Below are positions 1-64,000 of a DNA stretch of 64,000 bases, piece by piece. The position numbers and the translations under genes were made by a program. Source of the stretch: Actinomycetota bacterium (GTDB lineage Bacteria; Actinomycetota; Thermoleophilia; BMS3ABIN01); assembly GCA_016235065.1 (NCBI GenBank), contig JACRMB010000010.1:70281-134280 (forward strand), written 5' to 3'. Each line of letters begins with the position of its first letter. Positions within the stretch are counted from its first letter, which is position 1. The notes below the pieces were generated by a model. The model was not told the origin of the DNA. It made no database searches and was given only the letters and a program-made list of their open reading frames with translations.

Positions 1-1762
1 CCAGCCACATGCCGACGATGTAGTCCTCGTCTCCCTCGGGGGCCCTCACGAGCCTCATGATATCCAGGAACCATTTATACGACCCATCCGCGCTGCGCCA
101 GCGGTACTCGTATTCATGAAATCCACGGTCGAAGACTTTGGGGATCTCCTCAAAAGCTCTCGGTGCGTCTTCCGGATGAACGTGATCGACCCAGAAGGAA
201 GAGTCTGCCGTAAGATCCTCCGGCTTATAGCCGGTGAAAGTACTTACATTCCCACTCACGTACGTGACCCCGAAATCATCGCTCGCCTTGCTCGTATAAA
301 AAATTATCGGAAGGGATTCGAGGAGCAGGGACAGCTGTTCGCCGCTCCTCCTCAAGGCAATTGCCTGTTCGTCACGCTCGCCACGCGTTCTCAGGGCGCT
401 GATGCCGTAAGACAGATCGCCTGCCAGCTCACCAAGCAGCTTTACCTCTTCCTCATCGAAAGCATCAGGTTCCGAAGCATAGATGTTGAGAGAGCCATAC
501 TTGCCACCTTCTCCCACGAGCGGCAACGATACAGTGGAATAATAGCCACGCTCCGTGGCTTCTGCCCGCCAGGGCGTGTAGTCATCGTCAATGAGCACAT
601 CTCGGACTACACTGGGCTCACCGGAACGGATCGCCTTGCCGACTGGTCCCCTTCCGTATCTGGAGCCGTCATCCCATGCCACTTTGACCGATTCGAGAAA
701 CCCTTTTTCGTAACCAGCCGATGCTACAGGCGTGACGGACTTGCCGCCGCTCTGCTCAGCGAAGCCGACCCAGACAAAACGGTAGCCACCCACCTCGACT
801 ACAGCCTTACAGATCTCATGCAGAAGCTCATGCTCCCCCTCGGCGCTGGTGAGAGCCTGGCTGGCAGCCATCGTGGTCCTCAACGCCCGGTTCACGGCCT
901 GCAGACGCTCTTCGGCCAGTTTCTTCTCGCTCAGCTCCAGCTTGAGCCTCTGGTTGAGGTTTTCCAGTTCACTGGTGCGCTCGTTCACCATTAGCTCCAG
1001 CCCATCCTTGGTCCTGGAAAGAGCGTCTTCTGCCAGCTTGCGTTGGGTTATATCGCGCGAGATGCCAAGCACGTCATCAAAGTCACCCTTCTCATCCTTG
1101 ATAGGTACCAGCGACGTGCTCAACCAGACTTCGATGCCCTCAAGGGTCGCCATGTTCTCGACATACAGTGGCTCGCCGCCGTCAAAAACCTTCCTCAGTT
1201 CCTGCTGCTGGACTTCCGCCATCTCCGGGGGGAAGACCAGGTCGAGGTTTTTGCCGACAAATGCCTCTGGAGTATTTCCGAGCTTGCCGGCAGCGTAACT
1301 GTTCAGATAGATGATGATGCCCCTGCGGTCGGCAATGAAAATGAAGTCCTGTGCCGATTCGGCCAGGGTGCGATATCTTTCTTCGCTATCCACAAGCGCC
1401 TGTTCGATCTGGACCCTTTCGACGATCTCTGTTTCCAGCTCTCGCCAGCGACGCATCGCGAAAACGCTTAAAGCTGCAGCAAGTATGGCAAGTGCAACTA
1501 TCAGCTCGTCATACTGGAAAGGGCTGTCTTTCAGTTCCAGGGAAGCAGCTTCGAATGATCCGTGAAGATCGAGAATCGATATAAGCGCGAAAGCGATTGC
1601 GAAAACGATGAAGACGAATATAAGGTCACGCAGGACCCGGAGACTTTTCTGGCGGGCCCGTTTCGGAGCATTTGGTTCATAAACCACACGCCCCGCGCTG
1701 CTAGAACCCTTGCGGGCCATCAGTTGGGCTATCCTCCCCCAGGTTTTTTTAAGCCAGCTCAT
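1..1762 (-). CDS. Membrane-anchored PAS-GAF-PAS sensor protein, probably a sensor histidine kinase. The C-terminal output domain lies beyond the window start.
   Basis: Reverse-complement translation is a continuous open frame from ATG (complement of 1760-1762, start MSWLKK) to the window edge, with no stop. It shows two predicted TM helices, a PAS domain (…ERYRTLAESAQDFIFIADRRGIIIYLNSYAAGKLG…), a GAF-like segment and a second PAS domain (…HEYEYRWRSADGSYKWFLDIMRLVRAPEGDEDYIVGMWL). The plus-strand ORFs at 116-1846 hop between three frames and are its antisense shadows. Confidence 0.8.
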   Translation of the reverse strand, partial: MSWLKKTWGRIAQLMARKGSSSAGRVVYEPNAPKRARQKSLRVLRDLIFVFIVFAIAFALISILDLHGSFEAASLELKDSPFQYDELIVALAILAAALSVFAMRRWRELETEIVERVQIEQALVDSEERYRTLAESAQDFIFIADRRGIIIYLNSYAAGKLGNTPEAFVGKNLDLVFPPEMAEVQQQELRKVFDGGEPLYVENMATLEGIEVWLSTSLVPIKDEKGDFDDVLGISRDITQRKLAEDALSRTKDGLELMVNERTSELENLNQRLKLELSEKKLAEERLQAVNRALRTTMAASQALTSAEGEHELLHEICKAVVEVGGYRFVWVGFAEQSGGKSVTPVASAGYEKGFLESVKVAWDDGSRYGRGPVGKAIRSGEPSVVRDVLIDDDYTPWRAEATERGYYSTVSLPLVGEGGKYGSLNIYASEPDAFDEEEVKLLGELAGDLSYGISALRTRGERDEQAIALRRSGEQLSLLLESLPIIFYTSKASDDFGVTYVSGNVSTFTGYKPEDLTADSSFWVDHVHPEDAPRAFEEIPKVFDRGFHEYEYRWRSADGSYKWFLDIMRLVRAPEGDEDYIVGMWL

Positions 1763-1791
1763 CCACCTATCTTCCCCAATAGCGGCTGTGA

Positions 1792-3525
1792 CTATTCCAC
1801 CTGCATCCTGGCGCCCTCATGCGCCGGGCCAGCGAGTCGCGTATAAAGCTCCAGAAGCCCGGTACGAGCAGGCGGTGCCCACGGCTTAAGCAGGGATAAC
1901 CTTTTCTCCAGCAGCTGTGCCGTTTCCTCCGGTAATCTGCTTTCGGCATCAGCAGTAGTGACATCAAGTCTTCCCGCGGCCAGATCGATGCTGACTAGAT
2001 CGCCGTCGGCTATCGCAGCGATCGGGCCGCCGGACGCAGCCTCCGGTGAAACATGGCCTATGCAGGGACCCCTGGTCGCGCCGGAAAAACGGCCGTCAGT
2101 GATCAGGGCGACGCTCTCATTGAGCTCCTGGTCGGCGGCCAGTGCCGCCGTCAGATAGAACATCTCGGGCATCCCGGAAGCACGAGGCCCCTCATAGCGG
2201 ACGATCACGGCATCGCCAGGTCTTATCTTCCCGGATAGGGCAGCCTCGAGGGCGTCGGGCTGACCATCGAATACACGAGCGCGTCCTTCGAACTTCATCA
2301 TCCCGGGAACCACGGCTGACCGCTTGCAGACCGCCCCTTCTGGGGCCAGATTCCCGGAAAGTACTGCCAGACTGCCTTTTCCGGCCAGAGGATCGTGGAG
2401 GTGACGGATAACATCCTCCGCTTTTATCCCATATTTCTCAGTCAGAACAGCTTCGCCGTCTGACCATCCATCAGCACGGCATCGGTCGAGATCCTCCCCG
2501 AGGGTCCTGCCTGTCACGGTCAGAGCTTCGAGATGCAGGTATTCGCGGATCTCCCACATAAGCCGCGGCACCCCGCCCGCATACCAGAACAGATCCGCTG
2601 TGTGCTCGCCCGATGGTCTCAGATTCAGGAGCCATGGGACTTCGTCATTTATCTCACGCACCCGCTGCCATGGGAAGGACAGGCCCAGCTCCCTGGCAAG
2701 GGCCGATAGATGAAGCATCGCGTTGGTGGATCCTCCAGCCGCTGCGTGGACTTTCAAAGCGTTGCTTATGGCTTCAGTTGTGATGATATCCCTGGCCGAC
2801 ACACCCTTGCGGATCATCTCAGCTGCCGCGGCGCCGGCAGCCTGCGCCATCTGTGCCTGCCCGGTTTCGGTAGTGGGGCAACAGGCGGTCCCGGGTAAAG
2901 CGAGCCCCAGGGCTTCTGTCATAATCTGCATGGTCACCGCAGTTCCCAGAAAATTGCAGGCGCCGGCGCAGGGGGCTGCAGTGAGGCTGTGATAGCGGTA
3001 TTCTTCCTGGCTGATCTCGCCGCGCTTCAGCCGGGCATAAAGCTCACCCATGCGGTCTACTGAGATATCACCCGGGCCGGTATGCATGACGCCCCCTGGA
3101 AAGAAGACCACCGGCGCACCGATGCGAGCTGCCGCAATAAGGTGGGCTGGAATTGCCTTGTCGCAACCTGAGACCGCCACCCATCCATCGAAATGTCCGC
3201 TTTTGTAGTGCATCTCCGCCGCCATCGCCAGCAGCTCGCGGGAGGCCAGCGAGTAACTCATAGCTTCCGTTCCCTGGGCGATACCGTCGCATATGTCAGT
3301 ACAAAAATAGCGGCCTGCCGCCAGGCCTGCCGCCCGGGATCCTTTAAGGACTTCATCCACAAGCCCTGGCAGATGGACGCTGCCAGGATGTGAATCGCCC
3401 CCCGAGCTCTCTATAAGCAGCCAGGGCTTTTCCAGATCCTCCGGTGTCCAGCCACAGCCGATCCTTAGCGGATCGACCTCGGGACCCCAGCGCATTTCCT
3501 GGCTATGTAGCTTTGATGGTTTCAT
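1792..3525 (-). CDS. IlvD/EDD-family dehydratase (dihydroxy-acid or sugar-acid dehydratase)
   Basis: 577 aa with family motifs SGCDKAIP, ITDGRFSG and a PCIGHVSPEA-type C-terminal region. Its length matches IlvD/Edd/aldonate dehydratases. The exact substrate cannot be assigned. Confidence 0.85.
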   Translation of the reverse strand: MKPSKLHSQEMRWGPEVDPLRIGCGWTPEDLEKPWLLIESSGGDSHPGSVHLPGLVDEVLKGSRAAGLAAGRYFCTDICDGIAQGTEAMSYSLASRELLAMAAEMHYKSGHFDGWVAVSGCDKAIPAHLIAAARIGAPVVFFPGGVMHTGPGDISVDRMGELYARLKRGEISQEEYRYHSLTAAPCAGACNFLGTAVTMQIMTEALGLALPGTACCPTTETGQAQMAQAAGAAAAEMIRKGVSARDIITTEAISNALKVHAAAGGSTNAMLHLSALARELGLSFPWQRVREINDEVPWLLNLRPSGEHTADLFWYAGGVPRLMWEIREYLHLEALTVTGRTLGEDLDRCRADGWSDGEAVLTEKYGIKAEDVIRHLHDPLAGKGSLAVLSGNLAPEGAVCKRSAVVPGMMKFEGRARVFDGQPDALEAALSGKIRPGDAVIVRYEGPRASGMPEMFYLTAALAADQELNESVALITDGRFSGATRGPCIGHVSPEAASGGPIAAIADGDLVSIDLAAGRLDVTTADAESRLPEETAQLLEKRLSLLKPWAPPARTGLLELYTRLAGPAHEGARMQVE

Positions 3526-3790
3526 GGTCTAAAGGGTCAGTATTGGCGGGAACTGGCTGAATCCCGTCGCACGTTCCTGCGCATCAACAGGAGCCCCTAC
3601 CCGGGACTCACCCGAAGTATAGCTGCGGCAGGCATTTATAAAAAGCTGCCAGCAGGCGATAGGTATGCATCTTCCCGGGCTATTCCGGGAATATTGGAAA
3701 GGTTTCCATCAGGACCGGAATCCGGGTTCAGGACGCGGGGAGCATCCAGGATGTTATGCTACAATACGCCAATAAATCCGACCTCAGAGG

Positions 3791-6040
3791 GTGACTGCGT
3801 GCCCGGACATCGCCATGAATAGTCCCGACGTGACCAATGGCCAGAAGATCAAGATCGGCGACGAATATTTCCAGGTACTGACCGAAGACTCCGGCCGCGT
3901 CCTGACGCAGGGCGAGCCTTTTGTCATCGTCGATGTCAAGAAAGAGAAACTGGTCGTTAAAGAGGGCGAGCTGTTCCTCTATAGCGATATAGAAGGGAAC
4001 GTCTCCCGGGAAGATACGTCCGGCCTTGGTCTCTATTTCCAGGACACCCGCTTCCTCAGCACCTATGACATGACCCTGTTCGGTTCCAGCCCCGTCCTTC
4101 TATCTTCAACGGCCGACCGCGGTTTCATGAGCCAGATCGAGCTTACCAACGCCGACTTCATGTGCGCTGACGGCACGGTAGTTCCGCAGGAGACCATCAA
4201 CATCAGGCGCATCCGCGTGGTCAACGGCAAGCTTTATGAACTGATACGAATCAAGAATTACAATCATTTTCCAGTCGACATATCACTCGAGTTCGATTTC
4301 GATGCGGATTTCGCCGACATGTTCGAGGTTCGCGGCACCAAGCGGACAAAGTACGGAACCAGACTGGCGCCGAAGGTAACCGAAGACTCCATCCTGCTCG
4401 CCTACCATGGCCTCGATGCGATTTTGAGAAAGACAGACATCCGGATGGAGACACCGCCGACCTCTATCGAAGGCACCAAGGCGATCTTCCGCTTCCAGCT
4501 GCGCCCGAGAGAGCGGCGCGTAGTCAAATACAGCATCGAGCCGATCCTGCCTACGACCGTCCCCCCTGTCGCCACTGATTTCAATAAGGCCATCGGCGAT
4601 GTCCGTAAGAGCTACGAATCCTGGTTCAAGGGCTCCAGCCAGATCGAGACTGATAACGAACTCTTCACCGCCGTGCTGCGTAGCAGTCAGCGCGACATCC
4701 GCATGCTGGAGACCGACACTGAGATGGGATATTTCCTGAGCGCGGGCGTGCCCTGGTTCGTGACCCCGTTCGGCCGGGATACGATCATCACCTGCCTGCA
4801 GATAATGATGCTGGATGCGCATCCCGCCACCGCGACCGCCCACGTCTTCACACAGCTCCAGGGCAAGGTTGTCGATCCTTGGCGGGACGAGGAGCCAGGC
4901 AAGATCTTCCACGAAGTGCGACGGGGAGAGCTGGCCAACATACGCGCGATCCCGCACACGCCATATTTCGGCAGCGCCGACTCAACTGCCCTCTACCTGA
5001 TCATGCTCTCCGACATCGTCAAATGGACCGGTGACCTGGAGACCGCCCGAGGGATGACTGAAGCGATAAACAGGTCACTATCCTGGATCGATGACTATGG
5101 TGACCTCGACGGCGATGGATTCGTGGAATACGAGACAAAATCCAAGCGAGGCCTGGTGAACCAGGGGTGGAAAGACTCAGGAAACTCCGTGGTACACACT
5201 GACGGCAGCCTGGCGGAAACCCCGATCGCACTCTCTGAGGTCCAGGCATACGTCTATTATGCCAAGCGCCGCATGAGCGAACTCTTCGCCCTCCTTGGCG
5301 ACCGTGACCGCTCAGAGGAACTGGCAAAACAAGCCGAGATTCTGAAGCGAAAGTTCAACGAAGCATTCTGGATGCCCCGGGAAGGCTTCTTCGCACTCGC
5401 TCTGGACAAGGACAAGAACCAGGTGAAGACGATAACCTCGAATCCGGCCCACGGACTCTGGGCGAGAATCATCGATGATGACAAAGCCCAGCAGGTTGCT
5501 GACCGCCTGATGCAGCCCGACATGTTTTCCGGCTGGGGCATCCGCACGATGAGCAAATCGTCGATCAACTACAATCCGATGAGCTACCATAACGGCAGCG
5601 TCTGGCCCCACGATAACGCAATTATCATCCGTGGCCTGAAGAAATACGGATTCAACCAGGAGGCCGCCCGCGTAGCCTCCGGACTGTTCGACGCCGCGCT
5701 GCACTACGATTACTATCGCCTACCGGAACTTTTCTGCGGCTTCACCAAGCGCTCGATCAGCCGTCCGGTGAGTTATCCTGTTGCCTGTAGCCCTCAGGCT
5801 TGGGCCGCCGGCAGCATATTCATGATCCTGCAGGCGCTACTCGGCATCGAAGCCGATGCCCCATCCAATACGCTATATGTCAACAGCCCGGTACTGCCCA
5901 GATGGCTGAATGAAGTGGACGTCAAGGGACTTCGCGTGGGTAAAGCTGCCATCTCACTCAAGTTCCGGCGTGACGGCGATGTCACTTCCTTCGTGGTCAC
6001 CGAAAAAGTCGGATCAGTAAGAACCATAGTCACTGAATAG
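3791..6040 (+). CDS. Amylo-alpha-1,6-glucosidase-like glycoside hydrolase (bacterial glycogen-debranching-type, N-terminal domain plus GDE_C)
   Basis: 749 aa. The C-terminal (alpha/alpha)6-barrel motifs YHNGSVWPHDN and CSPQAWAAG with GWKDSGNS are typical of GDE_C/GH63-like enzymes. It is divergent from the dehydratase gene. Confidence 0.75.
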   Translation: MTACPDIAMNSPDVTNGQKIKIGDEYFQVLTEDSGRVLTQGEPFVIVDVKKEKLVVKEGELFLYSDIEGNVSREDTSGLGLYFQDTRFLSTYDMTLFGSSPVLLSSTADRGFMSQIELTNADFMCADGTVVPQETINIRRIRVVNGKLYELIRIKNYNHFPVDISLEFDFDADFADMFEVRGTKRTKYGTRLAPKVTEDSILLAYHGLDAILRKTDIRMETPPTSIEGTKAIFRFQLRPRERRVVKYSIEPILPTTVPPVATDFNKAIGDVRKSYESWFKGSSQIETDNELFTAVLRSSQRDIRMLETDTEMGYFLSAGVPWFVTPFGRDTIITCLQIMMLDAHPATATAHVFTQLQGKVVDPWRDEEPGKIFHEVRRGELANIRAIPHTPYFGSADSTALYLIMLSDIVKWTGDLETARGMTEAINRSLSWIDDYGDLDGDGFVEYETKSKRGLVNQGWKDSGNSVVHTDGSLAETPIALSEVQAYVYYAKRRMSELFALLGDRDRSEELAKQAEILKRKFNEAFWMPREGFFALALDKDKNQVKTITSNPAHGLWARIIDDDKAQQVADRLMQPDMFSGWGIRTMSKSSINYNPMSYHNGSVWPHDNAIIIRGLKKYGFNQEAARVASGLFDAALHYDYYRLPELFCGFTKRSISRPVSYPVACSPQAWAAGSIFMILQALLGIEADAPSNTLYVNSPVLPRWLNEVDVKGLRVGKAAISLKFRRDGDVTSFVVTEKVGSVRTIVTE

Positions 6041-6114
6041 GGGAGTTCAGCTCTTAGAGTCGATTCAGAACCCTTTGCCCCGGAACCCTCAATGACTTCT
6101 TCAGCAGTCGGATC

Positions 6115-6990
6115 TCATATCAGCTCGAGTGCAGCGAGCTGGACTTCCAGTTCGACCTTTTGATCGTCTGTCAGATCCACAAGCGGTGGCCGCACGTGGA
6201 TCTCCGGTAAGCCTTTCAGCCTCAAGGCGTACTTCGTCGCCGCGATCCAGGGAAACCTGGTCAATGCCCTCCTTGCCGAGTTCACCCTGACCGCTGCGGC
6301 AGAAAGCCCGTCATCAGAACTACGTGCCATCCAGGCGTCGTTCAACAGATCAGGAAACGCATTAGCGACCCCGGATATCACCCCGGCTACTCCAGCCTCG
6401 ACAACTTCACCGACAAGCGAATCGCTGCCGCCGAATATCTTCAGTTGCGGATACTTCTTTACCAGATCCCTCGTCCTCTCAGGATCGCCGCCAGTGTCTT
6501 TTATCCCCGCCAGATTCGCGTGCCCGAGGAGCGCGTCTATGATCCCGTCAGTGATGACGACGCCCGAATATACAGGAATGTTATAGAGGAAGACCGGCAG
6601 ATCGGTTCCCTCGAGTACATGGCGATAGAACTCGACAATACCAGCCTGCTCCACATCTTTGAAATAGAATGGCGGCACGATCAGGACAGCATCCGCGCCG
6701 GCATCCGCCGCATAATCGATCAACTCCAGGACTTCCGGCAGGCTGCACGATCCGACACCAGCCATCATGAAAAGCTGCCCTTTTGCCCTTCCCGCAGATA
6801 GCAGCATCCGTTTTTTCTCTTCGAGGGTCAGGGAGCAGAATTCGCCGTTGGTGCCCACTGGCACGAAACCATGGACGCCTGCGGCCGCCAGCATCTCCAG
6901 ATGCCCTCTGATCAAACCGTAATGTATCCTCGAACCCCCGGGCCCGAAAGGTGTAACCGTTGCAACTGCCACGCCAGAAATTCCAGACAT
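6115..6990 (-). CDS. DapA/NAL-family class I aldolase (dihydrodipicolinate synthase family; possibly a 2-keto-3-deoxy sugar-acid aldolase)
   Basis: 291 aa with motifs GTNGE, YNIP and GIKD(T). An AAGGGAGG RBS lies upstream, and the gene follows the cyclase gene after a 21-nt gap. Confidence 0.85.
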   Translation of the reverse strand: MSGISGVAVATVTPFGPGGSRIHYGLIRGHLEMLAAAGVHGFVPVGTNGEFCSLTLEEKKRMLLSAGRAKGQLFMMAGVGSCSLPEVLELIDYAADAGADAVLIVPPFYFKDVEQAGIVEFYRHVLEGTDLPVFLYNIPVYSGVVITDGIIDALLGHANLAGIKDTGGDPERTRDLVKKYPQLKIFGGSDSLVGEVVEAGVAGVISGVANAFPDLLNDAWMARSSDDGLSAAAVRVNSARRALTRFPWIAATKYALRLKGLPEIHVRPPLVDLTDDQKVELEVQLAALELI

Positions 6991-7011
6991 CGCGGCCTCC
7001 CTTTATTCAGC

Positions 7012-7644
7012 TTATTGTTCGATCAGTATTGCCCTGGCTGGAGCTCCATCGCCGCCCCTGATCTTGAGAGGTAGACAGACCAGTTCGTAATCGCCGGCTG
7101 CCACAGAGCCAAGATCGATTCCCTCAAGCAGCACGACGCCCGCTCCCAGCAAGGTATGATGCACCCTGAATGTGTCAGAGTTGAACTTCTCGACTGAAAG
7201 ATAGTCGATGCCAAGCAGGACAACTCCAAGCTCAACCAGGTATTCGGCTGCATCCTCGGCGACTGATACATAGTCTTTACTGAACTCGCTTCTGGACCAG
7301 AGCACTGAATTGCCGGTCTTTAAAAGCAGGCGCCTCACTCCCATTACCCCTGCCCTTTCTAGATGCTCCCTCGAAATCGAGGGACCGGCCTCAGTGAGGT
7401 CAACCACCCTCGCGGAGCCCACGAGCACCTCCAGCGGTAGATCGTCCACCGTCACTCCGGCCTCATCAAAATGATTAGGAGCATCGATGTGGGTCCCGGT
7501 GTGTGATCCAAGCCTCAGCTCGGACAGATTGGCAACAGCGCCTTCTGATATGAGACGGCTGGGATGCACCTCAGCACCAGGATCTCCAGGATAGTACGGC
7601 ATGCCGCTGTAGATCGAAACCGAGATATCTATGATCTTGCCCAT
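7012..7644 (-). CDS. Cyclase-family protein (kynurenine formamidase-like metal hydrolase)
   Basis: 210 aa with the signature GSHTGTHIDAPNHF. Its ATG sits directly after the TAG of the upstream TrkA gene (TAGATG). Confidence 0.85.
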   Translation of the reverse strand: MGKIIDISVSIYSGMPYYPGDPGAEVHPSRLISEGAVANLSELRLGSHTGTHIDAPNHFDEAGVTVDDLPLEVLVGSARVVDLTEAGPSISREHLERAGVMGVRRLLLKTGNSVLWSRSEFSKDYVSVAEDAAEYLVELGVVLLGIDYLSVEKFNSDTFRVHHTLLGAGVVLLEGIDLGSVAAGDYELVCLPLKIRGGDGAPARAILIEQ

Positions 7645-8301
7645 CTACTGCAAAGCTTCCTTGAGTTCCTTTTCCTTTTCGACCGAAGTCACTGCCAGAA
7701 GTTCGTCGCCTTCATCAAGCAGCGTCTGGCCACCAGGCACTATGACTTCGCCGCCGCGCATTACGGCGACGATCACCGACCCGTGGGGAAGATGCAGATC
7801 GCTCAACAGCCTGCCTGTTGCCTTCGATTCAGCGGCAAGAGTGATCTCTACAAGGGCGATCCTTCCACCTTTGAGCTTGAGCAGTGTCACCAGATCCCCC
7901 AATGACATCTCTTCTTCGATGATCTTGGTGATGATATCTGTTGGCGAGACTGCGACATCCACGCCCCAATCCTTGTTGTACAACCACTGGTTGCGCGGAT
8001 TGTTGACCCTCGCGATCACCCTGTCCACTCCAAAATGAAGCTTGGCCAGCTGGGAGATGACAAGGTTGTCTTCATCGTCTCCAGTCGTGGCCACAACCAG
8101 GTCGGAGTTTCGGACTCCCGCCTCTTCCAGCACCGATGGCTCACAACCGTCGGCCCAAAGCACCCTGATCCTCTCATCGACAACTTCGCCCGCACGGCTC
8201 TCATCCAACTCGACTGCAACAACCCGATGCGTGCCTGCTTCTGCAAGCGCATTGCCGAGATACGAACCTGTCCTGCCCATCCCTACGATAAGGACGTTCA
8301 T
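7645..8301 (-). CDS. trkA: TrkA-like RCK protein (NAD-binding TrkA-N plus TrkA-C)
   Basis: 218 aa with the Rossmann motif VGMGRTGSY and a C-terminal RCK_C. An AGGAGG RBS is present. Confidence 0.85.
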   Translation of the reverse strand: MNVLIVGMGRTGSYLGNALAEAGTHRVVAVELDESRAGEVVDERIRVLWADGCEPSVLEEAGVRNSDLVVATTGDDEDNLVISQLAKLHFGVDRVIARVNNPRNQWLYNKDWGVDVAVSPTDIITKIIEEEMSLGDLVTLLKLKGGRIALVEITLAAESKATGRLLSDLHLPHGSVIVAVMRGGEVIVPGGQTLLDEGDELLAVTSVEKEKELKEALQ

Positions 8302-8310
8302 GAAATCCTC

Positions 8311-8958
8311 CTAATAGCCGACCAGCTCCCTGAACCGGCCAAGGAAATTGGTCGCCACACAGGCATAGACCAGATCTCCGGCCTCAAACACCAATGCTCC
8401 GGTAGACACCATCGCCTGCCCGAGCCTGACCACACAGGTAACCTGCGCCTGACCTTCAACGGTCAATTCTCTTACTGAATGGCCGACCAGCTGAGCCGGC
8501 ACTTCGAATTCAAGCAGTTCCACCTCACCACTGCCAAAAGTCAGCTCGCTCTTCAGCTCGTTATAGAGCAGGTGCTCTCTCAGCTCGTTTGCTCCCCAGA
8601 CAGTCGATGAGATTGTAGGTATGCCGAACCGCTTGTATATGTCGGCCCTCATCGGGTCGTAGATGCGGGTGATGACCCTTGGAACCTGAAATACCCGCTT
8701 GGCGATCAGAGCCGAGATGATGTTGCTGTTGTCACCGTTTGTCACCGAGGCGAAGCCGTCGGCAAGCTCGACACCGGCCTCCAGTAGCACATCCCTATCG
8801 AATCCAACTCCGGTCACGGTCTTGCCTTTGAAAGATGGACCAAGACGCCGAAACGCCTTGGGATTCTTGTCGATGATCGCAACCTCGTGGCCTTCCATTG
8901 AAAGGTTGCCGGCGAGCTGTGCCCCAACCCGCCCGCATCCGAGAACTATGAATTTCAT
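8311..8958 (-). CDS. trkA: TrkA-like RCK protein (second copy)
   Basis: The ORF's internal Met (MKFIVLGCGRVG…) is preferred as the start. Its ATG overlaps the TGA of the upstream ATPase gene as ATGA and is preceded by a GGGAGGAG RBS. It has the GxGxxG Rossmann motif plus RCK_C. Confidence 0.85.
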   Translation of the reverse strand: MKFIVLGCGRVGAQLAGNLSMEGHEVAIIDKNPKAFRRLGPSFKGKTVTGVGFDRDVLLEAGVELADGFASVTNGDNSNIISALIAKRVFQVPRVITRIYDPMRADIYKRFGIPTISSTVWGANELREHLLYNELKSELTFGSGEVELLEFEVPAQLVGHSVRELTVEGQAQVTCVVRLGQAMVSTGALVFEAGDLVYACVATNFLGRFRELVGY

Positions 8959-11816
8959 TCCGCTCCTCCCGTAGCAGCTCTTGCAGAAAACCTGCGCGAG
9001 AACATCTTGCGGAGCTCGTCGCTCAGGAACATGATCGGCGCGAAAGTCACCAGCACCGCCCACTGGTGCCAGCTCAGACCCGCGGTAGCGAAAACCTTCT
9101 GCAGCGGTGGCACATACACTATCAATACGGTCAGGACTACCTCAAACAGAACACCCCAGAGTAGCCACCTGTTTGACCAGAAGCCGACAGTAAAAACCGA
9201 GACGCGGTTGGTTCTGCAGGCGAATGCTGTACCTACCTGGGTTGCGACGATCCCGGCCCAGGTCATCGTCGTCGCCTGAAGATACAGGGTGTTGTCGGCT
9301 TCAAGTGTCTCACCCCAATGCCAGCCACCTGAATACAGTACCCAAAAATAGCCGCCCATCACCAAAACTGCCTCAATCAGTCCCAGGAATACCCAGGCCC
9401 GGAACAACATCTGCTTGTTTACGAGCCGCTCCTTACTGGAGCGAGGCGGCCTTTTCATGATATCAGGCTCTGCCTTTTCCACGCCCAGCGCAAGCGCCGG
9501 CAGAGTCTCGGTACCCAGATCGATCGCCAGGATCTGCATGACTACGATAGGCAGGGGAACATCAAACAGGACAAACGCCGCGAATGGTATGACCTCGGGA
9601 GTGGCATGAGCAAAAATATATGCCAGGAATTTCTTCATGTTGTCATAGACGACCCGGCCCTCCTCGACTGCCCCGACAATTGTCGCAAAATTGTCATCAG
9701 TCAGGATGATCGTTGCAGCTTCCTTCGCCACATCAGTCCCCGAGATACCCATAGCGACACCTATATCCGCGGTTTTCAACGCTGGGGCATCATTGACCCC
9801 GTCACCAGTCATCGCTACGATCTCGCCCTTCTTCTTGAGAGCCGACGCGATCCGCATCTTGTGCTCGGGAGAAACCCGTGCGAAAAGCACATTGGGCTCC
9901 TCAACCACTGACGTAAGCTCGTCGTCGGACATGGCCTCGAGGTCACTGCCATTGACGATATGCGCCTGCTCGCTTCCCAATAGCCCGATACGCCTGGCGA
10001 CTGACTCGGCTGTAAGCCCATAATCTCCGGTGATCATCTTCACGCTGATGCCGGCCTCACGGCACAGCTCTATCGCCGACTCCACCTCCGGGCGAGGAGG
10101 GTCCATCATCGCCATCATCCCGACAAATGTCATTTCCCGCTCGACGGTTTCAGGATTCAACTCTGTATCAGAAGGAAGTTGCCGGTAGGCCATGGCCAGC
10201 ACCCTGAGACCGGCGCGCGCAAGGTCATCATTTTGGGCGATGATACTATCTCGCTCCTCGTCGGTTACTTCGCGCTCCTCACCCGCGACAAGGATGGTGG
10301 AACACAGAGACAGCACTTCCTTGGGAGCGCCCTTGACATAGGCGATCTCCCGTAGCTCCGCCCTGGAACCTCGACCTGAAGCATCAGTGGCATCACTGTC
10401 AGCGCCTGCGACTTCAACAGCGCCGGCTTTATCCCCACTTGTACTTACTGTAAAGATGAGACCATCACGATGGATCACACTCATCCGTTTCCGGCGTGAA
10501 TCAAAGGGCAGTTCATGGATGCGCGGATTCCTTGCTGTCTCCCGCGCGCTGTCATAACCCCACTTGCCCGCGGCAACCAGCAGGGCAGCTTCGGTTGGGT
10601 CACCGACGATACCCCAGCGCCCTTCCCCATCGGCCGGCTTCACCAGCCGGGCATTATTACACAGTGCCGCGATTCTCATCAGGGGCTCGAGCAGCGCTAC
10701 ATCATCATCAGCCAGCGAAGTCCCTCCCTGTGTCAGTGACCCAACCGGTTCATAGCCGACGCCGCCCACATCAACCAGCCGACCGTCCATCCATAGATGC
10801 CGAACAGTCATCTCGTTCTGAGTCAGGGTTCCGGTCTTGTCCGTACATATCACCGTAGTACTGCCTAGCGTCTCAACTCCCGACAGCCGCTTCACCAGGG
10901 CATTGCGCCTCACCATGCGCTTCACCGCCATCGCCAGCGACAGTGTGACAGTCGGCAAGAGACCCTCGGGCACGTTGGCAACCAGCATTCCAATCGCAAA
11001 GATTGCCGCCGTACCCAGGCTGAGAGGGGTAAGCAGGGCCGCAACGCCGAAAAGCACCGCCCCCATGGCTATAGCAACTCCGGCAATGATCAGGGCTACC
11101 CGGTTGACCTCCCGCTGCAGGGGACTAAGCTCGGCTTTGACAGTCTGTGTCAATGATGCGATCTTGCCAAATTCTGTGTTCATCCCAGTGGAAAAAACCA
11201 CAGCCTTGCCCGAACCGAACGCAACGCTTGTTCCAGCCATGACCAGGTTGGGGATCTCGCTGGGAGATAGTCCGTCTCCTGATACCGGCTGTGCCATCTT
11301 GCGAACCGGCTCGGACTCTCCCGTGAGCGTCGCCGCATTTACTCTGAGCTCGCTTTCCTGCAACAGCCGGGCATCGGCAGAGATATTGTCCCCCTCCTGC
11401 AAGACAATGATATCTCCGGGAACAAGGTTTACAGCCAATATCTCTGTCAAATCACCTCCACGCATCACCTGGGCACGAGCCGGTAATATCTTTTTCAGCG
11501 CCTCTACGGCCTTCTCCGCCTGGAATTCCTGCCAGAAGCTGAATAATGCGTTTATGAAGATGACCGCGATGATCGCCCAACCCAGCTGTGGCATGCCCGC
11601 CACGAACGCGAGAATACCGGCGGCCCAAAGCAGCAAGGCGAACGTATGATAGAAGTTTGCCGCCAACCGCAGAACCATTGGCGTCTTTTTCGCCTCGGTT
11701 ATCTCATTTGCCCCGTATTTTTCGAGTCGTTCATGAGCTTCATCATCAGACAGACCAGCGGCGCGAGTCTCAAGCTCGCGAAGAAGGTCCTCATTGGAAA
11801 GCTGGCAAAGTCGCAT
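8955..11816 (-). CDS. P2-type cation-transporting P-type ATPase
   Basis: 953 aa with motifs TGES, ICTDKTGTLT (phosphorylation site), MITGD and TGDGVNDAPAL. The TM4 PEGL motif (VANVPEGLLP) points to the P2 subfamily rather than Kdp or heavy-metal P1 pumps. Confidence 0.9.
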   Translation of the reverse strand: MRLCQLSNEDLLRELETRAAGLSDDEAHERLEKYGANEITEAKKTPMVLRLAANFYHTFALLLWAAGILAFVAGMPQLGWAIIAVIFINALFSFWQEFQAEKAVEALKKILPARAQVMRGGDLTEILAVNLVPGDIIVLQEGDNISADARLLQESELRVNAATLTGESEPVRKMAQPVSGDGLSPSEIPNLVMAGTSVAFGSGKAVVFSTGMNTEFGKIASLTQTVKAELSPLQREVNRVALIIAGVAIAMGAVLFGVAALLTPLSLGTAAIFAIGMLVANVPEGLLPTVTLSLAMAVKRMVRRNALVKRLSGVETLGSTTVICTDKTGTLTQNEMTVRHLWMDGRLVDVGGVGYEPVGSLTQGGTSLADDDVALLEPLMRIAALCNNARLVKPADGEGRWGIVGDPTEAALLVAAGKWGYDSARETARNPRIHELPFDSRRKRMSVIHRDGLIFTVSTSGDKAGAVEVAGADSDATDASGRGSRAELREIAYVKGAPKEVLSLCSTILVAGEEREVTDEERDSIIAQNDDLARAGLRVLAMAYRQLPSDTELNPETVEREMTFVGMMAMMDPPRPEVESAIELCREAGISVKMITGDYGLTAESVARRIGLLGSEQAHIVNGSDLEAMSDDELTSVVEEPNVLFARVSPEHKMRIASALKKKGEIVAMTGDGVNDAPALKTADIGVAMGISGTDVAKEAATIILTDDNFATIVGAVEEGRVVYDNMKKFLAYIFAHATPEVIPFAAFVLFDVPLPIVVMQILAIDLGTETLPALALGVEKAEPDIMKRPPRSSKERLVNKQMLFRAWVFLGLIEAVLVMGGYFWVLYSGGWHWGETLEADNTLYLQATTMTWAGIVATQVGTAFACRTNRVSVFTVGFWSNRWLLWGVLFEVVLTVLIVYVPPLQKVFATAGLSWHQWAVLVTFAPIMFLSDELRKMFSRRFSARAATGGAE

Positions 11817-12079
11817 TCAAATATTCCTTGCAGTTTCTTGAGCGATCAAAGTTCTGGATGCTGCAAATCAATTGTTCATATACCGCATAGCTATGGCCCG
11901 GATTCGGATACTAAGGACCTGATTCAGCATGACAATGGTCCAGATTCAGCATCGCAACCGAATGCCTTTCACAGCAGAAAGGATGCAGCATGACCTGCGC
12001 CAGTTTACTGTTCGCATTAATTCCCCCATAACCTGCGGAGACAAACAGCAAAGTTAAAAAGCAGTCATGAATACAGAAA

Positions 12080-12103
12080 GGCGGCCCGCTTGCGCGGGCC
12101 GCC
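12080..12103 (-). terminator. Intrinsic terminator at the distal end of the pilus locus
   Basis: Perfect hairpin GGCGGCCCGC-TTGC-GCGGGCCGCC, followed on the minus strand by TTTCTGTATT. Confidence 0.6.
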
Positions 12104-12156
12104 CTGTACCATGTCTGTCAGATCAGAAACGCCATCATCGTTGAGACTTGCTCAGA

Positions 12157-13536
12157 TCAACGGTCTACCTCGGTCCAGGCAGTCTCCCTTACTACCGTCC
12201 AGGCATAGAAAGGTGGATCCGCCAGAAACTCCTCGGTCATATTGAAGGGGAAGTTGCCAATATCGATCATTCCTTTGCCCCAGACAAATCCGGTGAAAGT
12301 ACCGCTGCCGCCGCCATGAATCGTGACTGGGCCATCAGGACAATATATCGAACCCTGCAGGTCGCCGATGGCACTGCCAGTCATCACAACGCTGCCATTC
12401 TTGACTACCACAAGTGCTTTGCCCTCGGTATACGGTGCATGCGGCCATTCGAACTTGAGATCGACTTCGTTGTCTGCTGGTTCCCCCGAAGGAAACTCCA
12501 CGTATACAACTATGTTACCATCCCGGCTCGGCAGATCACCCTGCTGGATGTTGAACCCTCCATCACCGCTCACATAATAACCGCTTGCTTTCGCCTGGCC
12601 CTTGAGAATCGTCAGCTGTGAAGTCGTGAGGCCACCCGTCTCAAACTGATCCTGAAGATCAGCCAGCGTATACTTGTTTCCCGTCGGTCCCCGATTATCC
12701 CTGTCATTGATATAGTTGGCATCCCAGTAACTGCTTTGATCCCCGGTTGAAGTATATATCTGGGAATTGCCCCCATTGGCCTTTGCATAGATGGTGCCCG
12801 TCGCAAAAACACCGGCCGCCCCACCGAAGGGCAGATCGGTTCCGCTTACGACCAACTTTTCCCTGCCGTAAAAATTACCCCTGACAAACAAGCTTTGATT
12901 GTTCATGTTCACAGTTCCATTAAGCTCCGCGTTTCCATCAACATAAAGCGTCAACGGAAAGCCGCTAGCCTCCAGCCTGACCCGCTGTTGTAGCTTACGA
13001 TATCCTTGCGAAGACTGACCTTCGGCGGTGATCAGCAGAAATGCCGGATTCGCACTTACCAGGTTCAATCCACATCCCGCGCAATGATCTCCGTTTTCGT
13101 CTACCTCATCCACCCAGACCGTGTATGTTTCGTTCCCTATCGTCATTTGCACGGGATCTGTCGGATCCTCACGCTGACTTGGTGTTGGATCCATAAGATA
13201 GCCGTAGCCGTCGTCGCTCTGATCGGGACGCGGCTGAGTCAGCTGTGCCTCGGTACCCGCATATGTGAGGATATCAAGGGTGTTCTCTATTCCACCTTCC
13301 GCATAATAAAAAGCCTGGCTACCAGCATAATCCGCCTGAGACATGGTCCCTTCACGGCTGGCGACGAAGTACATGCTGGCGCCCATCATCATCAATACGG
13401 CGGTAAGGATTATAACTGTGATCATGGCAACACCGTGTTGCGCATTAAGATCAGCCTTTCTGCAGATCGCAGAATATTTTTCTGGATATGTTTCCAGTCC
13501 ATCGTTCATTCGCTTATCCAAATTATATGTACTCAT
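12157..13536 (-). CDS. PilX-like type IV pilus minor pilin / assembly protein
   Basis: 459 aa. The N-terminal hydrophobic segment HGVAMITVIILTAVLMMMGAS is typical of the PilX N-terminal domain. It is the last gene of the pilin cluster and is followed by a terminator. The true start is probably an internal Met. Confidence 0.6.
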   Translation of the reverse strand: MSTYNLDKRMNDGLETYPEKYSAICRKADLNAQHGVAMITVIILTAVLMMMGASMYFVASREGTMSQADYAGSQAFYYAEGGIENTLDILTYAGTEAQLTQPRPDQSDDGYGYLMDPTPSQREDPTDPVQMTIGNETYTVWVDEVDENGDHCAGCGLNLVSANPAFLLITAEGQSSQGYRKLQQRVRLEASGFPLTLYVDGNAELNGTVNMNNQSLFVRGNFYGREKLVVSGTDLPFGGAAGVFATGTIYAKANGGNSQIYTSTGDQSSYWDANYINDRDNRGPTGNKYTLADLQDQFETGGLTTSQLTILKGQAKASGYYVSGDGGFNIQQGDLPSRDGNIVVYVEFPSGEPADNEVDLKFEWPHAPYTEGKALVVVKNGSVVMTGSAIGDLQGSIYCPDGPVTIHGGGSGTFTGFVWGKGMIDIGNFPFNMTEEFLADPPFYAWTVVRETAWTEVDR

Positions 13537-14172
13537 TTATAAACCACCAGTAGAATCATAATTACGAAGCCATGCCTGGCCGACGAATTCCTGTGGATCG
13601 CTTCCGCCCGCGCTTAGCCTGAGTACTATATCGACCCTTGAGACATGACCTACAGGATCCGCTGAACAGGCAACTAACTCGCTGTAAGTGACTGATCCGC
13701 TGAAGTCAGTATCACAGCGATAGTCGTTACCGTAATAATCAAAACGCTCGTATGCTACATCGTTGATCAGCACGAGCTCCCCAGACGCCACACTGCTCTC
13801 GCGCCAGACGATCCCGGTCGCGCCTCCCTCACCAGGAGTGAAGCCATAAGTGATGGTTTCATTGCCATTGCCAAAGTCAGCAACGAACTGTACCCGATCT
13901 GGCTGAGCTACCAGGATCGCTGAAGCCTGCTTCAGCTCGCGAGTCATGCGATTCAGTCCTAATCTGGCATTATCGACTACTTCCGCAGCGTCGCGCCCTG
14001 ACTGCCAATGGCTGCTCGCACCCCAGAGGAATGAGAACATGCCCGCCATTATCACGCTCAGGATCGAGATCGAAACCAGCATTTCCACCAGTGTGAAACC
14101 GCGTTCCTGATGACATCTAGCCGAAAGCCGAATGAATTGCCTGAAGCCCTGGCTTTTGTATGTGGTCTTCAA
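13537..14172 (-). CDS. Prepilin-type N-terminal cleavage/methylation domain protein (minor pilin)
   Basis: The motif ERG-FTLVEMLVSISILSVIMAG matches a class III signal plus a conserved Glu at +5. The stop abuts the next gene's start as TAAATG. Confidence 0.75.
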   Translation of the reverse strand: MKTTYKSQGFRQFIRLSARCHQERGFTLVEMLVSISILSVIMAGMFSFLWGASSHWQSGRDAAEVVDNARLGLNRMTRELKQASAILVAQPDRVQFVADFGNGNETITYGFTPGEGGATGIVWRESSVASGELVLINDVAYERFDYYGNDYRCDTDFSGSVTYSELVACSADPVGHVSRVDIVLRLSAGGSDPQEFVGQAWLRNYDSTGGL

Positions 14173-14175
14173 CGC

Positions 14176-15984
14176 TTATGCCTCCTGGAAGACCGACATG
14201 TCGATTGCTCCGAGCCACACCTGCTGCAAGCCCTGCTGGCTGATCAATGTGATTGAGTCCTTATGCGGATTGGCTGTTTTCCATCTCACTTCAGTCCCAA
14301 ATATCGCAGATATTTTCACTAGTGCATCGATGCTCATACCGGCTGTAGTTCCATCTTCCGAAGCCACCATCGCATCGTTCAAATCTGCCATCGTATAGCT
14401 GTACCACTCAGTGATAAGTGCTTTCTGTATCCGGTAGTTGGTATTGTTAAGATCGATTGTGGTCTGAAGCGGGTGTTCCGGATTGATTGTGTAAATGTCA
14501 TAGCAGGCATCTCCAGTGCAGGTACCGGCTTTGGATGCATTCCACATTCCGACCGTCGCGGAGTAAGACACCTCATTGCTGGCATCGCCCGGATTGCCAT
14601 TAGCATGGCTTGTTGCCTCGGCCTTGAAATCACGGATGAATACGAGTCCCTGCAGCGCCTTGGGCCGGCCGCTCGTTATATTTGTTATGGGCAGGATATT
14701 GACCTGCTGATAGAAGATCTCCGCGTCTCCTTCTGTTTCCCCCTCTTCCATCTCGATCTCTGCTTCTACCTGGTCGTCCTGGTCTTCCTCTTCATCATCA
14801 TCGTGGTCTCCTCCACCAGTCAGGGAGACGATCGGATTGATGAAATCCCATCTGTAGTAACCGCTGATGCTGCCACCAGGTGTCCCGTCTATCTGAGAAA
14901 GCTGCAGATTGAGACTGCCAACAGTGGCCTCACCTTCTGCCTCCATCTCTCCGGCTCCCTCTTCTTCCTCAGCTTCTACTTCCGCCTCCACCCGACTGTT
15001 CGAGATTGTCGGCTTGGGCCAGGTAATCGGCGGTCCGGTGGTCAGAGGGCCTTCGTTTTCTTCGCTTTCAGGAGGACCCACGACTGAAGCATCGGCACCC
15101 GTGTAGGTTTCGCCGCCGAATATCGAGAGGTTGCCCCCTGTCGCTCGTGCGGTCATATTCGTCTCACACCCTGTATTGATTGTCGCGTGAGCTTCTCCGA
15201 AGTTGCCAGTTACCAGCGTGGTGTATGGGATTCCGGATCCTGTGGATGTCATAATGATTCCACCGATAGTATCGACGTAGCTATTCGAATTCGATTCACA
15301 TCCGGCTTCGCCCTCAGCATCCCCGGCACCCTGTACTGTCTGGCCGGTAGATGAGATAAGCGAATCCAGTTCAAAGGTGCTTTCACCAGACTGATTCAAC
15401 CAACTTGTCGTGACCTTTACTTCAACGAGATTGCTCGGGGGCGAATCCATGCCATTCTCATTGGTGTCATACGTTGCCGGTGGGACAACAATAGCGCCAT
15501 CGTTATCGACGAAGCGGGTTTCAACAGTACGAACGATGCCCTGTGCGTCCGCGGGAGATTCAGAAGTGTAATATGCATCATCCGCTGTTTCTGTATACCA
15601 ACCGCTCCAGCCCCAGTCATCTGTCGAGGGGTCTGTTGCTACATCTGGGTAGTATCTGTCGAGTAAATCGACATCAGAAGTCGTGCCAATGTCAGGACTG
15701 GTGCTGTAAGGAATATAAAACACCCTGGAACGCATCTCCTCGATCTGCTCCTGGGCTTCCGCCTTTCCCATTGTTGCCTGTCGAGCATGCACCGTTGCTT
15801 TCAATCCAGTCATCATAGTGCCCGCGATTCCCGCCGAAACCACGAGGAAGATCATCATCGAGACCATTATCTCGATAAGCGTCAGCCCTGCTTCACCTTG
15901 CAACCTCGAAGCCATACGCGAGAAAAGGGGAGTGCGGCCACTCATATGTTCGTCTTTACCGTTCTTGTCTGCTCTATCTGACAT
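14176..15984 (-). CDS. Large prepilin-domain protein with poly-acidic tracts (pilus-associated, possibly a tip adhesin)
   Basis: 602 aa. The prepilin motif is GEAG-LTLIEIMVSMMIFLVVSAG. Two D/E-rich tracts are present: RVEAEVEAEEEEGAGEMEAEGE and DHDDDEEEDQDDQVEAEIEMEEGETEGDAE. The likely true start is an internal Met (M14 or M24), which would give a short leader. Confidence 0.7.
   Translation of the reverse strand: MSDRADKNGKDEHMSGRTPLFSRMASRLQGEAGLTLIEIMVSMMIFLVVSAGIAGTMMTGLKATVHARQATMGKAEAQEQIEEMRSRVFYIPYSTSPDIGTTSDVDLLDRYYPDVATDPSTDDWGWSGWYTETADDAYYTSESPADAQGIVRTVETRFVDNDGAIVVPPATYDTNENGMDSPPSNLVEVKVTTSWLNQSGESTFELDSLISSTGQTVQGAGDAEGEAGCESNSNSYVDTIGGIIMTSTGSGIPYTTLVTGNFGEAHATINTGCETNMTARATGGNLSIFGGETYTGADASVVGPPESEENEGPLTTGPPITWPKPTISNSRVEAEVEAEEEEGAGEMEAEGEATVGSLNLQLSQIDGTPGGSISGYYRWDFINPIVSLTGGGDHDDDEEEDQDDQVEAEIEMEEGETEGDAEIFYQQVNILPITNITSGRPKALQGLVFIRDFKAEATSHANGNPGDASNEVSYSATVGMWNASKAGTCTGDACYDIYTINPEHPLQTTIDLNNTNYRIQKALITEWYSYTMADLNDAMVASEDGTTAGMSIDALVKISAIFGTEVRWKTANPHKDSITLISQQGLQQVWLGAIDMSVFQEA
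14719..14991 (-). repeat. Low-complexity poly-Glu/Asp coding tracts inside the large pilin-like gene
   Basis: Two runs of GAx/GAG-rich codons, at about 14929-14991 and 14719-14808. Confidence 0.8.
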
Positions 15985-16549
15985 TTACCGTTTCACCATC
16001 CACTGTGATTATTCTGGATCTTCCAAACCTGTCTTCGACTACGATCGTGCCGCTTTCAGAAGTCCCTCTTGCATAGAATTCCATATATCTATCCGCGCCG
16101 AATTGAGGTAGTGACGAAGCGCTGAATTCGACTCCGGGAAGGCGTAATGGCTCTCTTACGTTTATCCACTCTGACCCCTGCCGGCGCTGAAGCGTGTAGG
16201 TCAATCGATTTGCGTCGCTGAAATCGATCCGATATGTGTTTCCGGTGGCTACTGCAAGCTGCTGTGCTTCACGGATCTGAGTAGAAAGCTCTGAAACCGC
16301 GCCATCGAGTGATCTCCCTGCCATGTAATATGAGAGCGCGCCCATGGACATGGCCATCAGTACACTCAGAAGCGCAAGCGTTACCGCTAATTCAACAAGG
16401 GTAAGGCCTGAGTTCCCGCGTATAACACGCAGAGCTCCGTGAGAAACTGGAGAATTCTGCGGAACATGTTTTTGGGGACATGCAGATAACCGAAAAGAGC
16501 AGATCGCTCTACGGGCCAGCACGCAAACGAAAAGTCGAACATAAGACAT
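15974..16549 (-). CDS. FimT/GspH-like pseudopilin
   Basis: The prepilin motif is GNSG-LTLVELAVTLALLSVLMA. It is followed by a domain resembling GspH/FimT. As called, the ORF has a 44-aa leader, and no ATG, GTG or TTG lies closer to the motif, so the start is uncertain. Confidence 0.6.
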   Translation of the reverse strand: MSYVRLFVCVLARRAICSFRLSACPQKHVPQNSPVSHGALRVIRGNSGLTLVELAVTLALLSVLMAMSMGALSYYMAGRSLDGAVSELSTQIREAQQLAVATGNTYRIDFSDANRLTYTLQRRQGSEWINVREPLRLPGVEFSASSLPQFGADRYMEFYARGTSESGTIVVEDRFGRSRIITVDGETVNVR

Positions 16550-16614
16550 GGTACAAACATCCCTTCTTTAGAATGTATCGGCACCATAATTCGCCTCTGT
16601 ATGCCATAAAAAAA

Positions 16615-16642
16615 GGCGAAACCCCCGTATGGGGGTTTCGCC
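16615..16642 (-). terminator. Intrinsic terminator after the 462-aa PilX-like gene
   Basis: Perfect 12-bp stem GGCGAAACCCCC-GTAT-GGGGGTTTCGCC, followed on the minus strand by TTTTTTT. Confidence 0.8.
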
Positions 16643-16667
16643 TGACTTCCCTCTTCAGGGATACTTA

Positions 16668-18056
16668 TCAATCCCTGAGGTAATTCTCCTTATATGCAGT
16701 GACCGCTCCCTGGTCCCACCAGCCAATCGGAAGTTTGGATATGTAGCTGCCGTCATATGCCAACAGGGTGTTCTGGGCAACGAAATCCTCGCCACCAGTT
16801 TCCAGCTCACCCTCCTTGCCCTTAACAACCACTGACCCATAAACTGTACCGCCACCCTCAATCTCGAACTCGCTGTCGCCGACAGTCCCAGTGCAGAAAA
16901 TCAGAGCTCCATTGCCAGGCGCGCCAATATTCACTCCGTTTTTGATCTCGACTTCGCCCTGCGCTGAAAGGATGGCTATTCCATTAGCAGGTAGCATGGT
17001 AATTCCCGGACCGATTATATTGAGTTCCTCTATAGCTCTTGGTGATGTGCCAGCTCCAGAACCTCTCGGTAATATCTGGATGGTCGAGGTGATGGTCAGC
17101 GGCGATGCGGCTGAGCCGACAATATCAATCTTGACGTTGTTCACATTAGAGCGGAACTTGACTACTCGTCCTTCATACCGGTTATAGAACTCCTGAGCTG
17201 TGATTCTGAAGGTGGAGCTGGAGCGGGTCCAGCCCGGCAGCGTCCCACTCGATGGGAACGTAACTGTGACTGCCGGCCCACTATTGGCGGACGTTGTTAG
17301 GTCAGCAGCATAATTAACTGTTGGAAAATCAATCGGCGGACCCTGGGTTGGCGTGATGTTGCTCGCTGGTGATATGCCACTATTCTCATCGTACTCTGTT
17401 GTATATGTAACGGTGTCACTGTAACCTGGACGCGACTGCAGGATGATGTCTCCACCATGGGCCCCTTCGGCTTCGATCTTAAGTTTGCCGTTCACATGCA
17501 TTTTCCCTATTACCGTGACAGACCCTCCATCATCCGAATCCCTTTCGAGTTCAAGCTCGGACTGATTATTCGCTGGATCTCCGACAAACATCGCATAGTC
17601 AAAGATCTGCGGAGCATACTTCACAGAGACTTTAACCGTCTCGGTTGCCGGATTCTCCCCGCCGACAGTGCCTTTTGCAGTAATTAATGTATTCCCAGGC
17701 CTATCAGGATCCTGTTTCGTCCAGACCTGATATGTCCCGATCTCAGTGCCGTTACTGTCAGCCAGCAGCTGATCTGTTTCAAACAAAGCGACACCGTCTC
17801 CAGAGCTCACCGGTGCCACTCCAGTAGGATATATAGACCAGAAATTCGCCAGTGTAACCGCGATTGCGTCATCCACGGCAGCCTCGGCCACATTCTGGCC
17901 AATCGTCTGACGCTGATCGTGAGAAACGGTCTTGGTGCTGCTCATTGAAAGCGCAGTGACCATCAGGCCGATGATAATCATTATCGAGATCACTCCCAGC
18001 GCTACGACCAATGCTGCACCATCCTGACTCTGCTGAAGCTTTTTCATGGGATTCAT
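16668..18056 (-). CDS. PilX-like pilus assembly / minor pilin protein
   Basis: 462 aa with the N-terminal hydrophobic segment GAALVVALGVISIMIIIGLMVTAL typical of PilX. The rest is Thr/Ser/Gly-rich and probably beta-rich. Confidence 0.65.
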   Translation of the reverse strand: MNPMKKLQQSQDGAALVVALGVISIMIIIGLMVTALSMSSTKTVSHDQRQTIGQNVAEAAVDDAIAVTLANFWSIYPTGVAPVSSGDGVALFETDQLLADSNGTEIGTYQVWTKQDPDRPGNTLITAKGTVGGENPATETVKVSVKYAPQIFDYAMFVGDPANNQSELELERDSDDGGSVTVIGKMHVNGKLKIEAEGAHGGDIILQSRPGYSDTVTYTTEYDENSGISPASNITPTQGPPIDFPTVNYAADLTTSANSGPAVTVTFPSSGTLPGWTRSSSTFRITAQEFYNRYEGRVVKFRSNVNNVKIDIVGSAASPLTITSTIQILPRGSGAGTSPRAIEELNIIGPGITMLPANGIAILSAQGEVEIKNGVNIGAPGNGALIFCTGTVGDSEFEIEGGGTVYGSVVVKGKEGELETGGEDFVAQNTLLAYDGSYISKLPIGWWDQGAVTAYKENYLRD

Positions 18057-18066
18057 TCTGTCCCTC

Positions 18067-18717
18067 CTAGAAATTTCGCAGATTTATCTGCGTTGATGAC
18101 GTGGTCGTTTCTCTATTTGCGTGCCCGTCGCTCACTGCCGTTGTGAACTCGACTTTTACTGACCTGACATTCCTGGGCGTGCCGACTGGTGAGGCAATTT
18201 CACTTCCATCAGCACCGTAATATCTGAATATCGGAGCCCCATCCCCAACTCTTTCTACCGTCGTCACCAGATCGCTACCATATCCGACATCAATCATCTG
18301 CTTGTCAGTATCATCGATGCTGATTGGAAGCGTTGGACGTGACGTAGTCACTATTCGTAAAATTGTCGGAGATGTAGCACCCGGTGGAGTCGCGTAATAA
18401 TAGGTTATCCAATCGGTACCCGCCTGAGATGGAAAAGAAATCAGATCTGACTGGAAAATAGGCTGGTTGTCAGAAGCATCCTTGCGCTTCGCTTCTGCGA
18501 TATTTTTTTCCAGATCGTATACAGCCTGTCTCACATCCTGCTGCGAACGGAAATTGGCATTGATCTCGTCCTGTGATCTCATGCTCATCAGCAGCATGCT
18601 GGTGATGGCTCCCATGGCGATAGAAAAGAGAGTGAGTGTTACCAGCATCTCAACTAGGCTTACTCCTGACTGAGAACCAAACCTTGCTTTCACTATGTTG
18701 TTCATTTGGGAAACCAT
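18067..18717 (-). CDS. PilW-like minor pilin (prepilin-type N-terminal domain)
   Basis: Motif SQSG-VSLVEMLVTLTLFSIAMGA. Confidence 0.7.
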   Translation of the reverse strand: MVSQMNNIVKARFGSQSGVSLVEMLVTLTLFSIAMGAITSMLLMSMRSQDEINANFRSQQDVRQAVYDLEKNIAEAKRKDASDNQPIFQSDLISFPSQAGTDWITYYYATPPGATSPTILRIVTTSRPTLPISIDDTDKQMIDVGYGSDLVTTVERVGDGAPIFRYYGADGSEIASPVGTPRNVRSVKVEFTTAVSDGHANRETTTSSTQINLRNF

Positions 18718-19251
18718 TTAATTGGCCATATCTGTTGGACCGATTATTGCGGGGAATGTCTCAGTGCCTCCCGGTTCCGGTGAGGTCCAAGTGACGGTGA
18801 TATTCACTTCCTTGACATATGAGAGGGTGTCGGCCACGGAACGGCCCCTTGCGACTTTTCTAACATCCCTCGTGACTGTGAAGCTATTCCCACCACCCTG
18901 TGTAGTCATGCTGACGATCTCAGGCCCTGAATTCAGACCCGTCAAACCAGCATCGGGTCCTATTTGAAAACTGCCACCTATGGTGGTCGGTCCCGGGGAA
19001 GAAAAAGTGCTGGCCACTCCGTTGATTCCAAGTGCCTCGAATCTAAGGCTGCGGGCTTTGTCTATTTCACTGGCGCCGACCTCTCGCGCCAGCATGCGTG
19101 TATTGGTTTTTACTGAAGTGCGAAGACTCGTCGTTAGAACCACTGCCAGTGGCACCATGGCAACAACCAGCAACGACAGCGCAACCATCATCTCGATGAT
19201 GGTAAATCCAGCCTCGCTGGAGCGAGTGCCCCTATTCCCTATGTCCCTCAT
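18718..19251 (-). CDS. PilV-like minor pilin (prepilin-type N-terminal domain)
   Basis: Motif EAG-FTIIEMMVALSLLVVA. Its stop and start abut the next gene. Confidence 0.7.
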   Translation of the reverse strand: MRDIGNRGTRSSEAGFTIIEMMVALSLLVVAMVPLAVVLTTSLRTSVKTNTRMLAREVGASEIDKARSLRFEALGINGVASTFSSPGPTTIGGSFQIGPDAGLTGLNSGPEIVSMTTQGGGNSFTVTRDVRKVARGRSVADTLSYVKEVNITVTWTSPEPGGTETFPAIIGPTDMAN

Positions 19252-19381
19252 GAGTTCCCTTTTTTGCGGCCGACTGCCTGGGGGACAATCGATCCAACTC
19301 CGTGAACTGTGCGAACCGCACCGTTTTTTGAACAGCCGAAGCTATTTGTTGCCCCTTCTATCGGAAATACTGCCAAAAAAA

Positions 19382-19403
19382 TTGAGCGCCACGACGCGCT
19401 CAA
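19382..19403 (-). terminator. Intrinsic terminator of the downstream pilin gene
   Basis: TTGAGCGC-CACGAC-GCGCTCAA, followed by TTTTTTT when read on the minus strand. Confidence 0.75.
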
Positions 19404-19457
19404 TATCAATGACTGAGAAATTCAAATCTTTAGGACTCAAAGCAAGCAGTTGTTTCC

Positions 19458-19859
19458 CTAGGGACAAGAACCTTCCAGCGGCATCGGCGTGCCAGCTCCC
19501 TCATCAACATGCCAAATGTCGCCCGGGCTTCCGTTATGGAAGGCTTCCAGACAAAAACCGGCACCGCTGTCAGGGATCGATATGTTGATTTCCGCTGACT
19601 GGTTATAGCCGATTGCGAAAAGATCGTTCAGAACACCGGTATATACGCCATTAATATCTTCGTATGCGATCTCGGCGACAGCGGCATTGTAAAGGTCACT
19701 CTTGACGTTGGCTTCCCACGCCTTTTCTCTCTGGCGCAGGTACATGGGAATGGCAATAGCCGCTAGGATGGCAATGATAACGATCACGACCAGCAGCTCG
19801 ATAAGCGTGAAACCGCTTTCGCCATTACTCCTGCAGTATCTGGTCGTACGGCCTAACAT
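19458..19859 (-). CDS. pilA: Type IVa major pilin (PilA-like), copy 1
   Basis: Motif G-FTLIELLVVIVIIAILAAIAIP. The mature part is about 115 aa with a C-terminal Cys pair (C…C) suited to a disulfide loop. Confidence 0.85.
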   Translation of the reverse strand: MLGRTTRYCRSNGESGFTLIELLVVIVIIAILAAIAIPMYLRQREKAWEANVKSDLYNAAVAEIAYEDINGVYTGVLNDLFAIGYNQSAEINISIPDSGAGFCLEAFHNGSPGDIWHVDEGAGTPMPLEGSCP

Positions 19860-19912
19860 TTTCTCCCCCAGCGTTGGCTTTTGATTAAAGCCTGTTCGAA
19901 ACTTTATAAGCT

Positions 19913-19940
19913 GGAAGGCGGGCCGCAGGGCCCGCCTTCC
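19913..19940 (-). terminator. Intrinsic terminator between the two pilin genes
   Basis: Perfect 12-bp stem GGAAGGCGGGCC-GCAG-GGCCCGCCTTCC. Confidence 0.7.
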
Positions 19941-19975
19941 CGTTGCTTTATCAGGTTGAAGTCCTGCCTCAGTCC

Positions 19976-20374
19976 TTATGGACAGTTGCCAACCTGAGGA
20001 TCACCACTTGCACTCGTCATAAACCATACACGTGCCGCATTACTTGTATGGAATGCTTCCATACAATAACCAGCCGCGTCGCCGTCTACTGGAGTCAGAG
20101 TGATGTCGGCGGAGTTGTTGTAACCTTCTGCGAGCAGATCTGCTAAAGCTACAGTGTACGTAGAGTTATCAGTGAAATAACTCTCCTGTGCCACTGCCGC
20201 ATTGCGAAGATCGCTCTGCGCGTTCGCATCCCAGCCCTTCTGCCGCTGGCTCAGATACATCGGAATAGCGATAGCCGCCAGAATCGCGATGATGATGATG
20301 ACCACCAACAGCTCGATCAGGGTAAAACCGCCTTCGCCGCCTACCTGCATCCTTTTCTTGATTCCTGTAATCAT
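19976..20374 (-). CDS. pilA: Type IVa major pilin (PilA-like), copy 2
   Basis: Motif GEGG-FTLIELLVVIIIIAILAAIAIP. It is paralogous to copy 1, shares the C-terminal Cys pair, and has a GGAGGTG RBS. Confidence 0.85.
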   Translation of the reverse strand: MITGIKKRMQVGGEGGFTLIELLVVIIIIAILAAIAIPMYLSQRQKGWDANAQSDLRNAAVAQESYFTDNSTYTVALADLLAEGYNNSADITLTPVDGDAAGYCMEAFHTSNAARVWFMTSASGDPQVGNCP

Positions 20375-20426
20375 GTTGTCACCTCCCTTTCCTCTAACGT
20401 TTAGACTTCTTTACCAGGCAACAAAA

Positions 20427-20460
20427 AAGATCTGCGGCCTGGTGGCAAACCACAGATCTT
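20427..20460 (-). promoter_or_regulatory. Inverted repeat in the 5' leader or promoter region of pilA copy 2
   Basis: AAGATCTGCGG…CCACAGATCTT (8-11 bp arms, 12-nt loop), lying 53-86 nt upstream of the pilA2 ATG. Its function is unknown; it could be an operator or an RNA structure. Confidence 0.35.
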
Positions 20461-20655
20461 CAATATCCTTAGATCCACGGTGGCAGCTCAGCCGACCAGC
20501 TGTGCTGGTCCTGAAGCTTTGCGCCCCACCCTCACGAGTGGTTTGCCCTTTTCACCTTCACCCCTATACTACCCAACTGCCCTTTTCCTAGACACTTTCC
20601 CGCAGGGGCTGCGCGGTGAATTCGCGCCTTTATTCGGCAATTGCCGGATAAAGCT

Positions 20656-21495
20656 TTAAAAAATCTTTGTATTCAGTATTGCCTTAAGCCGATCAAGCGC
20701 CTTTGCTGATTCACGCGATACTTTACGCTGCGACAAACCCATCTCCTCAGCAACCTCAGCCTGGGTCAGATCCTTATAAAACAGGAGGTACACGATTTTC
20801 TTTTGAAACGCGCTGAGGGCTTCTATGGCATCCTCAAGGACGATTCTGTCTTCGATTGGTAACGAGAAGGACTCGTAATGCCGTGAGCAGACGACACTGG
20901 CATCCGGCCCGGATTGTAAACGCTCTCTTGTGATTGGATCATCGACAGAATGCAGGCTCACTGACGCATAGACCCGCATGATCTCAAGGATACCGTCTTC
21001 AGAGATGTTCACTGCCTCAGAGAGCTCTGTCAAGGTAGGCGGCCTTTTATGCTTTCTCGTGAATTCAATGGATACTTCTTCAATTCTTTTTTCGGTCTTG
21101 CGTAGCCACCTGGGTTGGCGCATCAATACGCTATCCCTTAGATGATGGCGAACCTCGCCATCCACAATTGCCGTTGCGTAGCTTGAAAAGCCTGCTCCAT
21201 TTGACTTGTCGAAGCGCTGAATAGCCTTTATCAGACCCAGGTTGGCAACTTGAAGAAGGTCCTCATACGGATCCGGAAAATATGAGAACCGCTTAAGCGT
21301 CGCGTGCAGCAAACCCTGGTTGGCTGCAACGATCTTTTCCAGAATCTTTGAGTCTTTAGTCTGTTGATACTGATCGACAAGTTCTTCATTGCCACATTCC
21401 ACCTTGCGACTGCGAGGGAATTCCACAACATTTGAGCGATCAAGGCTAATGCCCGCAGGGACCGTGCCATCTGCTTTTATAGCGCCAGCCTTCAT
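20656..21495 (-). CDS. Sigma-70-family alternative sigma factor (group 3; FliA/WhiG/SigF-like)
   Basis: 279 aa. Region 2 is YEDLLQVANLGLIKAIQRFD. The region 4 HTH is LTQAEVAEEMGLSQRKVSRESAKALDRLK. Confidence 0.85.
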   Translation of the reverse strand: MKAGAIKADGTVPAGISLDRSNVVEFPRSRKVECGNEELVDQYQQTKDSKILEKIVAANQGLLHATLKRFSYFPDPYEDLLQVANLGLIKAIQRFDKSNGAGFSSYATAIVDGEVRHHLRDSVLMRQPRWLRKTEKRIEEVSIEFTRKHKRPPTLTELSEAVNISEDGILEIMRVYASVSLHSVDDPITRERLQSGPDASVVCSRHYESFSLPIEDRIVLEDAIEALSAFQKKIVYLLFYKDLTQAEVAEEMGLSQRKVSRESAKALDRLKAILNTKIF

Positions 21496-21539
21496 ATCAG
21501 TCGCTCACCATATCAGGCTTTATCTTCGCCACGGTTTGT

Positions 21540-22757
21540 CTAACCTACAGCATTCATGAGATTGAAGATCGGCAGATAAAGCGCAACTACAATAACTCCG
21601 ACCAAAGCGCCCACTCCTATCATCATTATCGGCTCAAGAATCGAAGTAAGCGATTTGACAGATGCATTAACCTCGTCTTCATAGAAGTCGGCAATCTTGT
21701 TGAGCATCGTATCGACAGCACCGGTTTCCTCTCCCACTGCGATCATTTGGGTCACCATAGGTGGAAATACCTTTGATTTGGTTAACGGCTCAGACATCGG
21801 ACGGCCTTCTTTGACTTCCCTCTTTACATTAGCCATCGCATCGGAGACAACAACATTGCCAGCAGTATCACCAGTGATTTCAATTGCCTGAAGTATTGGG
21901 ACGCCGCTTGAAACAAGAGTGCTCAGCGTGCGCGAGAACCTGGCCATCGACAGCTTCCTTACGATTTCGCCGATCCCCATTGGAATCTGAAGTTTTGCAC
22001 GGTCCCAGGCAGCCGTTCCCTGCGGTGTCCGTTTGATGCGGATGATCCCATAGATAATGCCCGCGAAAGCAGCAAATATAAATACTCCCATGATGCTTTT
22101 CATCGTGTTGCTGATGTTGACCATGATCCTCGTAAGCATAGGCAGCTGGCTGCCCAAGTCTGCATACATCTTGGAGAAGATCGGGATGATGAAGAGCATC
22201 ATCGCAATCAGTACCAGTAGCGCGAAAGTGGCAATTAGCAGAGGGTATACCATCGCCGATTTGATTGTTCGCTTGAGACTATCCTCGGCTTCAAGCTGAG
22301 TCGCAACGCGATTGAGTGTGTCGTCGAGAATACCGCCGGCCTCACCAGCCCGGACCATGCTCACATATAACCTGTTGAATACCTTCGGGTGCTTTTCCAA
22401 TGCGTCTGAAAGGGCACTGCCGCTCTCAACATCATTCCGGACATCACCGATGATGGACTTCAATTTAGCATTCTGGGTCTGGTTTTCGAGAATATACAAA
22501 GCTCTCAGCAGGGCCAGGCCGGAATTGATCATTGTCGCGAACTGGCGGGAAAATACGGTGATATTCTTAGACTTGATACGCTGGGAATCCTTCAGCATAT
22601 TGCTGAAGGATGTGCCGCCACTCTTCTCATTGATATCAACGACTGTATAGCCTTTGCTTCGGAGCTCCGTGGCTACGGCTGCGCGGCTGTCCGCCTCCAG
22701 CTCGCCCTTGGCGGGTATTCCTCTAACATCTCTCACCTTGTAAACAAATGTGCTCAT
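21540..22757 (-). CDS. pilC: Type IV pilus assembly platform protein PilC (GspF family)
   Basis: 405 aa. It carries two GspF-type repeats and three TM segments. Confidence 0.9.
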   Translation of the reverse strand: MSTFVYKVRDVRGIPAKGELEADSRAAVATELRSKGYTVVDINEKSGGTSFSNMLKDSQRIKSKNITVFSRQFATMINSGLALLRALYILENQTQNAKLKSIIGDVRNDVESGSALSDALEKHPKVFNRLYVSMVRAGEAGGILDDTLNRVATQLEAEDSLKRTIKSAMVYPLLIATFALLVLIAMMLFIIPIFSKMYADLGSQLPMLTRIMVNISNTMKSIMGVFIFAAFAGIIYGIIRIKRTPQGTAAWDRAKLQIPMGIGEIVRKLSMARFSRTLSTLVSSGVPILQAIEITGDTAGNVVVSDAMANVKREVKEGRPMSEPLTKSKVFPPMVTQMIAVGEETGAVDTMLNKIADFYEDEVNASVKSLTSILEPIMMIGVGALVGVIVVALYLPIFNLMNAVG

Positions 22758-22802
22758 AATTCCATCCCTGCTTCTGGATTGTGCCTGTACATAATGCCTT
22801 GC

Positions 22803-23870
22803 TTAAGCAACCTTTTTCCCCATAATCAGCCTTTCCAGCTCTTCAGGATTACTGGATCGACGGATTGCGAGTTCCTTAGTAATCTGGCCTCTTCTCACCA
22901 GCTCGGCCAGCGAACTGTCCATAGTGACCATCCCGAACCTGGCTCCGGTCTGCATGACAGAATAGATCTGGTGTGTCTTTGCTTCCCGTATAAGATTTCT
23001 AACAGCCGGTGTTGGAATTAGGACTTCGCATGCTGGGACTCTTGATGTGCCATCAACTGTCGGTAAAAGCTGCTGCGTAACGACACCCATAAGGGTGGCT
23101 GCCAGCTGTACCCGGATTTGCCCCTGCTGATGTGGTGGAAAAACGTCAATTATACGGTCGATTGTCTGCGGAGCATCTTGGGTGTGAAGCGTCGCAAAGA
23201 CGAGGTGACCGGTTTCAGCTGCAGTGAGGGCGGTTTGCATGGTCTCTGTATCACGCATCTCACCCACAAGTATGACATCAGGATCCTGTCTGAGTACGGA
23301 CTTTAGTGCACGATTGAATGACTTCGTGTCCGTTCCAACTTCGCGCTGGTTGACTATGGATTTTCCATGGCGATGAAGAAACTCAATCGGGTCCTCGATC
23401 GTCATGATGTGTTCTTCTCGGGAGAAATTGATTTCCTGGATCACCGCAGCCAGGGTTGTCGATTTACCAGAACCGGTTGGACCTGTAACAACAACGAACC
23501 CTCTAGGCTTGCCAGCCATTTTATGTACTGCAGCTGGCAGCATAAGATCGTCAATATCCTTTATCTGAGCCGGAATCAAACGAAAAGCCGCTCCCAGACT
23601 GTTTCGCTGAAAGTAGGCATTAACCCTGAACCTTGCTCTCCCCGGCACTGAATAGGAAAAGTCGATTTCCCATTCGTTCTCAATCCTCTGGCGCTGGTCC
23701 TGCGAGAGTATGCTGTAAATGAGATCCCTTGTATCATTACTGGTTAATCGAGGATAATCCATCCGGATAAGCTTGCCCGATACCCTTATCACGGGCGGAG
23801 AGCCGACCGTCAGATGCAGGTCTGATGCTTTTCTTTCCAGGACCTCGACAAGAATGTCGACCAAGTCCAT
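22803..23870 (-). CDS. pilT: Twitching-motility retraction ATPase PilT
   Basis: 355 aa with the Walker A motif GPTGSGKST plus Asp-box and His-box motifs. The size and sequence are typical of PilT. Confidence 0.9.
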   Translation of the reverse strand: MDLVDILVEVLERKASDLHLTVGSPPVIRVSGKLIRMDYPRLTSNDTRDLIYSILSQDQRQRIENEWEIDFSYSVPGRARFRVNAYFQRNSLGAAFRLIPAQIKDIDDLMLPAAVHKMAGKPRGFVVVTGPTGSGKSTTLAAVIQEINFSREEHIMTIEDPIEFLHRHGKSIVNQREVGTDTKSFNRALKSVLRQDPDVILVGEMRDTETMQTALTAAETGHLVFATLHTQDAPQTIDRIIDVFPPHQQGQIRVQLAATLMGVVTQQLLPTVDGTSRVPACEVLIPTPAVRNLIREAKTHQIYSVMQTGARFGMVTMDSSLAELVRRGQITKELAIRRSSNPEELERLIMGKKVA

Positions 23871-23898
23871 GTAGCGTCCCCCCTCTGTTCGTGCCTTG

Positions 23899-25611
23899 CT
23901 AGATTATGACCCTTGCGATCTCTTCCATGGAGGTCACGCCCTTGATGACCTTGTCGAGACCGTCCTCGCGAAGAGAGAGCATGCCTTCCGCCTGTGCCAC
24001 TCTCGAAATCTCATCGGCACTTTTTCTCTCCACCGTTAACCGCTCAATAGCTTCGCTGACAATCATGACCTCATAGATTCCCAACCTGCCTTTGTAACCG
24101 GTATTGTTGCACCGTGGACAGCCGGCGGCACGGTAAAGAGTGATGTCCTTACCCATTACTTCCTGAGGAAAGCCGTTTTGCCGCAGTGCTTCATCCGTCG
24201 GCTTATAAGGCTCCTTGCAGTTGGTGCAGAGCTTTCGCGCCAGACGCTGGGCCATGATGCATTCGATGGCAGAAGCTGTAAGGAACGGCTCCACTCCCAT
24301 TTCAGTCAAACGCGTCAGTGCTCCAGGAGCATCGTTGGTATGAAGCGTGCTTAACACCATGTGACCAGTCAATGCTGCTTCGATTGCGATCTGCGCCGTT
24401 TCCTTGTCACGAATCTCACCGACCATCACGATATCCGGGTCTGAGCGAAGGATAGCCCTGAGTCCGGAGGCGAAAGTAAGGCCGGCTTTAGCGTTCATTT
24501 GTGTCTGATTGATGCCTGAAAGGCGATACTCCACCGGGTCTTCCACAGTGATGATGTTCTTCTCCTTGGAATTGAGCACATTAAGTGTCGCGTATAGAGT
24601 CGTGGACTTTCCGCTACCAGTAGGCCCGGTCACCAGAATGGCACCGTATGGCTTCCTGAACGACTTCTCGAAGCGCTTTAGTGCCCTCTCGGAAAAGCCC
24701 AGATCCATGAGATTCAGCATGATGCTGCTTTTATCAAGCAGGCGGAGGACTATCTTTTCTCCATAGACTGTCGGCATGGAGGCGACACGAATGTCTATGG
24801 GTTTGCCGCCGACAGTCAGGCCGATGCGTCCGTCCTGAGGGATCCGGCGCTCAGCAATATCAATATCTGCCATAACCTTGATGCGGGATAGCACTCCCGC
24901 CTGCATTCGTTTGGGGACAGACATGATCTCATGTAATACACCATCGATCCTGAAGCGGACGACCAGTTCTTTCTCCTGCGGTTCAAAATGAAGGTCGCTG
25001 GCGCCATCCTCGACACCCTGGCTGATAACACCGTTTACCAGCTTGACGATCGGCGCTTCTGACGCGACATCGCGGATATCTGCCTCCATCGATGTGTCGG
25101 CTGTAAAATCGCCCTCCATGTCGACTTCTTCCGCGACAGAATCGCCCAGTCTGTGGATCTTGGAGATCTGGTTGAATACATCTTCAGCAGACGAGATCGC
25201 GGGTTTGATGTCATAGCCCGTCATCATGCGAAGGTCATCGATGGCGAATACGTTTGTCGGATCGACCATCGCTACCAACAACGTGTTTTCATCGAGGAAT
25301 TTGATGGGGATAGCGCCATACCGCCGGGCCAGCTTTTCGGGGATCATTGTGGCGGCGAGTGAATCGATCTCGAACTCGTCGAGTCCGATGCTTTCGACGC
25401 CGAGACGCTCAGCCAATGCCAGGTTTAATTGATCCTGAGTTAGAATTCCATCTTCAACTAGGATCTCGCCGAGGCGCTTCGGGGTATCCTTTTGTTTTTC
25501 GAGGACAACAGCCAGCTGGTCCCGACTAATAAGACCCTTGGCCACCAGGATCTCGCCGATTGGCTGTAGCTTCTTGCGAGTCTGCCGAGTTGTCAGTTCG
25601 CTTGGATTCAA
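23899..25611 (-). CDS. pilB: Type IV pilus assembly ATPase PilB (GspE family)
   Basis: 570 aa. It has an N-terminal T2SSE_N domain and a Walker A GPTGSGKST. The C-terminal tetracysteine motif reads CTNCKEPY…GCPRCNNTGYKGR. Confidence 0.9.
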   Translation of the reverse strand: MNPSELTTRQTRKKLQPIGEILVAKGLISRDQLAVVLEKQKDTPKRLGEILVEDGILTQDQLNLALAERLGVESIGLDEFEIDSLAATMIPEKLARRYGAIPIKFLDENTLLVAMVDPTNVFAIDDLRMMTGYDIKPAISSAEDVFNQISKIHRLGDSVAEEVDMEGDFTADTSMEADIRDVASEAPIVKLVNGVISQGVEDGASDLHFEPQEKELVVRFRIDGVLHEIMSVPKRMQAGVLSRIKVMADIDIAERRIPQDGRIGLTVGGKPIDIRVASMPTVYGEKIVLRLLDKSSIMLNLMDLGFSERALKRFEKSFRKPYGAILVTGPTGSGKSTTLYATLNVLNSKEKNIITVEDPVEYRLSGINQTQMNAKAGLTFASGLRAILRSDPDIVMVGEIRDKETAQIAIEAALTGHMVLSTLHTNDAPGALTRLTEMGVEPFLTASAIECIMAQRLARKLCTNCKEPYKPTDEALRQNGFPQEVMGKDITLYRAAGCPRCNNTGYKGRLGIYEVMIVSEAIERLTVERKSADEISRVAQAEGMLSLREDGLDKVIKGVTSMEEIARVII

Positions 25612-26452
25612 TTGCTCCCCTCATAACATCAATGGGAGGCTCGACTCCTGTCCATAATTGGATCGCAGCCGCTCCTTGATGGAGAAGCATGCCGAGTCCG
25701 CCCAATGTGGTTGCCCCTTTGCCTCGCGCCGCCGTCAGGAACGGTGTTTCCTGAGTCTGCGTGTAGACGATATCGCAGACGACGTGATCTTTCGTTAATC
25801 TATCGACCGGCACCTGAGGCATCTTTAGATAGCCCTCGAGGCCGATAGAAGTGGCATTTATCACAATATTGCTGGAACTAATCAGCCCAGCAAGATCGTC
25901 CTCAAAGGTCACTGTCTCGACAGGCAGCCCGGGGAACGATTTGGCTATCAGGGCCTTGAGATCCTCGGAGCGCTGGCGGCTTCGGTTGACGATAGTAAGC
26001 CGTTTTATATTTTTTCCTGCTAGAGCCAGGGCGATGGATCGCGCCGCGCCGCCAGCGCCCATCAGAAGCGGCTGGGCCGCAGGAAAATCAATATCAACAG
26101 CTTCTGCCAATGCTCGGATGAAACCATCACCGTCTGTATTATGCCCGATCAGTGAGCCGGAATCGTTTACGATAGTATTGACGGCGCCTGTGATTGCCGC
26201 GATTCCCTCCAGTTTGTCCATCATTCGTGCAGCTTCTATCTTGTGAGGTATTGTGACGTTCGCACCCAGGAATCCCATTGCCTTCATACCGGTTATACCT
26301 TCCTGAAGTCCTTCCGGGGCTACATCCAGCGGGACATAACAGATATCCAGACCCATGGCTTCGAAAGCAGCGTTGTTCATCAGGGGTGAAAGGGTGTGTG
26401 ATACCGGATGACCCAGGATTCCTACGAGTTTTGTGTTGCCGGAAATACGCAT
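25526..26452 (-). CDS. aroE: Shikimate 5-dehydrogenase
   Basis: 308 aa with the SPLMHN-like N-terminal motif (HTLSPLMNNAAF) and an NTDGDG segment, plus the Rossmann motif GAGGAARS. The called ORF's C-terminal tail overlaps pilB by 86 nt. Confidence 0.9.
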   Translation of the reverse strand: MRISGNTKLVGILGHPVSHTLSPLMNNAAFEAMGLDICYVPLDVAPEGLQEGITGMKAMGFLGANVTIPHKIEAARMMDKLEGIAAITGAVNTIVNDSGSLIGHNTDGDGFIRALAEAVDIDFPAAQPLLMGAGGAARSIALALAGKNIKRLTIVNRSRQRSEDLKALIAKSFPGLPVETVTFEDDLAGLISSSNIVINATSIGLEGYLKMPQVPVDRLTKDHVVCDIVYTQTQETPFLTAARGKGATTLGGLGMLLHQGAAAIQLWTGVEPPIDVMRGAIESKRTDNSADSQEATANRRDPGGQGSY

Positions 26453-26558
26453 GATCAGCCTCCCGCTGTTTTAGTGAATCCTAACGGAATGCGCGGAATA
26501 ATGCTGGGGTAGCCTTGTTTAGGCCAGGTGAGCTACGATCACTGGAGCCCGGGCGGAC

Positions 26559-26786
26559 TCAGGACTTAAAAACGAATACCAGCAGGCCGGTGGTGATAAA
26601 AAAAGCCGTAGCCACAGCGACGGTGACCCGTGTGAGGTTCTTTTCAATGACGCTGGTGCCGCTGAAAGTCTCACTCATTCCGCCACCGAATATGCCGGAA
26701 ACGCCGCCCTTTCCTGAATGAAGCAGGATGAGGACGATTAGCGCTACGCAGAGAATGCTATGTATGATCAGGACCAGATACTGCAT
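26559..26786 (-). CDS. secG: Preprotein translocase subunit SecG
   Basis: 75 aa. The N-terminal TM plus LLHSGKGG, then the G/S-rich loop and a second TM, match the classic SecG architecture. Confidence 0.85.
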   Translation of the reverse strand: MQYLVLIIHSILCVALIVLILLHSGKGGVSGIFGGGMSETFSGTSVIEKNLTRVTVAVATAFFITTGLLVFVFKS

Positions 26787-26874
26787 AAGAAAAAAATCCT
26801 TGGGTGTATGAATTATCAGCCTTGAAGATGATAGCGGTCAGGAGCTGGAACTGCAAGGAAAGACTCAGATAAGC

Positions 26875-28422
26875 TCAGGCATCGATGACTATAGATTTCC
26901 CGGTCATTTCAGGCGGCACTGGTATTTTCAGGAAATCAAGAATCGTCGGCGCCACGTCACAGAGTGCCCTGCCTTCTGCCAGTAGCACATCCCGCGTCAC
27001 GATCAATGGGACTAGTTCAGTCGAATGCGCGGTATCCGGGCCACCGCTTTCATCAGTCATGCTTTCGGCATTGCCATGGTCTGAGGTTATCAGGCAAACC
27101 CCGGCCTTCTCCGTTACTTTGGCCACTACCTTGCCGACACATTCATCGACAACCTCAACTGCCGCTACCGCTGCGTCGACGATCCCCGTGTGACCGACCA
27201 TGTCACAATTGGCGAAGTTCAGTATCACAAAATCGTAATCGTTTTTGTCCAGCAACTCGCAGAATGCGTCAGCCACGAGTCGGGCGCTCATCTCTGGTTT
27301 TTTATCATAGGTGGCGACATCCGTGGGTGAAGGTATCAGTTTTCGTTCCTCGCCCGGATAGGTCGTCTCATTGCCTCCATTGAAGAAAAAAGTCACATGA
27401 GCATATTTTTCAGTCTCAGCTATGTGAAGCTGGGTCTTTTCAGCGGACGACAGCACTTCCGGAAGGACATTCTTCAATTCTTCCGGCGGAAACGCGATCG
27501 GGGACGTAAACCTGTCGTCATATTCAGTCATTGTCACGAGATAAGGTAACGGCGGTTCAGGTCCGCGATTGAATCCGTCGAAGTCCCTGAGGGTCAGAGC
27601 TCTTGTCATCTCACGTGCGCGATCAGGCCTGAAGTTGAAGAAGATGATACTGTCTTCGCTGCTTATTCTGGAATCGGGACTGTTGTCGACGACTGAAGGG
27701 ATCACAAACTCATCGGTGATATCCTGTGCGTACGAATCACGCACAAGCTTTAGGGCGTCTGGTTGAAGCGGTCCTTCACCGCGGGCCATGGCGGCATACG
27801 CGAGTTCCACCCTGTCCCAACGATGGTCACGGTCCATAGCGTAAAATCGGCCGGAGATAGTGGCAATGCTTCCCAGTCCTTCCGCTGCTGTATATCTGAG
27901 TATCTCCTCAACATAACCAATGCCGCTACGAGGGGAGACGTCACGGCCATCAAGAAACAGGTGCAGAAAAAGCTTTTTGCAGCCCTGCTGGGCTGCCATC
28001 TCAATCAAGGCTTTCAGATGTGAGATGTCACTATGGACACCTCCGTCAGATAGCAGTCCGAGAAGATGAACTGAGCTTTTTGTGGCAATTGCGTGGGTGA
28101 ATGCTCCTATCAGCACAGGATTCTTAAAAAAAGTCCTGTCATCGATAGCGTGGTTTATCCGCGTAAGGTCCTGATAGACGACTCGGCCGGCGCCAAGGTT
28201 AAGATGTCCCACTTCGGAGTTGCCCATCTGACCGGGGGGCAGACCAACCGCTTCGCCGGAAGCTTTCAGCGCTGTGTGGGGATACTCCTCAAAAAGCCTG
28301 TCGAGGATGGGAGTATGAGCCAGAGTGACGGCATTTCCGGGACCTGGCGGAGCAATGCCCCAGCCATCCAGAACTACAAGGCATACGGGCTTCAAAGATT
28401 CACCGGGAATTGATTCGGTCAT
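26875..28422 (-). CDS. gpmI: 2,3-bisphosphoglycerate-independent phosphoglycerate mutase
   Basis: 515 aa with the N-terminal motif LVVLDGWG and an NSEVGHLN segment. The alignment runs the full length. Confidence 0.95.
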   Translation of the reverse strand: MTESIPGESLKPVCLVVLDGWGIAPPGPGNAVTLAHTPILDRLFEEYPHTALKASGEAVGLPPGQMGNSEVGHLNLGAGRVVYQDLTRINHAIDDRTFFKNPVLIGAFTHAIATKSSVHLLGLLSDGGVHSDISHLKALIEMAAQQGCKKLFLHLFLDGRDVSPRSGIGYVEEILRYTAAEGLGSIATISGRFYAMDRDHRWDRVELAYAAMARGEGPLQPDALKLVRDSYAQDITDEFVIPSVVDNSPDSRISSEDSIIFFNFRPDRAREMTRALTLRDFDGFNRGPEPPLPYLVTMTEYDDRFTSPIAFPPEELKNVLPEVLSSAEKTQLHIAETEKYAHVTFFFNGGNETTYPGEERKLIPSPTDVATYDKKPEMSARLVADAFCELLDKNDYDFVILNFANCDMVGHTGIVDAAVAAVEVVDECVGKVVAKVTEKAGVCLITSDHGNAESMTDESGGPDTAHSTELVPLIVTRDVLLAEGRALCDVAPTILDFLKIPVPPEMTGKSIVIDA

Positions 28423-29180
28423 TATTTGAAGTTAACTATCTGCGCGAAATCAGAGGCGGCCAGGCTGGCTCCGCCGACCAGGGCACCGTCTATGTCACGC
28501 TCGGCCATCAACTCGGAAATGTTTCCGGGCTTGACGCTGCCTCCGTAGAGGATACGCACTCTGGATGCTGCATCGTCGCCGAACTTTGCCGCCAGGGTCT
28601 CGCGAATGAAACCGATTGCCTCCTGGGCGATCTGAGGCGTGGCGGTCTTACCGGTGCCGATGGCCCAGATCGGTTCGTAGGCGACAACGATTGCAGCAAA
28701 CTGGTCTGCGCTGATGCTATCAAGTCCGTTTTCCATCTGTCTTTTCAGTTTATCTCTGGTCTGGCCAGCTTCGCGCTCGGCATCGGTCTCCCCGCAGCAG
28801 AGGATTGGCCGAATTCCAGATTCAATGGCCACAGCGACCTTTCGAGCCAGGTCGCTGTCGTTCTCGTTGTAAAATTCCCGCCGTTCCGAGTGGCCTAGCA
28901 CCACGTCATCGACACCGATTTCCTGCAGCATCGGGGGCGAGACTTCACCGGTAAAAGCGCCCTCGGCTTCAAAATGCATGTTCTGGGCAGCGATGCGGAC
29001 ATTGCTGCCGCTGGTTATCTGCCTTGCTTCAGCGAGTGACGTGTAGGAGGGACAGATGACGATCTCCACGCCATCAGCAGCGGCAACAAGGCCCATGAAC
29101 TCGTCAAGATATGCGGTTGCTTCGGCGTTGGTCTTGTACATCTTCCAGTTGCCGGCGATTATCGGCGTACGGTCACTCAT
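28422..29180 (-). CDS. tpiA: Triosephosphate isomerase
   Basis: The start was moved to the internal Met (MSDRTPIIAGNWKM), which has a GGGAGGAAG RBS. The called ORF has an unlikely 38-aa extension. Motifs AYEPIWAIGTG and GGS are present. Confidence 0.9.
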   Translation of the reverse strand: MSDRTPIIAGNWKMYKTNAEATAYLDEFMGLVAAADGVEIVICPSYTSLAEARQITSGSNVRIAAQNMHFEAEGAFTGEVSPPMLQEIGVDDVVLGHSERREFYNENDSDLARKVAVAIESGIRPILCCGETDAEREAGQTRDKLKRQMENGLDSISADQFAAIVVAYEPIWAIGTGKTATPQIAQEAIGFIRETLAAKFGDDAASRVRILYGGSVKPGNISELMAERDIDGALVGGASLAASDFAQIVNFK

Positions 29181-29369
29181 TTCTTCCTCCCGGTTACATA
29201 GCGTTGACAATAAGTCGCAGGGGGCCTTCCGGAAATCGAGCCTGCTTTTCTGCAAAAAGAGGAATTCCGGATACTCGGCTGAACGGTATTTCATTATTTA
29301 TAAGGGCCTGTTAAAAAGCAACCTGGCCACTGGTCTATGCTAGAATAAAAATCATCGTAGTGGAGGAGG

Positions 29370-29588
29370 GTGCTTATGCCTGAAGATGTTGTGATTTACA
29401 CCAAGCCCGGCTGTCCATATTGCGCGGCAGCCAAGGAGGATATGGCGGATAAAGGCATGCGGTACGAAGAACGGGATGTGACTTCGGACCCCGCCGTGAA
29501 AGAGGAAGCAATCAGGCTCGCGGGGCAGGCTGCCGTACCGGTAATCGTACAGGACGGAGAAGTCACAGTAGGCTTCGGCGGCAGTTGA
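29370..29588 (+). CDS. Glutaredoxin/NrdH-like small redox protein
   Basis: 72 aa with a CPYC active site in a thioredoxin fold. Confidence 0.8.
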   Translation: MLMPEDVVIYTKPGCPYCAAAKEDMADKGMRYEERDVTSDPAVKEEAIRLAGQAAVPVIVQDGEVTVGFGGS

Positions 29589-29641
29589 GGCATCTGAACG
29601 TCCGGCGGTCGCCGGACACTATCTTGATTCCAGGGAACCTT

Positions 29642-30187
29642 ATGAGATCACGAGGCATATTGCTAATCGCTACCCTGCTGCTTCTGGCGGCTATCGTAGC
29701 TTCCATCGCCGGTTGCGGCAATACCAGCTCCACTTCCGGGACCGCTGGCGGAAGCACGGCCCCTAAGGTTGCACCCGATTTCACCGTCAAGACTCTCAGT
29801 GGTGAGACGGTGCCCTATTCCAGCCTCAAGGGAAAACCTCTGGTTCTCAACTTTGCCGCTTCCTGGTGTGGCCCCTGTGAGCTCGAAGCGCCAGTTCTCG
29901 CGAAGGCGTATGAGAAGTATAAGGACAAAGCGAACTTCTTCGGGATCGCAGTGCGCGATAATGAGGAGGATCAGCGAGTCTTTGCCGAGCGCCATGGCCT
30001 CAAGTTTCCGATAGGCCTGGATATGGACAGCAAGATCCTGTACAGCTATCAGAAGGCCGGCAAGGTGAACATGAGTGGCATCCCGACCACTTTCTTCATC
30101 GATAAGGACGGGAACATCCAGGCATTCTTCATCGGCCCGATCTCAGAAAGCACCTTCGATCAGAGGATCTCCACGATCCTCGACTAG
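29642..30187 (+). CDS. TlpA-like thiol-disulfide oxidoreductase lipoprotein (thioredoxin fold, WCGPC)
   Basis: A signal peptide with the lipobox IAGCG precedes WCGPC. The internal ATG (MRSRGILL…) is preferred as the start. Confidence 0.8.
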   Translation: MRSRGILLIATLLLLAAIVASIAGCGNTSSTSGTAGGSTAPKVAPDFTVKTLSGETVPYSSLKGKPLVLNFAASWCGPCELEAPVLAKAYEKYKDKANFFGIAVRDNEEDQRVFAERHGLKFPIGLDMDSKILYSYQKAGKVNMSGIPTTFFIDKDGNIQAFFIGPISESTFDQRISTILD

Positions 30188-30735
30188 ATGTTAAGCCTGG
30201 CGATCCTCGGCAGCTCACGCAGTTTTTGTTTGTAGTCGAATCCGTATCCCACGAAGAACTCATCCGGAACCTGGAATCCCTGATACTTTACAGGCAGATC
30301 CGCGAGCCGCCGATAAGGCCTGTCCAGAAGGGTTGCGATCTCAAGTGTGGCCGGATTCCGGAGCCAGAGGTTCTGTACTATATAGTTGAGCGTCAGGCCG
30401 GTATCGATGACGTCCTCGACGATCAGCAGGTGCTTTCCTTCGATATCCTGATCAAGATCCTTTAGAAACCGCACACGGCGGATATCTTCGCCTTCTCTCC
30501 TGTCCTTCCGGTAACTCGAGATAGCTATGAAATCAATCGTCACCGGGATGGTGATCTCCCTTGCCAGGTCAGCCAGGAAGAATATCGCACCTTTCAGAAT
30601 CGATAACAGGAGCAGTTCACGGCCTTCGTAATCGCTGGAGATCTGCCTGGCTATCTGCCGGACCCGTTCTGCTATCGCATATTCATCCAGATAGGTCTCG
30701 CCCACCAGACTTTGGAAGTCCTGCTTCTCCGGCAC
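30184..30735 (-). CDS. hpt: Hypoxanthine(-guanine) phosphoribosyltransferase
   Basis: 183 aa with the PRPP-binding motif LIVEDVIDTGLTL. Confidence 0.9.
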   Translation of the reverse strand: MPEKQDFQSLVGETYLDEYAIAERVRQIARQISSDYEGRELLLLSILKGAIFFLADLAREITIPVTIDFIAISSYRKDRREGEDIRRVRFLKDLDQDIEGKHLLIVEDVIDTGLTLNYIVQNLWLRNPATLEIATLLDRPYRRLADLPVKYQGFQVPDEFFVGYGFDYKQKLRELPRIARLNI

Positions 30736-30753
30736 AAAAACCCCCTCTTTGTT

Positions 30754-31119
30754 TTATTCGTGCGACAGGTCGTACTTATGGGCGAGCTTGAGAAAATCCT
30801 TCTTGTAGAAGAGTTTGATGTTGATCTCGGGAAAGCGTTCCTTTATTTTGCGGATCTTCATGTTCTTTTTGGTGACATGAGCCTGTTTCATTGTAGTCAG
30901 CTCTATGAAGAGGTCCTGCTCCGGAAGATAAAAATCGGGAGTGAAGGCTTCGACAACAAGGCCTTTGGCATCACGCTCGAGGACGAAGGTGCGCGGTTCG
31001 TACATCCAGGGGATGCGGTAGTAGTCCAGGATCTTTGCACATTCCTCTTCGCTGCTGTTGGCGAACTGGGGAGGAGTGTCCCCCATATAGGAAGTGAACT
31101 TGGTTTCTTTGTCTGCCAT
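30754..31119 (-). CDS. Hypothetical protein; a PD-(D/E)xK-like fold is possible (very tentative)
   Basis: 121 aa with no recognisable family. The TPDFYLP…LFIELT pattern and lower local GC are noted. Confidence 0.4.
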   Translation of the reverse strand: MADKETKFTSYMGDTPPQFANSSEEECAKILDYYRIPWMYEPRTFVLERDAKGLVVEAFTPDFYLPEQDLFIELTTMKQAHVTKKNMKIRKIKERFPEINIKLFYKKDFLKLAHKYDLSHE

Positions 31120-31220
31120 CTTTGAGAACTATACCAGAGGGTGAAACACGCTCTCAAGAGACAGGAAGCGGATTTTCGTGGATTCTTTGGTGGTTTTAGT
31201 TTGACCGGCGGCGCGCGGCT

Positions 31221-32561
31221 ATGTTAGTTTCGCTGTCTATGGGCTTAGCCATTCCCCCACTTCCCGATTCGAGCCGCGTCAATGCCGCGGGCCATCTCGA
31301 GGTCGCCGGTTGCGACCTCATGGAGCTGGCCGCTGAGTTCGGCACGCCCCTGATCGTGTATGACGAGGATCAGATCCGCGATCGCTTCCGTCAGTACAAG
31401 CAGGCGTTTTCGGCCCGGACAGACGATTTTGACATCATCTATGCCAGCAAGGCATTCACCTGCATCGCCATGTGCCAGCTCATCGTCCAGGAAGGCATAT
31501 CGCTGGACGTGGCTTCAGGTGGTGAATTATATACGGCTCTGAAGGCCTGGGTGCCGCCAGAAAACATTTATCTGCATGGGAACGCGAACAGCCGCGACGA
31601 GATTGAGCGTGCTGTACGTAATGAGGTCGGCCATGTGATCGTAGATTCACTGGATGAGCTTAGGGCTCTTGACGAAACCGCCCTCGCTCAGGGGAAAACG
31701 CAGAAGATCATGCTGCGGATAACTCCCGGGATCGAGGCGCATACCCACGATTTCATCCAGACGGGAAAGCTGGACTCGAAGTTCGGGCTCTGCCTTGAAG
31801 AGGGTGTGGCTGATGGGGCGGTCGCTGCGGCGATGGATGCGGCCAGCCTCGAGCTGATAGGCCTGCATTGCCATATCGGATCACAGATATTCGGCCTCGA
31901 GCCGTATCGCAAAGCTGTGGCGGTGATGGCTGATTTTGCGTCCGCGTGTGCTGAAAAGCATGGGTTCGTCTGCCAGCTGCTGGATGTCGGCGGCGGTCTG
32001 GGCGTTGGATATGTCAGCGGCGATGATCCGGCCAGCATCGATCAGCTGGTTGAGATCATATTCAGCAGCGTCGTCAGTGAGTTCAGCCGGGTCGGATTGC
32101 CGGTGCCTCGGATCGCCGTTGAGCCAGGGCGATCGATTGTCGCTAACGCCGGGCTGACGGCTTATACGATCGAGACCGTCAAAACGATTCCCGGCGTAAA
32201 AACCTATGTTGCTGTCAGCGGCGGTATGTCGGATAACATGCGGCCAATGCTTTACGGCGCTGAATATGAGGGTCTGATCGCAGACCGCCCGGAAGCCGAG
32301 GCCACTATCAAGGTGGCGGTTGCCGGGAAACATTGCGAATCTGGTGACATCCTCATCAAGGAAACCGGCCTGCCTGACCCACGGCAGGGCGATATTCTGA
32401 TAACGCCCTGCACCGGCGCCTACGGATATTCCATGGCCAGCAATTACAACGGACAGACGCGGCCGGCGGTTGTTTTCGCAAAAAACGGGCGGACGCAAGT
32501 GGTGATCCGCAAGGAAAGTTATGATGACCTGGTCCAGCTTCAGGAGCGCCTGGAGCCTTAG
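31221..32561 (+). CDS. lysA: Diaminopimelate decarboxylase
   Basis: 446 aa. The PLP-binding region is …YASKAF…. Motifs EPGRSIVANAG, CESGD and GAYGYSMASNY are present. Confidence 0.9.
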   Translation: MLVSLSMGLAIPPLPDSSRVNAAGHLEVAGCDLMELAAEFGTPLIVYDEDQIRDRFRQYKQAFSARTDDFDIIYASKAFTCIAMCQLIVQEGISLDVASGGELYTALKAWVPPENIYLHGNANSRDEIERAVRNEVGHVIVDSLDELRALDETALAQGKTQKIMLRITPGIEAHTHDFIQTGKLDSKFGLCLEEGVADGAVAAAMDAASLELIGLHCHIGSQIFGLEPYRKAVAVMADFASACAEKHGFVCQLLDVGGGLGVGYVSGDDPASIDQLVEIIFSSVVSEFSRVGLPVPRIAVEPGRSIVANAGLTAYTIETVKTIPGVKTYVAVSGGMSDNMRPMLYGAEYEGLIADRPEAEATIKVAVAGKHCESGDILIKETGLPDPRQGDILITPCTGAYGYSMASNYNGQTRPAVVFAKNGRTQVVIRKESYDDLVQLQERLEP

Positions 32562-32698
32562 ACCTTCACCAGGTGGAGCCAGTGCCGGCAATGCAGGAAA
32601 ATACTCAATTTGACCGGGTAGAGGAATTAGGGTGCGCCCGTTGAATGATTGGCCGAAGGGCGTGTGCCTGTTTCACCCCCTTCATCCCTTATACCCGG

Positions 32699-32728
32699 CG
32701 AAAGACCCTCATTTTTGAGGGTCTTTCG
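32699..32728 (+). terminator. Intrinsic terminator after lysA
   Basis: Perfect 13-bp stem CGAAAGACCCTCA-TTTT-TGAGGGTCTTTCG, followed by CTTTCT. Confidence 0.7.
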
Positions 32729-32820
32729 CTTTCTGCCGCTATTCCAGGGAACATGATTATTCGTGTCCCCTGACTAACAGGGTTATAAAAGTATAGTGAA
32801 GCCAGATCCAGAAAAAAAAA

Positions 32821-32844
32821 GGGGACACAAATAATTGTGTCCCC
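32821..32844 (-). terminator. Intrinsic terminator after groEL
   Basis: GGGGACACAA-ATAA-TTGTGTCCCC, followed by a run of nine T on the minus strand. Confidence 0.8.
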
Positions 32845-32873
32845 TTTCAGGTATCGCTGATTGAACTGCGTGC

Positions 32874-34496
<1,623 letters not shown>

Positions 34497-34506
34497 TCAC
34501 CCCTCC

Positions 34507-34800
34507 TTATTTCTTTACGACTTTTGCCAGAATATCGCTGGCTTTCATTATCAGCAGGTCCTGGCCATCGACCTTGACTTCAGTTCCTCCGTACTTGCTG
34601 TAGATGACTTCGTCACCTTTCTTGACGTCGAGCGGAATGCGCTTGCCGCTGTCGTCGACCTTGCCGTCACCGACGGCGACGATCTTGCCGCGCTGGGGCT
34701 TTTCCTGCGCTGTATCGGGCAGGACGATACCGCTGGCGGTAACATCCTGGGATTCCTCCGTCTTGACGATCACGCGATCCTCGAGTGGTTTCAGATTCAT
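34507..34800 (-). CDS. groS: Co-chaperonin GroES
   Basis: 97 aa, starting [13 protein letters not shown]…. Confidence 0.95.
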
Positions 34801-34828
34801 AGAACAACCCTCCTTGTGTCTGTTGTTT

Positions 34829-34877
34829 GCGAGTGGCTAGTCTAACACTATCTGGCACTCGCTGGTTAGAGTGCCAA
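34829..34877 (-). promoter_or_regulatory. CIRCE-like HrcA operator upstream of groES (variant half-sites)
   Basis: TGGCACTC-N8-GAGTGCCA lies 53-77 nt upstream of the groES ATG, with an overlapping outer repeat GCGAGTGGC…GGCACTCGC. Canonical CIRCE is TTAGCACTC-N9-GAGTGCTAA. Confidence 0.55.
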
Positions 34878-34996
34878 AACGGGACATATGATAATGGCAT
34901 ACTAAGAAATTGTCAAATGATCGGTGCACAGAAAAACGGCCGGGGAAGCCGTTCAACCTTTGAGCTATTTTACCTGCTAATTTTACGTTTTATTGG

Positions 34997-35356
34997 TTAT
35001 CTGACAGCTCCGCTCGCGCCCTCATTATGGGTTGCTCTTCTGATTCCTGTATCCGTTTTCGAAGCTTCGTTTTCCTTTTCCTCGAAAACATGATGGAAAC
35101 ACTGCCTTGCTCCGGGGCACCATTCGATGCATGATGCTTTTTCCCGGTGAACCAGGGTGCCGCAACTGGAGCACTTTACCTTTGATTCGCCTGTAAAAAG
35201 CTCTACTTCCTCCCCACACTTCGGACATGATTTAACAGTTATCTCTACGTCACTGCCTGGACATTTCATTGAGCAGCTCCTCCCGTATGATGCTCGGTTC
35301 CCCAAAACCCTTGTACATTGGTACATAGGGAGTATTCCCTCAAAAACCGGGGTCAA
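34997..35356 (-). CDS. Zinc-ribbon protein with multiple CxxC pairs (function unknown)
   Basis: CPGSD…CPKCGEEVEL…CSSCG…CIEWCPGARQC. The start is likely the internal MKCPG. Confidence 0.5.
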   Translation of the reverse strand: MTPVFEGILPMYQCTRVLGNRASYGRSCSMKCPGSDVEITVKSCPKCGEEVELFTGESKVKCSSCGTLVHREKASCIEWCPGARQCFHHVFEEKENEASKTDTGIRRATHNEGASGAVR

Positions 35357-35416
35357 ACGACGAAAATGGCCAGAAAATGGTATAAGTGACGAAAGTCAAC
35401 AACGGGATTATCGATC

Positions 35417-36430
35417 ATGCTGACGAGTTTCGTGAATAATCTGAATCTGGAGCCGGTTTCAGGCAAGGTTGCCAAACGTCTGACGCTGGCGGCTCTGGCG
35501 TTCATTCTCTTATTTCCGCTAGGCTGCACCAGTGAAGAGCCCGACACCTCTGCGCCCAGGCGCCAGATAATCGAGCGTCCGGCCGACTGGCAGGGCGCGC
35601 TCTTGTATATCGCCGACAAAGCCGGCCCTAATCCCGCGTTTGGCAGCATCCGCATCTATGACAATACCACTGGCTTCGTGGAAAAAACTGTCGATCAGTC
35701 GGTCGCGGCGGCGCCCGCGGAAATGTATGTCACGCCTGACGGCGGCACCATGTATGTTGCTGGCAGCGAAAACGGCCGCATCGACCGATTCCGCTGGGAC
35801 GGGAACAACTGGATTCGTGGCGGCGTGACTATCGATACTCCAGCTTCGGCTATCTTAGCCATGGCCTCCGCGCCAGGCGGAATGCTGTACTTTACCGCCA
35901 GTGATGGCGAGTCTTCCGGCAAGATATACCAGCTGGAAATGAGCGTCGATTCGGTGGACAAGGAGCCATTATCTGTTCTACAGTTATCCGAAATCCGGGG
36001 AATCGCCTGGTCGCCAGACGGTAATACTGTCTTCCTCTCAGGAATAGGCCAGGATCGTATGGGGCAGCTTCTTATAGCCAGATGGCCATCACTTGAAAAC
36101 CTTGGACAGGTCGGGCTTTCCGGAGCCTCGGAAGTAAACCAGGCTGTGACGTCCGTAGACGGCAGCCGTATTTACGTAATGGCCGCCGGACGCATATATA
36201 TAGTAGAACCCGGAACCTTTTCAGTCACGGGAACGATCGAGCCTTCGGGGAGCGTACAAACTATCTATACCGATGGTGCTCTCAGCGCAGACGGCAGGTA
36301 TTTGTTCGTAACAGGCAACCAGGCGGGCGAGCAGGCCAGCCTCTATGTGATCGATCTCACCAGTTATTCCCTGGTGAAAAAGGTCGGCCATGTAGCAGAT
36401 ATAGCTGGGGGCATGCAGCGAGCCGAATGA
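35417..36430 (+). CDS. Beta-propeller (YVTN/lactonase-like repeat) lipoprotein
   Basis: A signal peptide with the lipobox LGCT is followed by repeated YVTPDG / SPDG / SADGRYLFV motifs. Confidence 0.6.
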   Translation: MLTSFVNNLNLEPVSGKVAKRLTLAALAFILLFPLGCTSEEPDTSAPRRQIIERPADWQGALLYIADKAGPNPAFGSIRIYDNTTGFVEKTVDQSVAAAPAEMYVTPDGGTMYVAGSENGRIDRFRWDGNNWIRGGVTIDTPASAILAMASAPGGMLYFTASDGESSGKIYQLEMSVDSVDKEPLSVLQLSEIRGIAWSPDGNTVFLSGIGQDRMGQLLIARWPSLENLGQVGLSGASEVNQAVTSVDGSRIYVMAAGRIYIVEPGTFSVTGTIEPSGSVQTIYTDGALSADGRYLFVTGNQAGEQASLYVIDLTSYSLVKKVGHVADIAGGMQRAE

Positions 36431-36617
36431 CGCCGGCCGGCCTCCGCGGCCAGCTGCACGCCCTTGAACATCAATGTATCCGGTCTGCCGGGCTCACCCC
36501 GCTATAGAAATCATTGTCTCAAAGGGATAGAATTTTTGCCCTGACACGTCTGTTGGCGGCCGTTTCTGGCCCGGCAGCCGATGCAGGATCTCAAATTCGA
36601 CCAAAGGAGTTGCACAT

Positions 36618-38693
36618 ATGCCCGCTGCAGACCCTTCCAAAATCAGAAACGTAGCTGTAATCGGCCACCGCGGAACCGGCAAGACCAGCCTGACAGAAGC
36701 GATTCTTTTTACATCCGGCGCAGTGAACCGCCAGGGCACGGTCGAGCAGGGTTCCACGGTGGCTGATCATGATGATGACGAGAAGAAGCGGCAGATGTCC
36801 ATATCGGCATCACTTTGCAACCTCGAATGGCGCGACCGCCATATAAATCTTTTGGATACGCCGGGTGACCCTAGTTTCCACGCCGACACCATCGCCTCGT
36901 TGCGGGTCGTCGAGGGCGCGATTGTCGCCGTCAACGCCACCGTCGGCGTTGAAGTACAGCATGAGCGCCTCTGGAAACATTGCGAAGACAACAACGTAAG
37001 CCGGCTGGTATTCGTAAACATGATGGACCGCGAGCGGGCCGATTTTCTCGCCGCGGTGGAACAGCTAAGCGAAAGCTTCGGATCTGGGGCGGTGGCCGCG
37101 CAGCTGCCCATTGGGTCAGAAGACAAGTTCGAGGGTATCGTCGACCTTTTAACAATGAAGGCATGGCGATACAAAGATGGCAAGCCGGTTGAGGGCGACA
37201 TTCCCGCCGACATGACCGACCTGGTGAACGAATACCGCGACAAGCTGATGGATGAGGTTGCCCAGAACGACGACGACGTCATGGAGAAGTACCTGGATGG
37301 AAAGGATCTGTCGAACGAGGAGCTCTATCACGCCCTGAAGGAAGGCGTGGTAGCCGGTACTGTATTTCCCATTGGCGCCGGCTGCGCTACCAAACTCATC
37401 GGTGTCAGCAACCTACTGGATCTTCTCGTAGATGCCGTTCCGTCGCCTGCCAAGCATGGTTCGTTCAAGGCGATCGATGCCAGCGCTGGAGAGGTTGATC
37501 TCGAGGGCAAGGCAGAAGGTCCGCTGGCTGCATTCGTCTTCAAGACCCTCGCCGATCCTTTCAGTGGCAGGATCAATGTCATGCGGGTATTCTCCGGAGA
37601 AATGAAAAGCGACAGCAATGTATTCAACCCTGCCAGCAAGACCAAGGAGCACGTGGGCAAGCTGCTGCGGCTGCAGGGTAAAGACAACAGCCCCACGGAC
37701 ACACTCGGCCCCGGAGACATCGGTGCCGTCGCCAAACTCAAGGCGACCAATACCGGCGACTCTCTCTGTAACGAATCGCAGCAGATCATATTCTCGCCGA
37801 TCCAGTTTCCCAACCCGCTCATGTCATTCGCGGTCGAGCCCAAGAGCAAGGGCGACGAGGAAAAGATCGGCACCTCCCTCAAGCGGTTCGTGGAAGAGGA
37901 CCCGACGCTGGTCGTGAAACGCGACACCCAGACAAACGAACTCATCATTTCCGGCCTAAGCCAGGTTCACGTGGAGGTCGTCGTCGACCGCATGAAGGAG
38001 CGGTTCGGCGTCGAGGTGAATCTGAAGCCGCCTCGCGTTCCATACCTGGAGACCATCCGCAAGGAGGCTAAGGCCCAGGGCAAATACAAGAAGCAGACCG
38101 GAGGCCGGGGCCAGTACGGTGATTGCTGGCTGAAAGTCGAACCTCTGGCCAGCGGCGAGGGATTCGAGTTCGTCGACAAGGTTGTCGGCGGCGTCATCCC
38201 TCGCGGCTTCATCCCGGCAGTGGAAAAAGGCGTAATTGAGGCCATGAAGGAAGGTGAGCTTTCAGGCAGCCCGCTGGTCGATATGCGGGTTACAGTATAT
38301 GACGGCTCTCACCATCCGGTAGATTCTTCGGAAATGGCTTTCAAGATCGCTGCGTCCATGGGCCTGAAGAAGGCCATATCCGATGCGAACCCGATCATCC
38401 TCGAGCCCATCATGACTGTTCAGGTTACCGTTCCGGAAGAAAACGTGGGCGATGTCATCGGGGATATGAACTCCAGGAGAGGCAAGGTCCTCGGTATGGA
38501 GCCCAAGGGAAAGATGAACCAGGTAAATTCGGAAGTCCCACTGTCTGAGATGCTGGTATATGCGCCCGACCTGCGTTCTATGACCGGTGGCCGGGGAGAC
38601 TACACCATGGAATTCCTGCGTTACGAAGAAGTGCCTGCACACCTCTCTCAAAAGATCATCGAGCAGGTGCAAGCGGAAAAAGAAGAGAAATAA
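36618..38693 (+). CDS. Elongation factor G paralogue (EF-G-like GTPase) with non-canonical G-motifs
   Basis: 691 aa with the EF-G five-domain layout. The G-motifs deviate from consensus: G1 is GHRGTGKTS, G3 is DTPGD, and G4 reads NMMD instead of NKxD. Confidence 0.8.
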   Translation: MPAADPSKIRNVAVIGHRGTGKTSLTEAILFTSGAVNRQGTVEQGSTVADHDDDEKKRQMSISASLCNLEWRDRHINLLDTPGDPSFHADTIASLRVVEGAIVAVNATVGVEVQHERLWKHCEDNNVSRLVFVNMMDRERADFLAAVEQLSESFGSGAVAAQLPIGSEDKFEGIVDLLTMKAWRYKDGKPVEGDIPADMTDLVNEYRDKLMDEVAQNDDDVMEKYLDGKDLSNEELYHALKEGVVAGTVFPIGAGCATKLIGVSNLLDLLVDAVPSPAKHGSFKAIDASAGEVDLEGKAEGPLAAFVFKTLADPFSGRINVMRVFSGEMKSDSNVFNPASKTKEHVGKLLRLQGKDNSPTDTLGPGDIGAVAKLKATNTGDSLCNESQQIIFSPIQFPNPLMSFAVEPKSKGDEEKIGTSLKRFVEEDPTLVVKRDTQTNELIISGLSQVHVEVVVDRMKERFGVEVNLKPPRVPYLETIRKEAKAQGKYKKQTGGRGQYGDCWLKVEPLASGEGFEFVDKVVGGVIPRGFIPAVEKGVIEAMKEGELSGSPLVDMRVTVYDGSHHPVDSSEMAFKIAASMGLKKAISDANPIILEPIMTVQVTVPEENVGDVIGDMNSRRGKVLGMEPKGKMNQVNSEVPLSEMLVYAPDLRSMTGGRGDYTMEFLRYEEVPAHLSQKIIEQVQAEKEEK

Positions 38694-38737
38694 CTGCCTG
38701 GTTTCCGCATCTAAGCGCAACCCTCACAAACGAAAAA

Positions 38738-38757
38738 GCGGCCGGTTTCCCGGCCGC
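38738..38757 (-). terminator. Terminator between the convergent EF-G-like and NifU-like genes (bidirectional)
   Basis: GCGGCCGG-TTTC-CCGGCCGC, with an A-run upstream, which gives a T-run on the minus strand. Confidence 0.7.
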
Positions 38758-38791
38758 CTAATATCTCCCTAATAAGTACTACAGGTGGCTG

Positions 38792-39019
38792 TTAAACAGC
38801 CTCCACAGTGGTAACTTCGGGAATCTCTTCACGAAGGCGCTGCTCGATGCCCATCTTCAGAGTCATCTGGGACATCGGACAACTGCCACATGCGCCGGTC
38901 AGCTTGACCTTGACGACACCATCGTCGGAAACATCTATGAGTTCCAGGTCACCGCCGTCCTGTTGCAGGGCGGGCCGAATGCGTTCGAGAGCCTTCTCAA
39001 CTTTTTCGCGCAACATCAT
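38792..39019 (-). CDS. NifU-like (Nfu-type) Fe-S cluster assembly domain protein
   Basis: 75 aa with the GACGSCPMS motif. Confidence 0.85.
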   Translation of the reverse strand: MMLREKVEKALERIRPALQQDGGDLELIDVSDDGVVKVKLTGACGSCPMSQMTLKMGIEQRLREEIPEVTTVEAV

Positions 39020-39141
39020 TCACCTCCTCGCAGGAAGGAATATCCTTATAGAGGATACCCCGGAACATTATGCCAGAAACACGGTTCCATGCATAATGTG
39101 ACTGGTTGCTTTCCGTCCGGGCCGGTTGTTAGGATTCAGCT

Positions 39142-41802
39142 GTGCGTTCCACCGGCTGGCACACCTCTCCTTTGCCCTATGACACAGTCAGAAGGCTCTC
39201 ACAGGTACTGGGTACGAGCGAAGTCACAGCTTCAGTGATCGCCAGGCGTGGTTACTGCGATGCGGATTCGGCACTCAGGTTCCTTGACTCCGACGGCGAG
39301 CTGCACGATCCCTTCCTGTTCCCACAGATGCAGGCTGTCTGCGATCGCCTGATCGCAGCGATCTCGCAGGAAGAAAAGATATGCATACACGGCGACTACG
39401 ACGTGGACGGGATCACGTCGACAGCGCTGCTTCTCAGCATCATCCAGAGTTTGGGCGGCAACGTAACCGCCCATCTCCCCAACAGATTCACTGAGGGTTA
39501 TGGCATCGCAACCCAAGCGATAGAAAGGTTAGCGGAGCAGGAAACCCGGCTGCTGGTCACAGTCGATTGCGGCATCGGTGCCGTGGAGCAGATAGCGCGG
39601 GCAAAAGAACTGGGCCTGGACGCCATCGTCATCGACCATCATCGGCCTCCCGAAGGCGATCTGCCGGATGCCTTGATCATATCCCCGCTGGTGTGTGATT
39701 ACCCGTTCAAGGAACTGGCTGGTGTCGGCCTTGCTTTCAAAGTGGCTCAGGCGCTCCTGGAAAAAGCGATGCCCATTGAGTCTTCCGCTGATATCCATGA
39801 TATCCATCCTGAGGTCCAGAAGCACCTGGACCTGGTCGCGCTTGGCACCATTGCCGACGTAGTGCCACTGGTGGACGAAAACCGGACGCTGGTCAAACGC
39901 GGGCTTGTGCAGCTGTCACGTACGGGCAAGCCAGGACTGAAAGCGCTTATGAGCGCCGGTCAGGTGGAACCCGGCAGGATCAATGCCGGCCTGGTAGCTT
40001 TTCGCATGGCACCCCGCATCAATGCGGCTGGAAGGCTTGAGGATCCCGGACCGTCGCTCGACCTGCTGATGGCCGAGGATGAGCAAACAGCAAACGAACT
40101 GGCAGCCAGACTTGATGGCTTCAACCGCGAACGGCAGCGCATCGAGAATCAGATGCTAGCCGAAGCTCGAAAGATGATCGGCGAGTGGCCCCGGGAACGA
40201 CAGGACCAGCGCGGTTATGTACTCAGTTCCCCAGGTTGGCACGAGGGAGTAATCGGCATAGTCGCATCGAGGCTGGTCGATCTGTACTCACGCCCGGTCA
40301 TCATAATCGCGGAGGACGAAGACGCAGGTCTCGGCAAGGGCTCGGGCCGGAGCGTCGGCGATTTCGATCTGCACAGTTCCCTGGTTGAGCTCTGCGATTT
40401 GCTGAAAACTTACGGCGGCCATCGCGCTGCCTGCGGCTTATCTATCGAGTCAGGCAGGATCGAGGATTTCCGACAGCAGTTTGCTGATTACGCGGATAGT
40501 TGCCTGTCGGGCATGGAGCTGGAGCGCAGCCGGTATGTTGACGCGGTTGTTTGCGGTCGTGAGCTGACGCTCGAACTGGCACAGGAACTTTCCCGGCTGG
40601 AGCCCTTCGGCCTGGGGAATCCTTCAGTGGAACTGCTGGTCACCGGCGCCAGGATCAGTGACGACCGTGTGACCCGGGATGGGCAACATCTGCAATGCCT
40701 GGTGGAATCCGGCGGGACTCGCGCGAAGGCGATTGGCTTCGGCCAGGCATTCCTGCAGGACGCCATCAGGAGCACTCCGGATTGGGATGTTGCTTTTCAG
40801 CTCGAGCGCAATGAGTTCAAAGGTTCGGTCTCCCCGCAGTTACAGCTCCGTGAACTCTTTCCCCGAGCGAGCGGACCGGAGACGATAATGGGATTATGCA
40901 GCAGCGGTTGTGATTTCGATTGTCCTGAACGAGTCCGCGGAAAAGCCTTCTGGAGCCTTCTGACTGAAAACCTTGATATACCCGGTAGCTGGCAGCCAGG
41001 AACCGGGGGAGCTGCAATAGAAACAGCCGCAGAGTCGTCGCCCCTGAACGGCCGCCTGGTCGATCGCCGCGGCTATGGCAGCATTACCGGCCAGATCGCC
41101 AAGCTCCTGTCCGGCGGCGAGAACGTGCTGCTGCTGGTCGCCGATGTCGCCCGCCGGCGCCGGCTTGCCTCGCACGAGCTACCATTGTCTGGCAGCCAGG
41201 TGGAAAAGGTTCTTCTGGCCAGTGCCCGCTGTGACAGTCTTTTGCTCGAGAACAGATTGAAACAGACCGGATGCGGCGGCCAGACGGTCATGATCGCTGA
41301 TTTCCCAACTGCTGCTGCCATGCCCGAAGTCCTGGAAGCTTTCGAACACCTCGTCTTCATCGATCCTCCCTGGAACCAGATGATCCTGGATTCGCTGGCT
41401 GCCGCTGCCCCTGATGCCTATATTCATTTATTCTACTGTAGCGATGAGGTACAATTTAGCAGTAAGGTGCTTGAACACGAGTATGATCTTCGTAGTTCAC
41501 TGACAAGAGTGTACAAGCAGCTTGAAGCGGGAAAAACCTACCTCCTAGACGAATCTGTCGAAAGGCTTCTCCTCGCAGGTGGCAAGCATCTCCGCCAGCC
41601 GATGATGGTTGCCAGGTGCTTGAGGATCCTCGAGGAGCTGGGACTGATTTCTGTTGAGGATGAGGCCGGTGCGCCGATAATGACGGTGCTCGAGGCCAGG
41701 CACACGGAACTCGACCAGTCCCCCACATACAGGGGGCTGCAAAGCTTTTACAGGGAGAGTTTAAAATTCTTGAGCAAGTCGCCAGACGTGAAGGAGATCT
41801 AG
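39142..41802 (+). CDS. recJ: Single-stranded-DNA-specific exonuclease RecJ with a long C-terminal extension
   Basis: The DHH motifs IHGDYDVDGITS, VDCG and IVIDHH are present with a DHHA1 domain. The C-terminal 300 aa are of unknown function. Confidence 0.85.
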   Translation: MRSTGWHTSPLPYDTVRRLSQVLGTSEVTASVIARRGYCDADSALRFLDSDGELHDPFLFPQMQAVCDRLIAAISQEEKICIHGDYDVDGITSTALLLSIIQSLGGNVTAHLPNRFTEGYGIATQAIERLAEQETRLLVTVDCGIGAVEQIARAKELGLDAIVIDHHRPPEGDLPDALIISPLVCDYPFKELAGVGLAFKVAQALLEKAMPIESSADIHDIHPEVQKHLDLVALGTIADVVPLVDENRTLVKRGLVQLSRTGKPGLKALMSAGQVEPGRINAGLVAFRMAPRINAAGRLEDPGPSLDLLMAEDEQTANELAARLDGFNRERQRIENQMLAEARKMIGEWPRERQDQRGYVLSSPGWHEGVIGIVASRLVDLYSRPVIIIAEDEDAGLGKGSGRSVGDFDLHSSLVELCDLLKTYGGHRAACGLSIESGRIEDFRQQFADYADSCLSGMELERSRYVDAVVCGRELTLELAQELSRLEPFGLGNPSVELLVTGARISDDRVTRDGQHLQCLVESGGTRAKAIGFGQAFLQDAIRSTPDWDVAFQLERNEFKGSVSPQLQLRELFPRASGPETIMGLCSSGCDFDCPERVRGKAFWSLLTENLDIPGSWQPGTGGAAIETAAESSPLNGRLVDRRGYGSITGQIAKLLSGGENVLLLVADVARRRRLASHELPLSGSQVEKVLLASARCDSLLLENRLKQTGCGGQTVMIADFPTAAAMPEVLEAFEHLVFIDPPWNQMILDSLAAAAPDAYIHLFYCSDEVQFSSKVLEHEYDLRSSLTRVYKQLEAGKTYLLDESVERLLLAGGKHLRQPMMVARCLRILEELGLISVEDEAGAPIMTVLEARHTELDQSPTYRGLQSFYRESLKFLSKSPDVKEI

Positions 41803-44006
41803 AGTCCGAAGAGGCTGCTCTTCAGGACCTTTTCCAGGCTATCTCTGAATATAATCCCGATTTTGATCGTGATCTGATCACGCGGGCTTTCGTCTACTCA
41901 AAGGCACAGCATAAGGGCCGCTTTCGCAAGAGCGGCGAGGATTTCATCTACCACCCGCTGGGAACCGCCCGTATCTGCGCCGACCTCAAGCTCGACAGCG
42001 TGACGATCGCTGCAGCGCTGCTCCATGATGTAGTCGAGGATACTCCCACCACTGTTACCAATATCCGCGAGATGTTCGGCGAAGAAGTCGCTGACCTGGT
42101 CGATGGCCTGACCAAGCTGCAAAAAGTATCTCTCAAGAGCGAAGAAGAAGAACAGGCCGACAACCTCCGGAAGATGATAGTCGCGATGGCCAAGGACATC
42201 CGGGTGATCCTGATCAAACTGGCCGACCGCACGCATAATATGCGAACGATCTGCTACATGGACAAGCAGAAGCAGATCCAGAAGGCCAAGGAAACCCTTG
42301 AGATCTACGCTCCACTGGCTCACCGCCTCGGTATCTACAGCATCAAGTGGGAGCTTGAGGATCTTGCTTTTGCCGCCCTCCATCCGCGCAAATATTCCGA
42401 GTTGCAGCAGATGGTCGCCACACGCCGTGCTGACCGCGAAACCTATGTGGCCCAGGTGGCCGAGTACCTTAAGGTGGAACTCGACAAGGTCGGTATCGAG
42501 TCTGACATCGAGGGACGCGCCAAGCACTTCTACAGCATCTACACCAAGATGGTTAAGCGCGGCAAGGAGTTCAACGAGATCTACGACCTTACCGCCATGA
42601 GGGTGCTGGTCGACACCGTGAAGGATTGTTACGGCGCGCTCGGCATCATCCACTCCTTATGGAAACCGATGCCCGGCCGCTTCAAGGATTACATCGCCAT
42701 GCCCAAGTTCAACATGTACAGGTCATTGCATACGACGGTGATCGGGCCCCAGGGCAAGCCTCTGGAGATCCAGATCCGCACGCAGAAGATGCACCAGACT
42801 GCGGAATACGGCATCGCGGCGCACTGGCTCTACAAGGAAGCCAGCAAAACGAAAAAATCCAAGGAGCAGGCTGCGGACAAGCTCGCCTGGCTCCGGCAGA
42901 TGATGGAGTGGCAGAGCGAAACCGAGGATCCCAAGGAATTCATGAAGACTCTTCGCATCGATCTTTTCGAGGAAGAGGTCTATGTGTTCACGCCTAAGGG
43001 CGAGGTCGTAAGCCTGGCGTCGGGTTCTACTCCGGTTGATTTCGCCTATGCAGTCCATACCGACGTCGGCCATCATTGCGTCGGCGCCAAGGTCAATGGG
43101 CGCATCGTGCCGCTGCAGCACACGCTGCATAGCGGTGACTTCCTTGAGATCCTGACGTCGAAATCGAGCCAGGGACCCTCTCGCGACTGGCTCAATTTCG
43201 TCAAGACGAGCCGGGCGCGAAACAAGATCCGCCAATGGTTCAAGAAGGAACGCCGCCAGGATTCCGAACACATCGGCCGCGAGCTACTGCAGGAAGCACT
43301 TCGGCGCAAGGGTCTCGCCAGCCAGAAGATCGTCGCCTCGGCAGCATTCTCCGAGCTGACCAGGTCGATGGGCTTCCTCAAGGCTGAGGATCTCTATGTC
43401 AGTCTGGGAACCGGCAAGACTTCACCCCAGCAGGTTCTCACCAAGATCACCCAGCAGCTCGATGGCGCCGGCGAGATCCCATCGGTAGTGACCAAGTCGA
43501 CCATACCAGCCCGCGAGCGGTCCGCGACTGCTCCTCCAAAAGAACTCGGTATAAGCGTGGACGGAGTGAGCGATGTGGGCGTCAGGCTGGCCAAGTGCTG
43601 CAAGCCGTTGCCGGGAGACAAGATCGTCGGCTATATCTCACTAGGGAAGGGCGTGAGCATCCATCGAAAGGATTGCCCCAATGCCAAGGCGCTGACACTG
43701 CGTTCAGGCGAGCGTTTTATCGAAGTCGCCTGGAAGGGCGCCTCTGAAAAAGCTTTCCGGGCTGAGTTCCAGATCGAAGCCATGGACCGCAGCCACCTGC
43801 TCGAAGACATATCGCGCACCCTGAGCGAGGCCGGCATCAATATAGTCTCCGCCCAGTTGAGTACCATGCCTGACCATATGGTCAAAGACCGCTTCGTCGT
43901 GGAGATCGGCGACGCCAAGCTTCTTGACACGGTGCTCGATACCATCAAGGGCATCGATACCGTATTCGACGCCTACCGGATCACTCCAGGGATCGAAGAG
44001 GACTGA
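41802..44006 (+). CDS. rel: Bifunctional (p)ppGpp synthetase/hydrolase of the RelA/SpoT family. The start codon is unresolved.
   Basis: An HD hydrolase domain (HPLGTARI…LLHDVVEDT) is followed by a synthetase domain (YRSLHTTV, AHWLYKE), then TGS and ACT domains. The ORF track starts it at GTG 42000, inside the HD domain. The reading frame is open and homologous back to 41664, with no ATG, GTG or TTG in between. Confidence 0.8.
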   Translation, partial: ESEEAALQDLFQAISEYNPDFDRDLITRAFVYSKAQHKGRFRKSGEDFIYHPLGTARICADLKLDSVTIAAALLHDVVEDTPTTVTNIREMFGEEVADLVDGLTKLQKVSLKSEEEEQADNLRKMIVAMAKDIRVILIKLADRTHNMRTICYMDKQKQIQKAKETLEIYAPLAHRLGIYSIKWELEDLAFAALHPRKYSELQQMVATRRADRETYVAQVAEYLKVELDKVGIESDIEGRAKHFYSIYTKMVKRGKEFNEIYDLTAMRVLVDTVKDCYGALGIIHSLWKPMPGRFKDYIAMPKFNMYRSLHTTVIGPQGKPLEIQIRTQKMHQTAEYGIAAHWLYKEASKTKKSKEQAADKLAWLRQMMEWQSETEDPKEFMKTLRIDLFEEEVYVFTPKGEVVSLASGSTPVDFAYAVHTDVGHHCVGAKVNGRIVPLQHTLHSGDFLEILTSKSSQGPSRDWLNFVKTSRARNKIRQWFKKERRQDSEHIGRELLQEALRRKGLASQKIVASAAFSELTRSMGFLKAEDLYVSLGTGKTSPQQVLTKITQQLDGAGEIPSVVTKSTIPARERSATAPPKELGISVDGVSDVGVRLAKCCKPLPGDKIVGYISLGKGVSIHRKDCPNAKALTLRSGERFIEVAWKGASEKAFRAEFQIEAMDRSHLLEDISRTLSEAGINIVSAQLSTMPDHMVKDRFVVEIGDAKLLDTVLDTIKGIDTVFDAYRITPGIEED

Positions 44007-44478
44007 TGAGATTGAAGCAAGGACGTCGTTGGACCAGTGCCTTTGGAATCGTTTTCCTCGCCATGGTTTTTTTTGTGACTTCCGGTATCTTGCAGGCGGG
44101 GTGCGGTTCGGAAAGCAGTCCATCAGCTAAATACGATCTGCCGGCTTACGTCAACGACCCCTCGGCACCACCGGAAACCGCAAAGGCTTATCAGGCGGCA
44201 ATTGACTTCTCAGAGGATTTCGCAAAAATTCCCTGCTACTGTGGGTGTGGCGACAATGCCAAGCATGAAAGCCTCCAGGATTGCTTCATCTCCTCAATCA
44301 GGGGAGATGAGATCAGGTTCAGCAACCACGGCGCCGGCTGAGGCCTCTGCGTCGACGAAGCACTGTATGTGCTTCAAGGAAGGACAGGCGGGACTCCGAT
44401 CGAGGAAATCCGTAAGCAGATCGATCAGATGTATGGTGGCGGCAAAGCCGGCAAACCCACGCCTACTCAAGCGCCCTA
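44006..44478 (+). CDS. PCYCGC-motif lipoprotein, proposed to be a selenoprotein (in-frame TGA at 44339-44341 read as Sec)
   Basis: A signal peptide with the lipobox LQAGC and the IPCYCGCGD motif are present. The ORF stops at a TGA, but the same frame continues protein-like for 45 codons to TAG 44476-44478: …NHGAG-U-GLCVDEALYVLQGRTGGTPIEEIRKQIDQMYGGG…. The TGA falls at the first position of a UxxC motif. Confidence 0.45.
44357..44375 (+). promoter_or_regulatory. SECIS-like hairpin 15 nt downstream of the in-frame TGA
   Basis: Perfect 7-bp stem GAAGCAC-TGTAT-GTGCTTC. The loop contains GU. Confidence 0.4.
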
Positions 44479-44706
44479 GAAGATCTTCCCCGGATTCAGG
44501 ATCCCTTCAGGATCAAAGTTGTTCTTGATCGTGCCCGCCGACCCATCGTAGCTGTATTTATAGACGAGATCCTCCTCAGCAGCGTTCACATTTGAGGCGC
44601 CCACATTCTCGGCAGGGTTATTACCAAAGCACTACGCATGGATGCGTATCCATTCGATGCCGCCCGCGCTTAAACCTTTGAGGGCAATGTCCTCACAATA
44701 ATTCAT
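44476..44706 (-). pseudogene. Remnant of the 3' end of an FAD-linked oxidase (GlcD/D-lactate dehydrogenase-type C terminus) with an in-frame TAG
   Basis: The minus-strand frame reads MNYCEDIALKGLSAGGIEWIRIHA-*-CFGNNPAENVGASNVNAAEEDLVYKYSYDGSAGTIKNNFDPEGILNPGKIF*. The …IKxxFDPxGILNPGKIF ending is the signature C terminus of FAD-linked oxidases. Only about 75 codons are present. An RBS-like GGAGG lies upstream of the ATG. Confidence 0.45.
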
Positions 44707-44843
44707 GTTTTGCCTCCAAATGCGGGCATTTCTTCAAGAAGGCCGAGGGAGTGCCGACTATAGTATTGGGAGAAGCAGTGAAGGCGGCTGCCTTTTGTCT
44801 GGAAAATTTTAGTAAAGTCGTTCCTCGGGGGTAATAGAAACCT

Positions 44844-46817
44844 ATGAAAATCAGCAGCAGAAATACGCGGTCAGGCAAGCTTCTGGTCCTTCTCACAATA
44901 GTAGTCCTCGCTACTATTGTAATGGGACTTGCTGCGGCACCATCCGCATTCGCGTACGACAGTGAAGAGCTGGCATTCCTGACGCTTATAAACAATTATC
45001 GGGCGGGTTATGGCCTGCCGGCCCTCACCATGTCCAACTCATTGTACAATGCCTCTGAGAATCACAGTTGGGACATGGCTGCCTATAACTACTTCTCACA
45101 TACAGGTCGTACCGGCAGCTCACCATGGGATCGTATCCGGGCCGCTGGTTATACTTATAACACGTATCTGGGTGAGAATATCGCCGCCGGCTATACTGAC
45201 GCTCAGAGCGTTTTTACGGCATGGCGCAACTCTCCCGGACATAACACTAATATGCTGAGCGCCAACTTCCGGGCTATCGGCGTGGGTCGCGTATATAATG
45301 CCGGGTCTACTTACGGCTGGTACTGGACTACTGACTTTGGCGGCGTTTCCGAGGATAACTCGCCACCATCAGTCTCGGTACCAGCGCCGACTGGCAGCTC
45401 GAAGGTAAGCGGCATTGTGGTCTTTTCTGCCAATGCCTGGGATAACGTCGCAGTCAGGCAAGTCGACCTGTATATCGATGGCCTCCTCGTAGCCAATGAC
45501 ACAACGGCACCCTACAGCATCAATTGGGACACTACTCAATATTCACAGGGCAACCATACATTGTTCGCACGCGCTTTCGATGCAGCAGGGTTCTACACCG
45601 ATGCGAGCATCTCCGTGACGGTTGAGAACTTTTCACCAGCCAAGAATTACTATTTCACCTGGTACGACCAGTCCAATGGCGACTGGCGGGATTGGATCCT
45701 CATGGCCAACCCGACCGGTGGGATCAGCACGGCTCGCGCCTCGGCGCTTGTAGGTGGCATGACGTATGCAGACCGCGATCTCCCGGTAGGCTCACCTGCT
45801 GAGACGCCTGCATTCCCGGGTGTGATGGGAGGACCGGTTCAGGTTTCTACAACACAGCCACTAATATCCAGCCAGCGGGTGATCTACAAGAATTCGTTCA
45901 ATGAGATCCCGGCTGTTCCAGACAATACTCTGGAATCAGCTTATTACTTCACCTGGTATGATTCGAATCCGGCTGGAGGGGTCAAGGGTGACTGGATACT
46001 GATCGGTAACCAGGGAAATACGAATGCTATCGTCGACGTCTACATCGCGGGCGTCCTCAAGGGAACTTATAACATTCCTGTTGGCGGCCGAGTGACTCCC
46101 AGCTATCCAGATACTACCGATGGACCGGTGAGAGTAGTCAGCACGAACATGCAGCCTCTTATCGTCAGCCAGCGGGTCCTGTACAAGGATTCCTTCAACG
46201 AAGTCCTGGGTGTACCTGAGTCAAAGCTCTCAAGCGAGTATGTCTTTACCTGGTACGACAACAAACCTGAGAATTCCATGCGCGGCAACTGGGTGATAAT
46301 CGGCAACATGGACACCGGCGACGCCGCGGTTGACGTTTACATCGGTGGGACCCTCATGGGCAGCTATGTCGTGCCTGAAGGTGGACGCGCGACTCCGTCA
46401 TATCCGGATGTCATGGATGGACCTGTGAGAGTTGTATCCACTAACGGCAAGAAGCTTATTGTCAGCCAGAGGATGCTGTTCAAGGACAGCTTCGAAGAGT
46501 TCCAGGGGCTTACGCCGACAGATTCCGGAACAGACCTGTGGTTCACCTGGTATGACTCCAAGGCTGTCAACGGCATGAACGGTAACTGGATCATGGTTAC
46601 CAATCAGGGCAGCGTTGACGCGAACGTCGACATCTATATCGGCGGTACGCTGACCCAGCAGGTCGTCCTGGCCCCGGGTGAGAACCGGCCGCTCAGCTTC
46701 TTCAACACGATGGCGGGTCCGGTGAGGATCGTATCCACCAATTCGCAACCGCTCTTCGTCACTCAGCGGGTTCTGTACCTGAACAGTTTCAACGAGATCA
46801 GCGGCATGCGTCTTTAG
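44844..46817 (+). CDS. Secreted CAP/SCP/PR-1 domain protein with an Ig-like domain and four tandem repeats of about 97 aa from an unclassified module
   Basis: It has a signal peptide and a CAP domain (YNYFSHTG…GENIAAGY…AWRNSPGHNTNMLSANFRAIGVG). An Ig-like beta-sandwich lies at aa 176-262. Four repeats follow, each containing FTWYD…GxW(I/V)…VD(V/I)YIGG…GPVRVVSTN…LxVSQRVLYKxSFNE. Local GC is about 50%. Confidence 0.8.
   Translation: MKISSRNTRSGKLLVLLTIVVLATIVMGLAAAPSAFAYDSEELAFLTLINNYRAGYGLPALTMSNSLYNASENHSWDMAAYNYFSHTGRTGSSPWDRIRAAGYTYNTYLGENIAAGYTDAQSVFTAWRNSPGHNTNMLSANFRAIGVGRVYNAGSTYGWYWTTDFGGVSEDNSPPSVSVPAPTGSSKVSGIVVFSANAWDNVAVRQVDLYIDGLLVANDTTAPYSINWDTTQYSQGNHTLFARAFDAAGFYTDASISVTVENFSPAKNYYFTWYDQSNGDWRDWILMANPTGGISTARASALVGGMTYADRDLPVGSPAETPAFPGVMGGPVQVSTTQPLISSQRVIYKNSFNEIPAVPDNTLESAYYFTWYDSNPAGGVKGDWILIGNQGNTNAIVDVYIAGVLKGTYNIPVGGRVTPSYPDTTDGPVRVVSTNMQPLIVSQRVLYKDSFNEVLGVPESKLSSEYVFTWYDNKPENSMRGNWVIIGNMDTGDAAVDVYIGGTLMGSYVVPEGGRATPSYPDVMDGPVRVVSTNGKKLIVSQRMLFKDSFEEFQGLTPTDSGTDLWFTWYDSKAVNGMNGNWIMVTNQGSVDANVDIYIGGTLTQQVVLAPGENRPLSFFNTMAGPVRIVSTNSQPLFVTQRVLYLNSFNEISGMRL
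45639..46814 (+). repeat. Four tandem intragenic coding repeats with a period of about 297 bp
   Basis: The DNA-level recurrence ttcacctggta(c/t)ga is seen near 45654, 45947, 46244 and 46541. Confidence 0.8.
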
Positions 46818-46980
46818 GCAGGATGCAACGTTTGTGAATAGACGGAATTAGCCGGTCCAGGAGGCCGGCTTAATTCTTCTTAACTTGATGCGGATGATTC
46901 AGGAGTGGAAAATAGACAGTGTTGCTGGGTATAACATGGGAGCACATCGAAGGAGATTACATCCGGGAGTAAAAAGGTTT

Positions 46981-47057
<77 letters not shown>

Positions 47058-47202
47058 TCACCGGCGATATTATAGCACAAAGAATTCTCATTCAAACATA
47101 ATCGCCACCCTGCTCTGATTCTGGCCTAAATATTATTTTTTGCAGGGATTTTCTTTTGCCTTTAGGGAATCGTTCAATTTCCGATAGGGGTGGGTATAAG
47201 TC

Positions 47203-48333
47203 TTGAGGAATACTACTTCAAACAAGGTGAAGACTGTGTTACGAATTTTCATTGCTATCATTCTCGGTCTGGTGATGCTTCTGCTGCCGGCCGGGCTTGT
47301 AATGGCCGAGCCCGACGAAGATCCTTCTGGCGTGGCTCAGCAACAGATACAGACAATCGAATCCCAGGCTGAGGCGGTCAAGGCGGAAATGGCCGTTCTG
47401 AACCACGAACTAGAAGGAATCGTCGAGCAGCATAACGCGACCAAGGTCCTGCTGGACCAGCTTACCCTGGAGCTGGCAGACAGCCGCGTCAGGCTGGATT
47501 ATGCCCTGGAACAGCATGGCAAGCAGGAAAGGCTGGTTTCTGACCGGTTAGCCGCTGTTTACAAAGCGGGTGAGATAAACCTCCTCAGCGTGTTGCTGAA
47601 CAGTAACAGCCTCAGCGATTTCTATGAGCAGAGCCGCTATATAGCAAAAATAAACGAGCAGGATGCAAAACTGGAGCTACAGTTCCGCGAAAGCGCTGAG
47701 ACAGTGCAATCCTTGACGGACGAGATCGACCAGAAGCGGCAGATGCAGATGAAGCTGGAAAAACAGCTAGGCGAGCAGAAAGACCAGATCGAGACGAGGA
47801 TCAGGGAGCGACAGGCCAAGTTAAACCAGCTTGATGGGCAGATACAGGAGATCTTCGCCCGAGAAGCCGAGCGGGTGAAGGCAGAGCAGGAGCGTGCGGC
47901 GGCCGAGTCTGCGGCGATGCTTCGCGACCTGGAGATCAGCGATACTGTCCAGGCACAGGTAGTGCAGACCGCATTGCAGTACCTAGGGGTTCCCTACGTG
48001 TGGGGCGGCGAGAGCCCTGCCGGCTTTGACTGCTCCGGGCTCGTGAAATATGTATATGCTCAGCACGGCGTGCTACTGCCGCATGCATCGTCCATCCAGT
48101 TCAATATGGGCGCGCCTGTGCCACCTGACCAGCTGCAACCCGGTGACTTGGTATTCTTCTACGGCTCGACCGCTCCGCAGCATGTGGGCATGTATGTAGG
48201 CAAGGGAAAATATATCGAAGCCCCCAATTTCGGCGAGGTAGTCAAGATATCCAACCTGAGCTTTGACAGCGATTATGCGGGAGCCAGGCGCTACCCGCTT
48301 AAAGCCAGGACTCCATTGGCTTCAAATCGATAG
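47203..48333 (+). CDS. NlpC/P60-family peptidoglycan endopeptidase with an N-terminal coiled coil (CwlO/RipA-like)
   Basis: A signal peptide is followed by a long Q/E-rich coiled coil. The C-terminal NlpC/P60 domain reads GVPYVWGGESPAGFDCSGLVKYVY…HVGMYVG. Confidence 0.85.
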   Translation: MRNTTSNKVKTVLRIFIAIILGLVMLLLPAGLVMAEPDEDPSGVAQQQIQTIESQAEAVKAEMAVLNHELEGIVEQHNATKVLLDQLTLELADSRVRLDYALEQHGKQERLVSDRLAAVYKAGEINLLSVLLNSNSLSDFYEQSRYIAKINEQDAKLELQFRESAETVQSLTDEIDQKRQMQMKLEKQLGEQKDQIETRIRERQAKLNQLDGQIQEIFAREAERVKAEQERAAAESAAMLRDLEISDTVQAQVVQTALQYLGVPYVWGGESPAGFDCSGLVKYVYAQHGVLLPHASSIQFNMGAPVPPDQLQPGDLVFFYGSTAPQHVGMYVGKGKYIEAPNFGEVVKISNLSFDSDYAGARRYPLKARTPLASNR

Positions 48334-48416
48334 GTCAGACGGACTTCTGTTTCCCGTTTTTCTCTTGTAGCATAGGTGTGTTCCTGTGATTGGTGCTTAC
48401 CCAAACTGTTCCATGA

Positions 48417-48746
48417 ATGACCATGATGCTCGCTATTGAAATAATCGTCGTGATCGCCGCTTTCATCGTTCTGGGGATGTCTGGAACGAAGATGGTGAAA
48501 AAAGCCGTGGGCTTCGGTAGGTCGGCGAAGATGATGAACGAGCATACCCAGCCTCGCATCATGGCGCTTATGGCACAAAGTGACGTTGCCCAGCAGCGTG
48601 TGTTTTCCATCACCGGCAATGCGGATGTGCTTCAGCGCAAGGTTGAGTCGCTAAGGATCGCTGCCGGCAGGTTGATGGTCATCATCAACGCCATCCGGGA
48701 GGCTTCTGCCCGGATTTCCCGTGGCACGCGTTACCTCGGTTTTTAA
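48417..48746 (+). CDS. Hypothetical small membrane protein
   Basis: 109 aa with a hydrophobic N terminus. It sits in an otherwise non-coding gap and there is no family signal. Confidence 0.35.
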   Translation: MTMMLAIEIIVVIAAFIVLGMSGTKMVKKAVGFGRSAKMMNEHTQPRIMALMAQSDVAQQRVFSITGNADVLQRKVESLRIAAGRLMVIINAIREASARISRGTRYLGF

Positions 48747-48769
48747 TCCTCGTTCAACGCATGGACTCT

Positions 48770-49705
48770 TCAGGCCAGTATGCCCCGTGCGACAGATGGA
48801 TCGCAGCCGATAAGCGATTGAGTATATTGGTGTGAGGGCTTTTCCATCAGCAGATCCGTGGCCCCGCGTTCGACGATGACGCCATTGTTCATGACCAGGA
48901 GCTCGCGTGTCATCCTGCCGACCAGTGACAGGTCATGCGCGATCACGATCAGGGCAAGGTTCCTCTCAGACTGAAGCCGGGTCAACAGCCGGGCAACCTT
49001 CAGTTTCGCATGGATGTCCAGCGACGCGGCCAGCTCGTCGCATATGAGCAGGCCAGGGCTAAGCGCCAGCGCCCTCGCGATTACGATTCGCTGTAACTCG
49101 CCACCGCTGAGTTCATGGGGATAACGGCCGGCCAGCTTTCCGGATAGTCCGACTTCGTTCAGCAGACCGGCTACCTGCCCGTGAGGATCATCCTTGCTCA
49201 GCAGGTCATGCACTCGCAGCGGTTCTTCGATTATTCTGCCTACATTAAGACGCGGGTCGACGGATCCCCTGGTGTCCTGCCAGATGAGCTGAATTGTTCG
49301 GGCATTGCGGCGGCGCGACTTTCCCTCTCCCGATAGCGCCTGGCCGTCGATCAAGACACGGCCTGAGGACGGCCGCACCAGGCCTGTCGCAATGGAGGCC
49401 AGCGTAGTCTTGCCGGAACCGCTCTCACCTATGATGCCGATCGATTCACCTGGGGAAACCGAGAAGCTGGTCTCGGCCAGTGCCTGGATGCTCTTATATC
49501 GCTTGCTTACCTTGTCGAACTCAAGCAGGGGCAACGGCGACGCCCTCCTTATGTCCGGCGGAACTATTCCAGATATCAACCAGGCTTTTTGTGTAGGCAT
49601 GCTTCGGATGAGCGAGGATTTCTGAGCACCTGCCGGTTTCCACTGATTCTCCCTCATGCAGTACCATAAGGTCGTCAGCGAACGACGACACGAGGGCAAG
49701 ATCAT
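48770..49705 (-). CDS. ABC transporter ATP-binding protein (peptide/nickel importer, OppF/DppF-like)
   Basis: Walker A GESGSGKTT, the signature LSGGELQR and Walker B are present. The N terminus of the called ORF is probably over-extended. Confidence 0.85.
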   Translation of the reverse strand: MILPSCRRSLTTLWYCMRENQWKPAGAQKSSLIRSMPTQKAWLISGIVPPDIRRASPLPLLEFDKVSKRYKSIQALAETSFSVSPGESIGIIGESGSGKTTLASIATGLVRPSSGRVLIDGQALSGEGKSRRRNARTIQLIWQDTRGSVDPRLNVGRIIEEPLRVHDLLSKDDPHGQVAGLLNEVGLSGKLAGRYPHELSGGELQRIVIARALALSPGLLICDELAASLDIHAKLKVARLLTRLQSERNLALIVIAHDLSLVGRMTRELLVMNNGVIVERGATDLLMEKPSHQYTQSLIGCDPSVARGILA

Positions 49706-50339
49706 GGGAGATAAAGATGGTCGAGAGGCCTGTTTTCCGACGCTCGTTCAGCAGCCGGATTATCTGAGCCTGCAGCCTGAGGTCGAGCGAGCTGGTCGGC
49801 TCGTCGGCGATAAGTACGTCAGGATCACATGCCAGCGCCATGGCGATCATCGCCCGCTGGCAGAGCCCCCCGCTCAACTGGAAGGAGTGCGGGGCCGTAA
49901 GCAGGATCTCTTCGTCTATACCGACATCCGACAACTGCGCCAGTGCCAGCCGGAGCGATTCTTCCCTGCCGGCACCCTGGTGCAGGCGAATGACCTCAGC
50001 CAGCTGGTCGACGACTTTCATCGATGGATCGAGTGCGCCCATGGGATCCTGGAAGATCATGCCGATTCCTGAGCCGCGCAGCTTGCACAGCTCCGCCTCG
50101 CTGAGCTTAAGGAGGTCTTTTTCCTGGAAGAGGACTTCACCGCCAGTCACTGCGAGCCGCCTGTCCTGTAATCCCATCAGCGCCAGAGCCAGGCTGGACT
50201 TGCCTGCTCCTGATTCACCGATAATGCCGAATACAGAACCTGGCTGCAACTCAAAGCTGATGTTCCTGAGAGCGGTTTCCCCGGTCTGATCGAAGTACCG
50301 AACGGAAAGACCCTCTACTCTTAACAGGGATCCGCTCAT
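49521..50339 (-). CDS. ABC transporter ATP-binding protein (OppD/DppD-like)
   Basis: Walker A GESGAGKSS, the signature LSGGLCQR and Walker B LIADEPTS. Confidence 0.85.
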   Translation of the reverse strand: MSGSLLRVEGLSVRYFDQTGETALRNISFELQPGSVFGIIGESGAGKSSLALALMGLQDRRLAVTGGEVLFQEKDLLKLSEAELCKLRGSGIGMIFQDPMGALDPSMKVVDQLAEVIRLHQGAGREESLRLALAQLSDVGIDEEILLTAPHSFQLSGGLCQRAMIAMALACDPDVLIADEPTSSLDLRLQAQIIRLLNERRKTGLSTIFISHDLALVSSFADDLMVLHEGESVETGRCSEILAHPKHAYTKSLVDIWNSSAGHKEGVAVAPA

Positions 50340-50340
50340 C

Positions 50341-51258
50341 TCATGCCGGCCTTTCCGACCGGTTCGAACCTGGGCTTAGAGCCCTGGTAGCGGAGTCTCC
50401 AAGGAGGATGAAAACAAGCACCATCATTGTGACTGCGGTTCCGGGCACTACGACAAGCCATGGCGCCGGCTCGAACTGGCCCATCGACTCCGAGAGCATC
50501 AGGCCGAGGCTGGGGTCGGGACGCTGGACGCCAAGGTTGATAAAGCTTAGACCCGCTTCGGCGAGGATGGCGCCACCGGTGGCGACAGCTGCATAGGAAA
50601 CCAGAGGCGGCAGTGAGTTTGGCAGGACATGATGGAAGAAGATCCGGGACTCCCCCGCTCCAAGAACCCGCGCGGCCTTGACGAATCCTTTCTCCCTGAC
50701 GGAAATCAAAGACGAACGAAACACCCTGGCGAAGACAGGCCATCCGAAGAAGGCGATCGCGATGAAGACGTTGCGGCGGCCAGGCCCCATCACGGCCATG
50801 ATGGCGATGGCGCCGAGGATGACAGGGAAAGAAAGAAAGACATCAGCGGTTCGCATGAAGATCGTATCGGCGATGCGGCCACCGTATACGGCAGCAGTGC
50901 CGGTTGCGATTCCGGCGACAAGGGCCAGGCCCGTCGCGGCAATGCCGACGATCATTGAAGTCCTGATGGCCCAGAGGACCCGGGATAGCTCATCGCGTCC
51001 GTGGAGATCGGTGCCCAGCAGATGGGCTGGACCCGGGGCGGCGGCTATCTGGTCATAGTCGGGTTCGATGGGATCCGCCAGGGGCATCATCGGGACCAGG
51101 ATCGCGATGGCCAGCAGAAGGACCGCTAGTGATACTGAAAGAACCGGCTTGATTTTCTTGCGGCGCGCAGGCCTGCTGTCAAAGGTAGTGTCAGCAAGGC
51201 CGAATTCAGCTCCGGCAGCCGCGATTTCACCTGTGGTCTCAAAACTGCTATCAGCCAT
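50341..51258 (-). CDS. ABC transporter permease (OppC/DppC-like)
   Basis: The start was moved to the internal Met (MADSS…), whose ATG overlaps the upstream gene's TGA. It has a BPD-transporter inner-membrane domain. Confidence 0.8.
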   Translation of the reverse strand: MADSSFETTGEIAAAGAEFGLADTTFDSRPARRKKIKPVLSVSLAVLLLAIAILVPMMPLADPIEPDYDQIAAAPGPAHLLGTDLHGRDELSRVLWAIRTSMIVGIAATGLALVAGIATGTAAVYGGRIADTIFMRTADVFLSFPVILGAIAIMAVMGPGRRNVFIAIAFFGWPVFARVFRSSLISVREKGFVKAARVLGAGESRIFFHHVLPNSLPPLVSYAAVATGGAILAEAGLSFINLGVQRPDPSLGLMLSESMGQFEPAPWLVVVPGTAVTMMVLVFILLGDSATRALSPGSNRSERPA

Positions 51259-52201
51259 CAGCGCGCTCACCCGCCCTGACTCTCGGGTCGAACCATCCGT
51301 ACAGGATATCCACGATCGTGTTGATCGCGACGAAGATCGTGACGAGGACCAGCACGGTCCCGATGACAAGAGGCACATCACGGGAAAGGCCAGCATTATA
51401 GACCATCCTTCCCATCCCAGGCCAGGAGAATACGACTTCTGTGATCATGGCGCCACCCAGCAGAGTGCCCAGGTCGATGGCCAGCACCGTGGCAATCGGA
51501 CCGAAAGCATTTCTCAGGCCGTGCCGCCACATCGCCTGGAAGCTACTCAGCCCCCGTGCCCTGGCTGCGAGTATGTATGGTTTTTCCATTTCCGCGGCCA
51601 GTGCTGCACGAGTCACCGCGGCGATGATCGCGGTCTGCGCGGCGGCCAGTGTGATAGCAGGCAGGATAAGATTCAGAGGATTCCAGCCGCCGGTGCCCGA
51701 GATGGGCAGTACGCCCAGCCGGCTGGCAAAGAAATATTGGAGCATCATTCCGAGGAGAAAGACCGGAAGCGCCAGCAGCAGAGCGCTGGTTACCGAGGAA
51801 AGAGCCTCCAGGCGCGGCCATCGGCGCAAAGCCATGGCCATTCCCCAGCCGACGCCAAAGATCGTCTCGAGGGTGAACGCTGCCATCGTCAGATAGAGCG
51901 TCGCTGGTAGATAATCGAGGATTATGCCGCCTACGCCACGCTGGAGCTCCTGGGAAGTGCCGAGATCGAAGTGCGCCAGGCGCTGCAGGTAAATTCCATA
52001 CTGGACCCACACAGGGCGGTCGAGACCGAGTTCTCTGCGAAGATTCTCCAGAGCCTCTGGTGTCGCGTGGTTGCCTAGCGCCGCCTGGGCTGCGTCTCCC
52101 GGGACCAACAGATAAATGACGAAGAAGAGTACCGTGACGGTGCCGAAGAGCACCAGCAGCATCTGGAGCAGGCGGTGGAAGATGAATCGGGTTGTCGGCA
52201 T
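51251..52201 (-). CDS. ABC transporter permease (OppB/DppB-like)
   Basis: 316 aa with 6 TM segments and the EAA-loop region. Confidence 0.85.
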   Translation of the reverse strand: MPTTRFIFHRLLQMLLVLFGTVTVLFFVIYLLVPGDAAQAALGNHATPEALENLRRELGLDRPVWVQYGIYLQRLAHFDLGTSQELQRGVGGIILDYLPATLYLTMAAFTLETIFGVGWGMAMALRRWPRLEALSSVTSALLLALPVFLLGMMLQYFFASRLGVLPISGTGGWNPLNLILPAITLAAAQTAIIAAVTRAALAAEMEKPYILAARARGLSSFQAMWRHGLRNAFGPIATVLAIDLGTLLGGAMITEVVFSWPGMGRMVYNAGLSRDVPLVIGTVLVLVTIFVAINTIVDILYGWFDPRVRAGERADG

Positions 52202-52270
52202 ATTGACCCCAGGCCGCCCCGGCCGGTGATGAGGGACCCTCGGGCGGAGGGCCCCTCCTGCCAGTGCCGC

Positions 52271-53953
52271 CTACTTGGTGGACACGGTTATTTCATCAAG
52301 AGCGATATCGCCCAGAGGTGTATGGACGAAGTTGGTCACCCGCGGTGAATATATCATCGCGTCCTGGCCGAATGTGATCGGCACCATCGGGGAATCGGCC
52401 AGGATCTTGCGCTCGGCTTCGTTATAGAAGTCGGTCCTCTGCTGCGCGTCCGATGCAGACCGCGCCTTGCCCAGAAGCTCATCGACCTCAGGATTTGCGT
52501 ACTGGAATACATCTGTGGCTCCAATGTTGCTCGACTCGAAGAGCGGGAAAAGGAACGAATCGATGCTGGGCGCGTCCGCCTGCCATGAGATCAGGAAGAG
52601 GGAAAGTCCACCGCCGAGCATCTGGTCGCGGAAGGCGCCTTCCTCCATGCCGCTCAGTTCGACCTGGATTCCCGCCTTTTTCAGCTCAGCCTGTATGGCC
52701 TGCGCTGTATCGGCTGCCGGACCGACACCCGGATAGGCGAGCGTCAGCTGAGGCAGTCCGGCTCCACCGGGATAACCGGCTTCCTCGAGCAGCTTCGCGG
52801 TCTTTTCCGGGTCGAAGCTGTAAGGCATGGCGCCGCTCTGGTGCCCTGGTATCGAAGTGGGTACGATGCCATCGGCCGGGTATTCCTGACCCTGGAGCAC
52901 CTTGTCGGCGATGGTGGCCAGGTCCATGTCCCAGGCGAATGCCTCTCTTACTTTCTGGTTATCGAAAGGCGGTTTGGTGACATCGAAGGCGAGGAATCGC
53001 ACCGCGTTGGCGGGCCCCTGGAAGAACTTGACGGCACTGTCGTTGCGCAGCGCTTCGGTCTGACCGGCGGGAATCGTCCTTACCGCGTCGACGTTGCCCG
53101 CCTTGAGTTCGGCTACCGCAGTCGCCGGGTTGGGGATTATTTTGGCGACGACCTGGTCGACGCGCGCGTCATCGCCGTAATAATCAGGATTCTTTTCCAA
53201 GACTATCTGATCGTCGTGTTTCCAATCGGTCATTATGAACGGACCGTTGCCTACCGGATGCTCAGCGAACCTGAACTGAGGATTCTCGGCATCATCCTTC
53301 GATACGGGTGCGGCGACTGGATGGCCGAGCAGAGAGACAAAATCCGCCATAGGGAATTCCAGTGTCACCTTGAGCGTGTAATCATCTGTCGCCTCGACAC
53401 CGGCTAGTTTGTCGGTCTTGCCATCCGCCAGGTCTGTCGCTCCCATGACCGGCTGGAGGATGGCGTAAGCCGTTGATGACATCGTGTCAGGAGCCAGGGC
53501 TCTGGTCCAGGCGTAAACAAAGTCGCCCGCCTTGACCTCGGAACCGCTGCTGAACCGGACTCCCTTGCGGAGATGGAAAGTATATTCGGTGGCATCGCCG
53601 TTGGATTCCCAGCTTTCCGCTACGGCCGGCACGACCTGACTGGTTTCTGTGTCATAAGCCACGAGACCGTCAAACAGATAGCGTGCTATGTTGATGCCGG
53701 CCACCTCATCCACCTGAGCCGGATCGAGAGAAGCGGGTTCGCTTGATTCCGCATAGGAGAATACGGATCTGGATGTCGTTTCATCACCACACCCCAGGAT
53801 AAACCCCGGGACGGCGGCCACGATGAACATTGCGGCCAGTAACATTAATCTTTTCGATCGTTGTCTGAAAATCCCCACAATACCTCCTGCCTGGTTTGAC
53901 GATGCGGACTTGCGGAAAGGGGGTGAGACGGCATCAGCATGCTCTAGGTCCAC
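52271..53953 (-). CDS. ABC transporter substrate-binding lipoprotein (family 5, peptide/nickel)
   Basis: 560 aa with a signal peptide and the lipobox ILGCG. It aligns as a family-5 SBP. Confidence 0.85.
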   Translation of the reverse strand: MDLEHADAVSPPFRKSASSNQAGGIVGIFRQRSKRLMLLAAMFIVAAVPGFILGCGDETTSRSVFSYAESSEPASLDPAQVDEVAGINIARYLFDGLVAYDTETSQVVPAVAESWESNGDATEYTFHLRKGVRFSSGSEVKAGDFVYAWTRALAPDTMSSTAYAILQPVMGATDLADGKTDKLAGVEATDDYTLKVTLEFPMADFVSLLGHPVAAPVSKDDAENPQFRFAEHPVGNGPFIMTDWKHDDQIVLEKNPDYYGDDARVDQVVAKIIPNPATAVAELKAGNVDAVRTIPAGQTEALRNDSAVKFFQGPANAVRFLAFDVTKPPFDNQKVREAFAWDMDLATIADKVLQGQEYPADGIVPTSIPGHQSGAMPYSFDPEKTAKLLEEAGYPGGAGLPQLTLAYPGVGPAADTAQAIQAELKKAGIQVELSGMEEGAFRDQMLGGGLSLFLISWQADAPSIDSFLFPLFESSNIGATDVFQYANPEVDELLGKARSASDAQQRTDFYNEAERKILADSPMVPITFGQDAMIYSPRVTNFVHTPLGDIALDEITVSTK

Positions 53954-54262
53954 CCGGTCGTGGACTATTTATACAGAGCGGATGCGAATCCTGCTAATTA
54001 AACAGCTTTAGTGCCGTTTGAACGGGTCAAGCAGATACCCGTCCGAATGGATGGGTGACTTATATTATTCGACATACCGCTATGGTTATCCTGCCTTTTG
54101 AGTATCTGGAACGGCTGGCTCGAGGCCAGGTTCAGCGGCCGGCTCGACTGGTGCTCGACACGGCAATTGTAAAGGCGCCATCCCGGTAGTAAAATTGCCG
54201 TTGATATTATGTCGCTATTTCTCCAGAGAAGAATTCGATGAGGCCGTCCATGGCAATAACGA

Positions 54263-56197
54263 TTGCAGATCTGCCCTTTTTCAGCCGGACGTGCGGTTGT
54301 GAAGAGCCCCTCCCCCTCCACTGAGCGCCTTTTCTTGGATCCTTTCAATCCCGAAAACCCCGGTTCTGCGCCGAATGGCGAATCGTCCCCCGGCTCTCGA
54401 CTGTACCTTTACCGATTACTGCAAATGGCCGTCAACCAGGAATTCCCGGGTGGAAGTGGAACGGTCCCGTCCTATCATGGGGCCAGGAATCTGGCGAGGC
54501 GCCTGGAGATCGGTGGCATCGGACAACTCGTGGCGCTATTTCGTGATCTTGGATTAGGGGAACTGCAGGTCGAGATGGCGAACGACAGATTGTCCGTCAG
54601 GCTTACCGACGTATCGGCAGATTCACGGAGAACGGGTGCATCCCGGACATCCTGTGAAATGGAGCGCGGACTGATCGACGGCGCCCTGGAGTCGATCACC
54701 GGTATTCCGGTGGAAACGATTGAAAGCCGTTGCCGGATGAGAGGCGACGATATCTGCTGCTTCGAGTCAATCCGGCAGGAAGTCGCCGGCCGGCAACGCT
54801 TCATCCCTGTATTGGCCGGAGATCCCGGCCGGAATCTCGGATCCGGCAATATCTGGGATGGCCTTCTTGGGCCTGATTCCGGGCTCGGGGGACCAGCACG
54901 GGGAGACCTCAAGTCATGGTTCATGGATCTGGCCATGCGGGAAGTAGCCCGTGCCCGCCGGCACGGACGGCAGCTTTCGGTGATGTACGTGGATCTGGAC
55001 GATCTAGGACAGATAAACACGGCTCATGGCAGGGCTGCCGGGGACCGGGTGCTCCAGGCGGTTGGAGCCGCTCTCAGCAAAAGCTGCCGCTCGGAGGATT
55101 TCCTCTGGCACCAGGGCGAAGATGAGTTTGCTATCCTCTTGTCGGAGACCAGCGCCGATGGCGCCGGTATCGTTGCCCGCAGGCTCTCTACCGAAGTGCT
55201 TTCCGCAGCCGAATATGTGGATGTTGCTGCGAAAGTCTCTGCCAGCATAGGTTATTCTTCCTTTCCTGTTCATGCGGATAGTGTGCCCGGATTATTCGAA
55301 AGCGCCCGGTCAGCCGTTTACCTGGCAAAGTCCATGGGAAAGGGCCGGGCGCAGGCCGCCAGGCCGGTTACAGGCACCAAAACAGGGGGAAGCGATGAGA
55401 CTGCACGGGGTGCTGATGGGGTATTAAGAGATTCTGGTAGCAGAGATGCAGCCTCCGATGGCCAGGGTGTAGTCGTTGCTAATCATGGTGTTGCAGGAAA
55501 AATCAGTGCTGAAGAAATCGAGACGCTGCCGGGTATCAGCCGGGAGTTGCCGGTCGCATCGGTAATTATCGCAAGCAACAGCCCCTTACTCATTGCAGGC
55601 ATGCGACAGGTACTTACCGGCACTGATGGTTTCAGGATAGTGGCTGAGATTGTGGAAGCTGGGCGGTTTCTGGCTGAGGTCGGCGACCAGCGGCCTGATC
55701 TGGTCTTCGCAGACCTGGAGATGTCCAGGAATGAGGATTTTGCAGTGATGAAGCTGCTGCGGGCTCAGAACCTCCCCTGCAAATACACGGTCTTCTGCTC
55801 GGACATAGACCAGGATGTGATCAAGCTCGCGGCGGACTTCTCGGTTGATGGGGTTATCCTTCAGGACTCCGCATCTGATGACGTGATCGCCGCTCTCCAG
55901 GCAGTCTTTCATGGAAAGACGGTACATCCGGTTGCTGTAGCGGACGCGATCAAGGAGCTAAGCAAGAACAGGAGGCTGCTGGAAGAGCTGTCCGAGCGGG
56001 AAATCGAAGTGTTACGCCTGATTGCGGAAGGCAAGTCGAATTCCCAGATATCGAATGAACTCTTCATCACCGTCAATACGGTGAGATTCCACCTCGCAAA
56101 CATCTACCAGAAGTTGAGTGTTTCCAATCGCACCGAGGCCGCCAACTACTATCTTCGCCAGGATCTGGCGCCAGACGGGCAGACGAGGCTTCTGTAG
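54263..56197 (+). CDS. Multidomain regulator with a V4R domain, a degenerate GGDEF domain, a pseudo-receiver and a LuxR-type HTH
   Basis: The V4R region has conserved Cys residues (…TSCEMERGL…RCRMRGDDICCFES). The GGDEF-like domain reads QGEDEF instead of GG(D/E)EF. The REC-like domain has the usual DD acidic pair replaced by SN (VIIASNSPLL). The C-terminal LuxR HTH is REIEVLRLIAEGKSNSQISNELFITVNTVRFHLANIYQKL. Confidence 0.75.
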   Translation: MQICPFSAGRAVVKSPSPSTERLFLDPFNPENPGSAPNGESSPGSRLYLYRLLQMAVNQEFPGGSGTVPSYHGARNLARRLEIGGIGQLVALFRDLGLGELQVEMANDRLSVRLTDVSADSRRTGASRTSCEMERGLIDGALESITGIPVETIESRCRMRGDDICCFESIRQEVAGRQRFIPVLAGDPGRNLGSGNIWDGLLGPDSGLGGPARGDLKSWFMDLAMREVARARRHGRQLSVMYVDLDDLGQINTAHGRAAGDRVLQAVGAALSKSCRSEDFLWHQGEDEFAILLSETSADGAGIVARRLSTEVLSAAEYVDVAAKVSASIGYSSFPVHADSVPGLFESARSAVYLAKSMGKGRAQAARPVTGTKTGGSDETARGADGVLRDSGSRDAASDGQGVVVANHGVAGKISAEEIETLPGISRELPVASVIIASNSPLLIAGMRQVLTGTDGFRIVAEIVEAGRFLAEVGDQRPDLVFADLEMSRNEDFAVMKLLRAQNLPCKYTVFCSDIDQDVIKLAADFSVDGVILQDSASDDVIAALQAVFHGKTVHPVAVADAIKELSKNRRLLEELSEREIEVLRLIAEGKSNSQISNELFITVNTVRFHLANIYQKLSVSNRTEAANYYLRQDLAPDGQTRLL

Positions 56198-56569
56198 CTG
56201 TCAATCCTTACTGCGTTTTTCGCGCGCACTCCCTGTATCAAGTAGAAGCTGAGCCTTTGAGGGGTTCTCGCTCACTGCGCTGAAACATAAGTCCTGCATA
56301 TCATCGAATGCAGTTATCTGGCTTCGATAACCTCCAAACCCTCAAACCGTCCTTTACCCCATCCCTTGACTATCACTTCATACGTACCAAACCAATTCAC
56401 CCCTATTTAGAATCTTTGCACACGTCCTATCAGGACCACGCGGACTTGATAGGCCGATCCGCTCCAGATCGGGGGAAGGGCGGAAAAAGCGGAGGCTGAG
56501 GGTACCCAAGCCCTTTATCAGCCACGTTTTCCGGGGTTAAAGCTAGGCAAACGGTAGGAGGTGAGCACC

Positions 56570-56647
56570 ATGAGAGCAAAGCTTTTTGGAGCCATGACCG
56601 CATTGGTGATGTTGCTGGCGGCAAGCGGAGGTAGGTGGACCTGGTAA
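56570..56647 (+). CDS. Small ORF (25 aa) resembling an orphan signal peptide, with a strong SD
   Basis: GGTAGGAGGTGA is followed 6 nt later by ATG; the ORF encodes MRAKLFGAMTALVMLLAASGGRWTW* and ends exactly where GC drops. Confidence 0.3.
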   Translation: MRAKLFGAMTALVMLLAASGGRWTW

Positions 56648-56687
56648 TTAACTACAGGTGATTATTTATCAAATATGCTTAATTAAC

Positions 56688-56718
56688 CTTCCAGTCGATG
56701 CTTAGGGTTGCTATAATG
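56688..56718 (+). promoter_or_regulatory. Candidate sigma-70 promoter (extended -10 TGcTATAAT) upstream of the HD-GYP gene
   Basis: TGCTATAAT lies at 56709-56717, about 60 nt upstream of the ATG at 56781. The -35 element is weak. Confidence 0.35.
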
Positions 56719-56780
56719 CGACCACTCCGCCGCGCGGGCTATCCAAGTGTGTAGGCTGCGGCGTCGTTCTCATCGACTAC

Positions 56781-58199
56781 TTGGGGAGGGTACCGATGGC
56801 AGGCAGAGTTCGCGCCAGGCAGAATGCTCTGGTATTGATGACTGCCGTTTTATGCATCTTTTCTGGTGCCCTCTTCTTCTATCTTTCATCGAGTACGTCT
56901 TGGTCAAAAGATATAATTATACAAACGGTTCTCCTGACCGTCATTGCCTGGATTGCTGAAGCTAAAGCGGTTCAATTTTCAAGCAGCGTCCATGTTAGCA
57001 GCGCCAATCTCCCAGTCCTTCTTGGCATATTCTTTCTAGGGCCTGTACAAAGTGCATTAATTGCATGCATGAGTTTCTTGGCTGTCAGTCGGGGAAAGGA
57101 TTCCTTGCGAATCACTTTCATTCTCGCATCGAACGCAGTTTCAGTCATGACGGTTGGGGCACTGTTTGAATATCTAAGTAGTGTGCTGGATTTTGGATTC
57201 CCCGTTTCATCAATAACGCTAACCTTTATTATTACTGGAGTCTTAGTAGGCATACTTTGGGAGACAGTAGATTTCTCATTTGCATCGATAGGAATCGCAC
57301 TAAAAAACAACCAGAGGATTGTTTCTCTTTGGCACAATAATTTTTTCCCCGCTCTTCCCTCTCAACTAATGATCCTCGGCGTTGGTATCGTTATTGCGGC
57401 AGTTTATATCACGGCTGGCATTGCTGCGGCAGCTCTGTTTTTCATTCCTATATTCGCAAGTCAGCATGTATATCAATTGCTTGTTCAGCAGAAAAGTCTA
57501 TTAGCTGAGCAAACCAAGCTATCCGAAGACTTAATGGATATGAATATCGGCTTGGCTGGTGCCATGATTATGTTGCTGGACAGCAAGGATCATTACACTG
57601 CCAGCCATTCAGCCGGCGTAGCAATGTATTGTCGCGACATGGCAAGAATGATGGGTATGTCTGATGATGAACAGCGAATTGCTCATATGGCTGGACTTCT
57701 TCATGATTTAGGCAAGGTTGGTACTCCGGATGCGGTGCTCAAGAAAGATGGCGAACTGACGGCAAGGGAGTGGGAGCAGATCAAGGAACACCCGACAACA
57801 GCTGCGGAGGTTCTATCTCAGCTTGCCACACACACAGAGATTGCCGACATTATCCGCCATCACCAGGAACATTTCGATGGATCTGGTTATCCCTATGGCA
57901 TCAGCGGTGAAGAAATTCCAGAATTGAGCCGGATGCTTTCCGTGGCCGACACTTATCATGCTTTGACATCAGACAGACCATATAGAGCTGCCAAGAGTCC
58001 TTTCGAAGCGCTGATAATCCTTAGAAAGGTTGCCGGTACTCAGCTGGATCCAAAGTATGTAGAAGTTATGGCTCAGGTTCTAAAGAACGAGGATTTAAGT
58101 TACAGGGAGGGAAGCAAGGCCGACTTTCTCAGTGAATTCCGAAAAGGCCGGCCCGCCCTCAAGTTGGACGATCTCCGCGCAAGCGCGGATGAAGCATAA
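56781..58199 (+). CDS. Membrane-anchored HD-GYP c-di-GMP phosphodiesterase
   Basis: An N-terminal polytopic membrane domain is followed by an HD-GYP domain (HDLGK…HHQEHFDGSGYPYG). The gene GC is about 47%, against a background of about 60%. Confidence 0.85.
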   Translation: MGRVPMAGRVRARQNALVLMTAVLCIFSGALFFYLSSSTSWSKDIIIQTVLLTVIAWIAEAKAVQFSSSVHVSSANLPVLLGIFFLGPVQSALIACMSFLAVSRGKDSLRITFILASNAVSVMTVGALFEYLSSVLDFGFPVSSITLTFIITGVLVGILWETVDFSFASIGIALKNNQRIVSLWHNNFFPALPSQLMILGVGIVIAAVYITAGIAAAALFFIPIFASQHVYQLLVQQKSLLAEQTKLSEDLMDMNIGLAGAMIMLLDSKDHYTASHSAGVAMYCRDMARMMGMSDDEQRIAHMAGLLHDLGKVGTPDAVLKKDGELTAREWEQIKEHPTTAAEVLSQLATHTEIADIIRHHQEHFDGSGYPYGISGEEIPELSRMLSVADTYHALTSDRPYRAAKSPFEALIILRKVAGTQLDPKYVEVMAQVLKNEDLSYREGSKADFLSEFRKGRPALKLDDLRASADEA

Positions 58200-58493
58200 A
58201 GATACACCCCGGTTGATCTACTCTCTCCCACTCATCATCTCACTTCCGCTGTTTGGTAGTTCCCCACTCTCACCGTTCCCACTGCAGAAGCGTAGATCAA
58301 CCTCCCCGAGAACCAGAAACCGCTGGGCGAAGTTTCTAGTCTATCTCAAGACCCACTTCCCTATTGTATCTTCTGTCCCTTATCCTCCCTTGTTGCCTAA
58401 TAAATATTTCCACAAGCAACACAGCCTACTTTAACAACTGCAAATCCTAAAGAAATCATCCAAAGGATGTTTTTTGATTGTAAAAAGTCGTAT

Positions 58494-61307
58494 TTATTCT
58501 TTATTTCCTTGGTGAGCCTGGATGACTGCATCCAATCGGCTTTTAAAGCCCATTTTTCGGAAAATACTCGCAACATGTGTCTTTACAGTACATTCAGAAA
58601 TATAAAGCGATTGCGCAATTTGACCGTTTGACAGGCCTTGAGAGAGACAACTAAACACCTCTAACTCCCTATTTGTTAAAACATCAGATGAGTTCTTAAT
58701 GCGTTTACGGTGTTTTTTCAATGAGGCTTGCACAGATGTCTGCACAAACTCATTGTCGTCATACCGCATGCGACGTAAGAGGGTAAGTGCACCTGCTGAT
58801 CCTATCTTGCCAAGAAGTACCGCGATTTTTACTCTCAGCAATGGATTCTCGTGTTTTAATAGAGGCTCGACGGCAGATAACGATTTCTCACCCATTCGCT
58901 CCAAAACCCAGCAAACATAGTCAACTTCAATGTCGCTTTCCAGGGCTACAGTGAATAAAGGAACTACGCACTTACCCTCATGTATTATCCAATGATTGTG
59001 TTGAAATTTGTTTGACCTGCTCAATGCTGAGGCTAATAAACTTCTAGCCATAGCCCCGTCCTTCTCAATGTAGGCTTTCCATGCAAGGCTAAAATCAAGA
59101 GCAGTTTGTACATATCGTAAATTGTATTTTTTTGATAAATGCTTCGCGTCTATACTCATTTGCTCGGCTTTTTCTAAATCAGTAATATGTATCAAGTCAG
59201 CCACTATGTTCATTTTACTTGCAGCGATTTCAAAGATTTCATTTGTTTCTATCGCCTTCTCCAAGCTCTCGCGATGAAGAATCAGGGCTCTATCAGGATT
59301 ACCTGAACGCCGCGCCCAAGTACCTAGATGACATTTGATAGCGGCTAATGTATCCCCTCGTTTCTGCTCCAATTTAGAGCATATCTGCGCAGCTTGTACC
59401 AGCAATTCCTTGCCCCGGTCATGTTCTCCCTCCGCGAATAAAAGGCACCCATATGTATCTAGGATGACCGGTAGGGCTTTTATTTCCTGTTGCTTTTTCA
59501 CATTCTCCAAGCACATCTCTGCGTAAGATCGTGCCTCACCATAGCGGCCGAGCATCATCAAGCAGGATGCCATATTGTTCGTATATAGATTTCTTTTGCT
59601 TTCGCTTAGTTTTTCATAGTCTCTATATTTTTCTTGCATTCTTAGCGCCTCAGAAAAATTACCATGTCTTAAATTCTGCATCATTAATACATATTCACAG
59701 CCTAGGGTCATAGGCATTTCGTTTTCGCCGCCCAATTCATTGTTTTTATCAATGCAACGTTTTAATCCCTCCTCATCAAATCCAATAAAATAGCTCGCTG
59801 CCAAATGAAATAGAATGTCTTTATGCATTTCGTCTGTTAGAGGTACTTGTAATAATTCTTTTAAAGTGTCAATAGCTTCGTGACATCTTCCTAATTCATT
59901 AAAACAGTCCGCATAAGCAAAGCTAAAATTCAATAAGAGCTCGATCTCATTAGGATCTAGCAGAGGCTTAGTTGCCGCGAAGATTCTCATCGCCTTGCGA
60001 AACTTCCCAGCAGACATCAATATTTTTGCTTGCTGTATCTGCAGGGTAGGGGTGAGGTCGTCCTCCTTGAGAGCGTTCAGCCATTGCTGAAGCGTCCCGT
60101 ACTCGGCGGCGTTCAGAATTTCGTCGCCGATTTTTTCTATCAGGGTTATGGCTTTGGCATGTTGCCCGCCGGCAAGATACTGTTCGACGGCTTTACGCTC
60201 GTGCCCGGCACTGATGAATGCTTCGGCGAATCTGGCTCTGATGTCGTTCATTCCGTCCATACCAGCCTGAGTCTGCAGCCGCGATTGCAGAAAATCTCTA
60301 AACAGCGGGTGATAACGATATAGCTCTGCATCATCGAGCCTGTTAGTAAAGAGATTCTGCTGTTCCGCCTCTGCCAGCATTTCGCTGATGCGCGGGATAT
60401 CCAAGGCCTTTTCACAAATAGCCGGGTCTATCGGATCGATCAGAGCCGCGCTGATCAGTAGCTGTTGCATCCCGGCGGATTGACTGTTCAGCACTTCCTC
60501 TGCCAGATACTCATACACGTTCTGTTTGATTCGACGGTGGGAGAACAGGTCCGGCATATCGTTTCCTGACCTGAGAAAACTTTCAGAAAGCACCAGTCCC
60601 GCCGGCCATCCCTCAGTGCTTCTGTAGACCCTTTCAAGAACCGCAGCCGAGACGTCGATCTCCCACGTATCCGCCAGACTGGAAAGCTCATCCAGGGAGA
60701 ACTGCAGATCCTCATCCTTCAGTTCCAGCAATGCACCGTTTGAACGCAAGCGGGCCAGACTGAGTTCGGGATACCTGCGAGTAGTTATAGCGATGCATGA
60801 CTGCTCGGGCAGATTCTGAATCAGATATTCGATCAGGCGGGATGCGTCTGCGTTGTCATCAAACAACTGAAAATCATCAAAACAAATTATCAGCGGAACG
60901 CGGCTGTGCTCGCCAAGTTCATCCAGCAGGACCGCGAGCACGCTTTCGCTTTCTGTAACAAAATCAGTGACGTCTGCCAGGCGCGAGCGGGCGCGTGTTC
61001 CTTCAAAGTTACACGCGTGGGAAAATCCGGAGATCATGTGCCGCAGGAATACAGCGGGATCCCGGTCCAGGGCATCGACCTGATACCAGATGCTGTTGCC
61101 TGAGAATTCCCGCGCTATCTGAGCCATCAGCGTCGTCTTGCCGAACCCGGGTCCGGCACAGATATTAATCAGTCGGGGGGTGCTTGATTCCGGCTGCAGC
61201 AGCAACCTCGGCCGATCCAGCACCTTTCGGAGGCGTGGAGGCCTTAGCTTGCTTTCCAGGACTGGATTTTGATTTTTTTTCCGCTCTTCAGCTTCAGACA
61301 GTTGCAA
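58494..61307 (-). CDS. MalT-like large ATP-binding LuxR-family (LAL) regulator: STAND NTPase, TPR/HEAT repeats and a LuxR HTH
   Basis: Walker A GPGFGKTT and Walker B LIICFDDFQL are present, with long helical repeats. The C-terminal LuxR HTH is LTNRELEVFSCLSQGLSNGQIAQSLYISECTVKTHVASIFRKMG. GC drops sharply from about 57% to about 43% at about 60040, inside the gene. Confidence 0.85.
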   Translation of the reverse strand: MQLSEAEERKKNQNPVLESKLRPPRLRKVLDRPRLLLQPESSTPRLINICAGPGFGKTTLMAQIAREFSGNSIWYQVDALDRDPAVFLRHMISGFSHACNFEGTRARSRLADVTDFVTESESVLAVLLDELGEHSRVPLIICFDDFQLFDDNADASRLIEYLIQNLPEQSCIAITTRRYPELSLARLRSNGALLELKDEDLQFSLDELSSLADTWEIDVSAAVLERVYRSTEGWPAGLVLSESFLRSGNDMPDLFSHRRIKQNVYEYLAEEVLNSQSAGMQQLLISAALIDPIDPAICEKALDIPRISEMLAEAEQQNLFTNRLDDAELYRYHPLFRDFLQSRLQTQAGMDGMNDIRARFAEAFISAGHERKAVEQYLAGGQHAKAITLIEKIGDEILNAAEYGTLQQWLNALKEDDLTPTLQIQQAKILMSAGKFRKAMRIFAATKPLLDPNEIELLLNFSFAYADCFNELGRCHEAIDTLKELLQVPLTDEMHKDILFHLAASYFIGFDEEGLKRCIDKNNELGGENEMPMTLGCEYVLMMQNLRHGNFSEALRMQEKYRDYEKLSESKRNLYTNNMASCLMMLGRYGEARSYAEMCLENVKKQQEIKALPVILDTYGCLLFAEGEHDRGKELLVQAAQICSKLEQKRGDTLAAIKCHLGTWARRSGNPDRALILHRESLEKAIETNEIFEIAASKMNIVADLIHITDLEKAEQMSIDAKHLSKKYNLRYVQTALDFSLAWKAYIEKDGAMARSLLASALSRSNKFQHNHWIIHEGKCVVPLFTVALESDIEVDYVCWVLERMGEKSLSAVEPLLKHENPLLRVKIAVLLGKIGSAGALTLLRRMRYDDNEFVQTSVQASLKKHRKRIKNSSDVLTNRELEVFSCLSQGLSNGQIAQSLYISECTVKTHVASIFRKMGFKSRLDAVIQAHQGNKE

Positions 61308-61352
61308 CTTTACCCGCTTTCCCCCACCTGTGATTCCGTGACATGGCCTCCC

Positions 61353-64000
61353 CTAGGGCCTGGCGATATCTTGACTATTAACATCAGCCCCTTGGCTGTT
61401 CTTCTGAAACAATGCCGCCACCTGTGAGCGACTGGTCAATCCAAGCTTTCTGAATATCCTGCTGATGTGGGTTTTAGCCGTCGGCTCGCTGATATAAAGC
61501 CGCTCTGAGATCTCAGCATTGCTCATTCCTTCGGCGATCAACTCCATCACCTGGTTCTCGCGGCGAGTCAGGATCTTTTCTGGCGAGTCGATGGACATCC
61601 TCAATCGGCGCAGTTCGCTACTGGCAGTCCGGCGAACGTCAAGATCCTCGTCGCGGAGCACGCGCCTTATATAGGGAGCTGCCGCGACACCGCCTGATGC
61701 CGACAATGCTGTGATCGCTACGGTCCTGACACTGGCGGAATCCGACTTGAGCAATTCAGCCAGAGCCTCGATCGCAACCGGACCGATTGAAGGAAGAACA
61801 CTCAACAGGTACTCCTGCTCGATACCATGACCGAACGCAAAGGCTATCAGGCCGGCGCTGATCTTCCCCTCCTCGATGATGAAGTTATTGTGCTGGTAAA
61901 GTGACGCATTTTTCAAGGCCTTCCTGATTTCCGCAAGCGCCTTGTCATTGTCACCTTTCTCAAGAGCTGCCCAGGCAAAATTGAAACAGGCCTGTGTGGA
62001 AATAAACCTGTAACCATGATCGGCAGCCAGTGCCCGGGCTTCTTCCAGGTTACGGATGCCCTCGGAATGCTGCCTGCCCCTGATCCTGGCGGCGCCAAGA
62101 TTGACCAGGCAGCTGGCTGCAGTATATTGATTTCCACCATCACGATGGTGCAGGCATGAAGAATGCACCTCGATAGCCCGCTCCAGCTCGTCCTGGCGGC
62201 GAAGGTACGCTCCCAGATAATTTGGTGTGTAGAACGGGCCGAGGACCTTTGAATCCCCGACTTCCCTGTCGATGCCCTCGATTATCTCCCGGCCGGCTTG
62301 GCCGTCGCCGACGTTAAGCAGGACTACTCCCCTGAGAAATTCAAAACCCAACCTGAACAGTTGGTCCTCATCGCCCAGGTATCCGCTTCTTTCATCGATT
62401 GCGGCCAGGGCCGCTTCATATCTGGCCATTTCATATAAGGCAAGCACCTTCCAGCAGAGGATCTGGAACCGGGCGAACATCAACGAGCGCGGACTCGATG
62501 CCCGTTGCAGCCTGATGACTTCATCATGCAGTGCAGGAAACTCTCCAGCAAACCATAGCGGGACAAGTTCAGTGACCTCGAGGACGAAACGGGTATCGAC
62601 CATCGTCCCGTCACACAACGCCGCCGCCTGTTTCAGCAGCTCAAGGGCCTCCTGCCCGTATCCCAGTAACAGATTCTGAGTCGCCATCCGTGAGAACGCC
62701 GCCACCTTATGCTCGGGCGTTACTGCCCATTTCCGGGCATCTATCGCTTTTTCCAGGCTCCGCCGGTGCATATCCCGCATAAAAAAGAATTCGGCCATCG
62801 ACATGGCGCAAGCGTATGATCCAGCGGCGTCAGACCTGCTGGAAAAGCCTTTTTCGGCTACCTCGTACCATCGTTCCGCGCCCGCAAGGTCGCCCAGACG
62901 CTCGCTCGACTTCGCTGAATAATAAGCCAGCCATGGCCTGGCGGTGATCGTCTTGACCGGGATCTGTGAGAGCCACTTTGCCAGCGTCTTATAATGGCCG
63001 GCATCAAGTATCGCCTCACCCCTTGTCTCAATGATACCCACGGCCAGGTCCGGTGAGCGAGACTGAAGATAATGCTGGATGGCCAGATCATACTGGCCAT
63101 TACCATCGTATGCCTCACCATATCGCCGATGCAGGTCGTCTACTTCGGCGACAGGCATGATCTGCTCGAGTTTCATGCTGAGGAACTGACGGACCAACGG
63201 CTGGTAGATGTAGCTTCTTCCTTCTTCGAGACAGCTGATCATCAGGTTCCGTGCTTCCATCTCGCGGAGCAGCCCGACCGAGGATTTTCCCTCCCCGGCC
63301 ATCAGAGCCTGATCGCAGATCTCAATATCGACTGTATCCAGGATAGATGTCACCATCAGGAACTGTTTTAATTCATCGTCCAGTTCTGACCAGACTTCCT
63401 CAGCGAGGTATCCGGCTATGGTTCCATGTTCCCCTAACAGTTCCGGATTCACGTGTTCCGGTATACGCCGCTCAATGGTCAACAGATTCCTGGAAAGAAC
63501 GATGGCCACCGGCCAGCCCTGAGTGGCGGTGTACCAGATTCTGAGTTCATCTTCGTTTAAATCCTTCTCACAACATCCTCTGTACACGCCTTCCATCTCT
63601 TCCATTGTGAACCTGAGGTCCTCCGTGTCGATTTCCTTGAGTTTCCTCTGGGTCCGCAGACGGCCCAGGGATAGAGACGTCCTCTCCCGGCTGGCCAGAA
63701 CAACACGATAATCGGTTGGCAGATACTTGATAAGGAATTGCACGGCGTCCCGGATATTCTCGAAATCATTCGCAAGCTGGAACTCGTCAAAGAAAAAAAC
63801 GAACGGCTTGTCTGAAGCGCTGATCTCATTGATGAAAACCGTGAGGTAGCTCTCCCAATCGCCATCGGTATTCTTCATTCCAGAAAGGGCCCGATCCATG
63901 GCAGCGCCGAATCCGGTCATGTGCGAGCTGACACCTTCGACCAGATGAGCCAGGAATACCGCCATGTTCTTGTCGCCCAAGCCTAATTGATACCAAACAC
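61353..64000 (-). CDS. Second MalT-like LAL regulator (partial; the N-terminal P-loop lies beyond the window end)
   Basis: The frame stays open to the window edge upstream of the TTG/ATG called by the ORF track. The Walker B-like FVFFFDEFQL, helical repeats and the C-terminal LuxR HTH (LTRRENQVMELIAEGMSNAEISERLYISEPTAKTHISRIFRKLG) are present. Confidence 0.8.
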   Translation of the reverse strand, partial: VWYQLGLGDKNMAVFLAHLVEGVSSHMTGFGAAMDRALSGMKNTDGDWESYLTVFINEISASDKPFVFFFDEFQLANDFENIRDAVQFLIKYLPTDYRVVLASRERTSLSLGRLRTQRKLKEIDTEDLRFTMEEMEGVYRGCCEKDLNEDELRIWYTATQGWPVAIVLSRNLLTIERRIPEHVNPELLGEHGTIAGYLAEEVWSELDDELKQFLMVTSILDTVDIEICDQALMAGEGKSSVGLLREMEARNLMISCLEEGRSYIYQPLVRQFLSMKLEQIMPVAEVDDLHRRYGEAYDGNGQYDLAIQHYLQSRSPDLAVGIIETRGEAILDAGHYKTLAKWLSQIPVKTITARPWLAYYSAKSSERLGDLAGAERWYEVAEKGFSSRSDAAGSYACAMSMAEFFFMRDMHRRSLEKAIDARKWAVTPEHKVAAFSRMATQNLLLGYGQEALELLKQAAALCDGTMVDTRFVLEVTELVPLWFAGEFPALHDEVIRLQRASSPRSLMFARFQILCWKVLALYEMARYEAALAAIDERSGYLGDEDQLFRLGFEFLRGVVLLNVGDGQAGREIIEGIDREVGDSKVLGPFYTPNYLGAYLRRQDELERAIEVHSSCLHHRDGGNQYTAASCLVNLGAARIRGRQHSEGIRNLEEARALAADHGYRFISTQACFNFAWAALEKGDNDKALAEIRKALKNASLYQHNNFIIEEGKISAGLIAFAFGHGIEQEYLLSVLPSIGPVAIEALAELLKSDSASVRTVAITALSASGGVAAAPYIRRVLRDEDLDVRRTASSELRRLRMSIDSPEKILTRRENQVMELIAEGMSNAEISERLYISEPTAKTHISRIFRKLGLTSRSQVAALFQKNSQGADVNSQDIARP

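Follow-up and report, generated by a model that had tools for sequence, protein, structure and literature searches.

An in-frame UGA codon in a PCYCGC-domain gene of an Actinomycetota bacterium is very likely decoded as selenocysteine

INTRODUCTION

Does the gene that starts at position 44006 of contig region JACRMB010000010.1 (70,281 to 134,280), from an Actinomycetota bacterium, end at the TGA where its database entry ends, or is that codon translated as selenocysteine (Sec)? The whole 64-kb stretch of DNA that was analyzed is referred to below as the window. GenBank record MBI5871264.1 (HZB44_10000) covers only the first 111 codons of the gene, as a "hypothetical protein." An original prediction, made from the letters of the window alone, proposed that translation continues through the TGA. 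Comparison with related sequences indicates that positions 44006 to 44478 are very likely one gene, encoding a 157-residue PCYCGC/CYCXC (PF13798) selenoprotein in which UGA 44339-44341 is decoded as Sec.

RESULTS AND DISCUSSION

Layout of the gene

The open reading frame that begins with ATG does run from 44006 to a TGA at 44339-44341, as first described, and past that TGA the same frame is indeed open for 45 codons (GLCVDEALYVLQGRTGGTPIEEIRKQIDQMYGGGKAGKPTPTQAP) up to TAG 44476-44478. Reading the TGA as Sec (U) gives HGAG-U-GL-C, the UxxC motif that had been proposed, and the peptide around the Sec residue after read-through would be FSNHGAG-U-GLCVDEALYVLQGR. Three independent assemblies, each from another sequencing run, agree exactly in this sequence, and the TGA is present in all of them. 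The features of the locus are as follows.

42000 to 44006, forward strand: upstream relA/spoT-type (p)ppGpp synthetase/hydrolase gene (Pfam RelA_SpoT, HD_4, TGS, and ACT)
44006 to 44478, forward strand: full predicted selenoprotein coding sequence of 157 codons, with Sec as codon 112 and TAG 44476-44478 as the true stop
44006 to 44104, forward strand: putative export signal, read from the sequence, with a basic N terminus (RLKQGRR), a hydrophobic stretch, and a lipobox-like LQAG-C; Cys33 is at 44102-44104
44231 to 44248, forward strand: PCYCGC motif, Pro76 to Cys81, the family signature, invariant in alignments A2 and A5
44339 to 44341, forward strand: UGA probably read as Sec (U112), the first residue of U-G-L-C; TGA in 6/6 orthologues, aligned to a conserved Cys
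44348 to 44350, forward strand: TGC for Cys115, the UxxC partner of U112; column invariant in alignment A2
44357 to 44375, forward strand: putative SECIS hairpin with a 7-bp stem (GAAGCAC/GUGCUUC) and a 5-nt loop (UGUAU) with G at loop position 2

The stop codon of the upstream relA gene (TGA 44004-44006) shares one base with the ATG of the selenoprotein gene (44006-44008), and the same 1-nt overlap is found in loci L001, L002, and L003. Because of this overlap, the two genes are probably cotranscribed and translationally coupled. The other neighbors of the window gene are a decayed FAD oxidase and a CAP-domain protein.

An open frame or a hairpin alone is little above chance. Composition alone gives a chance of about 17% that 45 codons stay open, and 23 of the 79 long frames in the window have an extension at least that long, which makes such an extension a 17 to 29% chance event overall. 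A hairpin compliant with published SECIS geometry follows about 4.9% of the 2,417 TGA sites in the window and an equally good one follows 2.0%, and the fold of 62 nt has a z-score of only -1.25. The two features gain their significance when other sequences are compared.

Conservation of the UGA and of the downstream frame

The simplest reading of the GenBank product of 111 residues is that the TGA is a genuine stop, either of a short gene or of a nonsense pseudogene, and that the frame and the hairpin downstream of it arose by chance. The frequency of extensions of at least 45 codons (23/79 long frames) and of comparable hairpins (about 2 to 5% of TGA sites) would be compatible with this. The comparative data are not. 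The truncated product scores 45 bits against the Pfam PCYCGC profile (profile positions 39 to 107), versus 83.3 bits (E = 2.2e-23; positions 39 to 153 of 153) for the read-through product, which places the latter, with its motif at residues 76 to 81, within PF13798 (gathering threshold, 25 bits). As anticipated if homology continues past the TGA, the peptide encoded after the TGA aligns with the last third of the Pfam model, up to the C terminus of the model.

Five metagenomic orthologues, 54 to 76% identical to the window protein and from different samples, were all cut by gene callers at ...NHGAG. TGA is present at the U112 codon in all five of them, and thus in 6/6 sequences counting the window gene, down to 54% identity. 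After the TGA the orthologues share a conserved frame, xLCV(D/E)EAL.VLQ...IR..ID..YG, that extends to a real stop. The conservation of the downstream codons in related genomes, on which the original prediction had been staked, is evident from a downstream dN/dS of 0.05 to 0.29; frame 0 is the only frame open in all six sequences, and the other two frames carry stops. A metagenome scan for further orthologues found nothing beyond the L002 contig that was already known. A scan of species-representative genomes, which do not include the window's own genome, gave a best match of 45% identity.

Full-length homologues have HxxG-C-xx-C at the site of the TGA, and the motif HxxxCxxC is present in 77/77 of the Cys-type genes of the fetched loci. 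The expectation that a conserved Cys would align to the TGA was borne out: C112 is invariant in alignment A2 and is conserved to at least 90% across 116 sequences. C115 is likewise invariant in A2 and conserved in the 116 sequences. A product truncated at the TGA would be without both residues of this invariant CxxC. Furthermore, both Cys positions are TGA in six additional family genes. Preservation of this kind is not compatible with a pseudogene. The comparative data therefore contradict a real stop followed by a chance open frame, the main alternative considered at the outset, and a genuine stop now appears extremely improbable.

A hairpin with the geometry of a bacterial SECIS element

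The hairpin GAAGCAC-TGTAT-GTGCTTC lies at 44357-44375 and begins 15 nt past the TGA, as first reported. The loop follows the UGA at a spacing of 22 nt, and the hairpin, folded in isolation, has a free energy of -9.5 kcal/mol. Published bSECIS criteria (PMC13188914, Fig. 2) call for a loop of 3 to 9 nt, an upper stem of 4 to 16 bp, G in the first two loop positions, a distance of 16 to 37 nt from UGA to loop, and a minimum free energy of ≤ -7.5 kcal/mol. In our own perfect-stem implementation, which is distinct from bSECISearch, the window hairpin lies within all of these limits, in agreement with its proposed identity as a SECIS. A compliant hairpin follows 11/13 of the TGA-type (Sec-type) genes of the family versus 1/77 of the Cys-type genes.

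The nucleotides of the hairpin are essentially invariant in the six orthologues, whereas the flanking codons vary. For invariant amino acids, a single codon is used at 4/6 positions in the hairpin versus 2/21 outside it (P = 0.011). No covariation was seen in the window-type hairpin among its six orthologues, in which the hairpin is invariant. The hairpin of the sister genes with a UxxU motif, which has a different sequence, contains two compensatory pairs, with 97.6% pairing versus 19 to 45% in slid controls. Rfam at gathering thresholds gave no relevant family near the gene. Elsewhere in the window, Rfam matched one tRNA and one c-di-GMP-I riboswitch.

Probable Sec decoding in this organism

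It is conceivable that the UGA is read through without Sec, by near-cognate or suppressor insertion of Cys or Trp or because the whole lineage has reassigned UGA. Sec-UGA codons are known to receive Cys in other systems, and Sec machinery was not observed within the 64-kb window: ARAGORN found no tRNA-Sec in it, and a Pfam survey of about 40 large window open reading frames found no SelA, SelB, or SelD. The product of the GTPase gene at 36618-38693 is an ordinary EF-G. However, the affected codon aligns to the invariant Cys of the CxxC motif, and it is followed by a hairpin of bSECIS geometry with a loop G that is not seen in Cys-type homologues (1/77). UGA at a Cys position together with a hairpin in TGA-type genes is what SelB-dependent decoding would be expected to show. 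In addition, Sec is already catalogued for the family. Reassignment is incompatible with the use of UGA to end ordinary window genes, including relA just upstream (44004-44006); as originally stated, TGA is an ordinary stop elsewhere in the window, where 33/79 long frames end in it. Read-through without Sec is thus highly unlikely, although marginally less so than a genuine stop.

A second candidate was found in the same MAG on another contig, of 712 kb. The DUF1573 gene MBI5870299.1 has a TGA after ...LEGC, and read-through raises its Pfam score from 27 to 45 bits. A compliant hairpin is present, orthologues retain the TGA, and the sequence in Cys-type relatives is LEGC-C. Two genes of one MAG thus share this signature, which makes Sec decoding by the organism very probable. 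SelA, SelB, SelC, and SelD would accordingly be expected elsewhere in the genome, and selenium is presumably incorporated in the window protein.

The mechanism that we propose is that UGA 44339-44341 is decoded as Sec during translation, with the hairpin at 44357-44375, inside the coding sequence, serving as the bacterial SECIS. By recruiting SelB-GTP-Sec-tRNA(Sec) to a ribosome that has paused at this codon, the hairpin would allow translation to run for the remaining 45 codons to the TAG. The product would be exported, tethered to the outer face of the membrane by its predicted lipoprotein-type signal, and would fold into a small helical domain; the structure that was modeled is that of a Cys paralogue from the same genome, standing in for the read-through protein. 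This domain would display U112-x-x-C115 beside a Cys/His-rich core (C77, C79, C81, H87, C93, and H108).

By eye, positions -1 and -2 of ILQAG-C33 fit the lipobox [LVI][ASTVI][GAS]C; position -3 is Q, with L at -4. A Cys at the Cys33 position is at least 90% conserved in 116 family members, with the consensus LxGCG, and one PCYCGC family member has been described as a predicted lipoprotein (PMC13068155). In orthologues L004 and L005, a signal-anchor helix is present and the equivalent of Cys33 is missing.

Relationship to known selenoproteins

The suggestion that this might be a new selenoprotein family does not hold. A "CYCXC family protein (OS_HP4), PF13798, UxxC, 1 Sec" is listed in a 2026 review (PMC13188914, Table 1), PF13798/CYCXC/OS_HP4 with the UxxC Sec motif is also in another inventory (PMC9312934), and NCBIfam NF041379 is the "CYCXC family (seleno)protein." Because the family is already catalogued, the locus represents a truncated database annotation to correct rather than a new kind of selenoprotein. 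For OS_HP4, reviews cite the Olavius symbiont study (NAR 2007), the main text of which names only OS_HP1 to OS_HP3.

The window protein shares with OS_HP4/NF041379 the PCYCGC domain, one Sec, the UxxC site, and in-frame bacterial SECIS recoding. The Sec of OS_HP4 is presumably at the position of U112, because the family has a single CxxC. The window protein differs in its origin from Actinomycetota MAGs, its putative lipoprotein-type signal, and its probable coupling to relA. Although homologous to the NF041379 subfamily, it also falls outside the equivalog (69 bits versus a 90-bit cutoff), and all of the other actinobacterial Sec and Cys forms tested against NF041379 scored 67 to 82 bits. These scores below the cutoff place the window protein on an actinobacterial branch distinct from that subfamily.

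Cys-type PCYCGC (lipo)proteins of PF13798, from Bacillales, Chloroflexota, and others, have the same domain, with the invariant PCYCGC, C93, H108, and CxxC, as well as a putative export signal with a lipobox Cys, and their neighbors are often metal related. Lipoprotein AOT13_14730 of Parageobacillus thermoglucosidasius (PMC13068155) is an example. They differ from the window protein, to which they are 30 to 48% identical, in having Cys at the position of the UGA, and a SECIS hairpin follows in just 1/77.

Two-Sec PCYCGC genes encoding U-x-x-U were observed in related Actinomycetota MAGs, at loci L006, L008 (twice), L014, L017, and L027, and this form is apparently uncatalogued. The hosts are Actinomycetes, Thermoleophilia, and BMS3Abin01 MAGs. 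The U-x-x-U proteins are the nearest nonorthologous relatives of the window protein (about 45 to 47% identity), and their genes have the TGA at the first position and a downstream 7-bp hairpin with a 5-nt loop containing G. In contrast to the window gene, the second Cys codon is also TGA, giving two Sec residues, and the hairpin, of other sequence, is displaced downstream by 4 nt, at a spacing of 26 nt to the first UGA and of 17 nt to the second. The N terminus is a signal-anchor helix instead of the putative lipobox, and the U-x-x-U genes are always behind ArsR and a CDF exporter, whereas the window gene is behind relA. A neighbor-joining tree neither supported nor refuted a shared Sec-containing ancestor of the UxxC and UxxU forms.

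Possible function

Outside the membrane, the protein might bind or hand over a thiophilic metal ion (Zn/Cd/Cu class), and the selenolate would be one of the ligands. This proposal, to which we assign slightly less than even chances, was suggested by the recurrence of family members beside ArsR-type sensors, CDF exporters, heavy-metal P-type ATPases, and multicopper oxidases. Among 80 family loci, the recurrent neighbors include ArsR-type regulators (13), multicopper oxidases (8), and HMA P-type ATPases (6), and in five MAG loci the Sec gene comes directly after ArsR and CDF genes. No metal gene adjoins the window gene itself, so the metal assignment is based on paralogues and distant homologues.

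A somewhat less favored possibility is that the UxxC is not a metal site but the redox-active selenenylsulfide center of an extracytoplasmic thiol-disulfide oxidoreductase resembling CcmH or Dsb proteins. The sole structural relative found, in a weak match, is the redox protein CcmH (PDB 2hl7 and 2kw0), which is a small, extracytoplasmic, membrane-tethered helical domain with a CxxC, as is proposed for the PCYCGC proteins. The two have locally similar sequences in the helix-turn-helix past the motif (...eGks.keI..y...rYg). The genomic neighborhoods described above point instead to the metal-binding role.

More speculatively, the actinobacterial Sec PCYCGC proteins could be a subfamily of their own outside the OS_HP4 equivalog, in which Sec is an extracytoplasmic metal ligand rather than a redox catalyst and which takes in both a U-x-x-U form hard-wired to ArsR-CDF efflux operons and the relA-coupled U-x-x-C form of the window. 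We consider this unlikely as a whole. If it is true, the relA-coupled form might tie expression around a stringent-response gene to the metal or redox status of the envelope or to the supply of selenium.

Implications

The finding leaves knowledge of Sec decoding itself unchanged, and its practical value is in annotation. The entry MBI5871264.1, like those for its orthologues in several databases, stops at ...NHGAG and so lacks the last third of the domain, to which the active-site UxxC belongs. The DUF1573 gene MBI5870299.1 of the same MAG is truncated likewise. With the window gene, a selenoprotein family so far known from prediction alone gains an Actinomycetota (Thermoleophilia-like) branch, and the UxxU-ArsR-CDF linkage, together with the recurring metal homeostasis neighbors, provides a first contextual clue to the function of the domain.

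Probable read-through of the in-frame TGA

The reading frame, the hairpin and the HGAG-U-GL-C motif that results from decoding TGA 44339-44341 as Sec were all confirmed as originally predicted:

44006-44341 (+), ORF with an ATG start, stopping at TGA 44339-44341
up to TAG 44476-44478 (+), extension of 45 codons in the same frame as 44006-44341
44357-44375 (+), hairpin GAAGCAC-TGTAT-GTGCTTC with a perfect 7-bp stem, starting 15 nt 3' of the TGA

A protein search identified the GenBank entry as MBI5871264.1 (HZB44_10000, MAG Actinobacteria bacterium), annotated at 111 aa. TGA serves as an ordinary stop elsewhere in the window, as had been stated: relA, directly 5' of the gene, terminates at TGA 44004-44006, and TGA ends 33 of the 79 long frames. 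An open extension of at least 45 codons has a chance of about 17% from composition and was seen in 23 of the 79 long frames. The chance originally assigned to it was a fair estimate.

By published criteria, a bacterial SECIS element has 3-9 nt in its apical loop, with a G within the first two positions, and 4-16 bp in its upper stem; the loop lies 16-37 nt from the UGA, and the minimum free energy is -7.5 kcal/mol or lower (PMC13188914, Fig. 2 legend). The window hairpin has the loop UGUAU, a 7-bp stem, a spacing of 22 nt, and an energy of -9.5 kcal/mol. Compliant hairpins follow 4.9% of the 2417 TGA sites in the window, and one as good as that of the window gene follows 2.0%. The 62-nt fold at the gene is not unusually stable (z = -1.25). 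The open extension, the hairpin, and the fold stability are each weak evidence on their own.

Conservation extends across the TGA. The Pfam PCYCGC model (PF13798) scored the truncated product at 45 bits over profile positions 39-107 and the read-through product at 83.3 bits over positions 39-153 of 153, and thus homology reaches the end of the family model. Five metagenomic relatives found by protein search (54-76% identity) are all annotated as ending at ...NHGAG, and the contigs of all five have TGA at that codon. Beyond it these relatives share the conserved frame x-L-C-V-(D/E)-E-A-L-x-V-L-Q...I-R-x-x-I-D-x-x-Y-G, followed by a real stop. Pairwise dN/dS 3' of the TGA is 0.05-0.29, and in several sequences stops interrupt the other two frames. 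Alignment to PCYCGC homologues, the comparison proposed with the original prediction, places HxxG-C-xx-C of the full-length proteins at the TGA site; an alignment of 10 sequences shows both Cys as invariant, and one of 116 sequences shows them as conserved.

A genuine stop followed by a chance open frame is practically excluded by the conservation of both the TGA and the downstream frame in relatives, the dN/dS values, and the invariant Cys of homologues. The conserved TGA and the selected downstream frame likewise practically exclude a pseudogene. Assembly error is practically excluded because the window sequence, TGA included, is identical across three independent assemblies from different runs. 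It is highly probable that the window gene is a real selenoprotein gene truncated by mis-annotation in GenBank.

SECIS-like hairpins and a probable two-Sec form

When the SECIS criteria were applied across the PCYCGC family by a simple no-bulge implementation, 11 of 13 TGA-type genes had a compliant hairpin; among 77 Cys-type homologues just 1 had one at the corresponding site. In the two TGA-type genes that did not pass, this hairpin is present but bulged or mismatched. This supports the proposal of a SECIS-like hairpin after the TGA. Hardly any nucleotide of the hairpin varies among six orthologues, and the flanking codons show free synonymous change; codons for invariant amino acids used a single codon in 4 of 6 cases inside the hairpin versus 2 of 21 outside (Fisher p = 0.011). 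No covariation was found within this hairpin among the six orthologues because its sequence is invariant. Sister genes have a hairpin of other sequence, CACUGGC-CGUGA-GCCAGUG, at nearly the same place, with two compensatory pairs and 97.6% pairing versus 19-45% with the partners slid.

There are six of these sister genes, spread over five MAGs from Actinomycetes, Thermoleophilia and BMS3Abin01, and in each of them TGA takes the place of both Cys codons (HGAG-U-DI-U-V):

L006 3938-4456, U-x-x-U gene
L008 3854-4375 and 4404-5024, two U-x-x-U genes
L014 3887-4423, U-x-x-U gene
L017 3785-4342, U-x-x-U gene
L027 3627-4127, U-x-x-U gene

Each gene has one hairpin, at 26 nt from the first UGA and at 17 nt from the second, so that both UGAs fall within the SECIS range of 16-37 nt. 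In a 2026 inventory the family is entered only as UxxC with one Sec, and UxxU is given for other families (PMC13188914). Therefore, the two-Sec form of the PCYCGC family appears to be uncatalogued.

Place among known selenoprotein families

The window selenoprotein gene was correctly spotted from raw sequence. The suggestion that its family might be new did not hold: the protein matches NCBIfam NF041379 ("OS_HP4_CYCXC, CYCXC family (seleno)protein"), and the entry "Hypothetical protein OS_HP4, UxxC" appears in a review of 2022 (PMC9312934). Because the domain has a single CxxC, the catalogued UxxC should be the same site as that of the window protein. The gene is thus a new member, on an actinobacterial branch, of a family that was already on record as containing Sec in this UxxC motif. 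Judged by profile scores, the branch is separate from NCBI's OS_HP4 proper, since the window protein (69 bits) and every other actinobacterial Sec or Cys form tested (67-82 bits) fall under the 90-bit equivalog cutoff. For "OS_HP4", PMC9312934 and PMC13188914 both refer to the 2007 study of Olavius symbionts (PMC1976440). Only OS_HP1-OS_HP3 appear in its main text and Table 2, and the original description of OS_HP4 was not traced in those parts.

Probable Sec decoding in the organism

tRNA-Sec was not found within the 64-kb window, nor were SelA, SelB, and SelD among its about 40 large ORFs. A profile search located a Cys-type PCYCGC paralogue, HZB44_05000 (MBI5870302.1), elsewhere in the same MAG, on a contig of 712 kb. 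A second gene that may encode a selenoprotein, with relatives on other contigs, lies two genes upstream of this paralogue:

L087 4500-4949, 712-kb contig, DUF1573 lipoprotein gene (GenBank MBI5870299.1, 89 aa)
L092 3001-3453, relative of the DUF1573 gene
L093 236-763, relative of the DUF1573 gene

The candidate reads ...LEGC-TGA followed by 59 further in-frame codons, which are conserved. Read-through raises the Pfam DUF1573 score from 27 to 45 bits and the coverage from 2-35 to 2-96 of 98, and a compliant hairpin, GGUCGUGG-GUG-CCACGACC, lies 3' of the TGA. Nine relatives are all truncated at ...LEGC; on the contigs of two of these, the TGA, the frame open beyond it, and the hairpin are all shared with the candidate. 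In full-length relatives at greater distance the sequence is LEGC-C-PP. Among NCBIfam models, OS_HP2 (seleno)protein matches the candidate best, with a score under the cutoff. The Sec would stand in a C-U context, with C-C in Cys-type relatives, whereas the listed DUF1573 selenoproteins have UGC (PMC13188914). The gene heads a conserved operon, followed by a Fer4_5 membrane protein and the Cys-type PCYCGC gene, that adjoins DnaJ-domain and Rrf2 genes. The organism very likely decodes Sec, because two unrelated genes in one genome bear the full selenoprotein signature.

Other features of the window

Adjoining the selenoprotein gene, a 42-codon ORF (MGASNVNAAEEDLVYKYSYDGSAGTIKNNFDPEGILNPGKIF; 44479-44604, -) joins fragments from the two ends, N- and C-terminal, of an FAD-linked (GlcD-like) oxidase, its pieces resembling residues ~37-56 and 464-476. 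On an orthologous contig the oxidase gene is complete, at 476 aa, and is oriented convergently to the selenoprotein gene (L003 1742-3172, -). The short ORF appears to be what remained after some 400 internal codons were deleted.

Elsewhere, a c-di-GMP-I riboswitch (Rfam RF01051, 62.9 bits; 20479-20557, -) precedes two tandem type IV pilin genes with GFTLIELLVV... N-termini (19976-20374 and 19458-19859, both -), inside a larger type IV pilus cluster with PilB/PilT/PilC-like genes at 21540-25611. A GGDEF-LuxR protein (54263-56197) and an HD-GYP-type protein (56781-58199) are also encoded.

Gene context and possible function

All members of the family carry an export signal, lipoprotein-like with Cys33 in the window protein and a signal-anchor helix in some others, which argues that the domain lies outside the membrane. 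Directly upstream of the Sec gene in five MAGs are genes for an ArsR-family regulator and for an exporter of the CDF type (Cation_efflux + ZT_dimer); each of the six U-x-x-U genes follows such a pair. Neighbors that recur among 80 genome loci are ArsR-type regulators (13 loci), two-component systems, multicopper oxidases (8 loci), and P-type ATPases with an HMA domain (6 loci). Because the domain core has six conserved Cys and two His, alongside this context, we tentatively favor extracytoplasmic metal binding or metal hand-over over a thiol-disulfide redox role, which is possible at a somewhat lower probability. The window gene has no adjoining metal gene. The boldest reading that can be defended, a distinct metal-handling Sec subfamily including the UxxU form, has a low probability.

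At 44004-44008 (TGATG) the relA/spoT stop TGA and the window gene start ATG share one base. This overlap is kept in three orthologous contigs (L001 788, L002 219, L003 1308), which suggests that an exported selenoprotein is translationally coupled to a stringent-response enzyme.
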